Virus record (IMG/VR): IMGVR_UViG_2585427755_000006 | Direction: 5' to 3' (one strand) | Source of the DNA: a virus | Taxonomy: Duplodnaviria > Heunggongvirae > Uroviricota > Caudoviricetes | DNA: 10,517 nt | Shown here: positions 1 through 10,517 of the stretch, one piece after another | Numbering within the stretch: the first letter of the stretch is position 1 | How the letters are laid out: each line of letters opens with the position of its first letter | Notes under the pieces: model-generated | Databases searched by the model: none | Seen by the model: the letters and a program-made list of their open reading frames with translations, nothing else | Told to the model about the DNA's origin: nothing | Made by a program: the position numbers and the translations under genes

Positions 1-91
1 TAGACTGGCCCCCTGAATCTCCAGACAACCAATATCACTTAAATAAGTGATAGTCTTAATACTAGTTTTTAGACTAGTCATTGGAGAGCAG

Positions 92-457
92 ATGATTGAT
101 GTCTTAGGACCGGAGAAACGCAGACGGCGTACTACACAGGAAAAGATCGCTATTGTTCAGCAGAGTTTTGAACCGGGAATGACGGTCTCCCTTGTTGCCC
201 GGCAACACGGTGTGGCAGCCAGCCAGTTATTTCTCTGGCGCAAGCAATACCAGGAGGGAAGTCTTACTGCTGTGGCCGCAGGAGAGCAGGTCGTTCCTGC
301 CTCTGAACTTGCTGCTGCCATGAAGCAGATTAAAGAACTCCAGCGCCTGCTCGGCAAAAAAACGATGGAAAATGAACTCCTTAAAGAAGCCGTTGAATAC
401 GGGCGTGCAAAAAAGTGGATAGCGCACGCGCCCTTATTGCCCGGGGATGGGGAGTAA
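92..457 (+). CDS. insC: IS2 transposase OrfA (InsC), 121 aa, HTH DNA-binding
   Basis: ATG at 92 after GGAGAG RBS. Translation [40 protein letters not shown]... matches recalled InsC. The track ORF from 47 is an upstream GTG extension. Confidence 0.9.
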
Positions 458-1320
458 GCTTAGTCAGCCGTTGTCTCCGGGTGTCGCGTGCGCAGTTGCA
501 CGTAATTCTCAGACGAACCGATGACTGGAAAGATGGTCGCCGCAGCCGTCACTCAGATGATACGGATGTGCTTCTCCGTATACACCATGTTATCGGAGAG
601 CTGCCCACGTATGGTTATCGTCGGGTATGGGCGCTGCTTCGCAGACAGGCCGAACTTGATGGTATGCCTGCGATCAATGCCAAACGTGTTTACCGGATCA
701 TGCGCCAGAATGCGCTGTTGCTTGAGCGAAAAACCGCTGTACCGCCATCGAAACGGGCACATACTGGCAAAGTGGCCGTGAAAGAAAGCAATCAACGATG
801 GTGCTCTGACGGGTTCGAGTTCCGCTGTGATAACGGAGAAAAACTGCGAGTCACGTTCGCGCTGGACTGCTGTGACCGTGAGGCACTGCACTGGGCAGTC
901 ACTACGGGCGGCTTCGACAGTGAAACAGTACAGGACGTAATGCTGGGAGCGGTGGAACGCCGCTTCGGCAACGAGCTTCCGGCGTCTCCAGTAGAGTGGC
1001 TGACGGATAATGGTTCATGCTACCGGGCTAATGAAACACGGCAGTTTGCCCGGATGTTGGGGCTTGAACCGAAGAACACGGCGGTGCGGAGTCCGGAGAG
1101 TAACGGCATAGCAGAGAGCTTCGTGAAAACGATAAAGCGTGACTACATCAGTATCATGCCTAAACCAGACGGGTTAACGGCAGCAAAGAACCTTGCAGAG
1201 GCGTTCGAGCATTATAACGAATGGCATCCGCATAGTGCACTGGGTTATCGCTCGCCACGGGAATATCTGCGGCAGCAGGCCAGTAATGGGTTAAGTGATA
1301 ACAGGTGTCTGGAAATATAG
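415..1320 (+). CDS. insD: IS2 transposase OrfB (InsD), 301 aa, DDE catalytic domain; expressed as InsCD fusion by -1 frameshift
   Basis: Translation [23 protein letters not shown]...NRCLEI matches recalled InsD. Overlaps insC in the -1 frame with slippery CAAAAAAG at 408-415. Confidence 0.9.
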
Positions 1321-1658
1321 GGGCAAATCCACATCCCTTCAATTATACCCTCAGCCTTCTGTAACCTTTTCCCGATATAACCATCAGAGCAGCAATGCTT
1401 ACCTGCCAGTGACATGAATGTCATACCGACTACATAATAATCTACTAATAAATCGTGCAAATCGCTGTTGTTCTTTTTCAGACGGGCCATGCACCCGCAA
1501 ATGATCATCGCGTCATCGTCACAACATTGCGGGCGAGATTTTACTTTTGAAGGAATTAATCCCTTAAAACCGGCGGCAATGGACGACCAGGTCACATCTT
1601 CATGATTATTAGCCGCCCACGCTCCCCAACGCTCAAGAACCATCTGAATATCACGCAT
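1245..1658 (-). pseudogene. quuD: Q-family antiterminator quuD, C-terminally truncated by IS2; first 109 codons intact (1332-1658) then 28 IS2-derived codons to stop at 1245
   Basis: ATG at 1656-1658 with GGAG RBS. Translation [26 protein letters not shown]...KAEGIIEGM matches recalled K-12 QuuD to residue 109. The next codon TGG is the first base of the IS2 right end (1331). The track's MWSKL start is an in-frame TTG and was rejected. Confidence 0.7.
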
Positions 1659-1743
1659 CAACTTACTCCACAAAAATCAGACCAGAACGCCAATTACAAG
1701 CAAAAATCAATAAAACAGTATTAGTTGATTGTTATCTCTGACT

Positions 1744-1884
1744 TCATACTCCTGCTCCTGTCAGGGTTTTGGCGTAATTCCTCAGTATTCGGTAATCGGT
1801 CAAAACAGAACTGGGGAAACGATATAAGCGCAGGCGCATCCAGCGGTGGCGAAGAAGTTCTGCCATATTAAACTCAAACATCAT
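1744..1884 (-). CDS. ylcG: Small DLP12-type protein YlcG (46 aa)
   Basis: Hand translation [49 protein letters not shown] overlaps the rusA stop (ATGA). Below the track's length cutoff. Confidence 0.55.
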
Positions 1885-2243
1885 TCATTCCCCATTTCGG
1901 TGATGGTCAGTTCCAGCCTCCCACCTTTGGTAACAGGCATCTTCACAACGCGGTAATCAACGACCTGAGCATCATCCAGCCAGAAACCTGCTTTAGTGAG
2001 TGCGTCAAAAGCGGCTTTTTGCAGATTATCCAGGTCACGGCGACGGCGATCCGGCATGTGGCACTCAATGCGGATTTTCACAGGCATAGCCAGGCCGATA
2101 TCCAGCATTGCGTTTTTAATGATTCGGGCGACGTTATCGCGGTATGCCTGCCCCTCTGCGCTGACGTGCGTGCGCCCGCGATTATGGCGGTAATAGCGAT
2201 TATTGCTCGGAGGCCAGGGTAATGTGATGCTGTAGGTATTCAC
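1881..2243 (-). CDS. rusA: Holliday junction resolvase RusA (120 aa)
   Basis: Translation [41 protein letters not shown]... matches recalled RusA. GTG start overlaps ybcO stop (GTGA). Confidence 0.9.
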
Positions 2244-2530
2244 GCCTTAATAACCCCCTCTTTCAGCCAGATAACCTGTGTTCTCGCCATACCTTCCAGC
2301 GCGCATTCTTTTGCATACTCAGCATCGACAAAATGTGTGCGGCGGTCGATTTCGTCGTGACAGGCAGAACATGCGATGGTGGCAATCAGGTCTGGCGGTT
2401 TGATACCGGTACCGCACAATCCAGCCAGCCGGATATGTGCCAGTACAGACGTTTCAGAATTGCCATTACATACGCCAGGGATTCTTACCTGGCATTCCCG
2501 ACCACGCGCTGCTTTTCTCAAATCAGCCAT
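2240..2530 (-). CDS. ybcO: YbcO, DUF1364 phage protein (96 aa)
   Basis: Translation [38 protein letters not shown]...; ATG at 2528-2530 lies inside the ninE 3' end. The track ORF is extended upstream to 2569. Confidence 0.8.
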
Positions 2531-2693
2531 GATTCCTCCTTGCTGCCAGTCGCAACCATTTTTTATCAACCAGGCTGGCGGTATATCCGAGCAGAGTTGG
2601 TATTTCGGATGGCTTCAGCTCAGGTTTACGCTTACGACGATTTGGTACTTTGTAGATGTGTCCGTTCATGACACGAATAAGCGGTGTAGCCAT
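2523..2693 (-). CDS. ninE: NinE (56 aa)
   Basis: Hand translation [59 protein letters not shown] overlaps ybcN stop (TAATG). Below the track cutoff. Confidence 0.75.
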   Translation of the reverse strand: MATPLIRVMNGHIYKVPNRRKRKPELKPSEIPTLLGYTASLVDKKWLRLAARRNHG

Positions 2694-3148
2694 TACGCCT
2701 CCTGCTTGTCGCGCAGCAGCTGGAACTCGCAGCTCTGCGGAATAGTCAGGTGGCAGCCAATATTCATCGCCCAGGCTTCAACCTTACACAGGAAGACATA
2801 CATCTCTCCGGTATCGAGATCGGAGGTATGACGTAATGACTGAATGGTGGTGATTTCACCGGTTACGACATCAACCAGTTCTTTGGTTTCATAACCGAGA
2901 TAAGTGTGTTTGAGAGCATCTTTTACCCAAGCTGGAGTGGCGAACGTTTTACCCCTGCTGATGAGGTATTCACTGATTTCGCTGTACCACATGTGGCTGA
3001 GTGCATTCTGGGAAAGACTGCGTCTCTCGCGCCATGGTTTAAGCACCATGCGAAAGCATTTGCCGTCCTCCAGATAAGGCTGGATCTGCCGACCGATAGA
3101 GGTGAAGTTACCGCGATGCAGTTTGATGCCATCTTGTGGGAAGTTCAC
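2693..3148 (-). CDS. ybcN: YbcN (151 aa), lambdoid nin-region protein
   Basis: Translation [35 protein letters not shown]... matches recalled YbcN. GTG start at 3146-3148 behind a GGAGGTGA Shine-Dalgarno. Confidence 0.85.
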
Positions 3149-3246
3149 GCTTCACCTCCGCAGAGATCAAACGCTGGATGCAAGATATCGCAGGTGCATT
3201 TCTGCATCTGTGAAGGGAGAAGATAGTTTGGATTGTATGTGCGCAT
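3145..3246 (-). CDS. ylcH: Small protein YlcH-like (33 aa)
   Basis: Hand translation [33 protein letters not shown]. Stop overlaps ybcN GTG (GTGA). GGGGA RBS 5 nt upstream of ATG at 3244-3246. Matches the 33-aa ylcH slot upstream of ybcN in K-12. Confidence 0.5.
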
Positions 3247-3342
3247 AAACGTCCCCGTTTAGCGCAGAAGTCACCGGAGTTGTTCAAGCTCCAATGGCAT
3301 GATTATGGCTGGTTGATTATGGGAAATCAAATGTGCTGAAAA

Positions 3343-3849
3343 TTAGTCTGCCAAGTCTTCCTCAGTCACAACTGGGTAATTCCAAATATCAAAAAAAGCT
3401 ATAGCCTCCTGCCATTTGTTCCATAAATTATCAAGTACTTGTGTAGGTTCCGTACTTTTAAAAACAGAATCAGCCGCATCACCGTTATGAACTTCCTCGT
3501 ACAGTTCCATTATTAGCAGATTAACAAAGTACTGTTTCAACATTAATGCCTGATTACCTTCTTTCTGCTGGCTATCCTGCTTGATGATCTCCATCGCCCG
3601 TACCAGGCACCTGATGATATCCGCTGCATCATTAACGCTCCATTCAGATCCGCGCTTATCTGTAGCTGATGTATTGGCTCTCTCAGCGCAAGCCTTTAAA
3701 GACTCATAAAGGTAAACTCTATTTTGTAGCTGCAGCGCTTTTTTTGACGTGTACCAACTTGCAAGCGCCGACCCCGCTGCGGCTAATGTGCCAAACGCAG
3801 AAATGCCTGCTGCTATTGCACTTAAGTCGGCACTGTCAAAGTTCCACAT
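3343..3849 (-). CDS. Hypothetical 168-aa protein with a single predicted N-terminal transmembrane helix (AIAAGISAFGTLAAAGSALASWY) and an acidic C-terminal domain; no recognised family
   Basis: Clean ORF with ATG at 3847-3849 and AAGGTG RBS. Looks lower in GC than the flanking nin genes (by eye). Sits where K-12 DLP12 has ybcL/ybcM. Confidence 0.7.
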   Translation of the reverse strand: MWNFDSADLSAIAAGISAFGTLAAAGSALASWYTSKKALQLQNRVYLYESLKACAERANTSATDKRGSEWSVNDAADIIRCLVRAMEIIKQDSQQKEGNQALMLKQYFVNLLIMELYEEVHNGDAADSVFKSTEPTQVLDNLWNKWQEAIAFFDIWNYPVVTEEDLAD

Positions 3850-3881
3850 TATCGTTACACCTTATATAAATACCCCTCAGT

Positions 3882-3910
3882 AATATCCAATAAGGTATGT
3901 GAACAATCAA
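3882..3910 (-). promoter_or_regulatory. Candidate sigma70 promoter for the 168-aa gene (-35 TTGATT, 17-bp spacer, -10 GATATT)
   Basis: Minus-strand TTGATTGTTCACATACCTTATTGGATATT about 35 bp upstream of the ATG, directly downstream of the terminator at 4026-4068. Confidence 0.3.
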
Positions 3911-4025
3911 TATAATTTTATCCGTATCGGCACATAGCGATTTGAATGCTACTGGTAATGGTGTCTTTTAGATTATTTCGTCCAGTTTACAGCACCCGTA
4001 TTTTATGAAATGGACTCGCACATTA

Positions 4026-4068
4026 CCCCAAAAAATGCCAGCACTTCCGTCATCGTAGAATGCTGGCA
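4026..4068 (-). terminator. Rho-independent terminator after the 107-aa gene
   Basis: Inverted repeat TGCCAGCA (4036-4043) / TGCTGGCA (4061-4068) followed on the minus strand by TTTTTT (plus-strand A-run 4030-4035), about 20 bp past the stop at 4088. Confidence 0.5.
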
Positions 4069-4087
4069 GTATTTCTAACTAGTGACT

Positions 4088-4411
4088 TTATTGCAACAGA
4101 TTCTGACGGAAATATGGTAACACTCGACTCCACTTATCATCCAGCCACGGCTGGAATTTTACATGTGCCGTTTCTCTGGCGAGGATTGCTCGCGCTCTGG
4201 TGAGTATCTGGGGATATTCTTGCTCGATGGAAGTGAAGCGACCAGCTTCACGATGCTCCGCAACCTGAAGAAGGGGAGTAACGTTCTGGCAGGCGGTTAA
4301 CATCGCATCCCCTGCTCGCCATAACCAGGCGAGTGTGCAAAGTTCGTTATCAGTGAATTGTTTTGTGATTGGGAATTGTTGAACTGCTAGAACGAGAACG
4401 CCAGCATCCAT
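4088..4411 (-). CDS. Hypothetical 107-aa soluble protein; no recognised family
   Basis: ORF MDAGVLVLAVQQFPITKQFTDNELCTLAWLWRAGD... with ATG at 4409-4411 and GGGA RBS. Flanked by its own candidate extended -10 promoter and its own terminator. Confidence 0.65.
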   Translation of the reverse strand: MDAGVLVLAVQQFPITKQFTDNELCTLAWLWRAGDAMLTACQNVTPLLQVAEHREAGRFTSIEQEYPQILTRARAILARETAHVKFQPWLDDKWSRVLPYFRQNLLQ

Positions 4412-4488
4412 TGGCAGTCCCTATAGTAAAACCATAGCTCAGGACGCTTCGTTCAGGATAGATAATTTTATTGTACTTACCTAACTTT

Positions 4489-4500
4489 CTTACTATAGCA
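4489..4500 (-). promoter_or_regulatory. Candidate extended -10 promoter (TGcTATAGT) for the 107-aa gene
   Basis: Minus-strand TGCTATAGT (plus 4492-4500) about 80 bp upstream of the ATG. The -35 is weak, as is common for extended -10 promoters. Confidence 0.3.
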
Positions 4501-4522
4501 CGGTTGAAAAAGTGATTATTAC

Positions 4523-6049
4523 TCAAAAATAAACCTCACCATCAACCATATATTTGAGAGTACTTATCGCCTGCTGGGCGGATATTGTTTTCATTAAAGG
4601 ATAGTGTTTAAAAACAATGCCATTCATAAAATAGATATCACAGGTTTTATTATCTGTATTGATTATGATTTTTTCGAATGTTTTATAGGCAAGTGTACGA
4701 CATAGCTCTCGCCCATTTTTACTGGTTAAGTCAATAGCATGAAAATCACCAAGTGAACTCACCGCTTTACTCTTCAAAGTTTTTAATGATACCGAAGCCC
4801 TTCGTAATTCCTTATCTAATACTCTGATTTTTTCTGCTATAGCGGTAACTTCAGGCGCAACAGATAATGCAGCAATTAAATTATTAATTTTCATCTGGAG
4901 CTCAATAATTTTCAACTCTAAAGTTTCATTAGCATCTTTCTTGTTTTCAACTGGTTGGATTTTGCTACAATTAAAAAGCAACTCATTAATGATATTATAA
5001 TCAACCAAATCTCTCTTTATTGATGGCCTGTCACATCGATGCAGTCTTCTCATCGGACAAACATAATAGCCATGCAAACTTCCAGATACCGCATGAATAA
5101 TCATGGTATTACCACAAGCCTCGCACTTCATAACTGTTCGAAGTAGATTTATCAACATAGGATTTTTGCTACTATTGCTAATACCAAAAGGTGCCAACCG
5201 AATTTCCTGCACAGCGTAAAACAAATCATCTGATATGACTCTGGGATAATAGCCAGCGATTTCACTTATTCCTTTACCTCTTGCACGATATGAAGGTACG
5301 CATATACCTATCAGAGCTTTATTCGCTAATAATTTTTCAATTACAGAAGGCCCCCATGCACTTTCTTTTCCTGAGAAATTTTTTACAGCATGATCATTTA
5401 AATACTTGGCTATTGCATTCAATGAGCGCCTTTCCATCCTGAGTTTAAAAATTAGCTCAATAGTTTTCACCCTGTCGGGGTCTGGAACAAAAGCCGTTCT
5501 TTTGTCATCTAAGGATAGCCATCTAGGACAAGACGCCGTCATAATCGTACCTGATTCCAGTGCATCCTGCCGTTTTTTCTTCCATGATAATTTAACCCGA
5601 CTTGACTTTATCTCGCTTTCTTCATTTGCCCTTTGTGCTATAAGTATGGCTTTTATTAATGAATATGGCTCATTCAAAGAGTCAATATTATAGACTGTAT
5701 TGTCGCAAAGAGTTATAACATCAATACCGTGATTCAAAATCAATTTCAGACGTTCAATCGCTTCACCGACTTTTTCTCTTGAAAGCCTGTCCAGACTTTC
5801 AACTAACAATGTAGTTCCTGGCAATATATAACCATGCTCTATAGCATCTAAAAATTCCGAAAAAGCTCCTGATTGTGCATGCTTTCCTTTGAATGCACTT
5901 AATCCTAAATCTTCATATGTTATGGTATCAAGATAATAATCACTATTTACCTTTAACCATTCAGCAATAAGTCTTCTCTGTCGGTTTAATGAGTCGCCAG
6001 ACATCTGACCTGGTGATGAAAATCGCATATATGCTATGGCTTTTTTCAT
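4523..6049 (-). CDS. ybcK: Large serine recombinase YbcK (508 aa)
   Basis: N-terminal resolvase-type catalytic motif AYMRFSSPGQ, C-terminal cysteine cluster CEACGNTMIIH...YYVCPMRRLHRCD, and a match to recalled K-12 YbcK. AGGTG RBS. AT-rich. Confidence 0.9.
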   Translation of the reverse strand: MKKAIAYMRFSSPGQMSGDSLNRQRRLIAEWLKVNSDYYLDTITYEDLGLSAFKGKHAQSGAFSEFLDAIEHGYILPGTTLLVESLDRLSREKVGEAIERLKLILNHGIDVITLCDNTVYNIDSLNEPYSLIKAILIAQRANEESEIKSSRVKLSWKKKRQDALESGTIMTASCPRWLSLDDKRTAFVPDPDRVKTIELIFKLRMERRSLNAIAKYLNDHAVKNFSGKESAWGPSVIEKLLANKALIGICVPSYRARGKGISEIAGYYPRVISDDLFYAVQEIRLAPFGISNSSKNPMLINLLRTVMKCEACGNTMIIHAVSGSLHGYYVCPMRRLHRCDRPSIKRDLVDYNIINELLFNCSKIQPVENKKDANETLELKIIELQMKINNLIAALSVAPEVTAIAEKIRVLDKELRRASVSLKTLKSKAVSSLGDFHAIDLTSKNGRELCRTLAYKTFEKIIINTDNKTCDIYFMNGIVFKHYPLMKTISAQQAISTLKYMVDGEVYF

Positions 6050-6230
6050 GGTGACACCTGCTAACGTATGTTTTTATAAACCTTAGTGGTGAGATATAAT
6101 TTTTGTTTAATTTTTATTTAAAAAGACAATTAAGGTCACATTATCTTGAATATACAACAATAATCGTATTGCAATTTTCTTACACCATAATCTTGAAAGC
6201 ACAAAAGAATACATAAAAAAAATAAAGACA

Positions 6231-6276
6231 TTAACAAAAAGCATAAAACGAGGCTCATATAAATATAAGAGCCTCC
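6231..6276 (-). terminator. Rho-independent terminator downstream of emrE
   Basis: GAGGCTC (6250-6256) / GAGCCTC (6269-6275) stem with a 12-nt AU loop, followed on the minus strand by GTTTTATGCTTTTTGTT. Confidence 0.4.
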
Positions 6277-6306
6277 ATATTTTAGTCGTTTAGAAACAAA
6301 TTATTT

Positions 6307-6639
6307 TTAATGTGGTGTGCTTCGTGACAATAAATTAATAACCAACACTCCGGCACAAATCAACATCATGCCTATAATGGCTGGCATGTCCAGCCGTTGG
6401 CCGAAAAATCCCCATGACAGTAAGCTAATCAGGACAATACCGACTCCTGACCAGATAGCATAAGCAATCCCTGTAGGAATATAAGCCAGCGTCTGCGCTA
6501 ATAACCAGAATGATGCACAATAACAAATAATTGTACCAACAGATGGCCATAACCGTGTAAAACCTTCTGAAAACTTCATTAAGGTTGTACCAATGACCTC
6601 TGCAAGTATTGCACCACCAAGATAAATATAAGGGTTCAT
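6307..6639 (-). CDS. emrE: SMR-family multidrug efflux transporter EmrE (110 aa, 4 TM helices)
   Basis: Translation MNPYIYLGGAILAEVIGTTLMKFSEGFTRLWPSVG... matches recalled EmrE. The track ORF carries an 18-codon upstream extension. Confidence 0.9.
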   Translation of the reverse strand: MNPYIYLGGAILAEVIGTTLMKFSEGFTRLWPSVGTIICYCASFWLLAQTLAYIPTGIAYAIWSGVGIVLISLLSWGFFGQRLDMPAIIGMMLICAGVLVINLLSRSTPH

Positions 6640-6654
6640 AGCATATTCTTTCCT

Positions 6655-6689
6655 GTTCAAACTGGAGAGAATTGTACTACAGTTTGAAC
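6655..6689. repeat. Perfect 10-bp inverted repeat GTTCAAACTG/CAGTTTGAAC with a 15-nt spacer, between the ren stop and emrE start
   Basis: Read directly from the sequence at 6655-6664 and 6680-6689. Ends about 16 nt before the emrE ATG. No T-tract, so not a terminator. Confidence 0.5.
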
Positions 6690-6706
6690 TCAACTCACCT
6701 GTTTCA

Positions 6707-7009
6707 TCATTGTGTACCCATTGATGTTCTTTTATATACCCTCAATACCCGTTTCATCGCGGCACTCTGGCGACACTCCTTAAAAATCAGATTCGTGCTC
6801 ACCTTTCCTTCCCGTTCTTCTCTGGTAGCGAACCGGTAATACACCGTTCGCCAGACCTTACCATCAACGACCAGGATTCCTGCCCGCGCCATTTTAGCCG
6901 CAGCCTGATTTATGCTGGTTACGGTTGCGCCTGTTACCGCGGCAACGTCCTGTGCACAGAAGCTCTTATGCGTCCCCAGGTAATGAATAATTGCCTCTTT
7001 GCCCGTCAT
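6707..7009 (-). CDS. renD: Lambda Ren-like protein (100 aa)
   Basis: Translation MTGKEAIIHYLGTHKSFCAQDVAAVTGATVTSINQAAAKMARAG... matches recalled lambda Ren. ATG overlaps an upstream in-frame stop (ATGA), as at the lambda P/ren junction. Confidence 0.8.
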   Translation of the reverse strand: MTGKEAIIHYLGTHKSFCAQDVAAVTGATVTSINQAAAKMARAGILVVDGKVWRTVYYRFATREEREGKVSTNLIFKECRQSAAMKRVLRVYKRTSMGTQ

Positions 7010-7104
7010 ACACTTGCTCCTTTCAGTCCGAACTTAGCTTTAATTTCTGCGATCTTCGCCAGAGCCTGTGCACGATTTAGAGGTTTAGGCGCAATCACTT
7101 TCGT
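7006..7104 (-). pseudogene. Probable 3' remnant of replication gene P (last ~32 codons)
   Basis: Minus-strand frame open from 7104 to the stop at 7006-7008, translating ...TKVIAPKPLNRAQALAKIAEIKAKFGLKGASV*. No start codon; an in-frame TAG sits at 7105-7107. Assignment to P is from the lambda P-ren gene order and coupling, not from a verified match. Confidence 0.4.
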
Positions 7105-7213
7105 CTACTCCGTTACAAAGCGAGGCTGGGTATTTCCCGGCCTTTCTGTAATCCGAAATCCCCTGAAAGCACAGCGGCTGGCTGAGGAGATAAATAATAA
7201 ATGGGGGGGCTGT

Positions 7214-7405
7214 ATGCACAAAGCATCTACCGTTAAGTTAAGAACGAGTATCGAGATGGCACATAGCCTCGCTCAAATTGGAGTCAGGTTTGTGCCAATA
7301 CCAGTAGAAACAGACGAAGAATTTCACACGTTAGCCGCATCCCTTTCACAAAAGCTGGAAATGATGGTGGCGAAAGCAGAAGCAGATGAGAGAGACCAGG
7401 TATGA
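7214..7405 (+). CDS. Small 63-aa protein, lambda exo-xis orf63-like by position and size
   Basis: ATG at 7214 behind a GGGGGGG Shine-Dalgarno. Translation MHKASTVKLRTSIEMAHSLAQIGVRFVPIPVETDEEFHTLAASLSQKLEMMVAKAEADERDQV. First in a coupled chain of small genes. Confidence 0.6.
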   Translation: MHKASTVKLRTSIEMAHSLAQIGVRFVPIPVETDEEFHTLAASLSQKLEMMVAKAEADERDQV

Positions 7406-7485
7406 CAACCACTGAATGCATTTTTCTGGCAGCGGGCTTCATATTCTGTGTGCTTATGCTTGCCGACATGGGACTTGTTCAATGA
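7402..7485 (+). CDS. Possible 27-aa hydrophobic micro-protein (MTTTECIFLAAGFIFCVLMLADMGLVQ)
   Basis: ATG overlaps the stop of the upstream gene (ATGA) and its own stop overlaps the next ATG (ATGA). One predicted TM helix. No independent support. Confidence 0.3.
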   Translation: MTTTECIFLAAGFIFCVLMLADMGLVQ

Positions 7486-7697
7486 CACCTCAGCAGGAAA
7501 ACGCCCTTCGCAGCATTGCCCGTCAGGCTAATTCTGAAATCAAAAAAGCCAGACAGCAGTTTCCGGATAAAAACGTCGATGACATTTGCCGTAGCGTACT
7601 GAAGAAGCACCGCGAAACGGTAACGCTGATGGGATTCACACCGACTCATTTAAGCCTGGCAATCGGCATGTTAAACGGCGTCTTTAAGGAACGATGA
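7482..7697 (+). CDS. Small 71-aa protein, lambda exo-xis orf61-like by position
   Basis: Translation MTPQQENALRSIARQANSEIKKARQQFPDKNVDDICRSVLKKHRETVTLMGFTPTHLSLAIGMLNGVFKER. The track ORF is extended upstream to 7416. Confidence 0.55.
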   Translation: MTPQQENALRSIARQANSEIKKARQQFPDKNVDDICRSVLKKHRETVTLMGFTPTHLSLAIGMLNGVFKER

Positions 7698-7789
7698 ACA
7701 TGAAAAGCAAAATCATCAGGGAGCTACAGGCTCCTTTTTTATTATTCGCATTCACCCTCAAGCGTATTAACCAACAATTCAGGGATTAA
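7694..7789 (+). CDS. Possible 31-aa micro-ORF (MNMKSKIIRELQAPFLLFAFTLKRINQQFRD)
   Basis: ATG overlaps the upstream stop (ATGA). Fills the gap before the TraR-like gene. Could be chance. Confidence 0.2.
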   Translation: MNMKSKIIRELQAPFLLFAFTLKRINQQFRD

Positions 7790-7795
7790 TGGAAG

Positions 7796-8017
7796 ATGGC
7801 AGACATCATTGATTCAGCATCAGAAATTGAAGAATTACAGCGCAACACAGCAATAAAAATGCGCCGCCTGAACCACCAGGCTATATCTGCCACTCATTGT
7901 TGTGAGTGTGGCGATCCGATAGATGAACGAAGACGCCTGGTCGTTCAGGGTTGTCGGACTTGTGCAAGTTGCCAGGAAGATCTGGAGCTTATCAGTAAAC
8001 AGAGAGGTTCGAAGTGA
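7796..8017 (+). CDS. TraR/DksA-family C4 zinc-finger protein (73 aa), lambda orf73-like
   Basis: CCECGDPIDERRRLVVQGCRTCASCQ gives a C-x2-C...C-x2-C zinc finger after an acidic N-terminal helix, typical of TraR-like RNA polymerase secondary-channel binders. Size and position match lambda orf73. Confidence 0.75.
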   Translation: MADIIDSASEIEELQRNTAIKMRRLNHQAISATHCCECGDPIDERRRLVVQGCRTCASCQEDLELISKQRGSK

Positions 8018-8316
8018 GCGAAATTAACTCTCAGGCACTGCGTGAAGCGGCAGAGCAGGCAATGCATGACGACTGGGGATTTGACGCAGACCTTTTCCAT
8101 GAATTGGTAACACCATCGATTGTGCTGGAACTGCTGGATGAGCGGGAAAGAAACCAGCAATACATCAAACGCCGCGACCAGGAGAACGAGGAAATTGCGC
8201 TAACGGTAGGAAAGCTGCGCGTTGAGCTGGAAGCAGCAAAATCAAAACTCAACGAGCAGCGTGAATATTACGAAGGTGTTATCTCGGATGGAAGTAAGCG
8301 TATTGCTGAACTGTAG
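8014..8316 (+). CDS. Ead/Ea22-like protein (100 aa, coiled-coil C-terminus)
   Basis: GTG start overlapping the upstream stop (GTGA). Translation MSEINSQALREAAEQAMHDDWGFDADLFHELVTPSIVLELLDERERNQQYIKRRDQENEE... matches a recalled Ea22-like family. Confidence 0.55.
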   Translation: MSEINSQALREAAEQAMHDDWGFDADLFHELVTPSIVLELLDERERNQQYIKRRDQENEEIALTVGKLRVELEAAKSKLNEQREYYEGVISDGSKRIAEL

Positions 8317-8566
8317 GCCTAGGTTGAATGTACAAGATTTGCATACGTAAGAGCAAAAGACAAGGGAGAATTGATCAGAGTTATTACCTGCCAACCAACG
8401 GGATATTACGCTTACGTACCATGTAACTAGGAATCCTTGAAGTGGCAGCCTAACTGTGGATACACTGAAATGGCGATTTGGTAACATGTTTCGCACAAGG
8501 CTGTTACTACGCTTAGAGATAATCAGTCATGATTAAATGCTTTGTAAAAAGTAAAAGGAAATTACA

Positions 8567-9181
8567 ATGAAAAAATCAACACTAATTTTAGGGCTTACGT
8601 TAATTGTCTCATCTCAAATACCATCGGCAATGGCAAAAAATGAATCAAAACTTTGGGTTGTTGTTGATCGAACGGAAAGACATACCTGCCCTTCAAGTAA
8701 ATGTGGAGTGGCTGGGAAACTATTTTTCAGGGAAGGCGTAGATTTTCTAGAAAAAAAAGGTGAATGGGTTCGTATAACTGAGCCATATTCAGCCTCATGT
8801 GTGGGAGGGGAAAGCGAATATATTAAAGAAGGTAATAAATCCTGCACAAGAAAAAACGGAATCGTTAATGGCAAGTTTTCAGAATGGGTTAAACTTAGTG
8901 ATCTTAGCAGTGAAAGGCCATCAGATCCTGCTGAAAATGCGAGCAGAAATGATACCTTAATCAAAGGATCTGATGACTACCGTATATACAAAAAAGAGTT
9001 TTCTTCGGCAGCTAGGAAGTTAATAAGTGAAGGTGTCTGCACGGAGAGCGATTTTAAGGAAGTTGGAGGGTGGATGGCATCAAGCAATAAGGGTGAAAAC
9101 ATCTATTTCACATATTGCGGAGGAATGACGTTGTCGAACAGAATATATCTAGACGTTAAAAGTGGAAAGACTTTTAGATAA
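8567..9181 (+). CDS. Secreted/periplasmic hypothetical protein (204 aa) with cleavable signal peptide and an SH3b-like N-terminal region
   Basis: Signal peptide MKKSTLILGLTLIVSSQIPSAMA with AxA cleavage motif. The stretch LWVVVDRTERHTCPSSKCGVAGKLFFREGVDFLEKKGEWVRI resembles a bacterial SH3 fold. Six cysteines. AAGGAAA RBS. Lies in the AT-rich island. Confidence 0.7.
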   Translation: MKKSTLILGLTLIVSSQIPSAMAKNESKLWVVVDRTERHTCPSSKCGVAGKLFFREGVDFLEKKGEWVRITEPYSASCVGGESEYIKEGNKSCTRKNGIVNGKFSEWVKLSDLSSERPSDPAENASRNDTLIKGSDDYRIYKKEFSSAARKLISEGVCTESDFKEVGGWMASSNKGENIYFTYCGGMTLSNRIYLDVKSGKTFR

Positions 9182-9252
9182 TATGATATTACCAATGACA
9201 GCATTAATTTAATGCCTCCATAGAATTATCTCTAGGAAGTAAGTATAAGAAA

Positions 9253-9289
9253 AGTCCGCACAATGAGCTGCTGCGGGCTTTGTGTTATT
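9253..9289 (+). terminator. Candidate rho-independent terminator after the secreted-protein gene
   Basis: AGTCCGCA (9253-9260) / TGCGGGCT (9272-9279) stem with one G-U pair and an 11-nt loop, followed by TTGTGTTATT. Confidence 0.4.
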
Positions 9290-9474
9290 CGCCATATTTT
9301 ATGAAGCAAATACGACACTATAGATAATTAAGCGTTACTGGTTGTCGATTCCTCACTCATTCCTGCTGATGGCTGTCTTCTTGTATGTGTCATTGAAGGG
9401 TAATATCGCGTAAAAAGATACCGGAAGTATCCGCGCCGCTATGATTGTCTTTCTCCTGATGCAGGAAAAGCAGA

Positions 9475-9813
9475 ATGACTAAATCAGCAGCAGAGCGCAA
9501 AGCCGATCAGAGAGCCAAGCAAGCATCATCCGGTATGCGTAAGCTGGAGCTTGTACTTGATGCTCAGGAAATTGAAATGCTGGAGCGTAACTGAGCCACG
9601 CGCCGCTTCAGGCGTGCGCCTTACGAGTTTGGTGAGTACATAGCGTTACTGAGCCGCCAGGATGATGCACGTGTGCGCTGGCGTATAAAATCGATTAGCA
9701 GAAAACGTTGCCGTAAGTGCGGCGAGAGAGTTCCTGTTAATTCATGCCCGTGTAATGGTGACTCACAATACTGGGTGACCAAAGGCTGGCACGAAACAAA
9801 ATTAATGATATAA
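9475..9813 (+). pseudogene. 112-codon reading frame interrupted by one in-frame TGA (9592-9594): 39-aa N-terminal part plus 72-aa C-terminal part with a zinc-ribbon motif
   Basis: ATG at 9475 gives MTKSAAERKADQRAKQASSGMRKLELVLDAQEIEMLERN, then TGA, then the same frame continues ATRRFRRAPYEFGEYIALLSRQDDARVRWRIKSISRKRCRKCGERVPVNSCPCNGDSQYWVTKGWHETKLMI*. No ATG in the second part; an internal GTG at 9673 is the only alternative start. Confidence 0.45.
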
Positions 9814-9841
9814 ATCTCTGTGACATGTCACGGAGGCGGCA

Positions 9842-10270
9842 ATGAAATTAGACCAGCAATATCTAAAAGATCTACTTATCGCATTCGAAAAAACTTATGG
9901 CCCTGACACGATGCTTAGTGAACTAGAGGATAATGGCTTTAATAGATATGACCAAAATTTTATTTTCCATATGCGATTATTATGTGACTACGAATTAATA
10001 GTTAGGGTTGATGGAAAACCTGGGTTCGGTCATATAATGTCCAACGAGTTAGGGGAAGGTGTTGAATATAGTTGGCTCGAAGTACCACTGAGGTTGACAG
10101 CAAGAGGGCATGATTTTATTGCTGACTTACGTCAAAAGGAGGTCTGGCAAGCTATAAAAACAAACTTTAAGGATGAGGGAATTGGTACTCTTATGAGTGT
10201 TTCAAAATCACTAGCAAAAGGCTTTGCAAGAAAAAAAATAAAAGATATTACAGGAATAGATATTGAATAA
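9842..10270 (+). CDS. Hypothetical 142-aa protein, prophage cargo, no confirmed family
   Basis: ATG at 9842 with GGAGG RBS (cacGGAGGcggcaATG). Clean AT-rich ORF ending 36 bp before the IS911-like terminus. Confidence 0.7.
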   Translation: MKLDQQYLKDLLIAFEKTYGPDTMLSELEDNGFNRYDQNFIFHMRLLCDYELIVRVDGKPGFGHIMSNELGEGVEYSWLEVPLRLTARGHDFIADLRQKEVWQAIKTNFKDEGIGTLMSVSKSLAKGFARKKIKDITGIDIE

Positions 10271-10306
10271 TTCTTAGCATAAAGCAACTACTGCCTTTGG
10301 TGAAAA

Positions 10307-10517
10307 TGAAGTGGTTTACTGAATTTGGCCACCTGAACAGAGGTGATATGCTCACCTCAGAACAACACAGGTGCCATAATGAAAAAAAGAAATTTCAGCG
10401 CAGAGTTTAAACGCGAATCCGCTCAACTGGTCGTTGACCAGAATTACACCGTGGCAGATGCAGCCAGCGCTATGGATGTCGGCCTTTCCACAATGACGCG
10501 ATGGGTGAAACAATTAC
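10307..10517 (+). mobile_element. Left end of an IS3-family insertion sequence closely related to IS911 (partial, runs off the window)
   Basis: Terminus TGAAGTGGTTTACTGAATTTGGCCACC resembles the IS911 left inverted repeat TGAAGTGGTCAACAAAAACTGGCCACC, followed by an IS911-type orfA. Confidence 0.8.
10379..10517 (+). CDS. IS3-family transposase OrfA (IS911 InsN-like), N-terminal 46 codons only
   Basis: Translation [46 protein letters not shown] matches recalled IS911 OrfA apart from a few substitutions. AGGTG RBS. Confidence 0.85.

Follow-up and report, generated by a model that had tools for sequence, protein, structure and literature searches.

IS2 interrupts the antiterminator gene quuD after codon 109 in a DLP12-like cryptic prophage module of Escherichia coli

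Introduction

Yin et al. (bioRxiv 10.1101/651190) have identified the Pfam family PF06530 with the lambdoid Q antiterminators of Q21/Q933W type. Work on the protein of phage 21 has shown that Q loads on RNA polymerase at a binding element, that the helix-turn-[loop]-helix of Q21 binds this Q-binding element and that the C-terminal residues of the RNA polymerase-bound protomer contact the polymerase (10.1101/651190). In E. coli K-12 the corresponding protein of the DLP12 prophage is QuuD (YbcQ, b0551), which is 127 residues long. DLP12 lies at argU with the integrase gene intD, and the genes upstream of quuD are arranged in the order ybcN-ninE-ybcO-rusA-ylcG. The phage Q-type antiterminator is reported to control the lysis operon of DLP12, and this operon is reported to influence the production of vesicles (PMC7918800, citing Rueggeberg et al. 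2013).

Cryptic prophages of E. coli routinely acquire IS elements in their genes, and DLP12 of K-12 has itself decayed in this way with an IS3 copy in renD and an IS5 copy in nmpC, quuD remaining intact. In mutation-accumulation lines of E. coli, IS2 was seen to insert anew 71 times and to recombine twice, with no target motif (PMC5009759). A simple insertion is thus favoured a priori where a copy of this element is met at a new site. Among the IS2 copies of K-12, IS2A (annotated at 381260-382590, 1331 bp) is located in yaiX, where it carries orfA and orfB with an A6G frameshift motif and meets its flank cleanly at the terminal base. Here we describe a variant copy of IS2 that is joined in the same clean manner to a quuD allele, and consider what this is likely to mean for the antiterminator and for the prophage that encodes it.

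Results

The window analysed is a stretch of 10,517 bp that represents the entire draft contig JOSJ01000061.1 of assembly GCA_000713655.1, as established by an exact look-up of the 137-residue protein. The organism is given as Escherichia coli in the sources, and an origin in Shigella was rejected accordingly. An IS copy is present at either edge, IS2 on the left and an ISEc52-type element on the right, so that the contig is bounded by repeats, that is, by assembly breaks. The first base of the contig is base 1 of IS2 because assemblies break at repeats, and not for a biological reason; the left flank beyond IS2 lies outside the window. At the right end approximately the first 211 bases of an ISEc52-type element of the IS3 family (10307..10517, + strand) are found inserted after GGTGAAAAT, between a DUF2513 gene and what is the next small ORF in related genomes. 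This insertion is separate from the event in quuD. Identification of the right-hand element as IS911 was considered and ruled out, identical copies elsewhere being labelled ISEc52 by PGAP. The two ends are asymmetric in that the whole of IS2 is included at the left, stopping exactly at base 1, while the right end stops 211 bases into its element. This may stem from how the repeat graph was resolved during assembly, or the left neighbour may itself be a repeat.

The left-hand element is a complete IS2 of the IS3 family, IS2 group (1..1331, + strand). It is a sequence variant whose 1331 bp are matched along their full length, at 100% identity, by copies in many E. coli records, from both chromosomes and plasmids, and a full-length match of this kind is not a chance pattern. 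Compared with IS2A of K-12 the window copy, although identical to those found in many other strains, is 95.7% identical over the stretch compared (1188 identities in the first 1241 nt of IS2A), with the alignment beginning at base 1 of both elements. IS2 terminal repeats are about 41-42 bp in length. The left terminal inverted repeat (TAGACTGGCCCC..., 1..42, + strand) and the right (...TAGGGGCAAATCCA, 1290..1331, + strand) are imperfect and are present at the exact ends of the element (TAGACTGG... and ...CAAATCCA); in an ungapped comparison of the termini only 15 of 45 positions match, and the repeat shows only with a 1-nt offset. Two overlapping reading frames are present, as expected for the IS2 group. 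The InsC-like orfA (92..457, + strand) matches HTH_Tnp_1 (PF01527, E = 1.8e-19) and contains the A6G motif for -1 frameshifting at 409-415 on the same strand, located directly in the sequence. The frame of orfB (415..1320, + strand) encodes the DDE integrase-core transposase domain (rve, PF00665, E = 8.5e-20) together with matches to rve_3 (PF13683) and HTH_21 (PF13276). In length, ends, reading frames and frameshift motif the element is in essence the same as IS2A.

From position 1332 rightwards the window is 100% identical, by megablast, to the intact quuD loci of other strains. The matches begin at query base 100, which is window position 1331; this represents a one-base ambiguity, A being the base at that position in both IS2 and quuD. 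The part of quuD that is present (1332..1658, - strand) starts with an ATG at 1658 and is intact up to the breakpoint, (1658-1332+1)/3 giving 109 codons. Up to that point nucleotide and protein alignments to uninterrupted K-12 quuD show 325 of 327 nucleotides and 108 of 109 residues to be the same (P36 instead of T36), and there are no mismatches in codons 1-109 to the quuD of strain F1005. The intact protein is 127 residues long in both K-12 and the close relatives, and the window protein departs from both immediately after M109. The frame then continues into the right end of IS2, antisense to the 3' end of orfB, for a further (1331-1248+1)/3 = 28 codons and closes with a TAA at 1247-1245 (C-terminal tail with stop, 1245..1331, - strand). 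The product is a hybrid of 137 residues in which native residues 110-127, 18 codons in all, are missing from the frame and are replaced by the 28 IS2-derived residues. A sequence-only reading of this DNA had proposed each of these points, namely a Q frame intact for 109 codons that runs into IS2 at 1331/1332, 28 IS2 codons before a stop at 1245, the replacement of the last 18 quuD codons and a window starting at IS2 base 1. All of them are borne out by the alignments, the codon counts and the contig record. The identification of the element as IS2 and of the gene as a quuD allele is also upheld, PGAP having given the name quuD to the identical intact gene.

IS2 generates a 5-bp target duplication, and the pentanucleotide CATCC adjoining the element (1332..1336; quuD nt 323-327, GGATG on the coding strand) is for that reason taken as the expected right-hand copy. 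A simple insertion predicts that the far junction reads ...GCCATTAACATCC|TAGACTGG..., with the quuD 3' remnant and the CATCC duplication abutting the left end of IS2; written at other lengths the same predicted junction is TTAACATCC|TAGACTGGCC or ATGCCATTAACATCC|TAGACTGGCC. The predicted form GCCATTAACATCC|TAGACTGGCCCCCTG had no exact match in the collections genome_contigs and metagenome_contigs, and neither had the observed right junction, both collections probably being without this draft genome. The only places reached by exact look-ups of the IS2 OrfA and OrfB proteins were unrelated sites of insertion, located in long complete genomes.

A second and independent insertion of IS2 into a Q21-family Q gene was found in E. 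coli GN04592 (NZ_CP095538.1; positions 2770-4100 of the extracted locus L001), where both flanks are visible and carry the 5-bp duplication CGCCA. The Q protein of that locus is 96% identical and the orientation of IS2 relative to Q is the same as in the window. Both halves of the gene are annotated by PGAP as partial pseudogenes. The two cases differ in that IS2 lies after codon 83 in GN04592, in a different lambdoid prophage, and the IS2 copies differ at 45 of 1331 positions. Both ends of the window IS2 coincide exactly with those of the GN04592 copy, the left terminus there abutting a flank. The two hits of IS2 on Q21-family genes, alike in orientation, may have arisen by chance.

The junction is absent from 5,426 complete E. 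coli genomes searched by megablast. The hybrid protein is recorded as WP_249402839.1 ('antiterminator Q family protein'), a one-sequence cluster found on 3 contigs, and there are four E. coli entries in UniRef. Three complete genomes, those of F1005, strain 1409 and ET358, are 100% identical to the window over 1332-10307 and have an intact quuD. The insertion is accordingly a recent and lineage-specific event, restricted to one small lineage.

The window protein matches PF06530 over profile positions 1-111 of 118 with a score of 168.9 bits (cut-off 26) and an E-value of 4.8e-50. When intact QuuD was compared with the PDB using phmmer, residues 8-87 were matched to phage 21 Q (6P18/6JNX, E = 7.6e-8). 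An AlphaFold model was made from a 62-sequence alignment, the first sequence of which was an intact allele (P0003) 98% identical to the QuuD of the relatives. The model had a pLDDT of 74 and a pTM of 0.71, and its best structural matches were the Q21 structures (TM 0.63, probability 1.00) followed by sigma region 4 domains. Its last long helix spans residues 92-112, with a pLDDT of about 93 at residues 101-110, and IS2 interrupts this helix three residues short of its end, in the sigma-region-4-like helix-turn-helix domain. Conservation was assessed in approximately 130 homologues of 75-99% identity. Among these L110, M111, L113, L117, E118, M119 and D120 are nearly invariant and positions 94, 112, 116, 121 and 122 vary freely, so that it is a conserved LMxLDxxLEMD tail that the insertion has removed. 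A homologue that naturally ends near residue 109 was looked for as an alternative to truncation: no complete homologue does so, and all entries ending before about residue 120 are partial or are fragments at contig ends. With its PF06530 match, its homology and fold shared with Q21 and its place between the nin/rusA region and the lysis genes, the latter as seen in the identical relatives, the window quuD belongs to the Q21/Q933W family as a disrupted member that lacks the conserved C-terminal segment 110-120.

The genes around quuD form a module of DLP12 type, emrE-ylcJ-ybcK ... ybcN-ninE-ybcO-rusA-ylcG-quuD. Immediately upstream of quuD is ylcG (1744..1884, - strand), identified from its ORF, a match to Phage_YlcG and the annotation of relatives. 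It is preceded by the Holliday-junction resolvase gene rusA (1881..2243, - strand; PF05866, E = 6.9e-23), part of the nin-region module. The gene order from ybcN to quuD is that of K-12 DLP12, and the porin gene and lysis cassette found downstream of quuD in the identical relatives are likewise shared with it. In place of the ybcL/ybcM of K-12 the window has a gene with a P22AR C-terminal domain (4088-4411) and a 168-residue ORF (3343-3849). The prophage-borne emrE (6307-6693, - strand) gives a protein of 110 residues from the annotated start, which presumably departs from that of K-12 at a small number of positions (e.g. RLDMPAII, VLVINLL). The neighbouring ylcJ is annotated as frameshifted in relatives.

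The attachment sites lie outside the window, and the integration locus was read from the relatives that are 100% identical over 1332-10307. In these genomes the prophage is located between ybhB and ybhC, an interval that we take to be the lambda attachment site, and has a different, lambda-type int/xis, whereas DLP12 of K-12 is found at argU with intD. The module sits in a cryptic prophage of about 25 kb with its own integrase and excisionase (NZ_OY754353.1, 3152748-3173723; also locus L026). In F1005, where quuD is intact, the prophage is without cI, cro, N and O and has only a stub of P, its DNA-packaging gene is joined directly to a truncated tail-tip gene, and of the tail-fibre genes only fragments remain. 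Inspection of F1005, one of the three identical relatives, thus shows that the immunity, replication and head genes are already missing from the prophage. On the 3' side of intact quuD in F1005 a convergent porin gene is followed by essD, rrrD and an Rz-like lysis gene. A scan for consensus promoters and terminators downstream of intact quuD revealed no convincing late promoter on the quuD strand.

Discussion

We propose that IS2 transposed into the quuD gene of a DLP12-like cryptic lambdoid prophage, directly after codon 109, and that it did so by a simple insertion with duplication of 5 bp, a reading to which we would give a probability of roughly 0.8. The transposase genes lie antisense to quuD, and translation of quuD passes M109 into the right end of IS2 and takes in 28 unrelated codons before the stop. 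The resulting 137-residue hybrid would most likely be an inactive or weakened antiterminator. Conservation of the missing segment and its position in the modelled fold make it likely that antiterminator function has been lost or reduced, and, by analogy with Q21, truncation at this point could plausibly damage contacts to DNA or to the polymerase. Some residual activity of the hybrid is possible, most of the Pfam domain (positions 1-111 of 118) having been kept. If the hybrid is inactive or weak, Q-dependent read-through into the lysis cassette of essD, rrrD and the Rz-like gene would be lost or reduced.

In an alternative explanation, IS2 marks the endpoint of a rearrangement, either two IS2 copies having recombined or transposition having been aberrant, with deletion or inversion of the DNA beyond the left end. 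The 3' end of quuD, possibly a late promoter, the porin gene and the lysis cassette would then no longer be adjacent. The contig ends at IS2 base 1 with the far flank out of view, the junction predicted for a simple insertion was not found in either collection and deletions brought about by IS elements are on record for E. coli (PMC5009759). A case of comparable appearance exists in another genome (AP027637.1, 2468327-2481166), where IS2 has a lysis cassette and its TolA-like genes directly on one side and recT/lar/integrase genes directly on the other; this prophage is Rac-like and the arrangement looks like an IS2-bounded internal deletion. Against this, the failure to find the junction is uninformative given that the collections are unlikely to include this draft genome, the right junction falls cleanly at the end of the IS, as expected of a primary insertion, and the ratio of 71 insertions to 2 recombination events is unfavourable to recombination, so that we regard a rearrangement as unlikely. 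It must also be considered that the junction could be an assembly artefact, a repeat contig having been wrongly joined to the quuD contig. The contig belongs to a draft assembly and both begins and ends in IS sequence, and it is unusual for a contig to contain a whole repeat copy and to stop exactly at its first base. Similarity to intact quuD loci nevertheless breaks exactly at the terminal nucleotide of IS2, as produced by transposition and not by a k-mer mis-join, and the same 137-residue hybrid occurs on 3 contigs and in the four UniRef entries. Given a junction that several contigs share and that coincides to the base with the IS end, mis-assembly is very unlikely, to the extent that we give this explanation hardly any credence, although the body of IS2 could be a collapsed consensus.

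The hybrid might on the other hand be active or altered in function, for instance as a dominant-negative Q, and the allele might persist through selection that acts on the phenotypes reported for DLP12, namely those of the lysis cassette, biofilms or vesicles. The hybrid keeps 109 of 127 residues and nearly the whole of the Pfam profile, and the DLP12 lysis operon is reported to be under Q-type control and to have an effect on vesicles (PMC7918800). Within the C-terminus, however, no part is more conserved than the segment that has been lost. The added tail is transposase sequence read in antisense, which would not be expected to fold, and the allele is very rare, occurring on 3 contigs and in none of the 5,426 complete genomes. 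We consider selection for an active hybrid to be very improbable. A more novel reading, whether one in which IS2 is the endpoint of a larger IS2-mediated rearrangement by which the late promoter and lysis cassette were lost or moved elsewhere, or one in which the hybrid acts as an altered or dominant-negative Q and changes lysis-gene expression and with it envelope, biofilm or vesicle phenotypes in this lineage, is also improbable in our view. Simple insertion of IS2 with damage to the C-terminus of QuuD remains the preferred explanation.

Two further suggestions of the sequence-only reading concerned the effect of the insertion on the prophage, and these have not been sustained. There is no support for the suggestion that loss of the Q C-terminus helps to keep the prophage locked and cryptic, as the prophage of F1005 is already defective with quuD intact. 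The physical separation of Q from a downstream late region, which had also been put forward, matters little: Q is a diffusible protein that acts by loading on RNA polymerase at its binding element (10.1101/651190), and 1.3 kb of DNA between the gene and its target is in itself no block. Only damage to the protein is therefore of importance. In the preferred reading the event would represent decay of a prophage that was already dead and would probably have been evolutionarily neutral.

Neither the element nor the gene family nor the process is new, and this is ordinary prophage decay by IS insertion. Its value lies mainly in annotation, where WP_249402839.1 is the product of read-through from quuD into IS2 and should be treated as deriving from a pseudogene. 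It is also worth recording that the DLP12-like module belongs, in identical relatives, to a prophage between ybhB and ybhC. Should the lysis cassette, expressed under QuuD, affect biofilms or vesicles as reported for K-12, the lineage would constitute a natural quuD mutant, a minor point at the level of the strain. A further observation concerns an IS1-rich 4.5-Mb E. coli genome (AP027713.1, 1415928-1428206), in which apparently the same ybhC-adjacent prophage has an integrase gene and an excisionase gene with the same IS2 protein variants encoded between them, a further instance of IS-driven decay.

Follow-up and report, generated by a model that had tools for sequence, protein, structure and literature searches.

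The interval 3247-4522 of the 10,517-nucleotide stretch of viral DNA analysed here (the window) is very probably a composite generated by ordinary mosaic recombination among lambdoid phages, and not a two-gene system. The supposed cassette is the 3' remnant of a phage antirepressor gene (ant) together with one uncharacterised phage gene encoding a membrane-anchored protein; the account we give of it is structural and evolutionary. It corrects a tempting misreading, in which a decayed antirepressor gene and a separate cargo gene pass for a defence cassette beside a recombinase, and it supplies a landmark that can be reused when lambdoid prophages are mined: ant lies between two variable slots, and a conserved TTGATT-17-CATAAT element, some 85 bp from ylcH/ninB on the upstream side, closes the distal one. 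To a phage geneticist the findings to date will be unsurprising, comprising ordinary prophage mosaicism with one modest candidate.

Organization of the interval

As an earlier note on this DNA had described, two minus-strand ORFs, 4088-4411 (107 aa) and 3343-3849 (168 aa; hereafter orf168), lie between ybcK and ylcH-ybcN, and the flanking genes follow the order of the K-12 prophage DLP12, with 94-97% identity. Both ORFs are annotated as CDS by RefSeq in a strain with 100% identical DNA. Upstream, ybcK (4523-6049, minus strand) encodes a large serine recombinase with the Pfam domains Resolvase, Recombinase and Zn_ribbon_recom. Downstream, ylcH (33 aa; 3145-3246, minus strand; assigned from the RefSeq annotation of the identical locus and from K-12) is the first gene to be conserved beyond the slot; the NinB-family gene ybcN (2693-3148, minus strand) begins within it. 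Alignment with K-12 DLP12, which the note had proposed for mapping the limits of the exchange, places the ends of homology at 3331/3332 and 4483/4484, giving a swapped segment of 3332 to 4483 where K-12 carries ybcL-ybcM. The immunity region has been lost from this prophage. Among 5,426 complete E. coli genomes, about 2,900 contain DNA that matches part of 3149-4522. An Rfam scan of the whole window returned no RNA family, and a literature search found no paper on the 107-aa or the 168-aa protein.

The reference arrangement is provided by the inducible phages PhiR5_1 and PhiR26_1, in which the backbone runs ren, a first variable position (slot A), ant, a terminator, a second variable position (slot B), a promoter-like flank, ylcH and ninB/ybcN. 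In the window, orf168 is the sole cargo of slot B.

The 107-aa ORF is a truncated antirepressor gene

The 107-aa ORF matches P22_AR_C (PF10548) over residues 15-85 (E = 3.1e-16; 59.6 bits, the cut-off being 22.4) and is 86% identical by BLASTP to residues 147-249 of a 249-aa protein of PhiR5_1. That full-length protein combines Bro-N and P22_AR_C domains and has an Arc-like gene upstream; Bro-N lies at residues ~15-147 in full-length relatives. Pfam gave no match to an N-terminal domain in the 107-aa ORF; the Bro-N half is missing. Homology to ant spans 4088-4398, the last 103 codons of the 249-aa gene, and the ATG and first four codons are drawn from junction DNA. Set beside P22-type Ant and the BRO family (PF02498 + PF10548), the stub shares the P22_AR_C domain and keeps the terminator of ant, but it is without the Bro-N half, the full length of about 200-300 aa and the upstream Arc-like regulator, and its start codon comes from the junction. 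It is a fragment, and in the functional sense no member of the antirepressor family.

The junction is an 85-bp segment (4399-4483, delimited by BLAST breakpoints) seen only in the ybcK/ant-stub arrangement; it is missing from K-12 DLP12 and from phages with intact ant. Of 5426 complete E. coli genomes, 516 carry the ybcK/ant-stub junction at a coverage of at least 80%. Co-linearity of the window with PhiR5_1 and PhiR26_1 extends to 4398 and is restored within ren. Between these points lies a block carrying emrE, ylcJ and ybcK (4399-6733), with GC of 0.28-0.39 compared with ~0.50 in the backbone, and this low-GC block took the place of slot A together with the 5' ~146 codons of ant. Delivery of a cassette by YbcK was considered and rejected: the recombinase was detected in only 14 of the 52 IMG/VR loci that carry orf168, and no terminal direct or inverted repeats were found at 4399 or 6733. 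The same slot and boundary exist in phages without ybcK, as does orf168 itself, so ybcK is not responsible for the swaps. It is context only, outside any system with the two ORFs, and its presence is incidental.

The stub is most likely a non-functional remnant. We consider it improbable that it serves as a stand-alone P22AR_C-domain protein, for example as a modulator or decoy of antirepressor-repressor interactions, although several observations fit such a function. The reading frame is intact and common, with the exact sequence on 383 contigs, a PHROG of its own (7640) and the junction in the 516 genomes noted above; a weak AGGGA precedes the ATG by 6 nt, no terminator separates the stub from ybcK, and dN/dS against other alleles is ~0.2-0.3. 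Because the 107-aa frame is intact in most genomes and dN/dS has this value, some residual function is conceivable. Against it, the Bro-N domain is missing, the stub is shorter still or interrupted by stop codons in some lineages with other cargos, and recombination with intact ant genes can explain the divergence, which may predate the truncation or have come in by recombination. Nor would a functional stub have an obvious target here, since the prophage has lost its immunity region.

A fixed boundary with exchangeable contents

The position had been proposed as one at which cargo is swapped, and comparison of seven loci agrees: they share one right boundary and hold six different contents in slot B, namely orf168; ybcL-ybcM; an uncharacterised 118-aa gene; two small uncharacterised genes; an alpha/beta hydrolase gene on the reverse strand; and a HEPN protein, itself weakly matching the candidate PDC-M28A (1.8e-7), with a partner. 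Many unrelated contents at one fixed position are what a hotspot presents, and the ant stub is likewise found beside the 118-aa gene, the two small genes or the hydrolase. By BLAST, four alleles agree on a right edge of the slot at 3331-3334, and their left edges differ (4106, 4192, 4240 and 4484). Conservation begins exactly at TTTGATT in the seven loci, every alternative allele diverging just upstream. The conserved right flank (3247-3331, minus strand), delimited by BLAST boundaries and the seven-locus alignment, contains the promoter-like TTGATT-17-CATAAT at 3330-3302, a TTGATT/AATCAA inverted repeat and a CCGGAG...CTCCGG hairpin, the fold being no better than that of shuffled sequences. 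The difference from K-12 would have arisen by homologous recombination between conserved flanks, namely the TTGATT...CATAAT element at one end and, at the other, the 3' end of ant or the sequence downstream of ybcK. Slot B resembles the lambdoid nin-region slot between the replication genes or ren and ninB (the 'ninA position'), where unrelated cargo likewise occupies a fixed position; in P22 only a tiny ninA ORF and a terminator are found there.

Transcription signals

The terminator noted earlier between the two ORFs was recovered as an intrinsic-terminator-like hairpin, GCCAGCA...TGCTGGC followed by a U6 tract (4030-4068, minus strand), with a dG of -17.8 kcal/mol and a z of -4.35, 1 of 200 shuffles being as good. 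It lies directly after the ant stop codon and is common to phages with intact ant. Between it and orf168 is an AT-rich leader (3850-4029, minus strand), co-linear with orf168 in phage and prophage loci, that contains a Shine-Dalgarno-like AAGGTG 9 nt before the ATG and, by eye, a weak 8/12 sigma-70-like match (TTGATT-17-GATATT, ~3909-3881). The separate candidate promoters proposed for the two ORFs were not recovered: a consensus scan found no promoter-like site at threshold upstream of either, and the region as a whole gave 2 such sites compared with 4.1 in shuffled sequence. No terminator was found downstream of orf168.

orf168 and its protein family

orf168 is a real gene, and its product belongs to a small orphan family. 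It aligns at full length with phrog_1779, its residues 1-168 covering positions 2-169 of the 169-position profile (E = 1.3e-100); this PHROG has no assigned function, and membership is therefore mechanistically uninformative. Clustering at 50% identity leaves 34 representatives, nearly all of 153-182 aa; their alignment shows conserved columns, and the acidic C-terminal tail, T-[DE]-E-D-L-A-D, is conserved too. Both ORFs of the interval thus have PHROG families, and the earlier statement that neither could be placed in a family fails for the 107-aa ORF with its Pfam match; for orf168, nothing was found in Pfam or NCBIfam, and when the 32 members of its family were all searched against Pfam, only sporadic matches to single members appeared, which are taken as noise. 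The single N-terminal transmembrane helix proposed for the 168-aa protein was upheld, in that family members share a hydrophobic helix there: in 28 of 32, 19-residue hydropathy peaks at 1.6 or higher, and the net charge is negative ahead of the helix and positive behind it. An AF2 model is all-helical, with a mean pLDDT of 79.8. From topology and model together, orf168 is predicted to be a single-pass inner-membrane protein of N-out/C-in orientation, anchored by about residues 9-31, with a very short periplasmic N-terminus and a cytoplasmic helical bundle of ~135 aa; its acidic tail is probably flexible. The GC content of the gene is 0.39-0.46 compared with ~0.50 in its flanks. Its dN/dS is uninformative, close alleles differing by 2 synonymous and 6 non-synonymous changes and dS being saturated against distant homologues.

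The suggestion that either protein bears a mark of anti-phage defence received no support from defence families, folds or motifs. Searches of PADLOC-DB 2.0 with orf168, the stub and YbcK gave no match at E <= 1, under conditions in which the defence protein PD-lambda-1 of the neighbouring slot, used as positive control, scored 1.9e-198. A PDB sequence-profile search with orf168 returned nothing below E = 3, and no nuclease or other catalytic signature was found in it. Two identities were considered and rejected. For a HEPN identity, the only Foldseek matches, to HepT toxins, are non-significant (E 0.45-2.9, TM <= 0.33); Pfam gave no HEPN match, and the aligned family lacks a conserved R-x(4-6)-H. 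For P22 SieA, hhalign of the 32-sequence profile gave no sign of homology (probability 0.1%, E 0.55). SieA, a 164-aa inner-membrane superinfection-exclusion protein encoded beside mnt-arc-ant, is like orf168 in size, membrane location and adjacency to arc-ant, a positional analogy, but by eye it has several hydrophobic segments where orf168 has one, at the N-terminus.

Distribution and neighbours of orf168

orf168 occurs just upstream of a ninB-type gene in 52 viral contigs, in two cultured lambdoid phages and in prophages of other genera. Of the 52 IMG/VR loci, 14 are of the window type, 26 have intact ant and no ybcK, and 11 are divergent and have neither. In loci from Logan, ENA, Enterobacter and Phytobacter, the homologue follows replication genes (lambda P-type or DnaB-type) and comes directly before an unassigned ORF or a gene for NinB or DUF1367; Q lies downstream in those loci that were scanned for it. 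Throughout intact phages of several enterobacterial genera, orf168 lies on the early-right operon strand as the last gene before the ninB-type gene. A scan of genome contigs with a narrower orf168 alignment retrieved it from only 2 species-representative genomes.

It is very improbable that the two ORFs work together beside the serine recombinase as a hitherto undescribed system of anti-phage defence or superinfection exclusion. Such a system would accord with the variable position, with a validated defence gene nearby in related phages, and with the placement of ant or its stub at a fixed distance of ~240 nt before orf168 in 40 of 41 E. coli-type loci. The first member of the pair, however, is a truncated ant, and orf168 is found in 181 E. 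coli genomes as against 516 for the ybcK/ant-stub junction, so the two are separable; the stub, in about three times more genomes, also accompanies other cargos. Conversely, orf168 is paired with full-length ant in intact phages and has no ant beside it among divergent homologues, most orf168 loci are without ybcK, a terminator separates the two ORFs, and PADLOC gave no matches.

Candidate roles of orf168

Taken alone, orf168 can be read in two ways. It is possible, if doubtful, that it is a membrane-tethered accessory factor blocking or hindering superinfecting phage at the inner membrane, with the tail as the site at which a partner docks; about equally likely is a role in the phage's own lytic cycle, in host takeover or counter-defence. 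The more specific proposal, that orf168 is a new single-protein, membrane-anchored exclusion or anti-phage factor whose acidic tail captures a host or phage component at genome entry, is more speculative still. If it were true, orf168 and PD-lambda-1/SNIPE would be sister cargos of a hotspot with two slots, one on each side of ant. PD-lambda-1/SNIPE is a validated membrane-bound anti-phage nuclease (PMC13190303) with DUF4041 and T5orf172 domains (Vassallo 2022, PMC9519451; PMC13190303). In PhiR26_1 and strain B1.H1.18, as in 12 of the 26 IMG/VR loci with intact ant, it occupies slot A, upstream of the slot that holds orf168. Like orf168 it is membrane-anchored, single-gene prophage cargo; the two differ in that they show no similarity of sequence, domain or fold.

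The lytic reading, in which orf168 would be a delayed-early gene serving the phage through membrane-tethered takeover, counter-defence directed at a membrane-associated host system, or support of replication or recombination at the membrane, is likewise tentative. Consistent with it, the gene always shares the strand of the early-right operon and falls between replication genes and ninB, no promoter reaches the scan threshold, and it is retained in inducible phages; in distant homologues the gap to the upstream gene is 35-110 nt, which favours co-transcription with early lytic genes over a moron expressed in the lysogen. Several features are less easily accommodated by a lytic gene: in E. coli-type loci orf168 comes after a strong terminator and an AT-rich leader of 180 nt, its GC is below that of the backbone, its presence varies at a cargo slot in which HEPN-type modules are found as well, and it is intact in defective prophages lacking the immunity region, O and most of P. 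The classic moron of the Hendrix type has its own promoter and a downstream terminator. orf168 is like a moron in its lower GC and in the terminator upstream, and unlike the classic form in having neither a promoter at threshold nor a detectable downstream terminator.

Whichever role applies, orf168 can be tested as a single gene and is therefore a cheap candidate for exclusion, defence or counter-defence screens. The heterogeneity of slot B cargo, which includes non-defence genes such as ybcL/ybcM and the hydrolase, counts against the guess of defence; ybcL, ybcM, the hydrolase and the small ORFs of this slot gave no match to PADLOC defence models. PD-lambda-1/SNIPE, a validated defence gene, and a HEPN module are already among the known occupants of the two slots.

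Gene order and difference from K-12

The DLP12 gene order runs antisense through the window, with these genes on the minus strand: ren (6707-7009), emrE (within 6307-6693), ybcK (4523-6049), the 107-aa ORF (4088-4411), the 168-aa ORF, here termed orf168 (3343-3849), ylcH (3145-3246) and ybcN (2693-3148), followed in order by ninE, ybcO, rusA, ylcG and, last in the series, quuD, interrupted near 1330. Homology to K-12 DLP12 (94-97%) extends across 1331-3331 and 4484-6920; between these tracts, 3332-4483 (1,152 bp) stands in place of the 1,813-bp segment carrying ybcL and ybcM in K-12. The replacement of ybcL/ybcM between DLP12-type flanks proposed in an earlier note is thereby confirmed, with breaks at 3331/3332 and 4483/4484, and both ORFs are annotated as CDSs in a RefSeq strain whose DNA is 100% identical across 3149-4522.

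An antirepressor stub in the 107-aa ORF

The 107-aa ORF matches Pfam P22_AR_C (E 3.1e-16) and PHROG anti-repressor families. PhiR5_1 and PhiR26_1, two cultured, inducible lambdoid phages, match the window co-linearly between the nin genes and position 4398 and once more in ren. In these phages the corresponding position is occupied by the antirepressor gene ant, whose product, of 249 or 202 aa, combines a Bro-N and a P22_AR_C domain and upstream of which PhiR5_1 carries a divergent Arc-like gene. Aligned with the 249-aa form, the 107-aa ORF shows 86% identity to residues 147-249. An 85-bp junction segment (4399-4483), missing from K-12 and from both phages, supplies the ORF with its ATG and first four codons. 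Beyond the stop codon, a hairpin with a U6 tract (4030-4068; dG -17.8 kcal/mol, z -4.35) represents the ant terminator, which PhiR5_1 and PhiR26_1 also have. The low-GC emrE-ylcJ-ybcK block (4399-6733; GC 0.28-0.39 versus about 0.50 in the phage backbone) has thus taken the place of the variable ren-to-ant interval of intact phages, together with the 5' 146 codons of ant, the remaining stub probably being debris. A search for terminal repeats bounding the emrE-ybcK block found none. Among the K-12 promoter sites that a genomic SELEX study lists as H-NS-marked are those of ybcK and ybcLM (PMC3946193).

The stub and orf168 are separable, and ybcK does not account for the swap

The earlier note had treated the two ORFs as one cassette. 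Among 5,426 complete E. coli genomes, however, the ybcK/stub junction occurs in 516 (at least 80% coverage) and orf168 in 181. The stub precedes other cargo elsewhere: a 118-aa unknown in MS14385, two small unknowns in UMB200201_11 and a reverse-strand alpha/beta hydrolase in CUVET20-PYO1, the stub being cut to 66 aa or interrupted by stop codons in the latter two. Conversely, full-length ant precedes orf168, with ybcK absent, in PhiR5_1, PhiR26_1 and strain B1.H1.18. When 52 loci from an IMG/VR scan were sorted with a tblastn panel, 14 were of the window type (ybcK, stub, orf168, ybcN), 26 had intact ant without ybcK (PD-lambda-1 lying upstream in 12), one had a 5'-truncated orf168, and 11 carried divergent homologues (43-77% identity) with neither ant nor ybcK, followed in nine by a NinB-, YbcN- or DUF1367-type gene. 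In loci from Logan, ENA, Enterobacter cloacae and Phytobacter, the homologue lies 3' of replication genes (lambda P-type or DnaB-type), always on the same strand as its neighbors, and the nin-region gene that follows is NinB in two of them and DUF1367 in a third, its place being taken in Phytobacter by an ORF without assignment. The two ORFs are therefore not one unit, and ybcK, which the note had pointed out as a recombinase beside the swapped cargo, is not the cause. This independence from ybcK is shown, as are the slot architecture and the composite origin of the locus.

Boundaries and alternative contents of the slot

We designate the variable interval between the ant 3' end and the ylcH/ybcN flank slot B, and that between ren and ant slot A. 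On the right, homology between the window and every alternative allele of slot B stops at 3331-3334, and in a seven-locus alignment conservation begins exactly at TTTGATT. Left breakpoints are ragged (4106, 4192, 4240, 4484). In the alignment of this opposite side, breaks lie inside the ant 3' end. The right boundary coincides with the -35-like hexamer of a promoter-like site, TTGATT-17-CATAAT (3330-3302), the one find of our scan here. In the boundary element preceding ylcH (3247-3331, minus strand), a candidate promoter, operator or terminator-like element for ylcH-ninB, the -35 region is spanned by a TTGATT/AATCAA inverted repeat. The element also contains a CCGGAG-N9-CTCCGG hairpin conserved in six of the seven loci, the O157 locus keeping the stem with two loop positions changed; its fold energy is no better than that of shuffled sequence. 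As judged from the alignments, the breakpoints fit homologous recombination between conserved flanks and do not fit site-specific recombination. Such recombination is a known route of module exchange among lambdoid phages and defective prophages.

In the E. coli O157:H7 G5295 prophage (L014 4692-5488 and 2684-3031), slot B holds a HEPN protein (138 aa; Pfam 3e-6; PADLOC candidate PDC-M28A, 1.8e-7) overlapping a 133-aa partner, likely a toxin-antitoxin or defence pair. Slot A of related phages carries PD-lambda-1 (PADLOC 1.9e-198), first identified in PMC9519451 and later characterised as SNIPE, a membrane-bound nuclease cutting phage DNA at injection (PMC13190303). The view of this position as one of cargo swapping is upheld by the shared edge at 3331-3334 and the varied contents, the nearby defence being PD-lambda-1 in the adjacent slot.

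PhiR26_1 has a second copy of the ylcH start (5650-5747 versus window 3169-3266; 89% identical) between PD-lambda-1 and ant, so that direct ylcH-like repeats bracket its ant-orf168 block; these could serve as recombination linkers for module exchange. The G5295 prophage also has an integron-cassette VCH_CASS14 family protein in its ren-side slot and a tRNA cluster downstream of Q.

Predicted properties and possible role of orf168

Every database name for orf168 is 'hypothetical protein'; over its full length it belongs to PHROG 1779 (E 1.3e-100), a family of unassigned function. The earlier statement that neither ORF could be placed in a family fails for the 107-aa ORF, and orf168 has a PHROG family as well. 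A word-indexed search recovered 14 clusters of the family; when 1.84 billion representatives were searched exhaustively with a profile, the number rose to 34, nearly all of 153-182 aa. Near the N-terminus, alignments reveal a hydrophobic stretch that lacks charged residues and is rich in Ala, Gly and Ser, with net negative charge before it and net positive charge after; its Kyte-Doolittle maximum has a median of 1.84 and reaches 1.6 or more in 28 of 32 members. This asymmetry (positive-inside rule) and the lack of a positively charged signal-peptide n-region predict an N-out/C-in single-pass anchor. The remainder is acidic (pI 4.5) and forms a helical bundle in the AF2 model (mean pLDDT 79.8), outside which lies the conserved C-terminal tail [TS]-[DE]-x-D-L-x-D that ends most members; such an acidic tail, carried by a bundle tethered to the membrane, may serve to dock a partner. 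P22 SieA, of similar size and likewise encoded beside arc-ant, was considered as a relative and rejected as unrelated.

orf168 is probably an accessory membrane protein. A cargo or moron-like, perhaps protective, role is favored by its GC content below that of the backbone, its variable presence at a cargo slot, the strong terminator and AT-rich leader upstream of it in E. coli-type loci, its retention in defective prophages lacking the immunity region, O and most of P, and the membrane-bound, validated defence gene in the neighboring slot. An exclusion or defence role is conceivable, if on balance improbable; that orf168 represents a new membrane factor of this sort, acting as a single gene, we hold to be somewhat less probable still. 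A role in the phage's own early lytic programme is favored by a position and strand that stay constant within the early-right operon, by the short gaps upstream of distant homologues and by the lack of a convincing promoter; we regard a lytic or counter-defence role as about as likely as exclusion or defence. The candidate promoter previously noted for orf168 was not recovered, the scan yielding here only the site at 3330-3302. The remaining probability falls to some other function. The observation of the earlier note is thus confirmed in part, and its interpretation supported in part. Mosaic lambdoid genomes, antirepressors that have been truncated and slots for cargo are familiar kinds; orf168 is an uncharacterised slot cargo with a clean predicted topology and a precise genomic address.

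Other features of the prophage

The left end of the window (1-1330 and 1245-1673) carries an IS3-family element with ORFs matching HTH_Tnp_1 (47-457) and rve (415-1320), its closest RefSeq annotations being 'IS3-like element IS2 family'; it breaks quuD at about 1330. As a single aligned piece, this insertion had no match among complete E. coli genomes, and quuD is intact in strain 1409, although that strain is 99.97% identical to the window across 1331-10307. The DLP12-like prophage of strain 1409 (NZ_CP063369.1 1-25374; window 6734-10307) occupies the lambda attB region, flanked by bioA-ybhB on one side and ybhC on the other, unlike K-12 DLP12 at argU. It is defective: its annotation shows neither repressor nor cro, cII or O, next to ren there is no more than a fragment of replication P, and its nin-region genes therefore lack an upstream pR promoter. 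On the ead/Ea22 side (8567-9181 and 9842-10270 region), the plus strand holds two more pieces of uncharacterised cargo: an ORF of 204 aa that matches nothing in Pfam and whose N-terminus by eye resembles a signal peptide, and nearby a DUF2513 protein (142 aa).

Follow-up and report, generated by a model that had tools for sequence, protein, structure and literature searches.

The locus examined here raises the question of what a small protein with a predicted membrane anchor does where the replication genes of a lambdoid prophage meet its nin genes, and whether it might act there against other phages. The protein is the product of ORF168, and the window, by which we mean the whole stretch of 10,517 nucleotides that was analysed, belongs to a DLP12-like defective lambdoid prophage of Escherichia coli. 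On its minus strand the window carries, in order, ren, emrE, ybcK (serine recombinase), a 107-aa remnant of rha, ORF168, ylcH, ybcN (NinB-like), ninE, ybcO, rusA, ylcG, and quuD. The prophage is defective in that IS2 has entered quuD, both P and rha are truncated, and there is no immunity region. The IS2 element occupies positions 1–1330 (InsC/InsD ORFs at 47–457 and 415–1320) and severs the 3′ end of the Q-antiterminator gene quuD (1245–1673), so that homology to quuD of strain K-12 begins at window position 1331. The features on which the following argument rests are collected in Table 1.

Table 1. Features at and around ORF168, with positions counted from the first nucleotide of the window.
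Feature	Positions	Strand	Description and basis
ORF168 coding sequence	3343–3849	minus	168 aa plus stop codon; ATG at 3849; member of PHROG 1779
Shine-Dalgarno sequence AAGGTG	3858–3863	minus	8 nt upstream of the ATG; seen in the sequence itself
Putative N-out/C-in anchor	3754–3825	minus	Codons 9–32; Ala/Gly/Ser-rich, weakly hydrophobic helix; family hydrophobicity, charge bias, AF2
Acidic all-helical bundle, predicted to be cytoplasmic	3370–3744	minus	Codons 36–160; composition, alignment, AF2
Acidic C-terminal tail T-[DE]-E-D-L-x-D	3346–3366	minus	Codons 162–168; family alignment
Promoter-like element upstream of ORF168	3882–3910	minus	TTGATT (3910–3905), 17-bp spacer, GATATT (3887–3882); weight matrix, phylogenetic conservation
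Inverted repeat ATACCTT...GGGGTAT around the −10 element	3870–3898	minus	Pairing in 79% of cells vs 30–44% in slid controls
Terminator-like hairpin	4030–4068	minus	10-bp stem, 13-nt loop, T6; directly after the stop codon of the rha remnant, upstream of ORF168
Truncated rha/antirepressor remnant	4088–4411	minus	P22AR C-terminal domain; profile matches; the full-length gene precedes ORF168 in intact phages
Variable cargo segment (rha remnant and ORF168)	3332–4483		Replaces ybcL-ybcM of K-12 DLP12
Promoter-like TTGATT-17-CATAAT upstream of ylcH-ybcN	3302–3330	minus	9 of 12 consensus matches

ORF168 is a real and constrained protein-coding gene, as an earlier note made from the letters of this DNA had taken it to be. 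The length of an open reading frame is weak evidence by itself, and we count the gene as real because of a full-length profile match, its homologs, and the substitution pattern between them. Residues 1–168 align with positions 2–169 of the 169 positions in the PHROG 1779 profile (E = 1.3e-100), which places ORF168 in that family. The family itself has no functional annotation, so membership explains nothing about the mechanism. Close homologs amount to 14 clusters, 1.84 billion proteins yielded 34 representatives at 50% identity, and further homologs were detected down to ~20% identity. Against diverged homologs, in those comparisons in which synonymous sites are unsaturated, dN/dS is 0.10–0.16.

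Of 5426 complete E. coli genomes, 181 carry the gene (~3%), O104:H4 outbreak strains among them, and it also occurs in two of 50,697 phage records, the induced lambdoid phages PhiR5_1 and PhiR26_1. DNA identical to the window occurs in several complete E. coli chromosomes, for instance that of strain 1409, where ORF168 is annotated as a hypothetical protein. Older annotations, again with the strain 1409 chromosome as an example, call only the C-terminal 83 codons. A cluster of 83-aa proteins (P0018, 60 members) was considered as a set of truncated pseudogenes and rejected, since its members are alternative calls of the same DNA from the internal Met86. Literature searches with the phage names, the protein accessions, and the PHROG identifier returned nothing relevant to ORF168.

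The reading frame is intact in 52 of the 56 copies that were fetched, and at 16 of 44 close loci an intact copy adjoins an rha gene that is broken or truncated. Segregating sites among the E. coli alleles comprise 4 synonymous and 14 non-synonymous positions, giving a pN/pS of ~0.9, and some of the changes fall on positions conserved in the family (K37Q, Q42H). The alleles show no sign of recent purifying selection in E. coli, the polymorphism being too sparse to decide, and with a ratio this high the retention of the gene is not strong evidence for selection. This ratio and the damage to quuD, P, rha, and the immunity region would suit a reading in which ORF168 of the window is an inert passenger of a decaying prophage. 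We consider that reading very improbable, because the open reading frame, the ribosome-binding site, and the promoter-like element are intact both here and in nearly all other copies.

Comparison with K-12 delimits the piece of DNA to which the gene belongs. Homology between the window and K-12 ends at 3331 and resumes at 4484 (K-12 counterpart 570,470–572,283), so that the interval between ybcK and ylcH holds the rha remnant and ORF168 here vs ybcL-ybcM in K-12. Of 44 close loci, 28 have a full-length rha gene upstream of ORF168, 5 have the truncation seen in the window, and 11 have a broken gene. In the window, rha is reduced to its C-terminal 107 codons beside a low-GC emrE-ylcJ-ybcK block (4523–6693, minus strand; ybcK has 36% GC), a block that perhaps took the place of the 5′ part of rha; the emrE-ybcK block is itself partly deleted in O104:H4. 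The intact phages PhiR5_1 and PhiR26_1 carry O, P, ren, variable cargo, Rha, ORF168, and NinB through to Q on a single strand. Diverged homologs lie downstream of replication genes and in the orientation of the early-right operon, often directly before NinB or DUF1367, with DUF551 or unknown proteins as the upstream neighbour; a gene for an SRAP protein on the opposite strand is also seen. Where the gap to the upstream gene was taken in such diverged loci, it is 72–83 nt. The homolog of Erwinia phage 49 sits among early-left genes, between erf and xis-int, and on the same strand as those. In every locus examined, therefore, the gene is co-oriented with the neighbouring early genes.

The base composition of the gene also sets it apart. 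Its GC content is 44.0% vs 48–53% for ybcN, ninE, ybcO, and rusA, which agrees with what the earlier note had seen by comparison with the nin genes, and the homologs lie below their 3-kb downstream flank in 10 of 10 loci examined. Morons have been described by extra DNA, a deviant GC content, a promoter and a terminator of their own, and expression from a repressed prophage (PMC3594210); in the passage that gives this definition, that article cites the genome paper on HK97 and HK022 from 2000. For ORF168 the extra DNA is the segment 3332–4483, which is absent from the same slot of K-12 DLP12, with neighbours that vary between loci, and the deviant GC content is as just given. A terminator-like site downstream of the gene was found neither in the window nor in close relatives within ~260 nt, so that here ORF168 lacks this one of the moron features. 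Taken with the conserved promoter-like element described below, the cassette that K-12 lacks, the low GC content, and the variable upstream neighbours support the reading of ORF168 as a moron-like accessory gene, in line with the proposal that it is a prophage moron with its own promoter.

Other cargo occurs in the same slot elsewhere, on the opposite strand, namely PD-lambda-1, a pyocin-S-like gene accompanied by a small partner, and a gene for an AAA_15 ATPase (loci L012–L013, L016, and L003). Homologs of DinI, which are co-oriented, are found as well in this interval of lambdoid prophages, between replication and nin genes. This region of lambdoid prophages behaves as a cargo and defence hotspot. 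Elsewhere in the window, a 204-aa open reading frame on the plus strand (8567–9181, ~38% GC) has an apparent N-terminal signal peptide (MKKSTLILGLTLIVSSQIPSAMA) and matches nothing in Pfam or PADLOC; it possibly encodes another secreted cargo protein, belonging to the early-left end of the prophage. A 142-aa DUF2513 protein (9842–10270, plus strand, E = 1.3e-10) lies in the low-GC stretch adjoining it.

Whether ORF168 is transcribed on its own bears directly on the moron reading. The candidate promoter that had been pointed out at 3882–3910 does exist as a sequence element, a weak match to the consensus that is conserved in diverged homologs. TTGATT-17-GATATT agrees with 8 of 12 consensus positions, which is below the threshold of the consensus scan, and for that reason the scan did not call it. 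A crude weight matrix places it 17th among the ~105,000 sites of the two strands of the window, and no site within 240 nt upstream of ORF168 scores higher; in a stretch of that length ~0.19 such sites are expected by chance. Seven homolog loci keep the TTG, the 17-bp spacing, and GATATTA without any change; the spacer, the sequence further upstream, and the upstream gene differ. For five of these seven loci, compared with the window, the synonymous divergence pS is 0.65–0.88. An element that is kept while synonymous sites are saturated is good computational evidence for an autonomous promoter, though not proof, and on balance we lean towards predicting that ORF168 has one. In other subfamilies, TATAAT or GATATA precedes the start codon by 26–46 nt. 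A second occurrence of the motif GGATATTAC, at 8401 of the plus strand, has a 25-nt spacing that lacks promoter geometry, and we took it to be chance.

Around the −10 element lies an inverted repeat that is conserved but has little covariation and so does not establish an RNA structure. The repeat could act as an operator, as an attenuator or RNA hairpin in read-through transcripts, or as neither. At three loci (L004, L059, and L063) the arrangement ATACCCT-N15-AGGGTAT encloses the −10 element, and in other subfamilies the stretch from TATAAT to the start codon contains a GC-rich hairpin, CCCCTC-N8-GAGGGG, instead. Inspection by eye of the element upstream of ORF168 revealed neither a LexA box (CTG-N10-CAG) nor a CII-type TTGC-N6-TTGC repeat, and Rfam gave no match anywhere in the window.

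The hairpin after the rha remnant was recovered by direct folding, a scan for hairpins with a T-run having missed it because of its long loop; the 73-nt stretch that contains it folds at a dG of −19.3 kcal/mol (z = −1.8), and its stem is unchanged in four close relatives. It has the same position as the annotated tR2-like terminator before ninB in P22. Hairpin and T6 together could insulate ORF168 from upstream transcription. Downstream, the observation that no obvious terminator follows the gene held for the window and the close relatives alike. Two homolog loci do have such sites, a strong terminator in L007 and a weaker hairpin with a T-run ~210 nt downstream in L010. The second promoter-like sequence, TTGATT-17-CATAAT, is kept in K-12 DLP12 and in a homolog locus at 63% identity (L004); since it lies outside the cassette and is common to K-12, it belongs to the ylcH-ybcN nin module.

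This transcriptional setting also suits a different kind of gene, an early accessory gene of the lytic cycle that is expressed mainly from the antiterminated early operon once the prophage is induced or a cell infected. Its membrane-tethered helical bundle would support phage development by binding some factor of the host or the phage, as in host takeover, in counter-defence, or in the control of a membrane-associated process such as division or replication; the internal promoter would then be minor or have another role. Such a gene would be expected to share, as ORF168 and its homologs do, the strand of the neighbouring early genes in all contexts, early-right or, in Erwinia phage 49, early-left, to lie at a short distance from the upstream gene in diverged loci, and to have transcripts that continue into ylcH-ybcN for lack of a detected terminator, and the protein does look unconstrained within E. 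coli prophage remnants. A gene inside an operon, however, would not need a conserved promoter-like element, and the low GC content and cassette behaviour of ORF168 do not fit well either. Nor does its rarity, both in phage records and among protein representatives, which means that the gene is dispensable for lambdoid growth. We regard a lytic-cycle role as less likely than not, but as almost as probable as the anti-phage role discussed below.

Returning to the moron-type cassette with its own promoter, we turn to the architecture of its product. The earlier note had described one strongly hydrophobic helix at residues ~9–32. The helix is present, but its hydrophobicity was overstated. For the copy studied here the Kyte-Doolittle mean peaks at 1.59 over 19 residues; 74% of the residues in that best hydrophobic window are Gly, Ala, Ser, or Thr, and insertion is disfavoured both by the summed Hessa scale (+2.7 kcal/mol) and by the octanol sum after Wimley-White (+2.2). 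Across the family the corresponding Kyte-Doolittle median is 1.86, with values of at least 1.6 in 21 of 25 members. The N-terminal flank of the helix is free of Lys and Arg in 21 of 25 members, and the C-terminal flank has 2–6 of these residues in 24 of 25; the charge-count exception, P0041, was scored on one of its own extra N-terminal hydrophobic segments. This relative has three further hydrophobic segments N-terminal of the family helix, and the orientation of these segments fits an out-to-in passage of that helix. The topology of membrane proteins is assigned by the positive-inside rule, and from the flank charge bias together with this rule we infer an N-out/C-in orientation, with membrane insertion likewise predicted from sequence and the bundle placed in the cytoplasm. 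AF2, run with a 34-sequence alignment, predicts one unbroken helix over residues 6–62 that leads into the bundle, at a confidence of 54–66 for residues 1–30.

The unfavourable insertion sums in this copy, the preponderance of small residues in the segment, and the low AF2 confidence at the N-terminus would also be expected if the protein were cytoplasmic and not inserted, with the Ala-rich helix serving for soluble oligomerisation in the manner of an Ala-coil or for peripheral binding to the membrane. Most relatives, however, are clearly more hydrophobic, the charge bias of the helix flanks is conserved, and one relative fuses three additional hydrophobic segments to the helix, and we judge a non-inserted protein improbable. 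The membrane-anchor reading is plausible and gains from the family hydrophobicity and charge bias, and we hold a membrane-anchored architecture, as predicted from these properties, to be likely.

Behind the helix, the acidic soluble domain that had been proposed is indeed there: residues 36–168 have a pI of 4.65, with 22 Asp and Glu vs 14 Lys and Arg. The tail T[DE]EDLxD is invariant among the close family and kept in most distant members. Structure prediction and a fold search had been suggested as checks, of which the first yielded a compact helical bundle in AF2 (mean pLDDT 79; blocks 5–9 at 89–97) and the second no specific or informative match to the model. Near-invariant polar positions in the family are limited to S31, Q42, and N59, and the remaining conserved positions are hydrophobic or aromatic (L51, A55, W70, A85, F108, L112, and W146). 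The family conserves no catalytic residues, a pattern that argues against an enzyme and makes partner binding its most likely activity.

Searches by similarity were equally sparing of clues. A profile search of PDB sequences returned nothing for ORF168, the NCBIfam models gave no match, and none of the defence-protein models of PADLOC-DB v2.0.0 matched at E <= 1 (0 families). In Pfam, a match to Foie-gras_1 (E = 0.023) was sub-threshold and is put down to chance, a YebO-type profile was not matched in the scan at E <= 1, and Pfam and NCBIfam together showed no similarity to host-function families.

The whole explanation that we prefer, with a probability of roughly 0.35, is that ORF168 is a self-contained moron-type cassette with its own promoter, encoding a bitopic binding protein that interferes with phages. 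The putative weak sigma-70 promoter at 3910–3882 could keep the gene expressed in a lysogen or in a defective prophage, and read-through of the early-right operon would add a second route of transcription during lytic growth. In the product, some eight acidic N-terminal residues would face the periplasm, one Ala/Gly/Ser-rich helix would span the inner membrane and probably self-associate, and an acidic helical bundle of ~130 residues with the T[DE]EDLxD tail would sit in the cytoplasm, where the protein most likely acts through a binding partner on the inner side of the membrane. The likeliest outcome would be that other phages are hindered, whether through exclusion during DNA entry or at an early stage, or through an abortive infection based on the membrane. 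The sequence data show that the gene is real, that it has the character of a cassette, that its promoter-like element is conserved, and that the hydrophobic segment and charge bias are common to the family; membrane insertion, topology, expression in lysogens, the binding mechanism, and any anti-phage role are what we infer.

Phage exclusion is common among the characterised small membrane proteins on prophage cassettes, such as gp15 of HK97 and SieA of P22 (PMC3594210, PMC10883804), and for this reason an anti-phage role is kept as the single most likely outcome for ORF168, though we hold it less likely than not. Specific support for superinfection exclusion or abortive infection by ORF168, as the earlier note had suggested, was not obtained: with no PADLOC match and no similarity to SieA or SieB there is no link by homology or experiment to defence or exclusion proteins, and nothing found discriminates between exclusion and abortive infection. 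Since ORF168 is always co-oriented with early genes, a role in lytic growth is equally open, and the opposite orientation of the known defence cargo at this slot counts against the preferred explanation. A protein that, as the predicted topology has it, is almost wholly cytoplasmic would, moreover, differ from most of the characterised DNA-injection blockers.

A more specific version of the anti-phage reading is that PHROG 1779 is a hitherto unnoticed single-gene system of lambdoid prophages, constitutively expressed and tethered to the membrane in the N-out/C-in orientation. The bundle and the T[DE]EDLxD tail would sense a component of the incoming phage, upon which the helix rich in small residues would oligomerise and block DNA entry or collapse the membrane, with the promoter controlled through the inverted repeat. 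In this full form we think it unlikely.

The moron-like features would serve equally a gene of lysogenic conversion outside defence, one that benefits the host by modulating a membrane-associated function, for instance transport, division, or a response of the envelope or to stress. The cargo of the slot in other strains includes genes of the host-physiology type (emrE, ybcL, and ybcM), which would suit such a role, but ORF168 has no similarity to host-function families and its family is confined to prophage contexts, so that we give this possibility little credence.

Comparison with characterised proteins helps to place the preferred reading of a membrane-anchored, phage-directed moron. The closest in general design is gp15 of HK97, a YebO-related superinfection exclusion protein that is a small inner-membrane protein of a lambdoid prophage (PMC3594210), and like ORF168 it is encoded by an inserted cassette with a GC content unlike that of its neighbours and with expression signals of its own (PMC3594210). 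The two have no sequence relationship, as ORF168 matches neither the YebO family nor any other Pfam family; gp15 lies in the tail operon and ORF168 in the early-right accessory slot; a folded cytoplasmic domain is predicted for ORF168; and ORF168 is not known to have an exclusion phenotype. SieA of P22 has three predicted transmembrane helices and a cytoplasmic motif, FxRYPxEAxxFNK (PMC10883804). It is close to ORF168 in size (162–164 aa vs 168 aa), but ORF168 has one hydrophobic segment and a different genomic location. The SieA motif is absent from the ORF168 sequence, and hhalign gave probabilities of 0.1% against P22 SieA and 0.15% against SieB (P22/lambda family). With respect to size, gp15 is about one third as large as ORF168.

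In composition, the helix of ORF168 resembles SAR domains and the TMD1 of pinholin, with 58–74% Gly, Ala, Ser, and Thr and a marginal hydrophobicity, the comparison sequences being approximate. Rz-type i-spanins and SAR endolysins have an N-in/C-out topology and are located in lysis cassettes with partner genes. ORF168, in contrast, has the opposite charge bias (N-out/C-in), its attached domain is a predicted cytoplasmic helical bundle, and it lies outside the lysis cassette without a muralytic or holin partner; the lysis genes essD, rrrD, and rzpD are situated away from it. An assignment as an i-spanin (Rz-like), a holin, or a SAR endolysin was therefore rejected, given the position between the replication and nin modules and the opposite charge bias. 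By description only, ORF168 also recalls p16.7 of the Bacillus phage phi29, an early gene product that anchors phage DNA replication to the membrane and consists of an N-terminal membrane helix, a helical region, and a small cytoplasmic helical domain; the domain of p16.7 binds DNA, whereas that of ORF168 is acidic.

If the anti-phage role holds true, ~3% of complete E. coli genomes would carry it, O104:H4 outbreak strains included, and the junction of replication and nin genes in lambdoid prophages would stand as a hotspot of cargo and defence. If ORF168 acts instead in the lytic cycle, it would be one more dispensable early accessory gene. Either way ORF168 is an orphan, for which the conserved promoter-like element offers a concrete and testable handle.

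Follow-up and report, generated by a model that had tools for sequence, protein, structure and literature searches.

The AT-rich emrE-ybcK block of a defective lambda-like Escherichia coli prophage is a known accessory arrangement in the slot between ren and ybcN

The stretch of DNA analysed here (the window; 10,517 nucleotides, IMG/VR virus record IMGVR_UViG_2585427755_000006) carries the well-known emrE gene for drug efflux and its serine-recombinase neighbour ybcK as AT-rich accessory cargo of a defective lambda-like (DLP12-like) Escherichia coli prophage. This arrangement is already known as the textbook gene order of DLP12 and is not a new mobile element. The block is probably an ordinary, already known composite moron that occupies the slot between ren and ninB/ybcN and has spread by recombination in conserved flanks. 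An initial annotation had suggested that the recombinase YbcK once mobilised the block and the swappable cargo downstream. On the sequence comparisons given below, YbcK-driven mobilisation of the block appears unsupported. These comparisons covered 5426 complete genomes, 80 IMG/VR contigs, 12 sequenced phages and 79 YbcK relatives from other species.

The locus is 100% identical in E. coli, where the RefSeq order is ren, emrE, ylcJ (frameshifted), ybcK, a P22AR C-terminal fragment, a hypothetical protein and ybcN. In the window, the features from ren to ybcN are on the minus strand. The ren ORF (6707..7009; annotated 'protein ren') is lambda/lambdoid-like up to nucleotide ~267 (window ~6743), and its last ~36 nucleotides (6707-6742) are a tail found only in the emrE-linked allele, as placed by alignment and by BLAST breakpoints at 6734/6743. 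It is followed by the emrE leader (6640..6742), emrE (6307..6639; Pfam, PHROG and RefSeq), an intrinsic-terminator-like hairpin with a U-run (6236..6275) and ybcK (4523..6049). A frameshifted remnant of the small ORF ylcJ (6107..6258), annotated by RefSeq in the identical locus, lies inside the emrE-ybcK spacer. Beyond ybcK are a 3' flank that travels with the gene in alignments of the phage and prophage types (4446..4522), a rha' remnant that retains only the C-terminal P22AR_C domain (PF10548) of a Rha/antirepressor-like gene (4088..4411), and a 168-aa ORF (3343..3849; phrog_1779) of unassigned function that is part of the Rha cassette, which PhiR5_1 and PhiR26_1 carry without emrE-ybcK. All cargo types end, on the distal side, in a conserved linker with a 33-aa ORF (3149..3331; BLAST). 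This linker lies upstream of the NinB-like gene ybcN (2693..3148), the first conserved nin-region gene past the variable slot, and the ybcN/ninE/ybcO/rusA genes (1881-3148; ORF, Pfam and RefSeq) are beyond the slot. The initial annotation had placed emrE and ybcK between ren and nin-type genes; the ORFs are found there and match the annotated E. coli arrangement.

In DLP12 of K-12, the gene order is renD-emrE-ybcK-ybcL-ybcM-ybcN-ninE-ybcO-rusA-ylcG-quuD. The window shares with DLP12 the order and orientation of ren-emrE-ylcJ-ybcK, the same nin-type genes and the same kind of deletion in the immunity/replication region. Nucleotide identity to DLP12 is 97% for ybcK, and protein identity is 98% for EmrE. 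An EmrE copy with 98% protein identity is found in an E. coli chromosome (L019) at ~568 kb, which we take to be the K-12 DLP12 site. Unlike DLP12, the window contains the truncated rha and the 168-aa ORF in place of ybcL-ybcM, and its quuD is cut by IS2. The prophage adjoins ybhC in a 100%-identical genome, whereas the DLP12-type copy of C325 is at tRNA-Arg/intD.

In lambda, ninB follows ren after 73 bp with no cargo between them, as had been stated in the initial annotation. This spacer holds a terminator hairpin, presumably tR2. The cargo of the slot in other phages is PD-lambda-1 and Rha (PhiR26_1), an acyltransferase and a lipoprotein (PhiR30_1) or a full-length Rha (PhiR5_1), and the emrE-ybcK block is missing from all three. 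The block is extra DNA between genes that are adjacent in related phages and its base composition deviates from theirs, as in a moron, a concept for which lambda bor and lom are classical. Like other ren-ninB cargo (PD-lambda-1, PhiR26_1), it consists of extra AT-rich genes that lambda does not contain at this position, with mosaic joints and a terminator-like hairpin, here after emrE. Unlike other lambdoid morons, it is composite: a transporter that benefits the host is paired with a gene for a recombinase. PADLOC gave no defence-model match for the block, and the idea of a defence system was rejected, as YbcK, EmrE, rha' and the 168-aa ORF all gave no hits. A literature search found no useful published description of the ren-ninB hotspot, the PhiR phages or Perceval.

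The GC content is 0.28-0.41 across 4350-6750 and ~0.50 in ren and in ybcN-rusA. For the block itself (4399-6742), it is 0.358, versus 0.471 for the remaining operon and 0.47-0.53 for the surrounding phage genes. Within the block, GC is 0.36 in ybcK (GC3 0.29), 0.41 in emrE and 0.26 in the spacer between them. The block is thus more AT-rich than its ren/nin neighbours (~0.36 versus ~0.50), as had been seen from the sequence alone. Other cargo of the same slot is also AT-rich (ybcM, GC 0.36; PD-lambda-1, GC 0.35). Because AT-richness is common to unrelated cargo in the ren-nin slot, it does not point to a single source for emrE and ybcK.

The block was delimited by comparison with emrE-less phages to about 4399-6742. 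The ren-side joint is at ~6742, within the 3' end of ren (alignment and BLAST breakpoints), the ybcK-side joint is at about 4399-4446, within the truncated rha, and the variable region ends at 3306-3331 in every BLAST comparison. The boundaries first proposed, ~6700 and ~3250-4520, are refined accordingly. In the alignment, the PD-lambda-1, acyltransferase, Rha and emrE types and lambda itself diverge at a single nucleotide position of ren. Since all cargo types diverge at this position, the ren-side joint is a general mosaic joint. The alignment of the window with the full-length rha of PhiR5_1, PhiR26_1 and IdasGreatGrand starts at ~4398 and runs towards lower positions, and rha therefore appears, from these alignments, to be truncated where the emrE-ybcK block joined it. 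In some phages, ~100 nt of the ybcN linker is duplicated upstream of rha (repeats at 4004-4101 of L005 and 4073-4180 of L009).

In the search for flanking repeats that the initial annotation had proposed, no direct or inverted repeats above chance were found at the block boundaries. The att sites of large serine recombinases are short and non-repeated, with a core of 2 bp, and long repeats are not needed. For this reason the boundary-repeat test has low power, and the absence of repeats is weak counter-evidence. Phage DNA lies on either side of ybcK, which is located in the middle of an operon, and no att site was found at an element boundary. No precise presence/absence polymorphism at a short common core, as expected of a Tn4451/Tn5397- or SCCmec-like element or of an integrated phage, was found; the joints are the mosaic break in ren and the truncated rha. 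No inverted or excised arrangements are present among the 80 contigs. The initial annotation had held that absent repeats and recombination products, together with mutated catalytic residues, would speak against its proposal; the former are indeed absent, but the catalytic residues are intact.

The emrE product is 110 aa long from MNPY and matches PF00893 over its full length (E = 2.7e-35 over 2-93 of 93). The extension of its ORF to 6693 reflects only an upstream TTG. The translation (MNPYIYLGGAILAEV...) contains the essential membrane-embedded Glu14, and the full-length ~110-aa domain together with this residue places EmrE in the small multidrug resistance (SMR) family of efflux transporters. 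The protein belongs to phrog_1395, in the moron category. Relative to the fliE-locus allele, emrE has a dN/dS of 0.01-0.02.

In the emrE leader, a palindrome with 13-bp arms (6655-6689) directly precedes the ribosome-binding site of emrE, and a direct repeat resembles the ren 3' end (6697-6708). The F11 allele, which lacks ybcK, has the leader in common up to window 6716. An RNA element in the leader was considered and rejected, as its hairpin is no better than shuffles (z = -0.58) and has no Rfam support; no Rfam matches at E <= 1 occur anywhere in the window. The hairpin after emrE (GGAGGCUC...GAGCCUC) has a folding energy of -15.5 kcal/mol (z = -2.48), and 5 of 200 shuffles are as good. Comparison with F11 indicates that it is missing in the ybcK-less emrE-ybcL-ybcM loci. 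A consensus promoter scan of the sequence is at chance level (13 found, 12.1 expected). In K-12, sigma-70 promoters were located by SELEX in the emrE-ybcK and ybcK-ybcL spacers, in H-NS-bound DNA (PMC3946193), and a Rho/NusG-dependent terminator was located in the emrE-ybcK spacer, within the ybcK 5' UTR (PMC4150792).

The ybcK ORF encodes an intact large serine recombinase (508 aa), which Pfam, PHROG and profile comparisons assign to the integrase class. The Pfam domains are Resolvase, Recombinase and Zn_ribbon_recom (PF00239, PF07508 and PF13408), with E = 7.8e-19 for PF00239 over 1-141 of 145, and the match to phrog_95 'integrase' has E = 5.6e-120. Residues R9, S11, Q15, D87, R88 and R91 are invariant across 18 YbcK relatives (YxRxS...Q; LDRLSR). 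A single-sequence search of the PDB with phmmer gave no match, and profiles were needed. In profile alignments, the catalytic residues align with the motifs of the TP901-1 integrase catalytic domain 3bvp (E = 3.5e-5) and of 3guv, and positions 190-476 match the A118 integrase 4kis (RD, ZD, coiled coil; E = 2.5e-15). Both the N-terminal catalytic domain and the C-terminal recombinase, zinc-ribbon and coiled-coil regions of a large serine recombinase are present. YbcK is like the A118/LI, TP901-1 and phiC31 integrases in domain architecture and catalytic motif. It is unlike the A118, TP901-1 and phiC31 integrases in that the similarity is remote, the gene is located mid-operon and neither an att site nor a recombination directionality factor was found.

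Across the window and three sequenced phages, ybcK is a full-length ORF with a dN/dS of 0.06-0.09 over a dS of 0.11-0.18. Matches are full length in 1398 of the 1424 complete genomes that contain the gene, and truncated or IS-hit copies occur. Judged by its full architecture, intact catalytic motif and purifying selection, YbcK is not degraded. The purifying selection on ybcK implies that the recombinase does something. The literature search returned no functional work on YbcK as a recombinase.

The gene emrE was detected in 3692 of the 5426 complete genomes and ybcK in 1424. In 2281 genomes, emrE-ybcL-ybcM occurs without ybcK in a prophage remnant that adjoins fliE. This remnant carries the 92%-identity emrE allele in the order fliE / emrE-ybcL-ybcM-Q'-porin. 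In the complete genomes, ybcK is found approximately 1:1 with the high-identity emrE allele (1424 versus 1408). The order and orientation of ren-emrE-ybcK are constant in the 12 sequenced phages and in all 80 IMG/VR contigs where no contig end intervenes. Viable lambdoid carriers of the block include Perceval, 4A7, Turner, PhiR68_2 and others. Among the 80 contigs and the 79 foreign relatives, the emrE-ybcK pair is confined to lambdoid phages and prophages, where it follows ren, and the same recombinase-cargo unit was not found in unrelated contexts. No SMR gene is present within 10 kb of any of the 79 YbcK relatives from other species. emrE and ybcK are separable units.

The YbcK orthologues in other Enterobacterales prophages are 42-60% identical to YbcK and of the same length. 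Most differ from ybcK in their location: they terminate the prophage, preceded by tail-fibre and Caudo_TAP genes and bordering on host genes. One is beside a Shufflon_N-like gene in a conjugative-type element, and one, in Pantoea dispersa, occupies a nin-like position; SMR genes adjoin none of them. Most are AT-rich relative to their own host prophages. A role as a tail-fibre or shufflon invertase was rejected for the orthologues, as no TAP or fibre segment is duplicated in inverted orientation between TAP and the gene for the recombinase.

In the preferred reading, the block (~4399-6742) occupies a hypervariable slot between ren and ninB/ybcN, within the early-right operon of the lambdoid prophage. 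Its first unit is emrE with its own leader and terminator-like hairpin, a proton-coupled SMR pump that may benefit the lysogen. The second is ybcK; the spacer in front of it is very AT-rich and, in K-12, is bound by H-NS and subject to Rho termination. The block was probably assembled by two illegitimate joins, of which one fell in the 3' end of ren and the other in mid-rha. Its later spread among lambdoid phages and prophages probably took place by homologous recombination in ren and the ybcN linker, and the DNA downstream of ybcK has probably been remodelled by deletions, replacements and IS hits. Expression of ybcK may depend on read-through from N-antiterminated pR transcripts. YbcK may be a captured integrase kept for some recombination function other than moving the block. 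The moron explanation would be incomplete if the YbcK substrate lies at the block edges.

The mobilisation by a recombinase in the initial proposal is not supported, given the absence of boundary repeats, the general ren joint, the truncated rha, the scattered breakpoints downstream, the 2281 genomes with emrE but no ybcK, the lack of SMR genes near the 79 YbcK relatives and the unspecific AT-richness. A narrower version, in which the ybcK unit alone (~2.1 kb: emrE-distal hairpin, ylcJ, ybcK and 3' flank) is a minimal mobile element with its own recombinase and emrE is a bystander, is unlikely. An emrE-ybcL-ybcM phage would have received the unit between its emrE and the cargo downstream. Between the K-12 type and the fliE-locus allele, there is a clean ~2.08-kb indel that holds exactly the ybcK unit, with only ~4 nt in its place in F11, and this indel could be an insertion. 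The 50-60%-identical relatives at prophage termini, the position of an integrase, in Atlantibacter (beside ssrA), Erwinia (beside lepA), Ewingella and Yersinia are consistent with such an element, as are the AT-richness of the relatives and the intact, selected catalytic residues. However, the two emrE alleles are 8% diverged (dS ~0.4), so the indel is old and is equally explained by deletion. Moreover, in the 80 viral contigs ybcK always has ren-emrE upstream, and its ~1:1 ratio with the high-identity emrE allele also argues against independent movement.

An attB/attL/attR reading was rejected, as the seeming similarity of the F11 junction (AATTATCCTTGAGATAAC) to the ybcK 3' flank (AATTATCTTTGACGAAAC) is not significant (score 18, versus 16 +/- 2.3 in shuffles). 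The F11 filler aligns significantly with DNA contiguous to ybcL. No att-like relation was found between this empty-site allele and the ybcK flanks, in tests that short att sites could escape. The 3' flank (4446-4522) hardly differs between the window, Turner, Perceval and O157 types; in the K-12 type the similarity to it is only weak (local alignment with the window 21 versus 15.4 +/- 2.2). In an alignment with the YbcK orthologues, no conserved att-like 3'-flank motif is shared. The flank has one 27-nt AT-rich match to Atlantibacter (30 versus 18.3 +/- 2.3), at a different offset and missing in the second Atlantibacter locus.

It is quite unlikely that YbcK is an active accessory recombinase that provides a second, Int-independent integration route or exchanges the cargo just past its stop codon, as initially imagined for the swappable cargo. 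Viable phages with ybcK in mid-operon have their own tyrosine Int/Xis, and the strong purifying selection on the gene in such phages would fit this. A 42%-identical relative at the nin-like position of the Pantoea dispersa lambdoid prophage, without emrE, would fit as well. The block does adjoin a variable cassette, as had been noted initially, with five downstream classes among the 80 IMG/VR contigs, and the cargo classes switch ~80-120 nt from the ybcK stop (K-12 type ~4446/4514, O157 type 4457). However, the breakpoints are not at one nucleotide but are scattered (window 4037, 4095, 4106, 4240, 4457, about 4446/4514, and 4542 with IS3). The O157-type break at 4457 is an internal deletion that rejoins rha' sequence, and others are 280-490 nt further. 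No repeat or similarity was found between the proximal and distal cargo boundaries. The lack of inverted or excised arrangements among the 80 contigs and the silencing of ybcK by H-NS and Rho in K-12 (PMC3946193, PMC4150792) also argue against an active role. That ybcK has no function and is left over from an old integration module, hitch-hiking with emrE, is extremely improbable: its mid-operon position with no adjoining att site, its silencing in K-12 and the truncated or IS-hit copies would suit a relic, but the low dN/dS, the full-length ORFs and genome matches and the retention of all catalytic residues do not.

The composite moron remains the preferred reading, and it bears on the lambdoid phages in several ways. 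The ren-ninB slot is a general cargo hotspot of these phages. All sampled E. coli emrE copies are prophage-borne, either behind ren with ybcK or in the fixed fliE-adjacent remnant without it. ybcK encodes a conserved, by sequence catalytically intact integrase-class recombinase in a model organism, which makes it a cheap experimental target. Very tentatively, and at low probability, YbcK-type recombinases may recur in the lambdoid nin region as an accessory gene under selection, in E. coli and independently in Pantoea dispersa, with a reaction unrelated to primary-att integration. If so, YbcK could serve as a back-up integration route, or in the site-specific capture or exchange of the cargo just downstream.

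The window covers part of a defective E. coli lambdoid prophage, whose early-right operon it reads in reverse. The minus-strand genes are, in order, quuD, ylcG, rusA, ybcO, ninE, ybcN, a 168-aa ORF (3343-3849), an rha' fragment, ybcK, ylcJ, emrE, ren and a P remnant, beyond which lie the plus-strand genes of the exo-xis/ea region. The minus-strand rha' fragment encodes 107 aa, the sole content of which is the C-terminal P22AR domain of a Rha/antirepressor-like protein, and ylcJ, on the same strand between emrE and ybcK, is frameshifted. A 4-kb query around emrE-ybcK matches E. coli chromosomes at 100% identity, and the RefSeq annotation gives the same gene set. In the 100%-identical genome, the prophage adjoins ybhC and carries its own excisionase (Xis) and tyrosine integrase (Int). 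A DLP12-type copy in E. coli C325 adjoins tRNA-Arg and intD instead of ybhC.

IS2 (window ~1-1330; insC/insD ORFs 47-1320, plus strand) interrupts the antiterminator gene quuD (1245-1673) at its 3' end. Homology to intact phages begins at window 1331, 56 nt before the Q stop, so the Q reading frame continues into IS2 sequence. The short remnant of the replication gene P is joined directly to plus-strand DUF1317/DUF1382 genes (window 7006-7405; 15907-16306 in the 100%-identical locus L001), so that most of P is missing from the prophage, as are O, cro, cI, N and the recombination genes. Two more AT-rich stretches (GC 0.37-0.39) are present on the plus strand. The first (8400-9450) contains a 204-aa ORF (phrog_8310) whose N-terminus resembles a signal peptide, and the second (9750-10500) a 142-aa ORF annotated DUF2513 (phrog_585); both are probably further accessory cargo in the ea/b region.

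The presence of AT-rich emrE and ybcK genes between ren and the nin genes, described in the initial annotation, is borne out by ORFs, domains and GC profile. The ybcK gene (4523-6049) encodes Resolvase, Recombinase and zinc-ribbon domains, and emrE (6307-6639) encodes a full-length SMR protein. GC content is 0.28-0.41 over window 4350-6750 compared to ~0.50 on both sides; by gene, it is 0.36 in ybcK, 0.41 in emrE, 0.26 in the spacer between them and 0.50-0.53 in ren, ybcN, ybcO and rusA. Lambda ren does directly precede the nin genes, as had been stated: its gap to ninB is 73 bp and holds a terminator-like hairpin, which we take from the lambda map to be tR2. The ren-emrE-ybcK arrangement is the annotated DLP12 order, already in K-12 and phage records. 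The K-12-type chromosome and K-12-type phages have ren-emrE-ybcK-ybcL-ybcM-ybcN, the Perceval annotation describes its ybcK as a homologue of DLP12 YbcK, and emrE was already given as a DLP12 prophage gene in a survey of SMR genes (PMC2716321). A terminator-like hairpin lies downstream of emrE. Directly upstream of the emrE ribosome-binding site is a palindrome with 13-bp arms (6655-6689) that is kept in the ybcK-less allele; shuffled sequences fold equally well (z = -0.58), and no Rfam family matches it.

The ren-emrE-ybcK genes recur in twelve viable lambdoid phages with sequenced genomes, including Perceval, 4A7, Lambda_4C10, Turner and PhiR68_2. The ren...ybcN frame is shared by other phages, but what lies between differs: full-length rha and the 168-aa ORF in PhiR5_1, PD-lambda-1 and rha in PhiR26_1, an acyltransferase and a lipoprotein in PhiR30_1, and nothing in lambda. 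In an alignment of ren 3' ends, every cargo type, the emrE type included, diverges at one column, ren nt ~267 (window ~6742). On the ybcK side, similarity to phages with full-length rha restarts at window 4398, within rha; joining of the block therefore truncated this gene. These joints thus place the emrE-ybcK block at ~4399-6742. The distal boundary common to all cargo types is at 3306-3331, upstream of ybcN. Direct or inverted repeats, proposed as a sign of a mobile block, do not occur above chance at the edges of the block. One repeat, GATGAAAC(G/A)GGT, is found at a joint (window 6747-6758 and 6697-6708) and is extendable to about 17/20 nt. One copy lies where the conserved portion of ren ends, and the other spans the ren stop codon; because both are on the same side of the block, the repeat is a recombination scar and not a flanking duplication. 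Judged from its sequence, the second copy resembles the remaining 3' terminus of a different ren allele (..MKQVS*). In PhiR26_1 (L005 4004-4101) and IdasGreatGrand (L009 4073-4180), ~100 nt of the linker that precedes ybcN (window 3169-3276) recur upstream of rha at 87-89% identity. These direct repeats bracket the Rha and 168-aa cassette there and could allow homologous recombination to add or remove it.

Among 80 ybcK-holding IMG/VR contigs, ren-emrE-spacer-ybcK has a single order and orientation wherever the contig extends far enough. The DNA after ybcK falls into five classes: rha' adjoining ybcN, without any match to the window's 168-aa ORF; rha' and the 168-aa ORF; rha' and an alpha/beta hydrolase; ybcL-ybcM; and almost nothing. 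Of 5426 complete E. coli genomes, 3692 have emrE but only 1424 have ybcK. Identity of emrE is bimodal, with a 95-100% allele in about 1408 genomes and a ~92% allele in 2281. The latter is in a fixed prophage remnant between fliE and yedK (emrE-ybcL-ybcM-Q fragment-porin) that contains neither ybcK nor ybcN-quuD (E. coli F11, L016 5265-7418, and AH01, L017). Every sampled E. coli emrE copy is in prophage-derived DNA. No SMR gene, ren, ybcN or rusA is found within 10 kb of 79 YbcK relatives from other species. Other cargo in the slot is similarly AT-rich (ybcM 0.36, PD-lambda-1 0.35, PhiR5_1 cargo 0.37), so composition is no argument for a joint origin of emrE and ybcK. The proposed single module therefore stands as an invariant link within lambdoid phages, but it is a composite of two separable units. 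Two decay variants of the block are also present: ren'-emrE-ybcK bracketed by two IS3-family copies beside intD/tRNA-Arg (E. coli C325, L100 3748-8519), and a ybcK of which only the first ~50 codons remain, fused to the ybcN linker (L018 5995-6150).

Compared to the fliE-locus allele, K-12-type phages contain ~2.08 kb of extra DNA, made up of the post-emrE hairpin, ylcJ, ybcK and 318 nt of 3' flank. A recombinase-driven insertion of this 2.1-kb ybcK unit beside emrE is unlikely. The filler DNA at the fliE-locus junction is contiguous ybcL-upstream sequence, and change points downstream of ybcK are scattered (window 4037, 4095, 4106, 4240, 4457 and ~4446/4514, with an IS3 insertion at 4542). 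In the O157:H7 type, an internal deletion is rejoined within rha'. This is a pattern of deletion and replacement, not of single-site exchange. The fliE-locus junction was also examined as a candidate attB with similarity to the 3' flank of ybcK and rejected, the alignment being non-significant. Orthologue 3' flanks share no convincing motif with the E. coli ybcK flank, and the 80 IMG/VR contigs contain no inverted or excised forms of the block. The earlier suggestion that YbcK mobilised the block and its swappable cargo gains no support from these scattered breakpoints, the lack of an empty-site signature and the lack of rearranged forms. For large serine recombinases, short, non-repeated sites with a 2-bp core suffice; the negative site tests therefore lower this idea without settling it.

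By sequence comparison, YbcK is a complete large serine recombinase. R9, S11, Q15, D87, R88 and R91 are invariant across 18 relatives, the catalytic motifs align with the TP901-1 integrase catalytic domain (N-terminal profile), and over the C-terminal 290 residues there is a match (E = 2.5e-15) to A118 integrase, in its recombinase, zinc-ribbon and coiled-coil region. The protein belongs to phrog_95, 'integrase'. The mutated catalytic residues envisaged for an inactive enzyme are not seen. Relatives at 50-60% identity are at prophage ends, just after tail-fibre/assembly genes and beside host genes (ssrA/smpB, lepA), the usual place of an integrase. Four of these (L010, L012, L014 and L103) are 0.2-1 kb from a Caudo_TAP (tail-fibre-assembly) gene, at the ends of four unrelated tail modules. 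Their neighbours are host genes or remnants at the junction, namely tmRNA/smpB, lepA, an aldehyde dehydrogenase gene and an apparent tRNA 3' end, judged by eye, where ARAGORN finds no tRNA. The GC content of the terminal relatives is 0.385-0.417 compared to 0.48-0.54 in neighbouring tail genes (measured except in the Yersinia locus, L012). One relative is on a conjugative-type element. A 42%-identical relative is in a nin-like position in a Pantoea dispersa lambdoid prophage without emrE (L102 8001-9518), with replication/ParB-HTH genes on one side and KilA-N, a NinG-like gene and Q on the other. This is the same functional position as that of E. coli ybcK; the Pantoea gene has a GC content of 0.52, similar to that of the genes around it.

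In K-12, H-NS binds the AT-rich spacers flanking ybcK; the same spacers harbour constitutive promoters (PMC3946193), and a Rho/NusG-dependent terminator precedes the gene (PMC4150792). In the lysogen, ybcK is therefore kept silent, and its expression would come chiefly from early transcripts that have been antiterminated. Present activity of YbcK as a back-up integrase or cargo-exchange enzyme is quite unlikely. Between the ybcK alleles of the window and three phages, dS is 0.11-0.18 and dN/dS is 0.06-0.09; YbcK is therefore under purifying selection, which contradicts the highly improbable view of ybcK as a dead relic.

As a whole, the block is probably a composite moron of ordinary type, occupying the cargo slot between ren and ninB. 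In this composite moron, emrE, with its leader and terminator-like hairpin, would be an efflux pump serving the lysogen, and ybcK would be a captured integrase-class recombinase retained for some function. The block was probably assembled through illegitimate joins and would spread by homologous recombination in the conserved flanks. Of some appeal is the role that such an integrase-class recombinase, conserved and intact, would play in the nin region when the phage already has Int and Xis.

What the first reader, a model, noticed from the sequence alone, without database searches (positions are those of the whole stretch)
7006..7213. Deletion junction: tail of P fused near the exo-xis small-gene block, with the whole immunity/replication/recombination region missing
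Upstream of ren the minus strand still reads like the last ~32 codons of P, but the frame hits a stop at 7105-7107 with no start codon. About 110 bp further on, plus-strand exo-xis-like genes begin at 7214. In lambda these two regions are separated by roughly 8 kb (exo, bet, gam, kil, cIII, N, rex, cI, cro, cII, O and most of P). The prophage therefore cannot replicate or control immunity on its own.
Basis: partly seen in the sequence, partly recalled or inferred. Interest (0 to 1): 0.4.

Follow-up and report, generated by a model that had tools for sequence, protein, structure and literature searches.

The report
Prophage deletion joint at TA hotspot
This is the scar of an ~8.9-kb deletion that disabled a lambda-like prophage by fusing the last 26 codons of replication gene P to a truncated orf60a. 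That is ordinary prophage decay, but the orf60a end of the scar is one exact TA dinucleotide reused in at least 16 different deletions in E. coli prophages, including DLP12 of K-12.

Summary
These abut a 5'-truncated, frameshifted orf60a/DUF1317 (7088-7241, plus strand) at a shared TA (7086-7087). The supposed 110-bp spacer and the stop at 7105-7107 are orf60a sequence. Relative to lambda, 8,880 bp are missing, from exo through most of P.

The identical junction is contiguous in 3 of 5,426 complete E. coli genomes.

An unexpected result is that the orf60a-side end (lambda 31322-31323) is nucleotide-identical in 16 different junction types. Partners include O, P, ren, Dam, ybcN, ybcO, lysozyme, tail fibre, Mu-like baseplate, xisD and intD. 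All 17 reconstructable parent sites carry TA at the crossover, and 11 of 17 read TA-CC. A neighbouring GGGTA control site gave no junctions. K-12 DLP12 carries two such TA junctions.

I infer a sequence-directed break-and-join at TA, followed by selection for prophage inactivation. The enzyme is unknown. As a deletion scar the finding is ordinary, but I found no description of the hotspot.

The parts
6707..7009 (-). ren, intact (100 aa)
   Evidence: ORF list. blastx gives 90% identity to lambda Ren residues 1-92. PGAP names it 'protein ren' in the identical genome.
7006..7087 (-). P' remnant: the last 26 codons of replication protein P plus its stop. The stop overlaps the ren start, as in lambda.
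   Evidence: Translation. blastn to lambda 40202-40386 at 96%. blastx to P 208-233 at 96%. PGAP calls it 'replication protein P, incomplete, missing N-terminus'.
7086..7087 (.). TA crossover dinucleotide, the deletion breakpoint. It is shared by both parents: lambda P 40202-40203 and lambda orf60a 31322-31323.
   Evidence: The two blastn blocks overlap at 7086-7087, confirmed by alignments A1 and A2. The same orf60a nucleotide is the end of 16 junction types.
7088..7241 (+). orf60a' (DUF1317) pseudogene. It lacks codons 1-10 and its start codon, and is frameshifted near its 3' end.
   Evidence: blastn to lambda 31323-31110 at 95%. Pfam DUF1317 profile positions 11-48 of 60, E 4e-23. PGAP calls it 'DUF1317 family protein, frameshifted'.
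7205..7211 (+). G7 run carrying one extra G relative to lambda and all relatives. This frameshift puts orf60a' in frame with orf63.
   Evidence: Alignment A2, where the window is the only sequence with the extra G, and the blastn gap.
7214..7405 (+). orf63 (DUF1382), intact
   Evidence: Pfam DUF1382 E 5e-29. 94% identity to lambda Orf63.
6968..7405 (+). Accidental 145-aa chimeric ORF. It consists of 39 aa of antisense ren/P, then Orf60a residues 11-48, then WGGC, then all of Orf63.
   Evidence: ORF list and protein alignment A3. No promoter-like site lies nearby, so expression is unknown.
7485..8316 (+). Rest of the exo-xis block: an orf61-like gene (7485-7697), an orf73-type TraR/DksA zinc finger (7796-8017) and a truncated ea22 (8014-8316).
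   Evidence: Pfam zf-dskA_traR and Ead_Ea22. PGAP annotation of the identical genome.
4523..6049 (-). ybcK, an intact large serine recombinase. It is context only and an untested candidate enzyme.
   Evidence: Pfam Resolvase + Recombinase + Zn_ribbon_recom.
1881..2243 (-). rusA Holliday-junction resolvase. It is context only and an untested lead, because RusA cuts 5' of CC.
   Evidence: Pfam RusA E 7e-23. Cleavage preference from PMC1636454.

Best explanation
Shown: positions 7006-7241 are a prophage-killing deletion scar, P'(26 codons)-TA-orf60a'(codons 11-60, frameshifted). It removed about 8.9 kb of a lambda-like prophage, covering recombination, immunity and replication genes.

Shown: the junction formed at a TA present in both parents. 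Its orf60a end is a nucleotide-precise recurrent endpoint, used with at least 16 different partners in lambdoid prophages at several chromosomal sites. The P-208 end is also reused. Partner sites always carry TA, usually as (T)TA-CC.

Inferred: the junction was made by a sequence-directed break-and-join with a 2-bp register at TA. That would be a recombinase-, transposase- or nuclease-type activity working on a preferred site in orf60a and on weaker quasi-sites elsewhere, rather than random illegitimate recombination. Lysogens carrying such deletions were then retained because they had lost the lethal early region. The extra G came later and fused orf60a' to orf63.

The enzyme is not identified.
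For: Scar and size.

Immunity and replication genes are absent from the whole element.

Fixed end: alignment A2 and the IMG/VR, metagenome and RefSeq census. This gave 14 partner positions that keep the orf60a side: O-223, O-254, P-33, P-208, ren-25, a non-lambda replication gene, L151, Dam, ybcN, a nin region, ybcO, lysozyme, tail fibre and Mu-like baseplate. It gave 2 that keep the exo side: xisD (this is K-12) and intD.

TA is at the crossover in 17 of 17 reconstructed parent sites (P about 1e-21). CC follows TA in 11 of 17 (P about 7e-9).

Control: a GGGTA site 45 bp away gave 0 junctions in the same kind of scan, against 8 junction types at the hotspot.

The same P-208 x orf60a junction occurs in a clearly diverged P/ren allele (L130). 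EC50's internal P deletion also starts at P-208.

K-12's exoD|peaD junction is also a TA junction with TA-CC.

Annealing-type end joining predicts partners resembling TA-GG, but only 3 of 17 have G after TA.
Against: No enzyme, recognition site or reaction intermediate has been identified. Beyond TA-CC the partner sites share no extended motif, so why the orf60a TA is so much hotter than other GGTA sites is unexplained. The intact site is not dyad-symmetric and sits only in a weak, non-significant hairpin.

A palindromic 2-bp core should also allow inversions, and none was seen. However, the scans would have caught them only as junctions with sense-oriented partners.

Some identical junctions may be shared by descent.

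For the window itself I cannot exclude a two-step history from a KFu019/EC50-like ancestor.
Confidence: 0.6

Rival explanations
1. A one-off random illegitimate (short-homology) deletion between P and orf60a. On this view the junction has no special sequence basis and the position is chance.
For: Such junctions exist in the same region. STECUZB006's P'|exo' junction rests on an ordinary 7-bp microhomology, GAATCCC. Two-bp microhomology is common in E. coli illegitimate recombination (general knowledge).
Against: The same orf60a nucleotide is the endpoint with 16 different partners. The P-208 end recurs in three events. Several other TA dinucleotides lie within 15 bp (GATAATAT) and are never used. 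The GGGTA control site 45 bp away gave 0 junctions. CC enrichment at partner sites has P about 7e-9.
Confidence: 0.05
2. A two-step (nested) origin. An ancestor already carried the O'|orf60a' junction seen in DLP12 of KFu019. A later 758-bp deletion (or 244 bp from an EC50-like state) then removed P and O' up to the old junction.
For: The window equals KFu019 minus KFu 3386-4143. The ren flank is 99.7% identical. EC50's deletion starts at the same P position. Window T7085 matches the O-derived T next to KFu019's junction, where other P alleles have C.
Against: It requires a second deletion ending within 1 nt of the first junction. The orf60a flank of the window is lambda-like (GCAATCAC, with 97% identity to KFu019 against 99.7% on the ren side). 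It continues into a lambda-type xis/int at attB-lambda, not intD at argU. L130 has the same junction with C at that position in another allele, so T7085 is more simply a later substitution.
Confidence: 0.15
3. IS-anchored deletions. An insertion sequence once sat at the orf60a TA and generated adjacent deletions or IEE-type 'IS plus flank' excisions. It left no IS behind.
For: IS3-family elements abound here: the window ends, K-12 ren and FORC064. An IS629-like element lies 10 bp from the site in L088. IEE with a transposase gives IS loss with extended deletions at 2-4 bp microhomologies.
Against: No locus among more than 130 has an IS at the TA itself. Scans for foreign DNA after ...CCGGGTA or before TAGGCGC... 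returned only deletion junctions. The L088 IS is at a different position. This model needs two rare steps in each of 16 events. No inverted copy of the terminus exists downstream.
Confidence: 0.1
4. Structure-driven replication slippage. The inverted repeats CCGG(G)TA and TACC(G)G pair on single-stranded DNA, and the polymerase slips between the flanking TA direct repeats.
For: In junctions that keep the orf60a side, the deleted segment has TA-CC...GG-TA inverted termini flanked by TA. This is the geometry known for palindrome-stimulated deletions (general knowledge). Only deletions are seen, no inversions.
Against: The stems would be only 4-7 bp with loops of 0.2 to more than 30 kb. In junctions that keep the exo side the inverted repeats lie outside the deleted segment. 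The local hairpin is weak (dG -6 kcal/mol, z -1). This does not explain why one GGTA is preferred over its neighbour.
Confidence: 0.1

Closest known systems
DLP12 cryptic prophage of E. coli K-12 (xisD-exoD-peaD-renD region)
   Same: The right arm is the same: ren-emrE-ylcJ-ybcK...ybcN-ninE-ybcO-rusA-ylcG-quuD. The early region between P and the exo-xis block is also lost. K-12's two junctions are also TA junctions. One uses the very same orf60a TA (ATATCCGGG-TA-CCTCAC). The other, exoD|peaD, reads ACTCG-TA-CCTCCCGGG.
   Different: K-12 keeps 312 nt of P and 279 nt of exo plus orf60a codons 1-10, and has lost orf60a'-orf63...xis. The window keeps 26 P codons and orf60a'-orf63-orf61-orf73. The window's relatives sit at attB-lambda with a lambda-type int/xis, not at argU with intD. 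ybcL/ybcM are replaced by other genes.
Identical annotated locus in RefSeq genomes (E. coli 1409 NZ_CP063369, ET358, OY754353)
   Same: 100% identity over the junction and over window 1331-10307. PGAP already labels the P fragment and the frameshifted DUF1317.
   Different: Those genomes lack the IS3 copy in quuD and the ISEc52 at the window's right end. The annotation says nothing about the junction or its recurrence.
Quasi-site recombination by serine recombinases (Cin at quasi-cix sites; TnpX/TndX with GA-flanked ends). Recalled from memory, not tested.
   Same: One preferred site recombines with many weakly related sites. The only strict requirement is identity of a central 2-bp crossover. 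The junctions are nucleotide-precise.
   Different: No recombinase has been linked to the site. The orf60a site lacks dyad symmetry. Only deletions are seen. TA is palindromic, which is unusual for directional serine systems.
Nick-site-anchored deletions at rolling-circle origins (M13, pC194). Recalled from memory.
   Same: One fixed endpoint at an enzyme's cleavage site. The other endpoint falls at short sequences resembling it. Only deletions result.
   Different: No HUH or Rep protein and no origin is known at orf60a. Here both sides of the site can be retained.
IEE/IS629-mediated genomic deletions in EHEC (bioRxiv 10.1101/2023.06.07.543989; PMC9943667)
   Same: Deletions with 2-4 bp microhomology junctions that can leave no IS behind.
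   Different: These require an IS at the anchored end, and none is found at the TA.

Membership tests
Lambda replication protein P (remnant) | Sequence similarity to the P C-terminus, directly upstream of ren with overlapping stop and start (ATGA) | tested here: met
   P 208-233 at 96% aa identity. 96% nt identity to lambda 40202-40386. The stop at 7006-7008 overlaps the ren ATG at 7007-7009.
Lambda replication protein P (remnant) | A complete, startable ORF (233 codons) | tested here: not met
   Homology ends at 7087. There is no start codon, and the frame runs into antisense orf60a and stops at 7105-7107. It is a pseudogene fragment.
DUF1317 / lambda orf60a | A match to the Pfam DUF1317 profile above the gathering score | tested here: met
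   81.4 bits against a cut-off of 22.3, but only profile positions 11-48 of 60.
DUF1317 / lambda orf60a | An intact reading frame with its own start codon | tested here: not met
   The first 10 codons and the ATG are deleted. A +1 G lies at 7205-7211. PGAP marks it 'frameshifted'.
DLP12 cryptic prophage | The characteristic right-arm gene set: ren-emrE-ybcK...rusA-quuD | tested here: met
   ORFs and Pfam. Annotation of the identical genome. Comparison with K-12.
DLP12 cryptic prophage | Integration at argU with the intD integrase | tested here: not met
   In all three genomes with the identical sequence, the one examined lies between ybhB and ybhC with a 1071-nt lambda-type int and xis. The window itself does not reach the att sites.
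DLP12 cryptic prophage | K-12-type exoD|peaD junction (lambda 31627 | 39972) | tested here: not met
   The window's junction joins lambda 31322/3 to 40202/3.
Conservative site-specific recombination with a 2-bp crossover (serine-recombinase type) | An identical central dinucleotide in both parents and a nucleotide-precise junction | tested here: met
   TA in 17 of 17 reconstructed parents. All junctions are at the same nucleotide.
Conservative site-specific recombination with a 2-bp crossover (serine-recombinase type) | Recognisable half-sites of dyad symmetry flanking the core | tested here: inconclusive
   Only GG-TA / TA-CC is shared. No extended motif or dyad was found.
Conservative site-specific recombination with a 2-bp crossover (serine-recombinase type) | A cognate recombinase acting on the site | not testable with these tools
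   YbcK, a large serine recombinase, is intact in the window. Nothing links it to the site, and no copy of the site lies at the borders of its insert.
IS-mediated adjacent deletion | An insertion sequence retained at, or demonstrably once present at, the fixed endpoint | tested here: not met
   No IS lies at the TA in more than 130 loci. The IS629-like element in L088 is 10 bp away.
Random microhomology-mediated illegitimate recombination | Endpoints scattered, and microhomology resembling the retained end | tested here: not met
   The endpoint is fixed with 16 partners. The control site gave 0 junctions. Partners read TA-CC rather than TA-GG.

The most novel reading that the evidence does not exclude
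A single TA in codon 10 of lambda orf60a (lambda 31322-31323) is the preferred substrate of an unrecognised sequence-directed recombination or cleavage activity in E. coli. This activity joins the TA to (T)TA-CC quasi-sites elsewhere in the prophage. It is a major, mechanistically specific route by which lambdoid prophages, including DLP12 of K-12, are 'grounded'.
Probability: 0.4. Interest if true: 0.75.

Novelty: new variant of a known kind. Interest (0 to 1): 0.45.

Why it matters
As a deletion scar in a cryptic prophage, the feature is routine and already annotated as pseudogenes. What is not routine is that prophage inactivation here does not look like random decay. One exact dinucleotide is the endpoint of at least 16 independent deletions, ranging from about 8 kb to more than 30 kb. 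These occur in prophages at several chromosomal sites, and the partner sites share a short motif.

If an enzyme is responsible, it would be a defined mechanism for prophage domestication. It would be testable in lambda lysogens of K-12 by mutating the TA, deleting candidate genes and sequencing survivors of induction. It would also explain the structure of DLP12, a textbook cryptic prophage.

Tried and rejected
1. A TIR-bounded transposon covering the exo-xis block. No inverted copy of GGCGCRATCAC... exists in the window, and no remainder of P lies on the far side.
2. An IS at the hotspot. None was found. L088's IS629-like element is 10 bp off.
3. A structural hotspot. There is only a weak hairpin (dG -6 kcal/mol, z about -1).
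4. 'Any GGTA will do, plus selection'. The neighbouring GGGTA at lambda 31280 gave 0 junctions. The exo TACC at 31627 has only two known partners.
5. A link to the emrE-ybcK insert. There is no other copy of the site in the window.
6. RusA. Its 5'-CC cleavage preference was confirmed in the literature. However, it needs a four-way junction, and the strand geometry would give inversion-type junctions. I kept it only as a lead.
7. Motif resemblances recalled from memory (integron GTTRRRY core, Ter, KOPS, Vsr/Dcm contexts, IS1/IS5/IS30 ends, lambda att core). None fits all the junctions, and none was pursued.
8. Rfam. No hits in the window.
9. A genome-contig scan with the non-intact pattern found nothing, because there is only one genome per species.
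10. Literature searches found no prior description of the recurrent endpoint.

Full report
WHAT IS IN THE WINDOW

The window is a lambdoid prophage remnant read in the opposite sense to the lambda map. An IS3 copy (47-1320) interrupts quuD. Then come ylcG, rusA (1881-2243), ybcO, ninE, ybcN, two unnamed genes, ybcK (4523-6049), emrE (6307-6639) and ren (6707-7009), all on the minus strand. On the plus strand follow orf63 (7214-7405), an orf61-like gene, an orf73-type TraR/DksA zinc finger (7796-8017), a truncated ea22 and further small genes. The window ends in an ISEc52 element.

CHECKING THE OBSERVATION

The minus strand upstream of ren reads ...TKVIAPKPLNRAQALAKIAEIKAKFGLKGASV*.

- Window 6903-7087 matches lambda 40386-40202 at 96% (E 2e-85).
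- Window 7086-7300 matches lambda 31323-31110 at 95% (E 1e-96).

P homology therefore ends at 7087. Only P 208-233 plus the stop survive (blastx). From 7086 onward the sequence is orf60a, lacking its first 10 codons.

Its ~110-bp spacer is orf60a' itself (Pfam DUF1317, profile positions 11-48 of 60, E 4e-23). The two homology blocks overlap by TA at 7086-7087, and that is the breakpoint.

Relative to lambda, 8,880 bp are missing (31324-40203). This covers the start of orf60a, then exo, bet, gam, kil, cIII, ea10, ral, sieB, N, rexAB, cI, cro, cII, O and 207 codons of P.

One extra G in the run 7205-7211 is unique to this sequence among all those aligned. It shifts orf60a' into the orf63 frame. 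The result is an accidental 145-aa ORF (6968-7405) made of antisense ren/P, Orf60a 11-48 and Orf63. There is no promoter-like site at the junction and no Rfam match.

IS THE REST OF THE PROPHAGE ALSO DEFECTIVE?

A 96-bp probe across the junction is contiguous in only 3 of 5,426 complete E. coli genomes, plus one metagenome contig (L152). In strain 1409, PGAP already annotates 'replication protein P, missing N-terminus' and 'DUF1317, frameshifted' at exactly these positions.

That element lies between ybhB and ybhC, which is attB-lambda, with a lambda-type int/xis. It is about 19 kb and has no O, cI, cro, N or morphogenesis genes.

The element has a DLP12-type right arm but is not DLP12 in the strict sense, because it is not at argU with intD.

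COMPARISON WITH RELATIVES: AN UNEXPECTED REGULARITY

- DLP12 of strain KFu019 (at argU) has ren, a full P and the last 46 codons of O. These are fused to orf60a' at the same orf60a nucleotide.
- EC50 equals KFu019 minus 514 bp between two CTACC repeats. The left repeat is the P-208 position where the window's P tail ends.
- FG92-1 and FORC064 fuse P codon 33 to the same orf60a nucleotide, and BS74R-D fuses ren codon 25 to it.

Pattern scans of IMG/VR, metagenomes and the RefSeq hits added more partners. These are O-223, a non-lambda replication gene, L151, Dam methylase, ybcN, a nin region, ybcO, lysozyme R, a tail-fibre gene and a Mu-like baseplate gene. All of these partners are antisense, so each junction is a collinear deletion of about 8 to more than 30 kb.

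The site is two-sided. The exo side (...ATATCCGGG-TA) is kept and fused to xisD or to intD in DLP12 copies. The xisD version is K-12 MG1655 itself.

In total, 16 different partner positions share one TA.

L130 carries the P-208 x orf60a junction in a clearly diverged P/ren allele. The window's own junction type has therefore probably arisen more than once.

THE SEQUENCE RULE

For 17 parent sites the intact sequence could be reconstructed from other loci.

- All 17 have TA at the crossover, against a TA frequency of 0.058 in these arms (P about 1e-21).
- 11 of 17 read TA-CC (expected 8%, P about 7e-9).
- C occupies position +2 in 14 of 17.
- T occupies position -1 in 9 of 17.

On the other strand TA-CC reads GG-TA, like the orf60a site (CCGGG-TA-GGCGC).

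K-12's exoD|peaD junction obeys the same rule, although neither parent is the orf60a site. ACTCG-TA-AACC crossed with CCCGTT-TA-CCTCCC gave ACTCG-TA-CCTCCC. Strain 41 reuses that exo endpoint with ren.

Not every junction follows the rule. STECUZB006's P'|exo' junction is a plain 7-bp microhomology.

CONTROLS

- The neighbouring GGGTA, 45 bp away, gave only a SNP in intact phages and no junctions in the same kind of scan. The hotspot gave eight junction types.
- Other TA dinucleotides within 15 bp of the hotspot are never used.
- No locus has an IS at the TA.
- No inverted copy of the terminus lies downstream.
- The intact site lies only in a weak hairpin.
- No second copy of the site is present in the window.

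MECHANISM

Shown: the junction is a nucleotide-precise join at a shared TA. One end is a strong recurrent endpoint, and partner choice is biased to TA-CC.

Inferred: a sequence-directed break-and-join in a 2-bp register, followed by selection for loss of the lethal early region. The closest analogies are quasi-site recombination by serine recombinases, where identity of the central dinucleotide is the main requirement, and nick-site-anchored deletions at rolling-circle origins. Both are recalled from memory and neither was tested.

Annealing-type end joining does not fit, because partners should then resemble TA-GG. Hairpin-assisted slippage fits the geometry only of junctions that keep the orf60a side, and its stems would be 4-7 bp. 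IEE/IS629-type excision lacks the required IS.

Two recombination enzymes are encoded in the window: the intact large serine recombinase YbcK, and RusA, which cuts 5' of CC at junctions (PMC1636454). Neither is linked to the site by any evidence here.

For the window's own history, I favour a one-step deletion between P-208 and the orf60a TA. The orf60a arm is lambda-like, and L130 shows the same junction in another allele. A nested origin from a KFu019/EC50-like state cannot be excluded.

NOVELTY AND VERDICT

The finding as given is an ordinary prophage-decay scar. It is correctly interpreted, with its boundaries corrected here, and it is already annotated in RefSeq.

I could not find the recurrent TA endpoint and its partner motif described in the searchable literature. 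They would matter if an enzyme underlies them. Interest is moderate overall.

Noticed in passing
window 6968-7405 (+): The +1 G in the run 7205-7211 fuses the truncated orf60a in frame to orf63. This gives a 145-aa chimeric ORF that starts in antisense ren. It is unique to this lineage among the sequences aligned, and its expression is unknown.
   Followed up: partly
window 1-1330 and 10307-10517: Both ends of the window are IS3-family elements that are absent from the three complete genomes otherwise identical over 1331-10307. An IS3 (insE/insF-like ORFs at 47-1320) interrupts quuD, and an ISEc52 lies at the right end. The source strain is therefore a further relative.
   Followed up: partly
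L002/L153 (E. coli 1409, NZ_CP063369 1983.5-2002.2 kb): An emrE-ybcK-rusA 'DLP12-type' remnant sits at attB-lambda (ybhB/ybhC) with a lambda-type int/xis instead of at argU. A diguanylate cyclase gene lies next to ybhB. That genome has only one copy of the ren-orf63 segment.
   Followed up: partly
L142 (K-12 MG1655 566,072-566,378): Both internal junctions of K-12 DLP12 are TA junctions: xisD|orf60a(1-10)-exoD, and exoD|peaD. The first uses the same orf60a TA as the window. The exoD fragment is bounded by TA-CCTC on both sides.
   Followed up: yes
L003 vs L004 (EC50 vs KFu019, DLP12 at argU): EC50 differs from KFu019 by a 514-bp deletion inside P between two CTACC repeats. The left repeat is the same P-208 position used in the window's junction.
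   Followed up: yes
L088 (IMG/VR 651053023_000002), 10 bp upstream of the orf60a TA: An IS629/IS1203-like IS3-family element is inserted in orf60a between ...CACGATAAT and ATCCGGGTAGG. exo, bet and gam are intact upstream.
   Followed up: partly
window 7124-7155 (lambda ~31262-31290): An 8-bp G+C-rich hairpin (AGGCTGGG TATTT CCCGGCCT) followed by TTTCTGT lies inside orf60a, about 40 nt downstream of the hotspot (fold). From memory this is the lambda tL3 terminator. The simple terminator scan did not flag it.
   Followed up: no
window 6655-6690: A perfect 10-bp inverted repeat, GTTCAAACTG...CAGTTTGAAC, lies between the ren stop and the emrE start. It may be a terminator or the border of the emrE insert.
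   Followed up: no
window 3343-3849 (-) and 4088-4411 (-): In place of K-12's ybcL/ybcM/ylcH, this element carries a 168-aa hypothetical protein and a 107-aa 'P22AR C-terminal domain' protein (PGAP names).
   Followed up: no

Follow-up and report, generated by a model that had tools for sequence, protein, structure and literature searches.

A 27-codon open reading frame (ORF) between the phage lambda genes orf63 and orf61 is probably a real small-protein gene that has been overlooked. It belongs to a chain of short genes at positions 7214-8316 of the window (the whole stretch of 10,517 nucleotides that we analysed). Judged by its sequence, this block is the conserved core of the lambda exo-xis early region, carried within a crippled, defective E. 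coli lambdoid prophage at the lambda attachment site. The joint reading that we regard as fairly probable is that the exo-xis core lies in a defective prophage, that the 27-aa ORF is a genuine gene, that orf61 encodes 71 aa, and that a second micro-ORF, of 31 aa, acts in cis. The features discussed below are the following (SD, Shine-Dalgarno sequence):

7094-7241, plus strand: frameshifted remnant of orf60a (DUF1317), from the lambda alignment and the RefSeq annotation of E. coli 1409 (7945-8092 in that record)
7122-7150, plus strand: strong GC-rich hairpin followed by TTTCTGT (RNAfold, -17.6 kcal/mol), equivalent to lambda ~31259-31287
7214-7405, plus strand: orf63 (DUF1382), 63 aa, with a strong SD, a G run (anti-SD duplex -10.6 kcal/mol); Pfam PF07131, E=5e-29; PHROG 292
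7402-7485, plus strand: 27-aa hydrophobic micro-ORF, probable gene, MTTTECIFLAAGFIFCVLMLADMGLVQ, linked through ATGA overlaps with the orf63 stop and the orf61 start
7416-7481, plus strand: N-terminal extension that gives the 93-aa orf61 of Stx phages, which we judge non-coding (anti-SD duplex -3.8 kcal/mol)
7482-7697, plus strand: orf61, intact 71-aa form (WP_000188870; RefSeq PGAP call; PHROG 303), with a weak SD of its own (anti-SD duplex -3.9 kcal/mol)
7694-7789, plus strand: 31-aa micro-ORF, MNMKSKIIRELQAPFLLFAFTLKRINQQFRD, 29 aa if read from the ATG at 7700, with the SD AAGGA (anti-SD duplex -6.1 kcal/mol)
7718-7742, plus strand: intrinsic-terminator-like hairpin inside the 31-aa ORF (stem-loop 7718-7736, stem of the GGGAGCU/AGCUCCU type) followed by T6; terminator scan and RNAfold, -10.2 kcal/mol
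7789-7812, plus strand: 7-aa ORF MEDGRHH (MKDGRHH in lambda), read from the sequence, overlapping the start of orf73
7796-8017, plus strand: orf73, TraR/DksA-type C4 zinc finger, 73 aa; Pfam PF01258 (zf-dskA_traR), 1.6e-8; TIGR02419
8014-8316, plus strand: N-terminal 100 codons of ea22, GTG start; Pfam PF13935 (Ead_Ea22), E=2.9e-29 (~3e-29); marked partial in RefSeq

The original prediction that gene order and sizes follow lambda orf63, orf61, orf73 and ea22 is borne out by alignment: the block shares 97.6% DNA identity with lambda NC_001416 30096-31323, the order orf60a-orf63-orf61-orf73-ea22 is the same, and the matches to DUF1382, zf-dskA_traR and Ead_Ea22 all score over their Pfam cut-offs. 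The assignment of 7482-7697 to lambda orf61 stands as to its place in this order, but the ORF is not of the lambda-reference form, in which an extra A (A7 versus A6 at 7541-7546) shifts the reading frame. The chromosome of E. coli 1409 is 100% identical to the window, and its RefSeq annotation was used for the locus. A deletion has removed exo, bet, gam, N, cI, cro, O and most of P from this prophage, and pL and pR were lost with them. The deletion junction lies where the 5' end of the orf60a remnant abuts the truncated replication gene P; the block adjoins truncated P and ren, both on the opposite strand. At the other end of the block a low-GC insert truncates ea22, with lambda homology stopping at ~8313 and a GC content of 0.36-0.40 beyond ~8320. 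The lambda block lies between exo and xis downstream of pL; the present one has xis and int downstream but lacks the exo side. In the intact phage the exo-xis genes are transcribed from the N-antiterminated pL transcript; because the promoter region is deleted, the block is probably silent in the window. The hairpin at 7122-7150 inside orf60a is presumably the tL3 terminator of the pL operon (termination near 31262). The hairpin at 7718-7742 was also considered for tL3 and set aside, as the lambda map coordinates would fit the stronger hairpin.

The chain itself was read correctly in the original prediction: every ORF, and each ATGA or GTGA overlap, is present where it had been placed. ATGA joins consecutive frames at 7402-7405, 7482-7485 and 7694-7697, and GTGA does so at 8014-8017; 6 nt separate the end of the 31-aa ORF from the ATG of orf73. 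The homologues available for comparison comprise 235 loci with 111 haplotypes, from E. coli lambdoid prophages with at least 93% DNA identity, and stop-start overlaps are kept in at least 99% of these loci. Complete E. coli genomes contain roughly 4,200 copies. The first junction is ATGA in 214/214 informative loci. At the second, ATGA occurs in 198 loci and GTGA in 19, so that one or the other is found in 217/217, and at the third the counts are 125 for ATGA, 101 for GTGA and 2 for GTTA (ATGA or GTGA in 226/228). The ATG of the 7-aa ORF overlaps the TAA of the 31-aa ORF (TAATG), and its start and stop are kept in all informative loci. By a rough estimate, a 26-codon open frame running from the stop of one gene to the start of the next would arise by chance in less than 1% of cases (0.25 x 0.29 x 0.33 x 0.27). 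With each stop overlapping or abutting the next start, a terminating ribosome could reinitiate on the following gene, that is, the genes may be coupled through termination and reinitiation.

Both micro-ORFs had been put forward as unannotated. This holds in part: both exact peptides are found in NCBI and UniRef as hypothetical proteins, and the 29-aa form of the second is annotated in several phages (GenBank records of 434B, Lambda PV340536, Chlobot, Lambda_2E9 and ev110). According to a review (PMC8614690), ribosome profiling of lambda (Liu et al. 2013) added a 31-aa gene, orf2313, and a 7-aa gene, orf2311, to the exo-xis block. The conserved lambda block contains no 31-aa ORF other than that at 7694-7789, which is most likely orf2313, an identification by size and location only. 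The directly adjacent 7-aa ORF at 7789-7812 is possibly orf2311, going by its 7-aa size and the adjacent numbering.

What the 31-aa ORF does is a separate matter. Its ATG at 7700 is present in 228/228 loci and its TAA stop in 226/226, and the frame is broken in only 3 of ~230. Its variant density, 34 per 100 nt, is at the level of orf73 and above that of orf63 and orf61. Synonymous changes make up 12 of 31 variants against an expected fraction of 0.30 (p=0.18), and 5 of 11 recurrent variants (p=0.2). One could assume that 7694-7789 serves mainly as an RNA hairpin or Rho-independent terminator separating orf61 from orf73, and that the 31-aa frame is incidental. The hairpin with its T6 tail would be expected under this assumption, its core (7720-7738) forms the longest stretch without variation in 7214-8013 among the 111 haplotypes, and codons outside the hairpin are free to vary, leaving 19 non-synonymous changes beside the 12 synonymous ones. 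However, the ATG, the TAA stop and the AAGGA are all conserved, frame-breaking variants are rare, and according to the review (PMC8614690) ribosome profiling supports a 31-aa gene at this place. Neither reading precludes the other, as a translated ORF can overlie a terminator; a primary role as terminator is a serious possibility that we nevertheless consider improbable. We think that the 31-aa ORF more probably acts in cis than through its peptide, because its residues are not detectably constrained and the hairpin is its best-conserved feature. Translation of the ORF would keep ribosomes on the mRNA across the hairpin and deliver them to orf73, whose start has a weak SD. N antitermination would in any case carry phage transcription past the putative terminator at 7718-7742.

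The two micro-ORFs differ in their substitution patterns. Synonymous bias in homologous prophage regions had been named in the original prediction as a check; the 27-aa frame shows it (p=0.005), whereas the result for the 31-aa frame is not significant. The 27-aa frame offers a small sample from a narrow family: its 27 variant types divide into 14 synonymous and 13 non-synonymous, where 27% synonymous would be expected, and among recurrent variants 11 of 15 are synonymous (p=0.0002). The other two forward frames over the same stretch, with 6/27 synonymous, are not enriched. The enrichment is comparable to that in the control genes orf61 (27/53 for the 71-aa form, p=7e-4) and orf73 (36/73, p=4e-5). 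For orf63, a gene whose product has an NMR structure, 12/47 variants are synonymous, which is no enrichment; the substitution test is therefore not very sensitive either way. The 27-aa ORF contains no indels in the 235 loci and a single late stop (Q26 to stop). Its peptide is identical in 181/214 loci (85%), versus 51% for the overlapping 93-aa frame, and a 15-nt run coding for CVLML is invariant. Two unrelated genes can precede the ORF, and its ATGA start is retained with either; one of them brings a GGAGG ribosome-binding site: in 22 of ~210 loci the homology begins exactly at the ATG of the 27-aa ORF, preceded by an unrelated methyltransferase gene that ends in GGGAGG-CTGC-ATGA.

In the databases the 27-aa peptide appears only sporadically, as "hypothetical protein". 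A full-text literature search found no mention of it, nor do the EHEC Ribo-seq supplements contain it, and the same two sources yielded nothing for the 31-aa peptide. Pfam, PHROGs and NCBIfam hold no family for either micro-peptide, and an Rfam search of the region gave no match. A tblastn search of the 27-aa peptide against phages recovered the same family only. A degenerate back-translated pattern that omitted the usual Val codon retrieved one contig from IMG/VR, with a single synonymous change and no deeper divergence. A scan of genome contigs matched mainly lambda control DNA that contaminates unrelated genomes, and it did not widen the diversity.

An alternative explanation for the chain is that both micro-ORFs are translated purely as ribosome relays that cover the mRNA, their peptides being without function. 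Every junction is a conserved stop-start overlap, orf61 and orf73 both begin with weak SDs, the residues of the 31-aa ORF are under no significant constraint, and variants that lack the 27-aa ORF supply orf61 with a strong SD instead. Yet a relay should accept any sense codon, and the 27-aa frame has its synonymous excess, its largely invariant peptide and its fixed CVLML. We consider it unlikely that both peptides are functionless. In our main reading the 27-aa ORF is a coding gene that would also pass ribosomes to the weak orf61 start. It is dispensable for orf61, as follows from a common orf61 variant (L118 type, 344 cluster members) from which the 27-aa ORF is absent altogether.

The 27-aa ORF also bears on where orf61 begins. 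In the annotations of Phi24B, 933W and PHROG 303, 7416-7481 encodes the N-terminus of a 93-aa Orf61, and if this were correct, then the 27-aa ORF would be no gene and its hydrophobic frame a by-product. The ATG at 7416 is present in 215/215 loci, and many gene callers choose it. In Escherichia sp. E1V33 (L089) the 27-aa ORF has lost its ATG and initial codons, and the ATGA that closes the upstream gene falls right on the start of the 93-aa frame. The substitutions point the other way: only 4/21 variants in the extension frame are synonymous, its commonest peptide form is found in 110/215 loci, and amino-acid-changing alleles (Gly to Arg, Thr to Ala, His to Tyr) are common. Furthermore, the start at 7416 has a weak SD, the L118-type variant lacks the extension and begins at the 71-aa ATG behind its own GAGG, RefSeq PGAP picks the 71-aa form, and the AlphaFold and RoseTTAFold models of the 93-aa protein differ in residues 1-23 (PMC8614690). 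That the stretch is merely the N-terminus of Orf61 is thus quite unlikely in our estimation. The evidence favours the 71-aa start over the 93-aa annotation of Stx phages and the 61-aa annotation of lambda; the former would be an over-extended call, and the latter the product of a laboratory-strain frameshift. A search for distant Orf61 relatives found the family confined to E. coli lambdoid prophages; two apparent relatives with 51-52% identity (P0104 and P0110) were excluded as frameshift-ridden, low-quality assemblies.

The remaining alternative, that an antisense gene (minus-strand ORF 7284-7469, 61 aa) accounts for the synonymous bias in 7405-7481, is very improbable: this frame shares third codon positions with the 27-aa frame and is enriched too (11/27, p=0.035; recurrent 9/15, p=0.003), so that the synonymous signal alone does not fix the strand, but its enrichment falls short of that on the sense strand and is not found where the ORF overlaps orf63 (13/29, p=0.11), one variant introduces a stop, and the minus strand has no adjacent promoter-like site and none of the start/stop architecture of the sense ORF.

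If the 27-aa ORF is translated, its product would be a small, very hydrophobic peptide that is probably inserted into the membrane. The hydrophobicity noted in the original prediction is evident from averages on the Kyte-Doolittle scale (GRAVY 1.62; means of 2.33 and 2.87 for the best 19- and 15-residue windows); the hydrophobic segment includes Asp22. Flanks of the positive-inside type are lacking: the peptide has no Lys or Arg, its only charged residues are Glu5 and Asp22, and its net charge is -2. Such an absence of Lys and Arg is unusual among membrane micro-proteins. A type I toxin or holin-like role was considered and is not claimed, the evidence pointing neither way.

In pathogenic E. 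coli the exo-xis block affects induction of the prophage and, through it, the release of Shiga toxin; its genes have been studied singly, through deletions and predicted structures. Should the 27-aa ORF prove real, then Orf61 as now modelled, with 93 aa in Stx phages and 61 aa in lambda, is wrong, the existing orf61 deletion mutants are double mutants, and an extra early membrane-type micro-protein has to be fitted into the lysis-lysogeny network. In lambda the peptide is encoded at 30928-31008, within the annotated orf61 (30839-31024), and the form annotated in Phi24B is the 93-aa ORF; published orf61 deletions would remove the 27-aa ORF too if they span the annotated ORF. It is conceivable, though we hold this to be doubtful, that lambda and Stx phages make the peptide as a functional early micro-protein, missed inside annotated orf61, and that the lysis-lysogeny and induction phenotypes of Orf61 could be due to it in part or in full. 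Such a reassignment, if true, would apply especially to lambda, whose own frameshifted Orf61 is predicted to be unfolded.

Several known systems resemble parts of this arrangement. KdpF, CydX, AcrZ and the type I toxins TisB and Ibs (all below 50 aa) are of similar length, and the 27-aa peptide likewise has one hydrophobic stretch whose length would suffice, or nearly so, to cross a membrane. In contrast to these, it has no family similarity and no flanking Lys or Arg, and we know of no antisense-RNA partner or toxicity for it. The 31-aa ORF is reminiscent of a leader peptide over an attenuation terminator, in that it is short and spans a terminator-like hairpin just upstream of the next genes; unlike in attenuation leaders, we identified neither regulatory codons nor an alternative antiterminator pairing at this ORF. 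The chain as a whole resembles the coupled, overlapping genes of phage and bacterial operons, with four-base overlaps (ATGA three times, GTGA once) and weak downstream SDs; it differs from ordinary coupled operons in that two of its links are micro-ORFs.

The closest comparison is with the exo-xis region of lambda and of the Stx phages Phi24B and 933W, which has the same DNA, gene order and Pfam families. In these intact phages the region is transcribed from pL and is reported to modulate the lysis-lysogeny decision. The block in the window differs from that of lambda in having neither pL nor pR, in its frameshifted orf60a, in an ea22 cut after 100 codons, and in the intact A6 form of orf61. 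Neither of the two additions named in PMC8614690, orf2313 and orf2311, is the 27-aa ORF, which in lambda lies concealed within the annotated orf61. The system is thus a known one and the 31-aa ORF is not new; the copy in the window belongs to a dead prophage, and the 27-aa ORF is probably the part that was overlooked.

The ORFs that the original prediction placed at 7214–8316 are all present, as a chain whose junctions are, in order, ATGA, ATGA, ATGA, a 6-nt gap and GTGA. One further link was absent from that prediction: a conserved 7-aa ORF begins on the stop of the 31-aa ORF, its ATG overlapping the TAA (TAATG). The features are as follows.

Features of the chain and its left edge (energies are those of the anti-SD duplex at the start)
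7006–7241: deletion junction between truncated replication gene P (minus strand) and frameshifted orf60a (plus strand)
7214–7405, plus strand: orf63, 63 aa; −10.6 kcal/mol
7402–7485, plus strand: 27-aa ORF; −5.6 kcal/mol
7416, plus strand: ATG of the 93-aa form of orf61; −3.8 kcal/mol
7482–7697, plus strand: orf61, 71 aa; −3.9 kcal/mol
7694–7789, plus strand: 31-aa ORF; −6.1 kcal/mol
7789–7812, plus strand: 7-aa ORF MEDGRHH (MKDGRHH in lambda), spans the orf73 start
7796–8017, plus strand: orf73, 73 aa; −4.9 kcal/mol
8014–8316, plus strand: ea22 (partial), 100 aa, GTG start; −7.2 kcal/mol

The segment is, by sequence, the conserved core of the exo-xis region, which has been much studied in lambda and the Shiga-toxin phages. 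Positions 7086–8313 are 97.6% identical to lambda 30096–31323, and the Pfam families (DUF1382 in the 63-aa protein, a TraR/DksA zinc finger in the 73-aa protein, Ead_Ea22 in the last ORF, 8014–8316) agree with the predicted order orf63, orf61, orf73, ea22. The chromosome of E. coli strain 1409 contains the window at 100% identity, and its annotation describes a defective prophage adjoining ybhC that retains xis and int, with orf60a frameshifted and ea22 marked partial. The left edge of the block abuts ren and the truncated P gene, both on the opposite strand; therefore exo to O, pL and pR included, has been deleted, and this immunity and recombination region is absent from the prophage. A promoter scan found no plus-strand promoter-like site around the block, and expression of the chain here probably differs from that in a phage. 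A strong hairpin inside orf60a (7122–7150, −17.6 kcal/mol, followed by TTTCTGT; lambda about 31259–31287) would fit the position of the lambda terminator tL3. A low-GC insert (0.36–0.40, about 8320–9350) stands in for the C-terminal part of ea22 and encodes a 204-aa ORF (8567–9181) whose N-terminus resembles a signal peptide and which has no Pfam match. Because Chlobot (PP925838), a free-living phage, is arranged in the same way, the insert looks more like a moron than decay.

The case for the 27-aa ORF comes from 235 usable homologous loci, representing 111 haplotypes over 7380–7810, with three error-rich assemblies excluded. Distinct variant types were counted, and the synonymous fraction was compared with the expectation from the observed mutation spectrum.

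Synonymous variants by reading frame
orf61 (control): 53 variants, 27 synonymous, expected 0.29, p = 7e-4; recurrent 15/25, p = 0.0013
orf73 (control): 73 variants, 36 synonymous, expected 0.27, p = 4e-5; recurrent 30/50, p = 9.3e-7
orf63 (control): 47 variants, 12 synonymous, expected 0.26, p = 0.58; recurrent 9/28, p = 0.29
27-aa ORF, own frame: 27 variants, 14 synonymous, expected 0.27, p = 0.005; recurrent 11/15, p = 0.0002
27-aa ORF DNA, each other forward frame: 27 variants, 6 synonymous, expected 0.27–0.29, p = 0.79–0.83; recurrent 3/15, p = 0.82–0.85
93-aa extension frame, 7416–7481 only: 21 variants, 4 synonymous, expected 0.26, p = 0.84; recurrent 2/10, p = 0.78
31-aa ORF, own frame: 31 variants, 12 synonymous, expected 0.30, p = 0.18; recurrent 5/11, p = 0.2

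The synonymous bias sought in both micro-ORFs is thus present in the 27-aa ORF and not significant in the 31-aa ORF. The test is conservative, because orf63, whose product has an NMR structure, shows no enrichment. Of the 27 variants in the 27-aa ORF, 15 sit at third codon positions; its frame carries no indel, and one variant alone introduces a stop, at Q26. The peptide is identical in 181/214 loci, whereas in the overlapping 93-aa frame no peptide form occurs in more than 110/215. On the antisense strand, the frame with the same third positions as the 27-aa ORF is also enriched, less strongly (11/27 synonymous), and lacks supporting architecture.

In mosaic variants the 27-aa ORF behaves as a gene-like module. 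In about a tenth of loci orf63 is swapped for a DNA adenine methyltransferase gene, and homology to the window starts exactly at 7402; the end of that gene, ...GGGAGGCTGCATGA, preserves the ATGA overlap and places a consensus Shine-Dalgarno four bases ahead of the start codon of the 27-aa ORF. A second common variant (344 cluster members) has a 250-aa gene, then TGA-GGCCAAT-ATG and orf61, which starts at the 71-aa ATG with its own GAGG ahead; both the 27-aa ORF and the 93-aa extension are missing. The orf61 site, weak in the window but strong in this variant, would fit coupling by reinitiation. The sole case counting against the 27-aa model is locus L089 (71–1138, Escherichia sp. E1V33), in which an unrelated 355-aa protein with a DGQHR motif replaces orf63, its gene running via ATGA into the 93-aa frame, and the 27-aa ORF has lost its first codons; even so, read in the 27-aa frame, most differences between the remnant and the window are synonymous.

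The 27-aa ORF fills, in another frame, exactly the stretch by which two annotations of orf61 differ. RefSeq PGAP and phage 434B have 71 aa from ATG 7482; Chlobot, Lambda_2E9, PHROG 303 and the literature form of Phi24B have 93 aa from ATG 7416. The methyltransferase and 250-aa-gene variants support 7482 as the true start. A third annotation, classical lambda orf61 (61 aa, 30839–31024), begins upstream in the 7416 frame and finishes out of frame. It is a frameshifted reading of the 71-aa gene, because the lambda reference has A7 (30865–30871 region) where A6 is found in the window (7541–7546) and in almost every other lambdoid prophage; the review literature says only that the gene appears truncated. 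Among the collected loci A7 is confined to lambda, its laboratory derivatives and lambda contaminants. The latter (L090–L103) are contigs identical to laboratory lambda, many of about 48.4 kb and all A7, in assemblies of Shewanella, Pseudomonas, Bradyrhizobium, Paenibacillus, Kitasatospora, Oceanobacillus and others, evidently control-DNA contamination of public assemblies. The NCBI pipeline labels many Orf61 copies "cell division protein ZapA", a name that looks unfounded since Orf61 matches no Pfam or NCBIfam HMM. In the complete genome record of phage PhiR63_2 a 4-nt deletion (window-equivalent 7565–7568) truncates orf61, which suggests that the gene is dispensable there.

For the 31-aa ORF, an intact frame is borne out in part: ATG 7700 is kept in 228/228 loci and the stop in 226/226, the AAGGA site is conserved, and the frame is broken in three single loci. 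The upstream start, 7694, is ATG in 125 loci and GTG in 101. Within the ORF lies a hairpin (−10.2 kcal/mol, then T6) whose core, 7720–7738, is the longest invariant run of the entire 800-nt block. Our interpretation is a short translated ORF in which the RNA element is the main selected feature; the peptide may be incidental.

The micro-ORFs proved not to be wholly unannotated, since public protein collections list each exact peptide as a hypothetical protein. The 31-aa ORF has phage accessions in both its 29- and 31-aa versions; five phage records examined annotate the shorter one, in one case with a curated ribosome-binding site. According to a review of the region (PMC8614690), ribosome profiling of lambda added orf2311 (7 aa) and orf2313 (31 aa) to the conserved block. 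Lambda has a single 31-aa ORF there, so 7694–7789 is most likely orf2313, and 7789–7812 may be orf2311. Gene calls for the 27-aa peptide exist on 981 contigs, and UniRef lists it; we found no mention of it in a full-text search and the EHEC Ribo-seq supplements, and no family match in Pfam, PHROG or NCBIfam. Two 428-aa glycosyltransferase-like proteins share its 90%-identity cluster, presumably a clustering artefact. The peptide is hydrophobic, as predicted (GRAVY 1.62), with 15 uninterrupted apolar residues followed by Asp-Met-Gly-Leu-Val and no basic residues; the most natural reading is a predicted membrane-inserted micro-protein.

In lambda the peptide lies at 30928–31008. A deletion across annotated orf61 would remove the whole 27-aa ORF in lambda and nearly all of it in Phi24B, and would thus yield double mutants. 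Deletion of lambda orf61 has reported measurable effects, even though the lambda protein is, according to PMC8614690, truncated and unfolded. Of these findings, the chain, the identities of its genes and the 31-aa ORF were known before; what we did not find in the literature is the apparent coding signature in the 27-aa ORF and its absence from the orf61 extension over it. This is a known system with one overlooked small gene, which is probably real.

Follow-up and report, generated by a model that had tools for sequence, protein, structure and literature searches.

The window analyzed here is a 10,517-nt stretch of DNA from a Caudoviricetes virus record (IMG/VR IMGVR_UViG_2585427755_000006), and its features are collected in Table 1. 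Our analysis centered on orf73, for which we looked for an upstream in-frame start and found none. The translation of this ORF reads MADIIDSASEIEELQRNTAIKMRRLNHQAISATHCCECGDPIDERRRLVVQGCRTCASCQEDLELISKQRGSK. When searched by tblastn against phage genomes, the product matched lambda J02459.1 (30395-30613, minus strand) with 100% identity over 73/73 residues, a result reproduced by direct translation of both sequences. That lambda segment lies between orf61 and ea22 and corresponds to the published orf73, which is unannotated in the old GenBank record; the lambda protein has also been called 'Orf2310' in ribosome-profiling work. Direct comparison of the DNA revealed three nucleotide differences, at window positions 7828, 7978, and 7987, all of them synonymous third-position changes, with no non-synonymous change. 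The match is far beyond chance and, because every residue is identical and all of the DNA changes are synonymous, the ORF is, as judged from its sequence, lambda Orf73 itself, more than a relative of it.

Table 1. Coordinates of the features identified in the window.
Feature	Position	Strand	Description
IS3-family insertion sequence	47-1330	+	Two overlapping transposase ORFs, 47-457 and 415-1320
quuD	~1275-1658	-	Antiterminator gene
DLP12-like right arm	1881-6693		rusA, ybcO, ninE, ybcN, P22AR C-terminal fragment, ybcK, emrE
ren	6707-7009	-	Followed by a short P remnant up to the junction; transcribed away from orf73; separated from its native pR
Chimeric ORF	6968-7405		145 codons; its start lies antisense to the P remnant
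Deletion junction	7085-7087		Lambda-equivalent 40202 (inside P) joined to 31323, 28 nt into orf60a
exo-xis block remnant upstream of orf73	7086-7697	+	orf60a piece, orf63, orf61-like ORF
Predicted intrinsic terminator t1-lambda	7120-7148	+	Within the orf60a remnant; same sequence as published (PMC4195576)
orf63	7214-7405		63 codons, intact
orf61-like ORF	7416-7697	+	93 codons; altered start and C terminus
Predicted intrinsic terminator t2-lambda	7718-7746	+	8-bp stem, 3-nt loop, T-run; 50-78 nt upstream of orf73
orf73	7796-8017	+	73 codons, ATG to TGA; predicted TraR-type RNA polymerase secondary-channel protein
Truncated ea22	8014-8316	+	100 codons (182 in lambda); only the N-terminal part left
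ORF in accessory slot	8567-9181		204 codons
ORF near the DUF2513 gene	~9475-9813		RefSeq pseudogene, internal stop
DUF2513 protein	9842-10270		Accessory gene between ea22 and xis

Random substitutions in the orf73 ORF would be synonymous in only 22-27% of cases, and three of three would be synonymous by chance with a probability of 0.01-0.02. Three synonymous changes with no non-synonymous one point to purifying selection at some stage in the divergence of the window and lambda copies, selection that may date from a time when the phage was alive. DNA resembling orf73 is present in 3316 of 5426 complete Escherichia coli genomes (~61%), at up to six copies per genome, and the examples listed are annotated in RefSeq as TraR/DksA family regulators. 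Minus-strand ORFs overlapping the region (7945-8160 and 8031-8252) matched no Pfam family and were dropped as coding candidates.

The first-pass annotation had described the 73-residue product as a TraR/DksA protein with a C4 zinc finger, and profile searches bear this out. Orf73 matches the Pfam family PF01258 (zf-dskA_traR) over residues 33-64 with 34.8 bits against a gathering cut-off of 24.9 (E = 1.6e-8), and, along its whole length, PHROG 54, 'DksA-like zinc-finger protein' (E = 7.8e-25). The zinc finger has a CxxC-17-CxxC arrangement, in which C35-C-E-C38 and C56-A-S-C59 are separated by 17 residues. Among solved structures, the best sequence matches are 5w1s_M and 6n57_M (E = 2e-5), the TraR chains of RNA polymerase complexes 5W1S and 6N57, with YbiI next. 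In length, too, the protein corresponds to the TraR-type short homologues, having 73 residues and a single N-terminal helix with no coiled coil; this group comprises TraR, lambda Orf73, P2 Orf82, and others, and its members, at ~73 residues, represent the C-terminal half of DksA (PMC9239242). Orf73 falls below the cut-off of NCBIfam TIGR02419, the phage/conjugal plasmid C4 zinc finger, TraR family model (54.7 versus 59.7 bits, E = 1.1e-14), in an alignment that covers the model in full (residues 3-64 to positions 1-64 of 64). This shortfall is narrow and the threshold conservative. Against NF010268, the equivalog model for F-plasmid TraR, the score is 28.3 bits with a cut-off of 108, and we dropped the assignment of Orf73 as an F-TraR orthologue on the basis of this score and 34% identity.

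To compare the protein with its better known relatives, we aligned it with F TraR, taken from a plasmid record, and with E. coli DksA, the sequence of which was verified against 1TJL. The alignment with TraR and lambda Orf73 had been proposed in the first-pass annotation as a check, and besides the 73/73 identity to Orf73 it shows that the acidic tip and the zinc-finger spacing are kept relative to TraR. The tip is present as D3-I-I-D6-S-A8, a DxxDxA motif in which D3, D6, and A8 align with D3, D6, and A8 of TraR and with D71, D74, and A76 of DksA. The zinc cysteines align with C37, C40, C58, and C61 of TraR and with the DksA cysteines, and the R46-R47 pair aligns with R48-R49 of TraR, of which R48 touches the rim helices and R49 touches beta' Si3 (PMC9239242). 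E64 and K68 are invariant in the four-way alignment as well as in the Orf73 subfamily. In 34 subfamily sequences (57-97% identity), D6, A8, C35, C56, R46, E64, and K68 are invariant, conservation reaches 90% or more at D3, C38, C59, C53, and R47, and C36 varies.

F TraR (5W1S, 6N57) thus shares with Orf73 its length of 73 residues, the helix bearing DxxDxA, a C4 zinc-finger domain with the arginine pair, and a C-terminal helix, yet the two proteins are only 32-34% identical, and Orf73 carries two extra cysteines, C36 and C53, at TraR positions 38 and 55. According to the authors who purified Orf73, these cysteines may alter the globular domain (PMC9239242). The genes also differ in setting, orf73 being phage-borne and driven by pL, whereas traR lies in the tra operon. 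With DksA, Orf73 has in common the Pfam zinc-finger domain, the aligned acidic tip, and, as shown by competition, the same site on RNA polymerase; its alignment spans DksA residues ~70 to 151, and it is half the length, has one N-terminal helix in place of the coiled coil, and does not need ppGpp. Phage P2 Orf82 is a tested TraR homologue with a C4 zinc finger that lacks A8 and is ~5-fold less active on rrnB P1. Within the DksA/TraR family, Orf73 falls in the short TraR-type branch, as a TraR homologue that, at the promoters it inhibits, acts as TraR and DksA do but is distinct from TraR.

An AlphaFold2 model of Orf73 built from the 34-sequence subfamily alignment (mean pLDDT 75.8) displays a helix at residues 6-28, a globular segment, and a second helix at residues 57-71. 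In a Foldseek search of the PDB with this model, the top match was 6n57_M (probability 1.00, TM 0.52), followed by YbiI, TraR of 5w1s, and DksA. The E value of the top match is only 6e-3, and its rmsd is high (10.5 Å), because the helix angles differ, and the same kind of difference has been reported between models of free Orf73 and bound TraR (PMC8614690). YbiI of E. coli (PDB 2KGO), the second-best structural match, has a C4 zinc finger like that of Orf73 and is longer and chromosomally encoded.

Since the window protein is identical in all 73 residues to the protein purified and characterized by Gopalkrishnan et al. in 2022 (PMC9239242), the published biochemistry is directly applicable to it. 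In that work, lambda Orf73 competed with DksA for RNA polymerase, inhibited rrnB P1 with an IC50 of ~50 nM without ppGpp, a value equal to that of TraR, and also inhibited rpsT P2; the D3N or D6N substitution abolished activity (PMC9239242). Inhibition of rRNA promoters by F TraR is likewise independent of ppGpp and has a similar IC50. When pL in a defective lysogen, or pBAD, drove Orf73 production, pre-rRNA and rpsT mRNA levels fell and growth slowed, and induced Orf73 complemented a dksA-null strain on minimal medium (PMC9239242). The gene is expressed early from pL, and phage yield after induction was 3- to 4-fold higher with the wild-type allele than with D3A/D6A or deletion alleles (PMC9239242).

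The mimicry of DksA/ppGpp effects on transcription initiation that had been ascribed to the protein therefore holds in part. Inhibition of rrnB P1 and rpsT P2 and complementation of the dksA-null strain agree with it, but thrABC, argI, and rpoH P3, which TraR activates, showed little or no activation by purified Orf73 (PMC9239242). These same data decide against a reading in which Orf73 belongs to the DksA/TraR Pfam family only through a generic C4 zinc finger and has no action on RNA polymerase. The scores below the TIGR02419 cut-off and far below the NF010268 cut-off would be compatible with such a protein, and some zinc-finger family members, for instance some of intermediate length, are inactive. 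However, the inactive members are without DxxDxA and the C-terminal helix, both of which Orf73 has, and RNA polymerase binding and transcription inhibition by the identical protein (PMC9239242) refute this reading, to which we assign almost no probability.

By what means Orf73 would act has been modeled on TraR. The contacts proposed for it, drawn from TraR cryo-EM, are between the tip and the active-site region, between the globular domain and the rim helices plus beta' Si3, and between the C-terminal helix and beta Si1 (PMC9239242). In their detail these contacts are modeled on TraR-RNA polymerase cryo-EM structures. If made, the protein would insert its N-terminal helix into the secondary channel of RNA polymerase, with the D3xxD6xA8 tip pointing toward the active site and the zinc-finger domain placed at the channel rim. 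The C-terminal helix, residues 57-71 in our model, is predicted to contact beta Si1, the beta lobe insertion, as in TraR. Bound in this way, Orf73 would destabilize open complexes at rRNA and ribosomal-protein promoters without ppGpp, and this destabilization would slow host growth and, in a live phage, lead to a larger burst size.

A different main role has been considered for the gene, in which Orf73 blocks the initiation of host DNA replication (the 'bin' phenotype, attributed to orf73, ea22, ea8.5, and orf55) or biases the choice between lysis and lysogeny, and rRNA reprogramming is secondary. Earlier genetics tied the block containing orf73 to inhibited replication initiation, and deletion of orf73 to lower host survival and lower lysogenization (cited in PMC9239242 and PMC8614690), and at high concentration Orf73 inhibits dnaA P2 and P1 in vitro with IC50 values of ~0.4 and 1.7 µM (PMC9239242). 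In vivo, however, dnaA mRNA from cells with a single-copy prophage was weakly reduced if at all, whereas rrn and rpsT transcripts were clearly reduced (PMC9239242). The bin and lysogeny phenotypes are explicable as downstream consequences of RNA polymerase binding, and among the partner genes, ea22 is truncated in the window and the others are missing. We regard this role as very unlikely to be the main one.

Having established what the protein is, we turn to where its gene lies. A blastn comparison with the whole lambda genome aligned window positions 6734-7087 with lambda 40555-40202, comprising ren and the last 82 nt of P, at 93.5% identity, and positions 7086-8313 with lambda 31323-30096 at 97.6% identity over 1.2 kb. 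Because these blocks end at 40202 and 31323, the equivalent of lambda 31324-40201 (8.9 kb) is missing, including exo, bet, gam, kil, cIII, N, pL, rex, cI, pR, cro, cII, O, and most of P. At the junction, the minus-strand P remnant meets the 5'-truncated orf60a on the plus strand, with the immunity, replication-initiation, and red regions lost. The gene sets flanking the junction point away from each other, and neither pL nor pR lies between them.

Around orf73 itself, the order of genes is that of lambda. The gene keeps its position between orf61 and ea22 in a flank collinear with lambda 31323-30096, with orf60a, orf63, and orf61 upstream, the same predicted terminator t2 ahead of it, and ea22 downstream. 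As in lambda, ea22 begins at a GTG that shares bases with the orf73 stop (GTGA), an arrangement that suggests translational coupling. The window differs from lambda in the three synonymous substitutions, in the deletion of the pL operon from exo to N together with pL, in the truncation of orf60a and ea22, and in an altered orf61. The ea22 gene ends where lambda homology stops (8313), a mosaic boundary. A 1-nt insertion relative to lambda at 7202 places the 5'-truncated orf60a (DUF1317) in frame with orf63 (DUF1382), and this extra base creates the chimeric ORF listed in Table 1; RefSeq annotates orf60a as frameshifted and orf63 as intact. Compared with the 61-codon lambda gene, the orf61 homologue (7386-7697) has a stop at lambda codon 10, and one base is absent at 7541/7542. 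The resulting orf61-like ORF has a longer and different C terminus and matches PHROG 303, a 101-position profile, with E = 4.7e-36. The long form may perhaps be the usual one and lambda Orf61 a shortened variant. We also considered this ORF as a fusion of orf61 with lambda orf55 and dropped the idea; orf55 is the last gene of the exo-xis region (PMC8614690) and does not lie between orf61 and orf73.

E. coli strain 1409 (NZ_CP063369) carries a locus that is 100% identical over 1.9 kb to the junction-bearing region of the window. The RefSeq gene order in this strain is ren, a P fragment, a frameshifted DUF1317 gene, a DUF1382 gene, a hypothetical protein, a TraR/DksA regulator, and ead/Ea22 without its C terminus, beyond which lie accessory genes and then the excisionase, the integrase, and ybhC. 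The first-pass annotation had placed the gene in a cryptic prophage, and this setting is borne out. With no cI, cro, N, or O and only a fragment of P, the element is, unlike lambda, a non-inducible, non-replicating defective lambdoid prophage remnant next to ybhC.

In lambda, pL and N-mediated read-through are required for orf73 expression. By the 8.9-kb-equivalent deletion, the window copy is cut off from both pL and N-dependent antitermination, and it stands behind two predicted terminators. Both of these lie between the deletion junction and the orf73 start codon. The t2 hairpin, at 7718-7736 and followed by TTTTTTATTATT, is identical to the published 't2-lambda' prediction (PMC4195576). 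Folding of the RNA from 7698-7800 forms this terminator hairpin; the segment as a whole is not unusually stable (z = -1.5), so it shows no sign of a riboswitch-like leader upstream of orf73, and an Rfam scan of the whole window gave no match at gathering thresholds. All genes farther upstream run in the opposite direction. A crude scan for consensus sigma-70 sites found none on the plus strand between 6165 and 7796, and the number of promoter-like sites across the window (21) is no excess over that expected from shuffled sequences (20.7).

One candidate promoter has been described at this position. For lambda and phi24B, a promoter 'p1' immediately ahead of orf73 has been proposed from a BPROM prediction (PMC4195576), and in the window it corresponds to TCATCA at 7711-7716 and TTTTATTAT at 7738-7746, overlapping terminator t2. 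Between the hexamers TCATCA (7711-7716) and TATTAT (7741-7746) lies a spacer of 24 nt, or of 21 nt if TTTTAT is taken, which is outside the sigma-70 range. Given this spacer and the overlap with the terminator hairpin, we did not accept p1 as evidence of a promoter. The defective-prophage construct used in the biochemical study deleted the region from cIII up to the orf73 start and so does not address p1 (PMC9239242). With pL and N deleted, two predicted terminators ahead of the gene, and no convincing sigma-70 promoter, expression of orf73 is doubtful, and in the window the gene is probably silent or expressed at a very low level.

These features bear on the possibility that orf73 is expressed here from a pL-independent promoter, either p1 or a new one near the junction, and that its product, once domesticated, restrains ribosome synthesis in the host without ppGpp, for instance during oxidative stress. 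The ORF is intact while its neighbors are damaged (orf60a truncated and frameshifted, ea22 truncated, P reduced to a fragment), and the three-of-three synonymous changes would fit continued function. Lambda and phi24B share the same BPROM p1 sequence, and in phi24B induced with H2O2, orf73/ea22 mRNA was high, above that of the other exo-xis genes (PMC4195576). Set against this are the p1 spacing and the lack of a plus-strand site in our scan. Only 3 of 5426 complete genomes contain the locus with this junction, and their copies match the 1.9-kb query at 100% identity, which argues that the deletion is recent and that the intactness of orf73 therefore requires no selection in the host. Constitutive expression would, moreover, be costly because Orf73 slows growth. 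We consider domestication unlikely, and the narrower proposal that a weak or stress-responsive internal promoter in the p1 region (7711-7746) drives transcription of orf73, through which the host throttles rRNA synthesis independently of ppGpp, quite unlikely.

We instead favor, with high confidence, the explanation that the locus holds the lambda orf73 allele in a defective prophage, encoding a TraR-like inhibitor of RNA polymerase if the protein is made and likely to be silent here. In terms of sequence evidence, the window copy is most likely an intact passenger gene and not an active host regulator. The earlier suggestion that the prophage could reprogram host transcription if the operon is expressed is thus upheld as to the capability of Orf73, but its condition is doubtful, pL and N being deleted, two predicted terminators intervening, and a canonical promoter not being found from the junction to the start codon.

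The protein, its mechanism, and its phenotypes were already known from the 2022 publication, and the new part is the genomic context. As a finding, the identification is correct but ordinary, and its value goes little beyond the right annotation. In many E. coli strains, prophages in various states of preservation contribute 1-6 copies of an inhibitor that acts strongly on ribosomal promoters without ppGpp. If promoter-less copies of orf73 are expressed, they would add an extra layer of growth-rate control; if not, they are inert cargo.

Beyond the lambda-like segment, the right arm of the remnant is DLP12-like and also contains quuD; within it, ybcK encodes a 508-residue serine recombinase and emrE a multidrug transporter. 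At the left end, as seen in strain 1409, the excisionase and integrase genes adjoin ybhC. With this right arm and this left end, the remnant is therefore a mosaic of DLP12-type and lambda-type modules. The loci closest to the window (strains 1409 and ET358 and record OY754353) are without the IS3-family element. Since homology with the IS-free strain 1409 starts at 1331, the element has replaced the 3' end of quuD; the exact IS3/quuD junction was not found in one piece in the collection of complete E. coli genomes. Downstream of ea22, a variable accessory slot is filled by the ORF at 8567-9181, which has a hydrophobic, signal-peptide-like N terminus (MKKSTLILGLTLIVSSQIPSAMA) and, over its full length, matches PHROG 8310, of unknown function (E = 7e-135), with no Pfam match. 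The DUF2513 protein is identified by Pfam (E = 1.3e-10) and PHROG 585.

What the first reader, a model, noticed from the sequence alone, without database searches (positions are those of the whole stretch)
8567..9181. AT-rich gene for a secreted, cysteine-containing SH3b-like protein
The gene has a clear Sec signal peptide with an AMA cleavage site and no lipobox. The N-terminal region fits a bacterial SH3-type fold and the C-terminal ~70 residues are of unknown type. It is AT-rich and followed by a candidate terminator. Secreted prophage cargo in the position of the lambda ea/b-region often encodes surface-modifying or exclusion functions.
Basis: partly seen in the sequence, partly recalled or inferred. 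Interest (0 to 1): 0.5.

Follow-up and report, generated by a model that had tools for sequence, protein, structure and literature searches.

The report
Prophage gene for periplasmic SH3b protein
This is a real, well-conserved accessory gene of a decayed lambda-like prophage that encodes an exported protein, made of a cell-wall-binding-type SH3b domain and a second conserved domain that matches no described family; what it does is still unknown.

Summary
Window 8567-9181 (+) is a 204-aa gene with a good ribosome-binding site. It has a classic Sec signal peptide (MKK, hydrophobic core, AMA|K) and no lipobox cysteine. GC is 38.5%, and a hairpin terminator lies 70 nt past the stop.

AlphaFold gives a confident two-domain model (pLDDT about 96 in the mature part):
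- Six invariant cysteines appear or disappear together as three pairs, which fits an oxidising periplasm.

The gene is under purifying selection (dN/dS 0.10-0.17). It occurs in 132 of 5426 complete E. coli genomes, in the live phage Chlobot at the same position (between a DksA-like gene and xis/int), and on a phage-plasmid. Homologues sit in Pseudomonas islands and an Aeromonas prophage. The C-terminal domain also occurs alone as small exported proteins.

Every database calls it hypothetical (PHROG 8310), and I found no literature on it. The best reading is a self-contained cargo gene ("moron") whose product is held on peptidoglycan in the periplasm. An exclusion or immunity role is plausible but untested. 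Interest is moderate to low.

The parts
8425..8566 (+). Conserved non-coding leader that travels with the gene (likely promoter and 5' UTR)
   Evidence: Homology with the E. fergusonii phage-plasmid copy (84% identity) starts at 8425 and ends at the stop codon, 9183. Alignment A3 shows long invariant blocks. The folded leader has z = -2.5.
8437..8466 (+). Candidate sigma-70 promoter: TTGAAG (8437-8442), 18-nt spacer, TACACT (8461-8466)
   Evidence: This is the only -35/-10 candidate identical in the window, phage Chlobot and the E. fergusonii copy. It is weak (8 of 12 matches) and the consensus scanner did not report it. Inferred, not shown.
8554..8559 (+). Ribosome-binding site AAAGGA, 7 nt before the ATG
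   Evidence: Read directly from the sequence. Invariant in alignment A3.
8567..9181 (+). CDS, 204 aa plus stop (RefSeq WP_000749915.1, 'hypothetical protein'; PHROG 8310)
   Evidence: dN/dS is 0.095 and 0.17. 130 of 132 E. coli copies are full length.
8567..8635 (+). Sec (signal peptidase I) signal peptide, residues 1-23, predicted cleavage AMA|K
   Evidence: n/h/c anatomy and the -3/-1 Ala rule. pLDDT is below 50 for residues 1-25. 15 of 37 relatives carry a lipobox-like Cys motif at the N-terminus instead.
8645..8896 (+). Divergent SH3b domain, residues about 27-110, with two Cys pairs (C41-C46, C78-C93) and an insertion at residues 70-105
8924..9178 (+). C-terminal domain of three helices then three strands, residues about 120-204, motifs SDD[YF] ... 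C158 ... GGW ... YFTYC184GG ... NRIYL; uncharacterised
9251..9288 (+). Candidate intrinsic terminator: hairpin AAAGUCCGCAGC ... GCUGCGGGCUUU, then GUGUU
   Evidence: centroid -15.3 kcal/mol. A canonical GC hairpin plus T-run sits at the equivalent position in the E. fergusonii copy, although the surrounding sequence has diverged.

Best explanation
The gene is a self-contained, horizontally mobile cargo gene ('moron') in the early-left 'ea' position of a lambda-like prophage.

Its product is exported by Sec, cleaved after AMA, and folded in the periplasm with three disulfides. It has two domains. I infer that the divergent SH3b domain holds the protein on peptidoglycan, as its nearest structural relatives do. 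The conserved C-terminal domain, which also exists on its own in other bacteria, would then carry the actual activity. That activity is most probably binding rather than catalysis.

The likeliest benefit is to the lysogen's envelope: shielding or altering the cell wall against incoming lytic enzymes or phages.

Shown by computation:
- a real gene under purifying selection
- an export signal
- the SH3b fold
- an autonomous C-terminal domain with no described relative
- mobility as a cassette together with its own leader

Inferred: peptidoglycan binding, non-catalytic action, and a protective or exclusion role.
For: Gene reality: dN/dS 0.095 and 0.17. 130 of 132 E. coli copies are intact.

Export: signal-peptide anatomy. 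Six invariant Cys are lost and gained as three pairs across the family. Relatives place the same module in the periplasm in other ways: 15 of 37 carry a lipobox-like N-terminal Cys motif, and others have a Zn-ribbon plus transmembrane anchor.

Autonomous C-domain: it occurs as stand-alone exported proteins of about 100 aa.

Cassette behaviour:
- GC is below the flanks in every host examined.
- Homology to the phage-plasmid copy covers only 8425-9183.
- The terminator position is conserved.
- The upstream ea22-like gene is truncated.
- The gene occupies the same position in the live phage Chlobot.
- It is next to integrases in Pseudomonas islands, and in an Aeromonas prophage.
Against: - No ligand or phenotype has been tested.
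- This protein itself scores below the Pfam SH3_3 threshold, and its SH3b domain carries a 35-residue Cys-containing insertion that could change specificity.
- Not all SH3b domains bind peptidoglycan.
- There is no match to any known exclusion, defence or inhibitor family.
- There is no conserved partner gene.
- At least one member lies in an apparently core neighbourhood (metX/metW-pheT), so the family is not strictly cargo of mobile elements.
- The promoter candidate is weak (8 of 12 matches), and the consensus scan found no promoter on the + strand.
Confidence: 0.45

Rival explanations
1. The protein inhibits or gives immunity against a peptidoglycan hydrolase. The C-domain would bind and block a lytic enzyme (a phage tail lysozyme, a type VI secretion amidase or muramidase, or host lysozyme), while SH3b keeps it on the wall. 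This would give superinfection exclusion or immunity. It is a specific sub-case of the best explanation.
For: The module is small, disulfide-bonded and periplasmic. It is carried by prophages, islands, plasmids and a phage-plasmid. Stand-alone forms with a lipobox-like motif resemble known small exclusion or inhibitor lipoproteins in size and location. This analogy rests on general knowledge of T4 Spackle, Ivy, MliC/PliC, Llp and Cor.
Against: No sequence or fold similarity to Ivy, MliC/PliC, Spackle or any PADLOC model. No toxin or effector gene is consistently adjacent.
Confidence: 0.2
2. The C-domain is a small, new catalytic domain that acts on the cell wall and is targeted by SH3b. This is the same architecture as NlpC/P60 enzymes, lysostaphin and endolysins.
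For: In the nearest structural relatives SH3b is usually fused to a catalytic domain. S135, D136, S172, Y180 and Y194 are conserved in at least 90% of 62 diverse relatives, and D137 in at least 90% of the closer set, so they could form an active site.
Against: The domain has only about 85 residues, and only two residues (the Cys pair) are strictly invariant across 62 diverse members. It resembles no hydrolase fold. A constitutively exported wall hydrolase would be risky cargo for a lysogen.
Confidence: 0.12
3. The SH3b domain binds something other than peptidoglycan (an outer-membrane or periplasmic protein, or a host molecule after release). The protein would then be an adhesion, colonisation or receptor-masking factor.
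For: The SH3b domain is atypical: two extra disulfides and a long insertion. Some relatives carry N-terminal ankyrin repeats or coiled coils, which are protein-interaction modules.
Against: Nothing in the sequence indicates a route beyond the periplasm; E. coli would need a dedicated secretion system for that (general knowledge). The anchored relatives all point to a periplasmic site of action.
Confidence: 0.15
4. The gene is a silent remnant with no function in this defective prophage.
For: The prophage is heavily decayed. IS3 and ISEc52 lie at both ends of the window, and the immunity and replication regions are lost. AT-rich foreign genes in E. coli are often silenced by H-NS (general knowledge).
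Against: dN/dS is 0.10-0.17. The reading frame is intact in 130 of 132 genomes. The leader and terminator are conserved. The same gene is present in a live phage.
Confidence: 0.05

Closest known systems
Bacterial SH3 (SH3b; Pfam SH3_3, PF08239) cell-wall-binding domains, e.g. B. anthracis GBAA_2967 SH3b (9ovi), SH3b of NlpC/P60 endopeptidases (3pvq, 3h41), lysostaphin SH3b (6rk4), endolysin binding domains (4krt, 9kz1)
   Different: This copy is below the Pfam threshold. It carries two extra disulfides and an insertion of about 35 residues. It is not fused to any recognisable catalytic domain. It is a Gram-negative periplasmic protein, not a Gram-positive wall-binding module.
Phage morons and lysogenic-conversion genes for exported proteins (lambda bor and lom; T5 Llp; phi80/N15 Cor; T4 Spackle)
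   Same: It is a small exported protein encoded by a phage accessory gene, with its own leader and terminator and a deviant GC content. It is present in only a minority of related prophages.
   Different: It shows no sequence or fold similarity to any of them. It is not a lipoprotein. It lies in the early-left 'ea' position rather than the late operon. No phenotype is known.
PHROG 8310 / RefSeq WP_000749915.1 and WP_000748282.1 ('hypothetical protein')
   Same: It is a full-length member (E 7e-135) and is identical to the RefSeq protein in strain ET358.
   Different: These entries carry no function, so membership explains nothing.
MapZ extracellular subdomain 2 (2nda) and cystatin-like domains, including the copper amine oxidase N-terminal domains
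   Different: The scores are in the noise range for an 89-residue query, so this is not evidence of homology.

Membership tests
SH3b superfamily (Pfam SH3_3, PF08239) | Sequence match to the family model at or above the gathering score | tested here: inconclusive
   This protein scores 16 bits, E 0.014, against a cut-off of 27. However, 58 of 62 homologues match SH3_3, the best at 4e-25, and 21 also match SH3b_T. Membership therefore holds by transitive homology.
SH3b superfamily (Pfam SH3_3, PF08239) | Small beta-barrel SH3-like fold | tested here: met
SH3b superfamily (Pfam SH3_3, PF08239) | Binds a cell-wall ligand (peptidoglycan stem peptide or cross-bridge) | not testable with these tools
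   This needs sacculus pull-down or muropeptide binding with purified protein.
Sec-dependent signal peptidase I substrates | Positively charged n-region, hydrophobic h-region, small residues at -3 and -1 | tested here: met
   MKK / STLILGLTLIVSS / QIPSAMA|K. No dedicated predictor was available, and export itself is untested.
Bacterial lipoproteins | Lipobox L-x-x-C at the end of the signal peptide | tested here: not met
   There is no Cys in residues 1-40. LPAM_1 gives E 0.18 over residues 1-15 only. 15 of 37 relatives do carry a lipobox-like motif.
Phage moron (autonomous accessory transcription unit) | Base composition differs from the neighbouring phage genes | tested here: met
   GC is 0.385 (GC3 0.307) against flanks of 0.46-0.52. 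GC is below the flanks in all hosts examined.
Phage moron (autonomous accessory transcription unit) | Own terminator | tested here: met
   Hairpin at 9251-9281 plus a T-rich tail. A canonical terminator sits at the same position in the E. fergusonii copy. Function in vivo is not tested.
Phage moron (autonomous accessory transcription unit) | Own promoter | tested here: inconclusive
   142 bp of leader moves with the gene. It contains a conserved but weak candidate, TTGAAG-18-TACACT. The consensus scan found none on the + strand.
Phage moron (autonomous accessory transcription unit) | Present in some but not all related phages, inserted between conserved genes | tested here: met
   It is in 132 of 5426 E. 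coli genomes. It lies between a truncated ea22-like gene and xis/int in ET358 and Chlobot.
Known anti-phage defence or exclusion proteins and lysozyme inhibitors (PADLOC models; Ivy, MliC/PliC, Spackle) | Sequence or fold similarity to a described member | tested here: not met

The most novel reading that the evidence does not exclude
The conserved C-terminal domain (SDD[YF] ... C ... GGW ... YFTYCGG ... NRIYL) may be a previously undescribed periplasmic effector module spread by phages, phage-plasmids and integrative islands. It occurs alone, membrane-anchored, or fused to SH3b. It would act as a new kind of cell-wall-associated exclusion or immunity factor, for example by blocking the peptidoglycan hydrolases of incoming phages or of competitors.
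Probability: 0.2. Interest if true: 0.6.

Novelty: new variant of a known kind. Interest (0 to 1): 0.3.

Why it matters
If the inferred role is right, this family would add a wall-tethered periplasmic factor to the short list of envelope proteins by which prophages change their host. The family has about 850 clusters at 50% identity and is found mainly in Proteobacteria. It would also give a function to a widespread domain that has no Pfam family or solved structure. As it stands, it is a well-defined target for a simple experiment, not a surprise.

Tried and rejected
1. A profile search of PDB sequences gave E about 1e-6 to de novo designed TIM barrels. I rejected this: each of the four repeated stretches scores only 6-10 bits (per-stretch E-value 5-88), and the total is inflated by the internal repeats of the designed proteins.
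2. The single-sequence PDB hit to a C-type lectin (E 1.1) is noise.
3. Foldseek against the PDB found nothing with E at or below 1e-3.
4. NCBIfam, PADLOC and Rfam gave no hits.
5. I looked for a conserved partner gene across 49 loci. The only recurrent neighbours are the genes of one small Pseudomonas island. PHROGs and PADLOC say nothing useful about them, except for a weak regulator-like hit on the 236-aa protein.
6. DUF2513 follows the gene in E. coli and follows a stand-alone C-domain gene in Marinobacter. That is only two lineages, so I do not count it as a system.
7. Plasmid copies in Enterobacteriaceae are captured prophage fragments, not plasmid functions.
8. Literature searches by accession, PHROG id, phage name and topic found nothing on this protein.
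9. I could not read the model coordinates, so disulfide geometry and surface conservation were not checked.
The AlphaFold database was therefore not searched.

Full report
**Context**

The window is a decayed lambda-like (DLP12-type) prophage of E. coli, read in reverse orientation.
- An IS3 copy lies at 47-1320.
- Next come rusA, ybcO, ninE and ybcN, the serine recombinase ybcK (4523-6049), emrE (6307-6693) and ren.
- Then, on the + strand, come a TraR/DksA-like gene (7796-8017), a truncated ea22-like gene (8014-8316), the target (8567-9181) and a DUF2513 gene (9842-10270).
- The right end, from about 10296, is an IS3-family ISEc52 element.

In strain ET358 and in the live phage Chlobot the same block continues into xis and int. 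In ET358 it ends beside ybhC. The gene therefore lies in the 'ea' part of the early-left operon, on the same strand as int.

**Checking the observation**

- The ORF coordinates are exact, and AAAGGA lies 7 nt before the ATG.
- The first 23 residues have the three regions of a Sec signal peptide, with Ala at -3 and -1 (AMA|K). There is no cysteine before residue 41, so there is no lipobox.
- The CDS has 38.5% GC (GC3 30.7%), inside a trough of about 1 kb between flanks of 46-52%.
- A hairpin at 9251-9281 followed by TTTGTGTT folds at about -15 kcal/mol. The consensus scanner missed it because the T-run is weak.
- The diverged E. fergusonii copy has a textbook terminator at the same distance from the stop.
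- The gene is under purifying selection: dN/dS is 0.095 against the E. fergusonii copy and 0.17 against Chlobot.

**Structure**

With a 37-sequence alignment, AlphaFold gives a model with mean pLDDT 89. The mature part is about 96 and the signal peptide is below 50.

Six cysteines are invariant in the close family. Across 62 diverse members they appear and disappear as the pairs 41/46, 78/93 and 158/184. This fits three disulfides and a periplasmic location.

**Family and architecture**

A profile search of 1.84 billion representative proteins finds 847 clusters with E at or below 1e-3, and 148 with E at or below 1e-30. All named members are called hypothetical. The module appears in several forms:
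- behind a plain signal peptide, as here;
- behind a lipobox-like N-terminal Cys motif (15 of 37 close relatives);
- behind a cytoplasmic Zn-ribbon plus a transmembrane anchor;
- behind ankyrin repeats or a coiled-coil region.

One subfamily has one or two canonical SH3_3 domains, without the extra cysteines, in front of the same C-domain. The C-domain also exists alone, as exported or anchored proteins of about 100 aa in Marinobacter, Agrobacterium, Rhizobium and many metagenomes. So the C-domain is the autonomous core of the family and SH3b is an add-on. Every architecture puts the C-domain in the periplasm.

**Mobility**

The gene is in 132 of 5426 complete E. coli genomes, and 130 of those copies are full length. 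It is also found:
- in phage Chlobot at the same position;
- in prophage fragments captured on large enterobacterial plasmids;
- on an 88-kb E. fergusonii element whose annotated genes (dut, DNA polymerase III theta, an S24 peptidase, a tyrosine recombinase) suggest a phage-plasmid;
- on a 5.3-kb ColRNAI-type plasmid of Citrobacter braakii, at 63% identity;
- directly downstream of the integrase of a small Pseudomonas island, in 8 loci;
- in an Aeromonas prophage;
- among IS elements;
- once in a core-like metX/metW-pheT neighbourhood.

Its GC is below that of the flanks in every host examined. Homology between the window and the E. fergusonii copy covers only 8425-9183. That is the CDS plus 142 bp of leader. 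The leader contains the one promoter-like pair conserved in all three enterobacterial copies, TTGAAG-18-TACACT at 8437-8466. At 8 of 12 matches it is weak. No partner gene is conserved across taxa.

**Interpretation**

The computations show a real, selected, mobile, independently packaged gene for an exported, disulfide-bonded protein with two domains.

The next steps are inference. The SH3b domain probably tethers the protein to peptidoglycan, because its nearest structural relatives are wall-binding modules. The C-domain probably acts by binding, because it is small and has few invariant polar residues. The benefit would be to the lysogen's envelope.

A specific inhibitor or exclusion role fits the size, location and carriage on mobile elements. 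It has no direct support, because the protein matches no known defence, exclusion or lysozyme-inhibitor family. A catalytic C-domain, or a ligand other than peptidoglycan, cannot be excluded.

**Verdict**

This is an uncharacterised but ordinary-looking prophage cargo protein. Its one unusual feature is a widespread C-terminal domain that has neither a curated family nor a structural relative. I rate it a new variant of a known kind, of moderate to low interest.

Noticed in passing
window 47-1320 and 10296-10517: The prophage remnant is bracketed in the window by an IS3 copy, which cuts into the quuD side, and by the end of an IS3-family ISEc52 element. In related strains the right side instead continues into a 168-nt ORF, xis, int and ybhC.
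   Followed up: partly
window 8441-8451 and 8498-8508: The conserved leader contains an 11-bp inverted repeat (AGTGGCAGCCT / AGGCTGTTACT). It closes a long stem in the predicted RNA (z = -2.5). In the E. fergusonii copy most pairs are kept through G-U changes and one pair is broken. It could be a leader structure or an operator.
   Followed up: partly
window 9842-10270; L058 5401-5763: A DUF2513 gene follows the target in E. coli, after a pseudogene. A distant DUF2513 gene lies 80 bp downstream of a stand-alone C-domain gene in Marinobacter litoralis. I saw this in two lineages only, so it may be coincidence.
   Followed up: partly
L007 537-6065 (also L002, L003, L006, L008, L009): A small Pseudomonas integrative island has a conserved order: integrase, the SH3b/C-domain gene, then genes for proteins of 236, 105, 130 and 337 aa. 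These have no Pfam or PADLOC hit. The 236-aa protein weakly resembles a phage transcriptional regulator (phrog_129).
   Followed up: partly
L013 (Citrobacter braakii plasmid NZ_CP115736.1, 5310 bp) 2914-3528: A 5.3-kb ColRNAI-type plasmid with four annotated genes carries a 63%-identical homologue. That is an unusual cargo for such a small replicon.
   Followed up: no
P0151, P0166, P0164, P0124 (N-terminal 100-340 residues): Several long family members share a further uncharacterised N-terminal domain with conserved Cys residues. It is followed by a coiled coil, and both lie ahead of the SH3b/C-domain module.
   Followed up: no
window 8014-8316: RefSeq annotates the ea22-like gene as missing its C-terminus. 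The break coincides with the start of the AT-rich tract, as if the cassette had replaced the 3' part of ea22.
   Followed up: partly
window 4350-6700: A second, larger AT-rich block (GC 0.28-0.40) covers ybcK (serine recombinase), ylcJ and emrE. This looks like another foreign insertion in the prophage.
   Followed up: no
window 9475-9813: RefSeq annotates the stretch between the terminator and DUF2513 as a pseudogene with an internal stop. The corresponding intact gene encodes a protein of about 112 aa on plasmid pA18-1 (L015 6909-7247). Phage Chlobot annotates a UmuD-like protein in this interval.
   Followed up: no

Follow-up and report, generated by a model that had tools for sequence, protein, structure and literature searches.

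The interrupted frame and its prophage

The window analysed here, which means the whole stretch of 10,517 nucleotides, is a grounded DLP12/lambda-like prophage of E. coli. The prophage genes quuD, rusA, ybcO, ninE, ybcN, ybcK, emrE and ren were recognised in it, and its ea22-like gene is truncated. The left end (positions 1-1330) is occupied by an IS2 element, in which the ORF at 415-1317 matched IS2 TnpB with an E value of 3e-213. At about 7006-7241, a fragment of lambda replication gene P on the minus strand, lacking its N-terminus, meets a frameshifted DUF1317 gene on the plus strand in a head-to-head fusion. This junction implies the loss of the whole stretch that carried immunity and the early promoters, with O, cII, cro, cI, N, pL, pR and exo/bet. 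Near the right end, an IS3-like ISEc52 element starts at about 10308 and continues to 10517, replacing the small 168-nt ORF, xis and int that strain 1409 carries there.

The feature under study lies on the plus strand at positions 9475-9813. As the initial annotation had described, a single frame runs from ATG 9475 to the TAA ending at 9813 and is broken only by a TGA at 9592-9594, which is codon 40; its translation comprises 112 codons and the TAA. The translation reads MTKSAAERKADQRAKQASSGMRKLELVLDAQEIEMLERN up to the TGA and ATRRFRRAPYEFGEYIALLSRQDDARVRWRIKSISRKRCRKCGERVPVNSCPCNGDSQYWVTKGWHETKLMI from there to the terminal stop TAA. The part downstream of the TGA had been described as free of ATG, which is not the case: codon 111 (9805-9807) is an ATG, two codons before the end. 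Two residual ORFs were present on the plus strand in the ORF list. The first (9475-9594) has 39 codons and covers the basic N-terminus and the first predicted helix pair. The second (9673-9813) has 46 codons and starts at an in-frame GTG, which is Val67 of the intact protein. It has the zinc-ribbon-like Cys cluster, assigned from family conservation to 9709-9771 on the plus strand. The cluster is composed of C79 (9709-9711), C82 (9718-9720), C91 (9745-9747), C93 (9751-9753) and position 99, which is Tyr in the window (TAC, 9769-9771) and Cys in the family.

Two intact ORFs flank the frame. An intact 204-aa ORF with a signal-peptide-like N-terminus is found at 8567-9181; it matched phrog_8310 with an E value of 7e-135 and SH3_3 weakly. 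An intact DUF2513 protein of 142 aa (phrog_585) is encoded at 9842-10270. Directly ahead of the interrupted frame, positions 9332-9440 on the plus strand hold what is left of a umuD/humD-like S24 peptidase gene. This remnant contains an internal TAA and was recognised by its matches to genes annotated as 'S24 family peptidase / HumD'. At the same place in sister strains, PGAP lists a 'DNA repair protein, incomplete', and the umuD-like ORF in phage Chlobot reads LLVVDSSITPVDGSLLVCAIEGEYRVKRY. The remnant is longer (246 nt) as annotated in two prophage copies located at torI/dsdC (L105 and L106).

A promoter-like sequence within this remnant had been taken as a sign that the locus was once expressed. 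The two hexamers, TTCTTG (9378-9383) and TAATAT (9401-9406), are present with the 17-nt spacer. However, the conclusion drawn from them is unsupported, as they lie inside the umuD-like remnant and agree with the sigma-70 consensus at only 6/12 positions, 2/6 in the first hexamer and 4/6 in the second, and a promoter scan of 9100-10400 returned 0 sites against 3.6 expected in shuffles. In intact phages of the same type, the gene would by analogy be read within the leftward early operon, because in Chlobot it has the same orientation as exo, bet, xis and int. The promoter region of this operon is deleted in the window prophage.

The protein family

An uninterrupted gene of 339 bp is present in other strains (WP_001129691/692/736). 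The intact homologue matched phrog_536 ('transcriptional regulator') with an E value of 1.5e-54 over profile positions 2-114 of 115. Salmonella phage epsilon15 gp49, Escherichia phage N15 gp46, a homologue from phiV10 and E. coli WP_001129691/WP_001129736 are members of this family, and epsilon15 gp49 is the last early-operon gene, ahead of the terminator. The family comprised 720 proteins in a word-indexed search and 211 clusters at 50% identity in a full HMM search. The window frame was 85.7% identical to the intact C25 protein across residues 1-112 by tblastn. Since this identity of the conceptual translation extends over all 112 residues, the frame is far beyond chance.

The window copy is of the same length as the PHROG 536 members, among them epsilon15 gp49, N15 gp46 and the phiV10 homologue, and is collinear with them over 112 codons. 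It shares with them the cysteines C79-x2-C82 ... C91 and, at the N-terminus, the AKSAAERKA-QRA motif. It differs from them in the interruption at codon 40 and in Tyr in place of the conserved Cys99. Its position is also different. The window copy adjoins the xis/int region of a lambda-like remnant, whereas most intact copies are the last gene of the early operon and are followed directly by the small terminase gene. In E. coli WGI31CT (L102, 1488-3390), the 204-aa ORF, the umuD remnant and an internally deleted copy of the gene are located directly upstream of the small terminase gene, an arrangement which joins the two genomic contexts of the family.

Among 88 diverse representatives, C79 is conserved in 84, C82 in 80, C91 in 72 and C99 in 81. 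These four residues support a zinc-ribbon-like C-terminus of the intact protein. The zinc-ribbon assignment made earlier for the window is therefore reasonable in terms of the wider family, whose conserved set is C79/C82/C91/C99, but the window allele keeps three of the four and has Tyr99. Family members have an uninterrupted ORF of about 105-115 codons. Because the window has a TGA at codon 40, its locus is a pseudogene derived from the family rather than a functional member. This status is already known from public annotation. Identical DNA in NZ_CP063369 is labelled by PGAP as 'hypothetical protein, internal stop' and as a pseudogene, and the same call was found in RefSeq for the copies in ATCC 8739 and in four other strains examined.

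The 'transcriptional regulator' label of the family is a database annotation only. The intact family (PHROG 536) is widespread in enterobacterial phages, yet searches of Pfam and NCBIfam returned no family model matching the intact protein, and a sequence-profile search of the PDB with it gave no match. Two AlphaFold2 runs gave low-confidence models with a mean pLDDT of 63.8 and 69.3, in which helices were predicted at residues 5-19, 30-43, 52-76 and 100-108. Foldseek of the AlphaFold2 model against the PDB found no match at an E value of 0.001 or better. A ribbon-helix-helix fold of the N-terminal half (residues ~22-65) was considered and rejected, since a comparison of the family profile with Arc, Mnt and CopG by hhalign gave a probability of 0.02. 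A literature search on the function of gp49 or gp46 retrieved nothing relevant, and no experimental role of any member appeared in the searchable literature.

Codon 40 among homologues and genomes

Homologues were compared at position 9592, as the initial annotation had proposed, and they show TGT (Cys). TGT stands at codon 40 in the intact alleles of C25, 45E, E1V33, L099-L101, L132 and phage Chlobot, and in the DNA alignments TGT against TGA is the sole difference at codon 40 between the intact and the window-type alleles. Since all intact homologues examined have TGT there, the TGA at 9592-9594 is a single T-to-A nonsense mutation of an ancestral Cys codon. The TGT codon is also found in close intact alleles that share the genomic context: the intact sister allele has the same gene order (204-aa ORF, umuD remnant, intact gene, DUF2513, small ORF, xis, int and ybhC). 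It occurs in the isolated lambdoid phage Chlobot as well. In the deposited Chlobot sequence (PP925838, L107), the region 3501-3839 carries a 46-aa 'transcriptional regulator' from an internal GTG and an overlapping, out-of-frame 'UmuD-like protein'. Cys40 is kept in 125 of 125 close family members. Among the 88 representatives of the wider family, it is found in 55; in a third of this family the residue is Arg, Ala or Met, with Arg in 13 of the representatives.

The distribution of the two alleles was determined in complete E. coli genomes and in IMG/VR. The TGA version was counted with a 40-nt query, in which the only possible 28-mer seed spans the TGA, and was found in 64 of 5426 complete genomes and in 19 IMG/VR contigs. 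The sister TGT 28-mer, which has CGT at codon 43 and was searched with a query carrying the flanks of the sister allele, was found in 80 of the 5426 genomes and in 21 IMG/VR contigs. The two states thus coexist in the population. A sequencing or assembly error at 9592-9594 is an a priori possibility only, and it is refuted by these counts of TGA and TGT in genomes and contigs. The 64 complete genomes with the TGA were assembled independently of one another, the TGA recurs in the 19 IMG/VR contigs and stands on at least 10 haplotypes, and the probability left for an error is practically negligible.

The TGA alleles appear to go back to one mutation. All of them carry the synonymous codon CGC at codon 43 (9601-9603, plus strand), which is 9 nt away and linked to the TGA in the variable-site table, whereas the TGT alleles have CGT. 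A TGT version carrying CGC at codon 43 was found in 0 of the 5426 complete E. coli genomes. This linkage suggests a single origin of the TGA alleles. The TGA allele was seen on at least 10 DNA haplotypes, in two prophage contexts and in the 64 complete genomes. Of the suggestion of a 'recent nonsense mutation', the nonsense mutation is well supported by TGT in the homologues, but 'recent' needs to be qualified in view of this spread. The TGA allele, together with the umuD remnant and DUF2513, is also present at 2396-2734 in E. coli 13C1065T and AST215 (L105 and L106), where the prophage is a different one that adjoins torI and dsdC (a KplE1/CPS-53-like site). Its presence in that prophage too implies that the module was transferred from one prophage to another by recombination once the nonsense mutation had arisen.

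Stops in other copies of the gene are few. In a tblastn search over 99 fetched loci, 93 of the 99 matches were without a stop. The six exceptions are the window, its identical copy (L001), ATCC 8739, Xenorhabdus indica, Escherichia sp. E1V33 and Citrobacter braakii (L007). The apparent stop of Xenorhabdus indica would be independent, the copy of E1V33 is C-terminally truncated, and the stop symbol of Citrobacter braakii was taken to mark where the ORF ends naturally. The Xenorhabdus indica copy (L011, 3001-3324) has its in-frame stop one codon past the conserved Cys40 (…RNC*LRR…).

The constraint on the frame was estimated by the Nei-Gojobori method. The pN/pS value is 0.12-0.25 between intact lineages (E. 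coli C25, Citrobacter and Pantoea) and about 1 among TGA haplotypes, although the counts behind the latter are small (2 synonymous and 7-9 nonsynonymous) and partly confounded by recombination between alleles. For the individual TGA haplotypes, A versus B gave 0.97, A versus C gave 1.1-1.2, and B versus C showed 3-4 nonsynonymous and 0 synonymous differences. The pooled TGA alleles have 10 nonsynonymous and 2 synonymous differences, compared with 34:44 in an intact comparison (Fisher p = 0.013). The frame 3' of the TGA is still open in 24 of 24 TGA alleles examined; an open downstream frame is also expected under neutrality at a divergence of a few per cent over 72 codons. R80 and Y99 of the window were considered as decay after the stop and rejected, since both are present in alleles without the TGA (P0008 and L143).

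Further lesions were found in the xis/int-proximal sublineage. They are independent: an extra frameshift on a TGA background (L128), a stop at Cys79 (L134), a frameshift near codon 78 (L137) and an internal deletion (L102). The C-terminus is replaced from codon 105 in E1V33 (L006), L139, L141, L145 and L150. Because several independent lesions occurred in this sublineage, the interrupted gene is, on the sequences compared, evidently dispensable in the xis/int-proximal setting. These independent lesions are more telling evidence of decay than the small, recombination-affected pN/pS counts.

Readings of the in-frame TGA

The frame could hold two separate genes, one for the 39-aa N-terminal peptide and one for a 46-aa zinc-ribbon peptide starting at GTG 9673. 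Both ORFs are real entries of the ORF list, and an AGGA (9659-9662) is visible in the sequence 10 nt ahead of the GTG. Moreover, each fragment has been called as a protein in automated annotations, namely phrog_34005, P0290 (39 aa), P0204 and the Chlobot record. However, the homologues have neither a two-gene layout nor a conserved stop; they carry one 112-aa ORF, in agreement with the 93 stop-free matches among 99. The GTG is Val67 and the AGGA is part of the Gln-Asp codons of the intact protein, and since the AGGA is present in intact alleles as well, it is not evidence of a start. The 46-aa 'gene' of Chlobot sits inside an intact 112-aa ORF. In addition, the C-terminal piece in the window is without the fourth conserved Cys (Y99), and pN/pS gives no sign of selection on the fragments. 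The suggestion of two small proteins is thus unsupported, and the chance that it is right is very small.

The automated calls themselves can be accounted for. The 46-aa annotation of Chlobot looks like an artefact, since the full 112-aa ORF is intact there. The phrog_34005 profile covers residues 1-40 of the intact protein with its 40 positions. Given this length and the 39-aa ORF P0290 called elsewhere, the profile may have been built from truncated N-terminal ORFs of the same kind.

One point against a pseudogene is the place of the stop. The TGA falls exactly on a Cys codon, which is, by analogy, the pattern of selenoprotein genes. A full-length protein would still be made if the UGA were decoded at a useful level, either as Trp by read-through or as selenocysteine with the help of SelB and a hairpin further downstream. 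The codon replaced by the UGA encodes Cys in all members of the close family, which is the classic pairing of Sec and Cys, and an in-frame UGA aligned with the Cys of homologues, as used to recognise selenoproteins, is what the alignment contains. Two overlapping, mutually exclusive hairpins can form 3' of the TGA at 9599-9621 on the plus strand, one from CGCGCC/GGCGTG (9599-9616) and one from AGGC-GTGC-GCCT (9610-9621). The latter is a 4-bp hairpin with the loop GUGC, 19 nt downstream of the UGA, and, like the fdhF hairpin of E. coli, it has G and U at positions 23-24. Bacterial SECIS elements have been described by a loop of 3-9 nt, a G in the first two loop positions, a spacing of 16-37 nt and an energy not above –7.5 kcal/mol (PMC13188914). 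The window structure formally fits this description with its loop GUGC 19 nt past the UGA and an energy of –13.4 kcal/mol, as do 97% of shuffled sequences.

The structural evidence is not discriminating. In a constrained-fold screen, the positive control fdhF passed and the window passed, but 97% of the shuffles passed too, and 72% of them fold at least as well. The fdhF-like mini-hairpin with G/U at 23-24 occurs at 1.8% of arbitrary positions, and the pattern was defined after the sequence had been seen. It is a by-product of conserved Arg-Ala-Pro codons, is present in TGT alleles too and is overlapped by the more stable competing hairpin. The minimum-free-energy fold of 9589-9660 (–23.7 kcal/mol, z = –0.84) is not unusual, and Rfam, with the SECIS models included, gave no match at E values up to 10. 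The hairpin is not maintained, either. The loop G is lost in 13 of 24 TGA alleles through R47H (CGT to CAT). A UGA conserved jointly with its SECIS and with purifying selection downstream was not found, as these 13 losses, the pN/pS of about 1 and the second lesion in L128 indicate. Cys40 is unlikely to be a catalytic, redox or metal-binding residue, because it is not conserved in the wider family, where Arg, Ala and Met occur.

The comparison with the E. coli selenoprotein genes leads to the same picture. Like fdhF, fdnG and fdoG, the window has an in-frame UGA aligned with the Cys of homologues, and the hairpin of its allele has G and U at 23-24. Unlike those genes, it shows no conserved or statistically distinguishable SECIS, it is under relaxed constraint, and the Cys that was replaced varies in the wider family. 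The upper stem of the fdhF SECIS carries a bulged U, and this feature is absent from the window hairpin. A phage suppressor tRNA was considered and rejected, since a tRNA gene search of the window found none. A UGA with a G after it is not known to be an especially leaky context in E. coli. The read-through proposal is unsupported, and we regard decoding of the UGA as selenocysteine or Trp as highly improbable. More specifically, if SelB accepted the G23 U24 hairpin of the type A haplotype, to which the window belongs, some ribosomes would insert selenocysteine and restore the full-length protein; this is less probable still. Were it true, the locus would be an accidental, newly born selenoprotein gene of a prophage. 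Low-level read-through with Trp would have a similar effect, but with Trp at a conserved Cys position.

The locus is, with a probability of about 0.93, an ordinary nonsense pseudogene in a decaying prophage. Under this reading, the ancestral gene would have been an accessory early gene of enterobacterial phages, encoding 112 aa with a basic, helical N-terminal half and a four-Cys, zinc-ribbon-like C-terminal half. It would have been carried beside xis/int of a lambda-like prophage, together with the umuD-like remnant and the DUF2513 gene. In one allele of this sublineage, a single T-to-A transversion then changed codon 40 from TGT (Cys) to TGA. Translation from ATG 9475 would yield 39 residues and stop within the second predicted helix (30-43), and the 39-aa product would be without the third helix and the Cys cluster. 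Judged from the predicted helices, this fragment is probably non-functional. By descent and by recombination, the TGA allele would subsequently have become widespread and diverse among the prophages of E. coli. The data demonstrate the stop and its TGT ancestor, the polymorphism, the relaxed constraint, the further lesions and the degraded prophage around the gene. We infer that both fragments are without function and that expression of the locus is low or absent.

The interrupted gene has much in common with other prophage pseudogenes flagged by PGAP. Identical DNA is tagged with 'internal stop', and the surrounding prophage contains several more pseudogenes. Compared with PGAP-flagged prophage pseudogenes that have a single stop, nothing material differs, and the locus is unusual only in its spread to 64 genomes and in its coexistence with an intact sister allele. 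The pseudogene and also fragments of an intact copy, as in Chlobot, have been annotated as separate 'proteins' of 39-46 aa, and a spurious PHROG (34005) may stem from them. The finding matters little, as the locus represents routine gene decay in a grounded lambdoid prophage.

Follow-up and report, generated by a model that had tools for sequence, protein, structure and literature searches.

A mobile accessory gene of temperate phages in a decayed DLP12-like prophage: a DUF2513-family winged-helix protein with a possible role in phage-host conflict

Genomic context of the locus

The window, i.e. the whole 10,517-nucleotide stretch of viral DNA analysed here, corresponds to a decayed DLP12-like lambdoid prophage encoding rusA, ybcO, ninE, ybcN, ybcK, emrE and ren. 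Next come, on the + strand, a TraR/DksA gene and a truncated ea22-like gene. Beyond these, it carries a gene for a 204-aa secreted protein, a zinc-ribbon gene broken by a nonsense codon, an intact gene for a protein of the DUF2513 family and the left end of an insertion sequence (Table 1).

Table 1. Features of the DUF2513 locus, with their positions in the window
Feature	Position	Strand	Basis or remark
Gene for 204-aa secreted protein	8567-9181	+	Signal-peptide/lipoprotein-like N-terminus; phrog_8310 (E 7e-135); weak SH3_3 match
Zinc-ribbon gene, 112 codons (phrog_536)	9475-9813	+	Ends 28 bp before the DUF2513 ATG; pseudogene here
Shine-Dalgarno motif GGAGG	9832-9836	+	5 nt 5' of the ATG; read from sequence
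CDS of DUF2513-family protein, 142 aa	9842-10270	+	ATG at 9842, TAA at 10268-10270; intact ORF
Winged helix-turn-helix domain, residues 1-85	9842-10096	+	Predicted structure
Family signature T86-x-x-G89-H90-x-F92 and three helices, residues 86-137	10097-10252	+	Model, conservation and charge
IS3-family element, left end	10307-10517	+	IS911-like; ISEc52-like in one plasmid record

By megablast, 130 complete E. coli genomes contain positions 8400-10307 with 99-100% identity. The intact gene order, ea22'-204 aa-112-codon frame-DUF2513-55 aa-xis-int, was read from loci L001, L002 and L156 and from phage Chlobot, a viable phage, and the same ea22'-to-int order was also present on a prophage-like plasmid record. 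A sequence-only reading of the window had placed the 142-aa protein, as cargo, between ea22 and xis/int; the intact relatives, Chlobot included, carry a clean accessory gene in exactly that slot. In L001 the integrase is followed by ybhC, which we take to be the lambda attachment site side. In the same record, a DLP12-like set (emrE, ybcK, rusA, quuD, a porin gene and essD) at 11357-13845 ends with a 356-aa integrase beside ybhC and not beside argU, where the DLP12 prophage of K-12 sits.

Identity to the intact relative stops at window position 10307, where the IS3-family inverted repeat TGAAGTGG... starts. The identical IS sequence is labelled as an ISEc52-like IS3-family element in one plasmid record; its orfA starts at 10379 with a reading frame that extends past the window end, and this OrfA start resembles IS911. 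The insertion point lies 36 bp past the DUF2513 stop, just 5' of a terminator hairpin seen in intact relatives (in L001 a terminator-like hairpin and T-run at 10916-10935, 45 bp past the stop). The insertion has therefore removed here the terminator of the DUF2513 gene as well as the 55-aa ORF, xis and int, a cut that had been suspected from the IS911-like boundary. On the other side, a remnant of replication gene P adjoins a DUF1317 remnant in L001, so that the N/pL/exo-bet-gam segment is missing in this lineage, and we infer that the natural early promoter pL of the DUF2513 gene was deleted in this prophage. At the left end of the window (47-1320), an IS2-like element whose ORFs are presumably of InsC/InsD type appears to replace the 3' end of the antiterminator gene quuD, a - strand ORF at 1245-1673 reading into the IS.

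An intact gene of the DUF2513 family

The ORF had been read as clean, well initiated and located in an AT-rich island, and both points stand: the 142-codon gene is intact behind its closely spaced GGAGG, and its G+C content is 0.354 (35%), with local values of 0.37 versus 0.46-0.50 in nearby sequence. The G+C content at the three codon positions (0.48/0.30/0.28) follows a coding-type pattern. ORFs of at least 142 aa arose in 39 of 2000 shuffles of positions 8251-10307 (~ 2%), so that length is weak evidence and homology decides instead. The protein has 113 relatives at 47-99% identity, almost all of them 130-145 aa long, dN reaches 0.16-0.20 between genera with dS saturated, and the E. coli alleles are intact in 14 cases out of 15. 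On these comparisons, the family is under purifying selection over long distances, and positions 9842-10270 are a real gene. A chance ORF or a dead relic without function could be proposed from the 2% of shuffles that reach such a length, from the decay of the prophage and from the probable loss of the natural promoter. Against it stand the strong ribosome-binding site, the codon-position G+C pattern, hundreds of intact homologues, a dN far below dS between genera and the presence of the gene in viable Chlobot; this explanation is effectively refuted for the gene family, and its probability is close to negligible. Expression of the copy in the window is a separate matter and appears doubtful in this decayed prophage, since a consensus scan of the + strand from 8200 to 10517 returned no sigma-70-like promoter.

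The sequence-only reading had found no family that it could confirm for this protein, and had suggested profile and structure-based searches as the way to check it. This part has to be corrected. The protein matches Pfam PF10711 (DUF2513) with 41.9 bits, above the gathering cut-off of 29.6 (E 1.3e-10, profile positions 1-99 of 100), as well as phrog_585, labelled 'unknown function' (E 6.7e-33, residues 1-135 on profile positions 1-127 of 128), and its structural model is of the PadR/MarR-like winged-helix type, with no solved relative detected. PF10711 was likewise matched by 113 of 117 diverse family members, and the query shares with PF10711/phrog_585 the signature motifs (FxFH..L.D and PLRLTxxGHxF), a length of ~ 135 aa and a stand-alone architecture, nothing material being different; it is a typical DUF2513/phrog_585 member. 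The ORF is also already known: its DNA is 100% identical to CDSs named DUF2513 domain-containing protein in RefSeq (WP_001598311.1 in L001), so that the novelty of the gene itself is low.

The description of the protein as uncharacterised remains valid with respect to function. No meaningful match was obtained in NCBIfam for the DUF2513 ORF, and PADLOC-DB 2.0 returned no family at E <= 1 for this ORF, for the 204-aa neighbour or for the zinc-ribbon fragment. Neither the protein itself nor a 30-sequence profile recovered a solved relative in a PDB sequence search, and a literature search on DUF2513/phrog_585, YjcQ and lambdoid defence hotspots retrieved no paper about function. Membership of the large regulator families was not recovered by profile either: PadR (PF03551) gave no match for the query at E <= 1 nor for any of the 117 relatives at E <= 0.05, and no Pfam MarR match occurred among these relatives. 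Their weak cross-matches to other winged-helix families concerned YjcQ, the wHTH-PRTase-associated family and HTH_12.

Predicted fold and conservation across the family

An AlphaFold2 model built from a 30-sequence alignment (pLDDT 93.3, pTM 0.83) follows the winged-helix topology H1-S1-H2-H3-S2-wing-S3, with helices H1 (residues 5-16), H2 (25-30) and H3 (38-49) and four wing strands (53-55, 64-69, 72-78 and 83-85). Three further helices (87-97, 99-108 and 114-137) form the C-terminal part, whose tail is basic and amphipathic (pI 9.5). With confidence, the protein can thus be modelled as an N-terminal PadR/MarR-like winged helix with a three-helix C-terminal extension. Foldseek against PDB returned nothing at E <= 0.001, and all close structural neighbours are DNA-binding regulators. 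When compared with PadR regulators, especially those of the short type with a single C-terminal helix (PDB 5h20, 7wjp, 5x11 and 5z7b), the predicted arrangement of an N-terminal winged helix followed by C-terminal helices is compatible with the PadR architecture; it differs by having three C-terminal helices instead of one helix or a domain, and by an acidic winged helix. A BFVD fold search recovered uncharacterised proteins only, with a 'YjcQ protein' ranked fifth. YjcQ (PF09639), a protein of the Bacillus SKIN prophage, is likewise small, phage-borne and of winged-helix type; it gave weak cross-matches in 6 of the 117 relatives, one of which (P0127) passed the threshold, and no match for the query itself. 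This resemblance is uninformative on function, since YjcQ is likewise without a known one.

Conserved positions among 123 family representatives are M1, D4, Y7, L12, F42, H43, L47, D49, G63, R84 (99%), L85, T86, G89, H90 and F92, and the query has H43, D49, R84, T86, G89, H90 and F92, each conserved at 87-99% in this set. Conservation thus outlines an invariant recognition helix bearing aromatic, His and Asp residues together with a PadR-like 'RLTxxGHxF' element. The most variable part of the protein, which also carries indels, is the wing tip (~ residues 64-80, about 10031-10081), and the two E. coli allele groups differ at 7 positions, 4 of them within residues 68-79. The family is acidic (median pI 5.4, 94% of its members below pI 7), as is the winged-helix domain of the query (pI 4.6, net charge -7), and the 123 representatives share no family-wide conserved basic residue in H3. 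An acidic domain, an H3 helix devoid of conserved basic residues and a variable wing would be unusual for a sequence-specific DNA binder. Such features fit the recognition of a single conserved ligand or partner at least as well as they fit operator-specific repressors, nucleic-acid binding being compatible with them.

These observations bear directly on a conventional reading, in which the protein would be a PadR/MarR-type factor acting as a dimeric repressor or activator at a specific operator to control genes of the phage or the host, and unrelated to defence or counter-defence. DNA binding is the usual activity of small phage winged-helix proteins, which speaks for such a factor, as do the nature of the structural neighbours, the PadR-like xRLTxxGHxF motif at the wing/helix junction and the predicted C-terminal helices, which could mediate dimerisation. 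On the other hand, the domain is acidic, and its recognition helix, instead of being variable and basic, stays invariant and hydrophobic throughout the 1459 family clusters; the gene has neither its own promoter nor an operator-like intergenic region, the upstream gap being 28 bp, no target gene travels along with it, and Pfam assigns it to neither PadR nor MarR. We regard this reading as unlikely.

Distribution and genomic slots of DUF2513 genes

The DUF2513 gene was present in 183 of 5426 complete E. coli genomes (3.4%). At a broader scale, a profile search at E <= 0.001 gathered 1459 family clusters at 50% identity, nearly all of them 117-150 aa long and single-domain. The genomic surroundings were compared at 64 loci from species-representative genomes and in 80 of the 159 matching viral contigs, in addition to annotated records, and the flanking genes, labelled with a reference set, defined three recurrent slots.

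The first slot, at the distal end of the early-left (pL) operon beside xis/int, was occupied in the E. coli group, in Serratia and in L133/L139, the Serratia loci having an Rv2179c-like exonuclease gene downstream of DUF2513. The second lies in the nin region, just before DUF1367-ybcO-Q (L013 of Yersinia, and also L126, L135, L138, L150 and L119-L123). Dam- and Dcm-type methyltransferase genes stand directly 5' of DUF2513 in L013, and likewise, by ORF pattern, in related contigs. Within the nin region of the viral contig L120, a 568-aa AIPR-domain abortive-infection protein (PF10592, E 1e-42; 3082-4788) is encoded immediately 5' of DUF2513, and a same-length ORF, probably also an AIPR protein, holds this position in L123. 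From these loci, the nin slot ahead of DUF1367 appears to be a hotspot of defence and anti-restriction cargo. The third slot is located between the lysis genes and the small terminase gene (Klebsiella phage ST846-OXA48phi9.2, L015, L018 and L127). A function as packaging helper, suggested by the terS-adjacent copies, is unlikely given the pL and nin copies.

The genes surrounding DUF2513 are as diverse as its slots. In an all-against-all comparison of the four neighbours on either side at 57 genome loci, no family recurred beyond 3 loci. The 148 neighbours within two positions, scanned with Pfam, PHROG and PADLOC, showed no dominant family; they spread over 77 Pfam families, the commonest being small terminase subunits, lysis proteins and DUF1367, and the PADLOC matches were scattered (Type I R-M, ShosA/PsyrA and CapP-like), each in 1-2 proteins. 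No constant partner emerged among the neighbours of 150 DUF2513 loci. Three different slots and no constant partner argue for a mobile accessory gene, not for a structural or core regulatory one, and we consider the identity, the fold and the accessory status of the gene, taken jointly, as highly probable.

The gene resembles a moron in its deviant base composition and in its presence or absence among related phages. It also has its own terminator in intact relatives, from which the IS separates it in the window; its own promoter, the remaining moron trait, was not found in the consensus scan of the + strand mentioned above (8200-10517). With the nonessential genes of the lambda ea/b region (ea8.5, ea22), it shares the slot from ea22 to xis but no sequence relation.

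A facultative zinc-ribbon neighbour

Had positions 8567-10270 formed one block, as the sequence-only reading supposed, their genes would be expected to stay together in the neighbourhoods of homologues, where it had proposed to look for recurring partners. Only the zinc-ribbon gene recurs, and does so facultatively. A targeted tblastn over 150 DUF2513 loci located it directly upstream, at a fixed spacer of 28-32 bp, in 43 of 44 E. coli-type loci; for DUF2513 identities of 60-90% this was so in 14 of 32 loci, and below 60% in 4 of 74. The pair occurs in both pL-distal and nin contexts, which suggests that the two genes can move together. In L015 they are separated by 3.7 kb, and among 58 phage records with the zinc-ribbon gene (epsilon15, phiV10, SPN1S, ZF40 and others), Chlobot is the only one that also has a close DUF2513 gene. 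On these counts, the zinc-ribbon gene is the only recurring, and a facultative, neighbour of DUF2513.

In the window, this gene, whose phrog_536 family is labelled 'transcriptional regulator', is interrupted at 9592-9594, where a TGA replaces a Cys codon that is conserved between E. coli, Yersinia and other genera. The same TGA is present, on different backgrounds, in about half of the E. coli alleles, each with an open frame downstream; L156 and phage Chlobot carry an intact copy. Selenocysteine was considered at this codon, but the 75 nt downstream fold no better than shuffles (z -0.32), so that a SECIS element is unlikely and the TGA is read as a nonsense mutation.

The co-occurrence of the two genes raises the idea of a two-gene cassette, for example a regulator with its partner or a toxin-antitoxin-like pair, that would be non-functional here because of the nonsense codon in the 112-aa zinc-ribbon partner. 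Their adjacency at a 28-32 bp spacer extends from 43 of 44 E. coli-type loci to ~ 15 loci of other genera, where identity has fallen to 47-72% for both proteins, and it persists across slots, pL-distal and nin. Yet the partner is absent at 18 of 32 loci in the 60-90% identity range and at 70 of 74 loci below 60%, the genes lie far apart in L015, a single one of the 58 zinc-ribbon phage records has DUF2513, and DUF2513 is still intact in E. coli although about half of the zinc-ribbon alleles carry the nonsense codon. A cassette of this kind appears quite improbable.

The 204-aa gene is followed by a terminator-like hairpin (~ 9251-9281, dG -15.9, z -2.0) with a T-rich tail and accompanies DUF2513 in 39 of 44 close loci, all in the E. 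coli lineage, and in 0 of 106 more distant ones. Its inclusion in the same unit as DUF2513 was rejected on this lineage-limited co-occurrence. With the 204-aa gene independent and the zinc-ribbon gene facultative and nonsense-broken here, the supposed block dissolves into a patchwork. At ~ 9380-9470, between these two genes, a remnant annotated as truncated 'DNA repair protein' or 'UmuD-like protein' (also at 5494-5571 in L156 and 6494-6811 in L007) likewise makes the region a patchwork of gene fragments. The 55-aa ORF located between DUF2513 and xis (10954-11121 in L001), which the window lacks owing to the IS, is provided with a terminator-like hairpin of its own (11111-11130) and has no Pfam match; it stands beside DUF2513 in 44 of 44 E. 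coli-type loci and in a single more distant one (L145, 87% identity). In one Serratia prophage lineage (L009/L010, 5064-5981), a gene for a 305-aa protein unmatched in Pfam stops 19 bp short of the DUF2513 start, and its product could be a lineage-specific partner.

Fusions to effector-like domains of antiphage defence

Among the best 150 family representatives, about 10 are longer than 190 aa, and their additional parts match defence modules. In P0141, the whole 135-aa module is joined to a CAP12/Pycsar-type TIR domain (PF10137, E 7.7e-21; PADLOC PycTIR, CBASS TIR effector and PDC-S35), and in P0247 a DUF2513 relative is joined to a ThsB-like TIR (E 1.8e-35; PDC-S66 at 1.8e-57). P0208 matches PDC-S60 and, weakly, DUF4062, while P0125, P0215 and P0206 share a C-terminal module with a weak AbiTi match (5e-7 to 2.6e-4) and a PDC-M14B match. 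The combination of DUF2513 with PF10137 was found in at least seven clusters at 90% identity, which come from independent sources, and the TIR-bearing relatives comprise P0141, P0289-P0293, P0297 and P0247. Since the same PF10137 TIR is found behind many other N-terminal heads, DUF2513 therefore takes the place of one interchangeable head of single-protein TIR effectors; in these TIR effectors (PF10137 and ThsB-like; PDC-S35, S60 and S66), as in the AbiTi-like proteins, DUF2513 relatives supply the N-terminal head. These effector fusions of DUF2513 are newly noted in the present analysis.

All fused forms seen belonged to metagenomic clusters of other taxa, and the best 120 proteins of a second profile search contained none, all being single-domain or devoid of a Pfam domain. 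Given their rarity and metagenomic origin, the fusions tie the family to immunity through guilt by domain association only. The protein in the window has no TIR domain and ends after its helical tail; with neither an effector domain nor a PADLOC match, it is not classifiable as a defence system. The C-terminal module with weak AbiTi and PDC-M14B matches, shared by P0125, P0215, P0206 and also P0170, spans ~ 110 residues (...TNIG.AINSPVQQ(A/G)GAH..., a coiled region and a hydrophobic tail GAIGSLIATAxQPTVWxW); it belongs to no Pfam family and is possibly a membrane-acting effector tail.

The fusions also invite a counter-defence reading, in which an effector-less copy of the sensor head would serve the phage as a decoy or dominant-negative partner of DUF2513-effector proteins, or as a sponge for their activating ligand. 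The use of the same module at the head of TIR and AbiTi-like effectors, the small, acidic and phage-borne nature of the protein, the early expression that the pL and nin slots would give and the hypervariable wing, as an arms race predicts, are all in line with this. Free-standing copies nevertheless vastly outnumber the fused ones, which are metagenomic and come from other taxa, and some copies lie upstream of terS, where expression would be late. Such a decoy or sponge function seems highly improbable.

Proposed role

Taken together, we propose that the free-standing DUF2513 winged-helix protein is the product of a mobile, dispensable accessory gene of temperate phages that acts in phage-host conflict, an overall reading to which we would give an even chance. 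The gene would be a moron-like accessory, and its copy in the window a passenger in a decayed DLP12-like prophage, which relatives carry at the lambda attachment site. At the mechanistic level, this small and probably dimeric winged-helix protein may bind nucleic acid or one conserved ligand, with a binding core formed by the H3/S3/H4 signature (F42, H43, D49, R84, T86, G89 and H90) and a specificity set by the hypervariable wing. It would thereby modulate phage-host or phage-phage conflict, the same module serving in rare relatives as the N-terminal head of TIR- and AbiTi-like domains. This binder mechanism and its action in conflict, which we infer from conservation, model, fusions and the AIPR or methyltransferase genes next to some nin-region copies, are put forward tentatively, as plausible but somewhat more doubtful than not.

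A more specific and distinctly unlikely extension would make DUF2513 a hitherto unrecognised sensor head of a modular abortive-infection family. A single conserved trigger, in the form of a nucleic-acid feature or of a small nucleotide-like ligand, would switch on interchangeable TIR, DUF4062-like or AbiTi-like effectors, and the effector-less phage copies, with the one in the window among them, would sequester this trigger and so dampen host immunity, or act in trans as a prophage exclusion factor, possibly with the zinc-ribbon protein.

The DUF2513 gene of this window is by itself an ordinary object, i.e. a member of a catalogued DUF family in a well-known lambdoid accessory slot with an IS adjoining. 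Its value as a lead comes from the large family behind it (1459 clusters at 50% identity), now with a predicted PadR-like fold, a mobility between slots and occasional effector fusions, and a positive result on function would give a role to a widespread phage gene family. Such a functional test would be cheap, close copies being available in the viable E. coli phage Chlobot as well as in 183 complete E. coli genomes.
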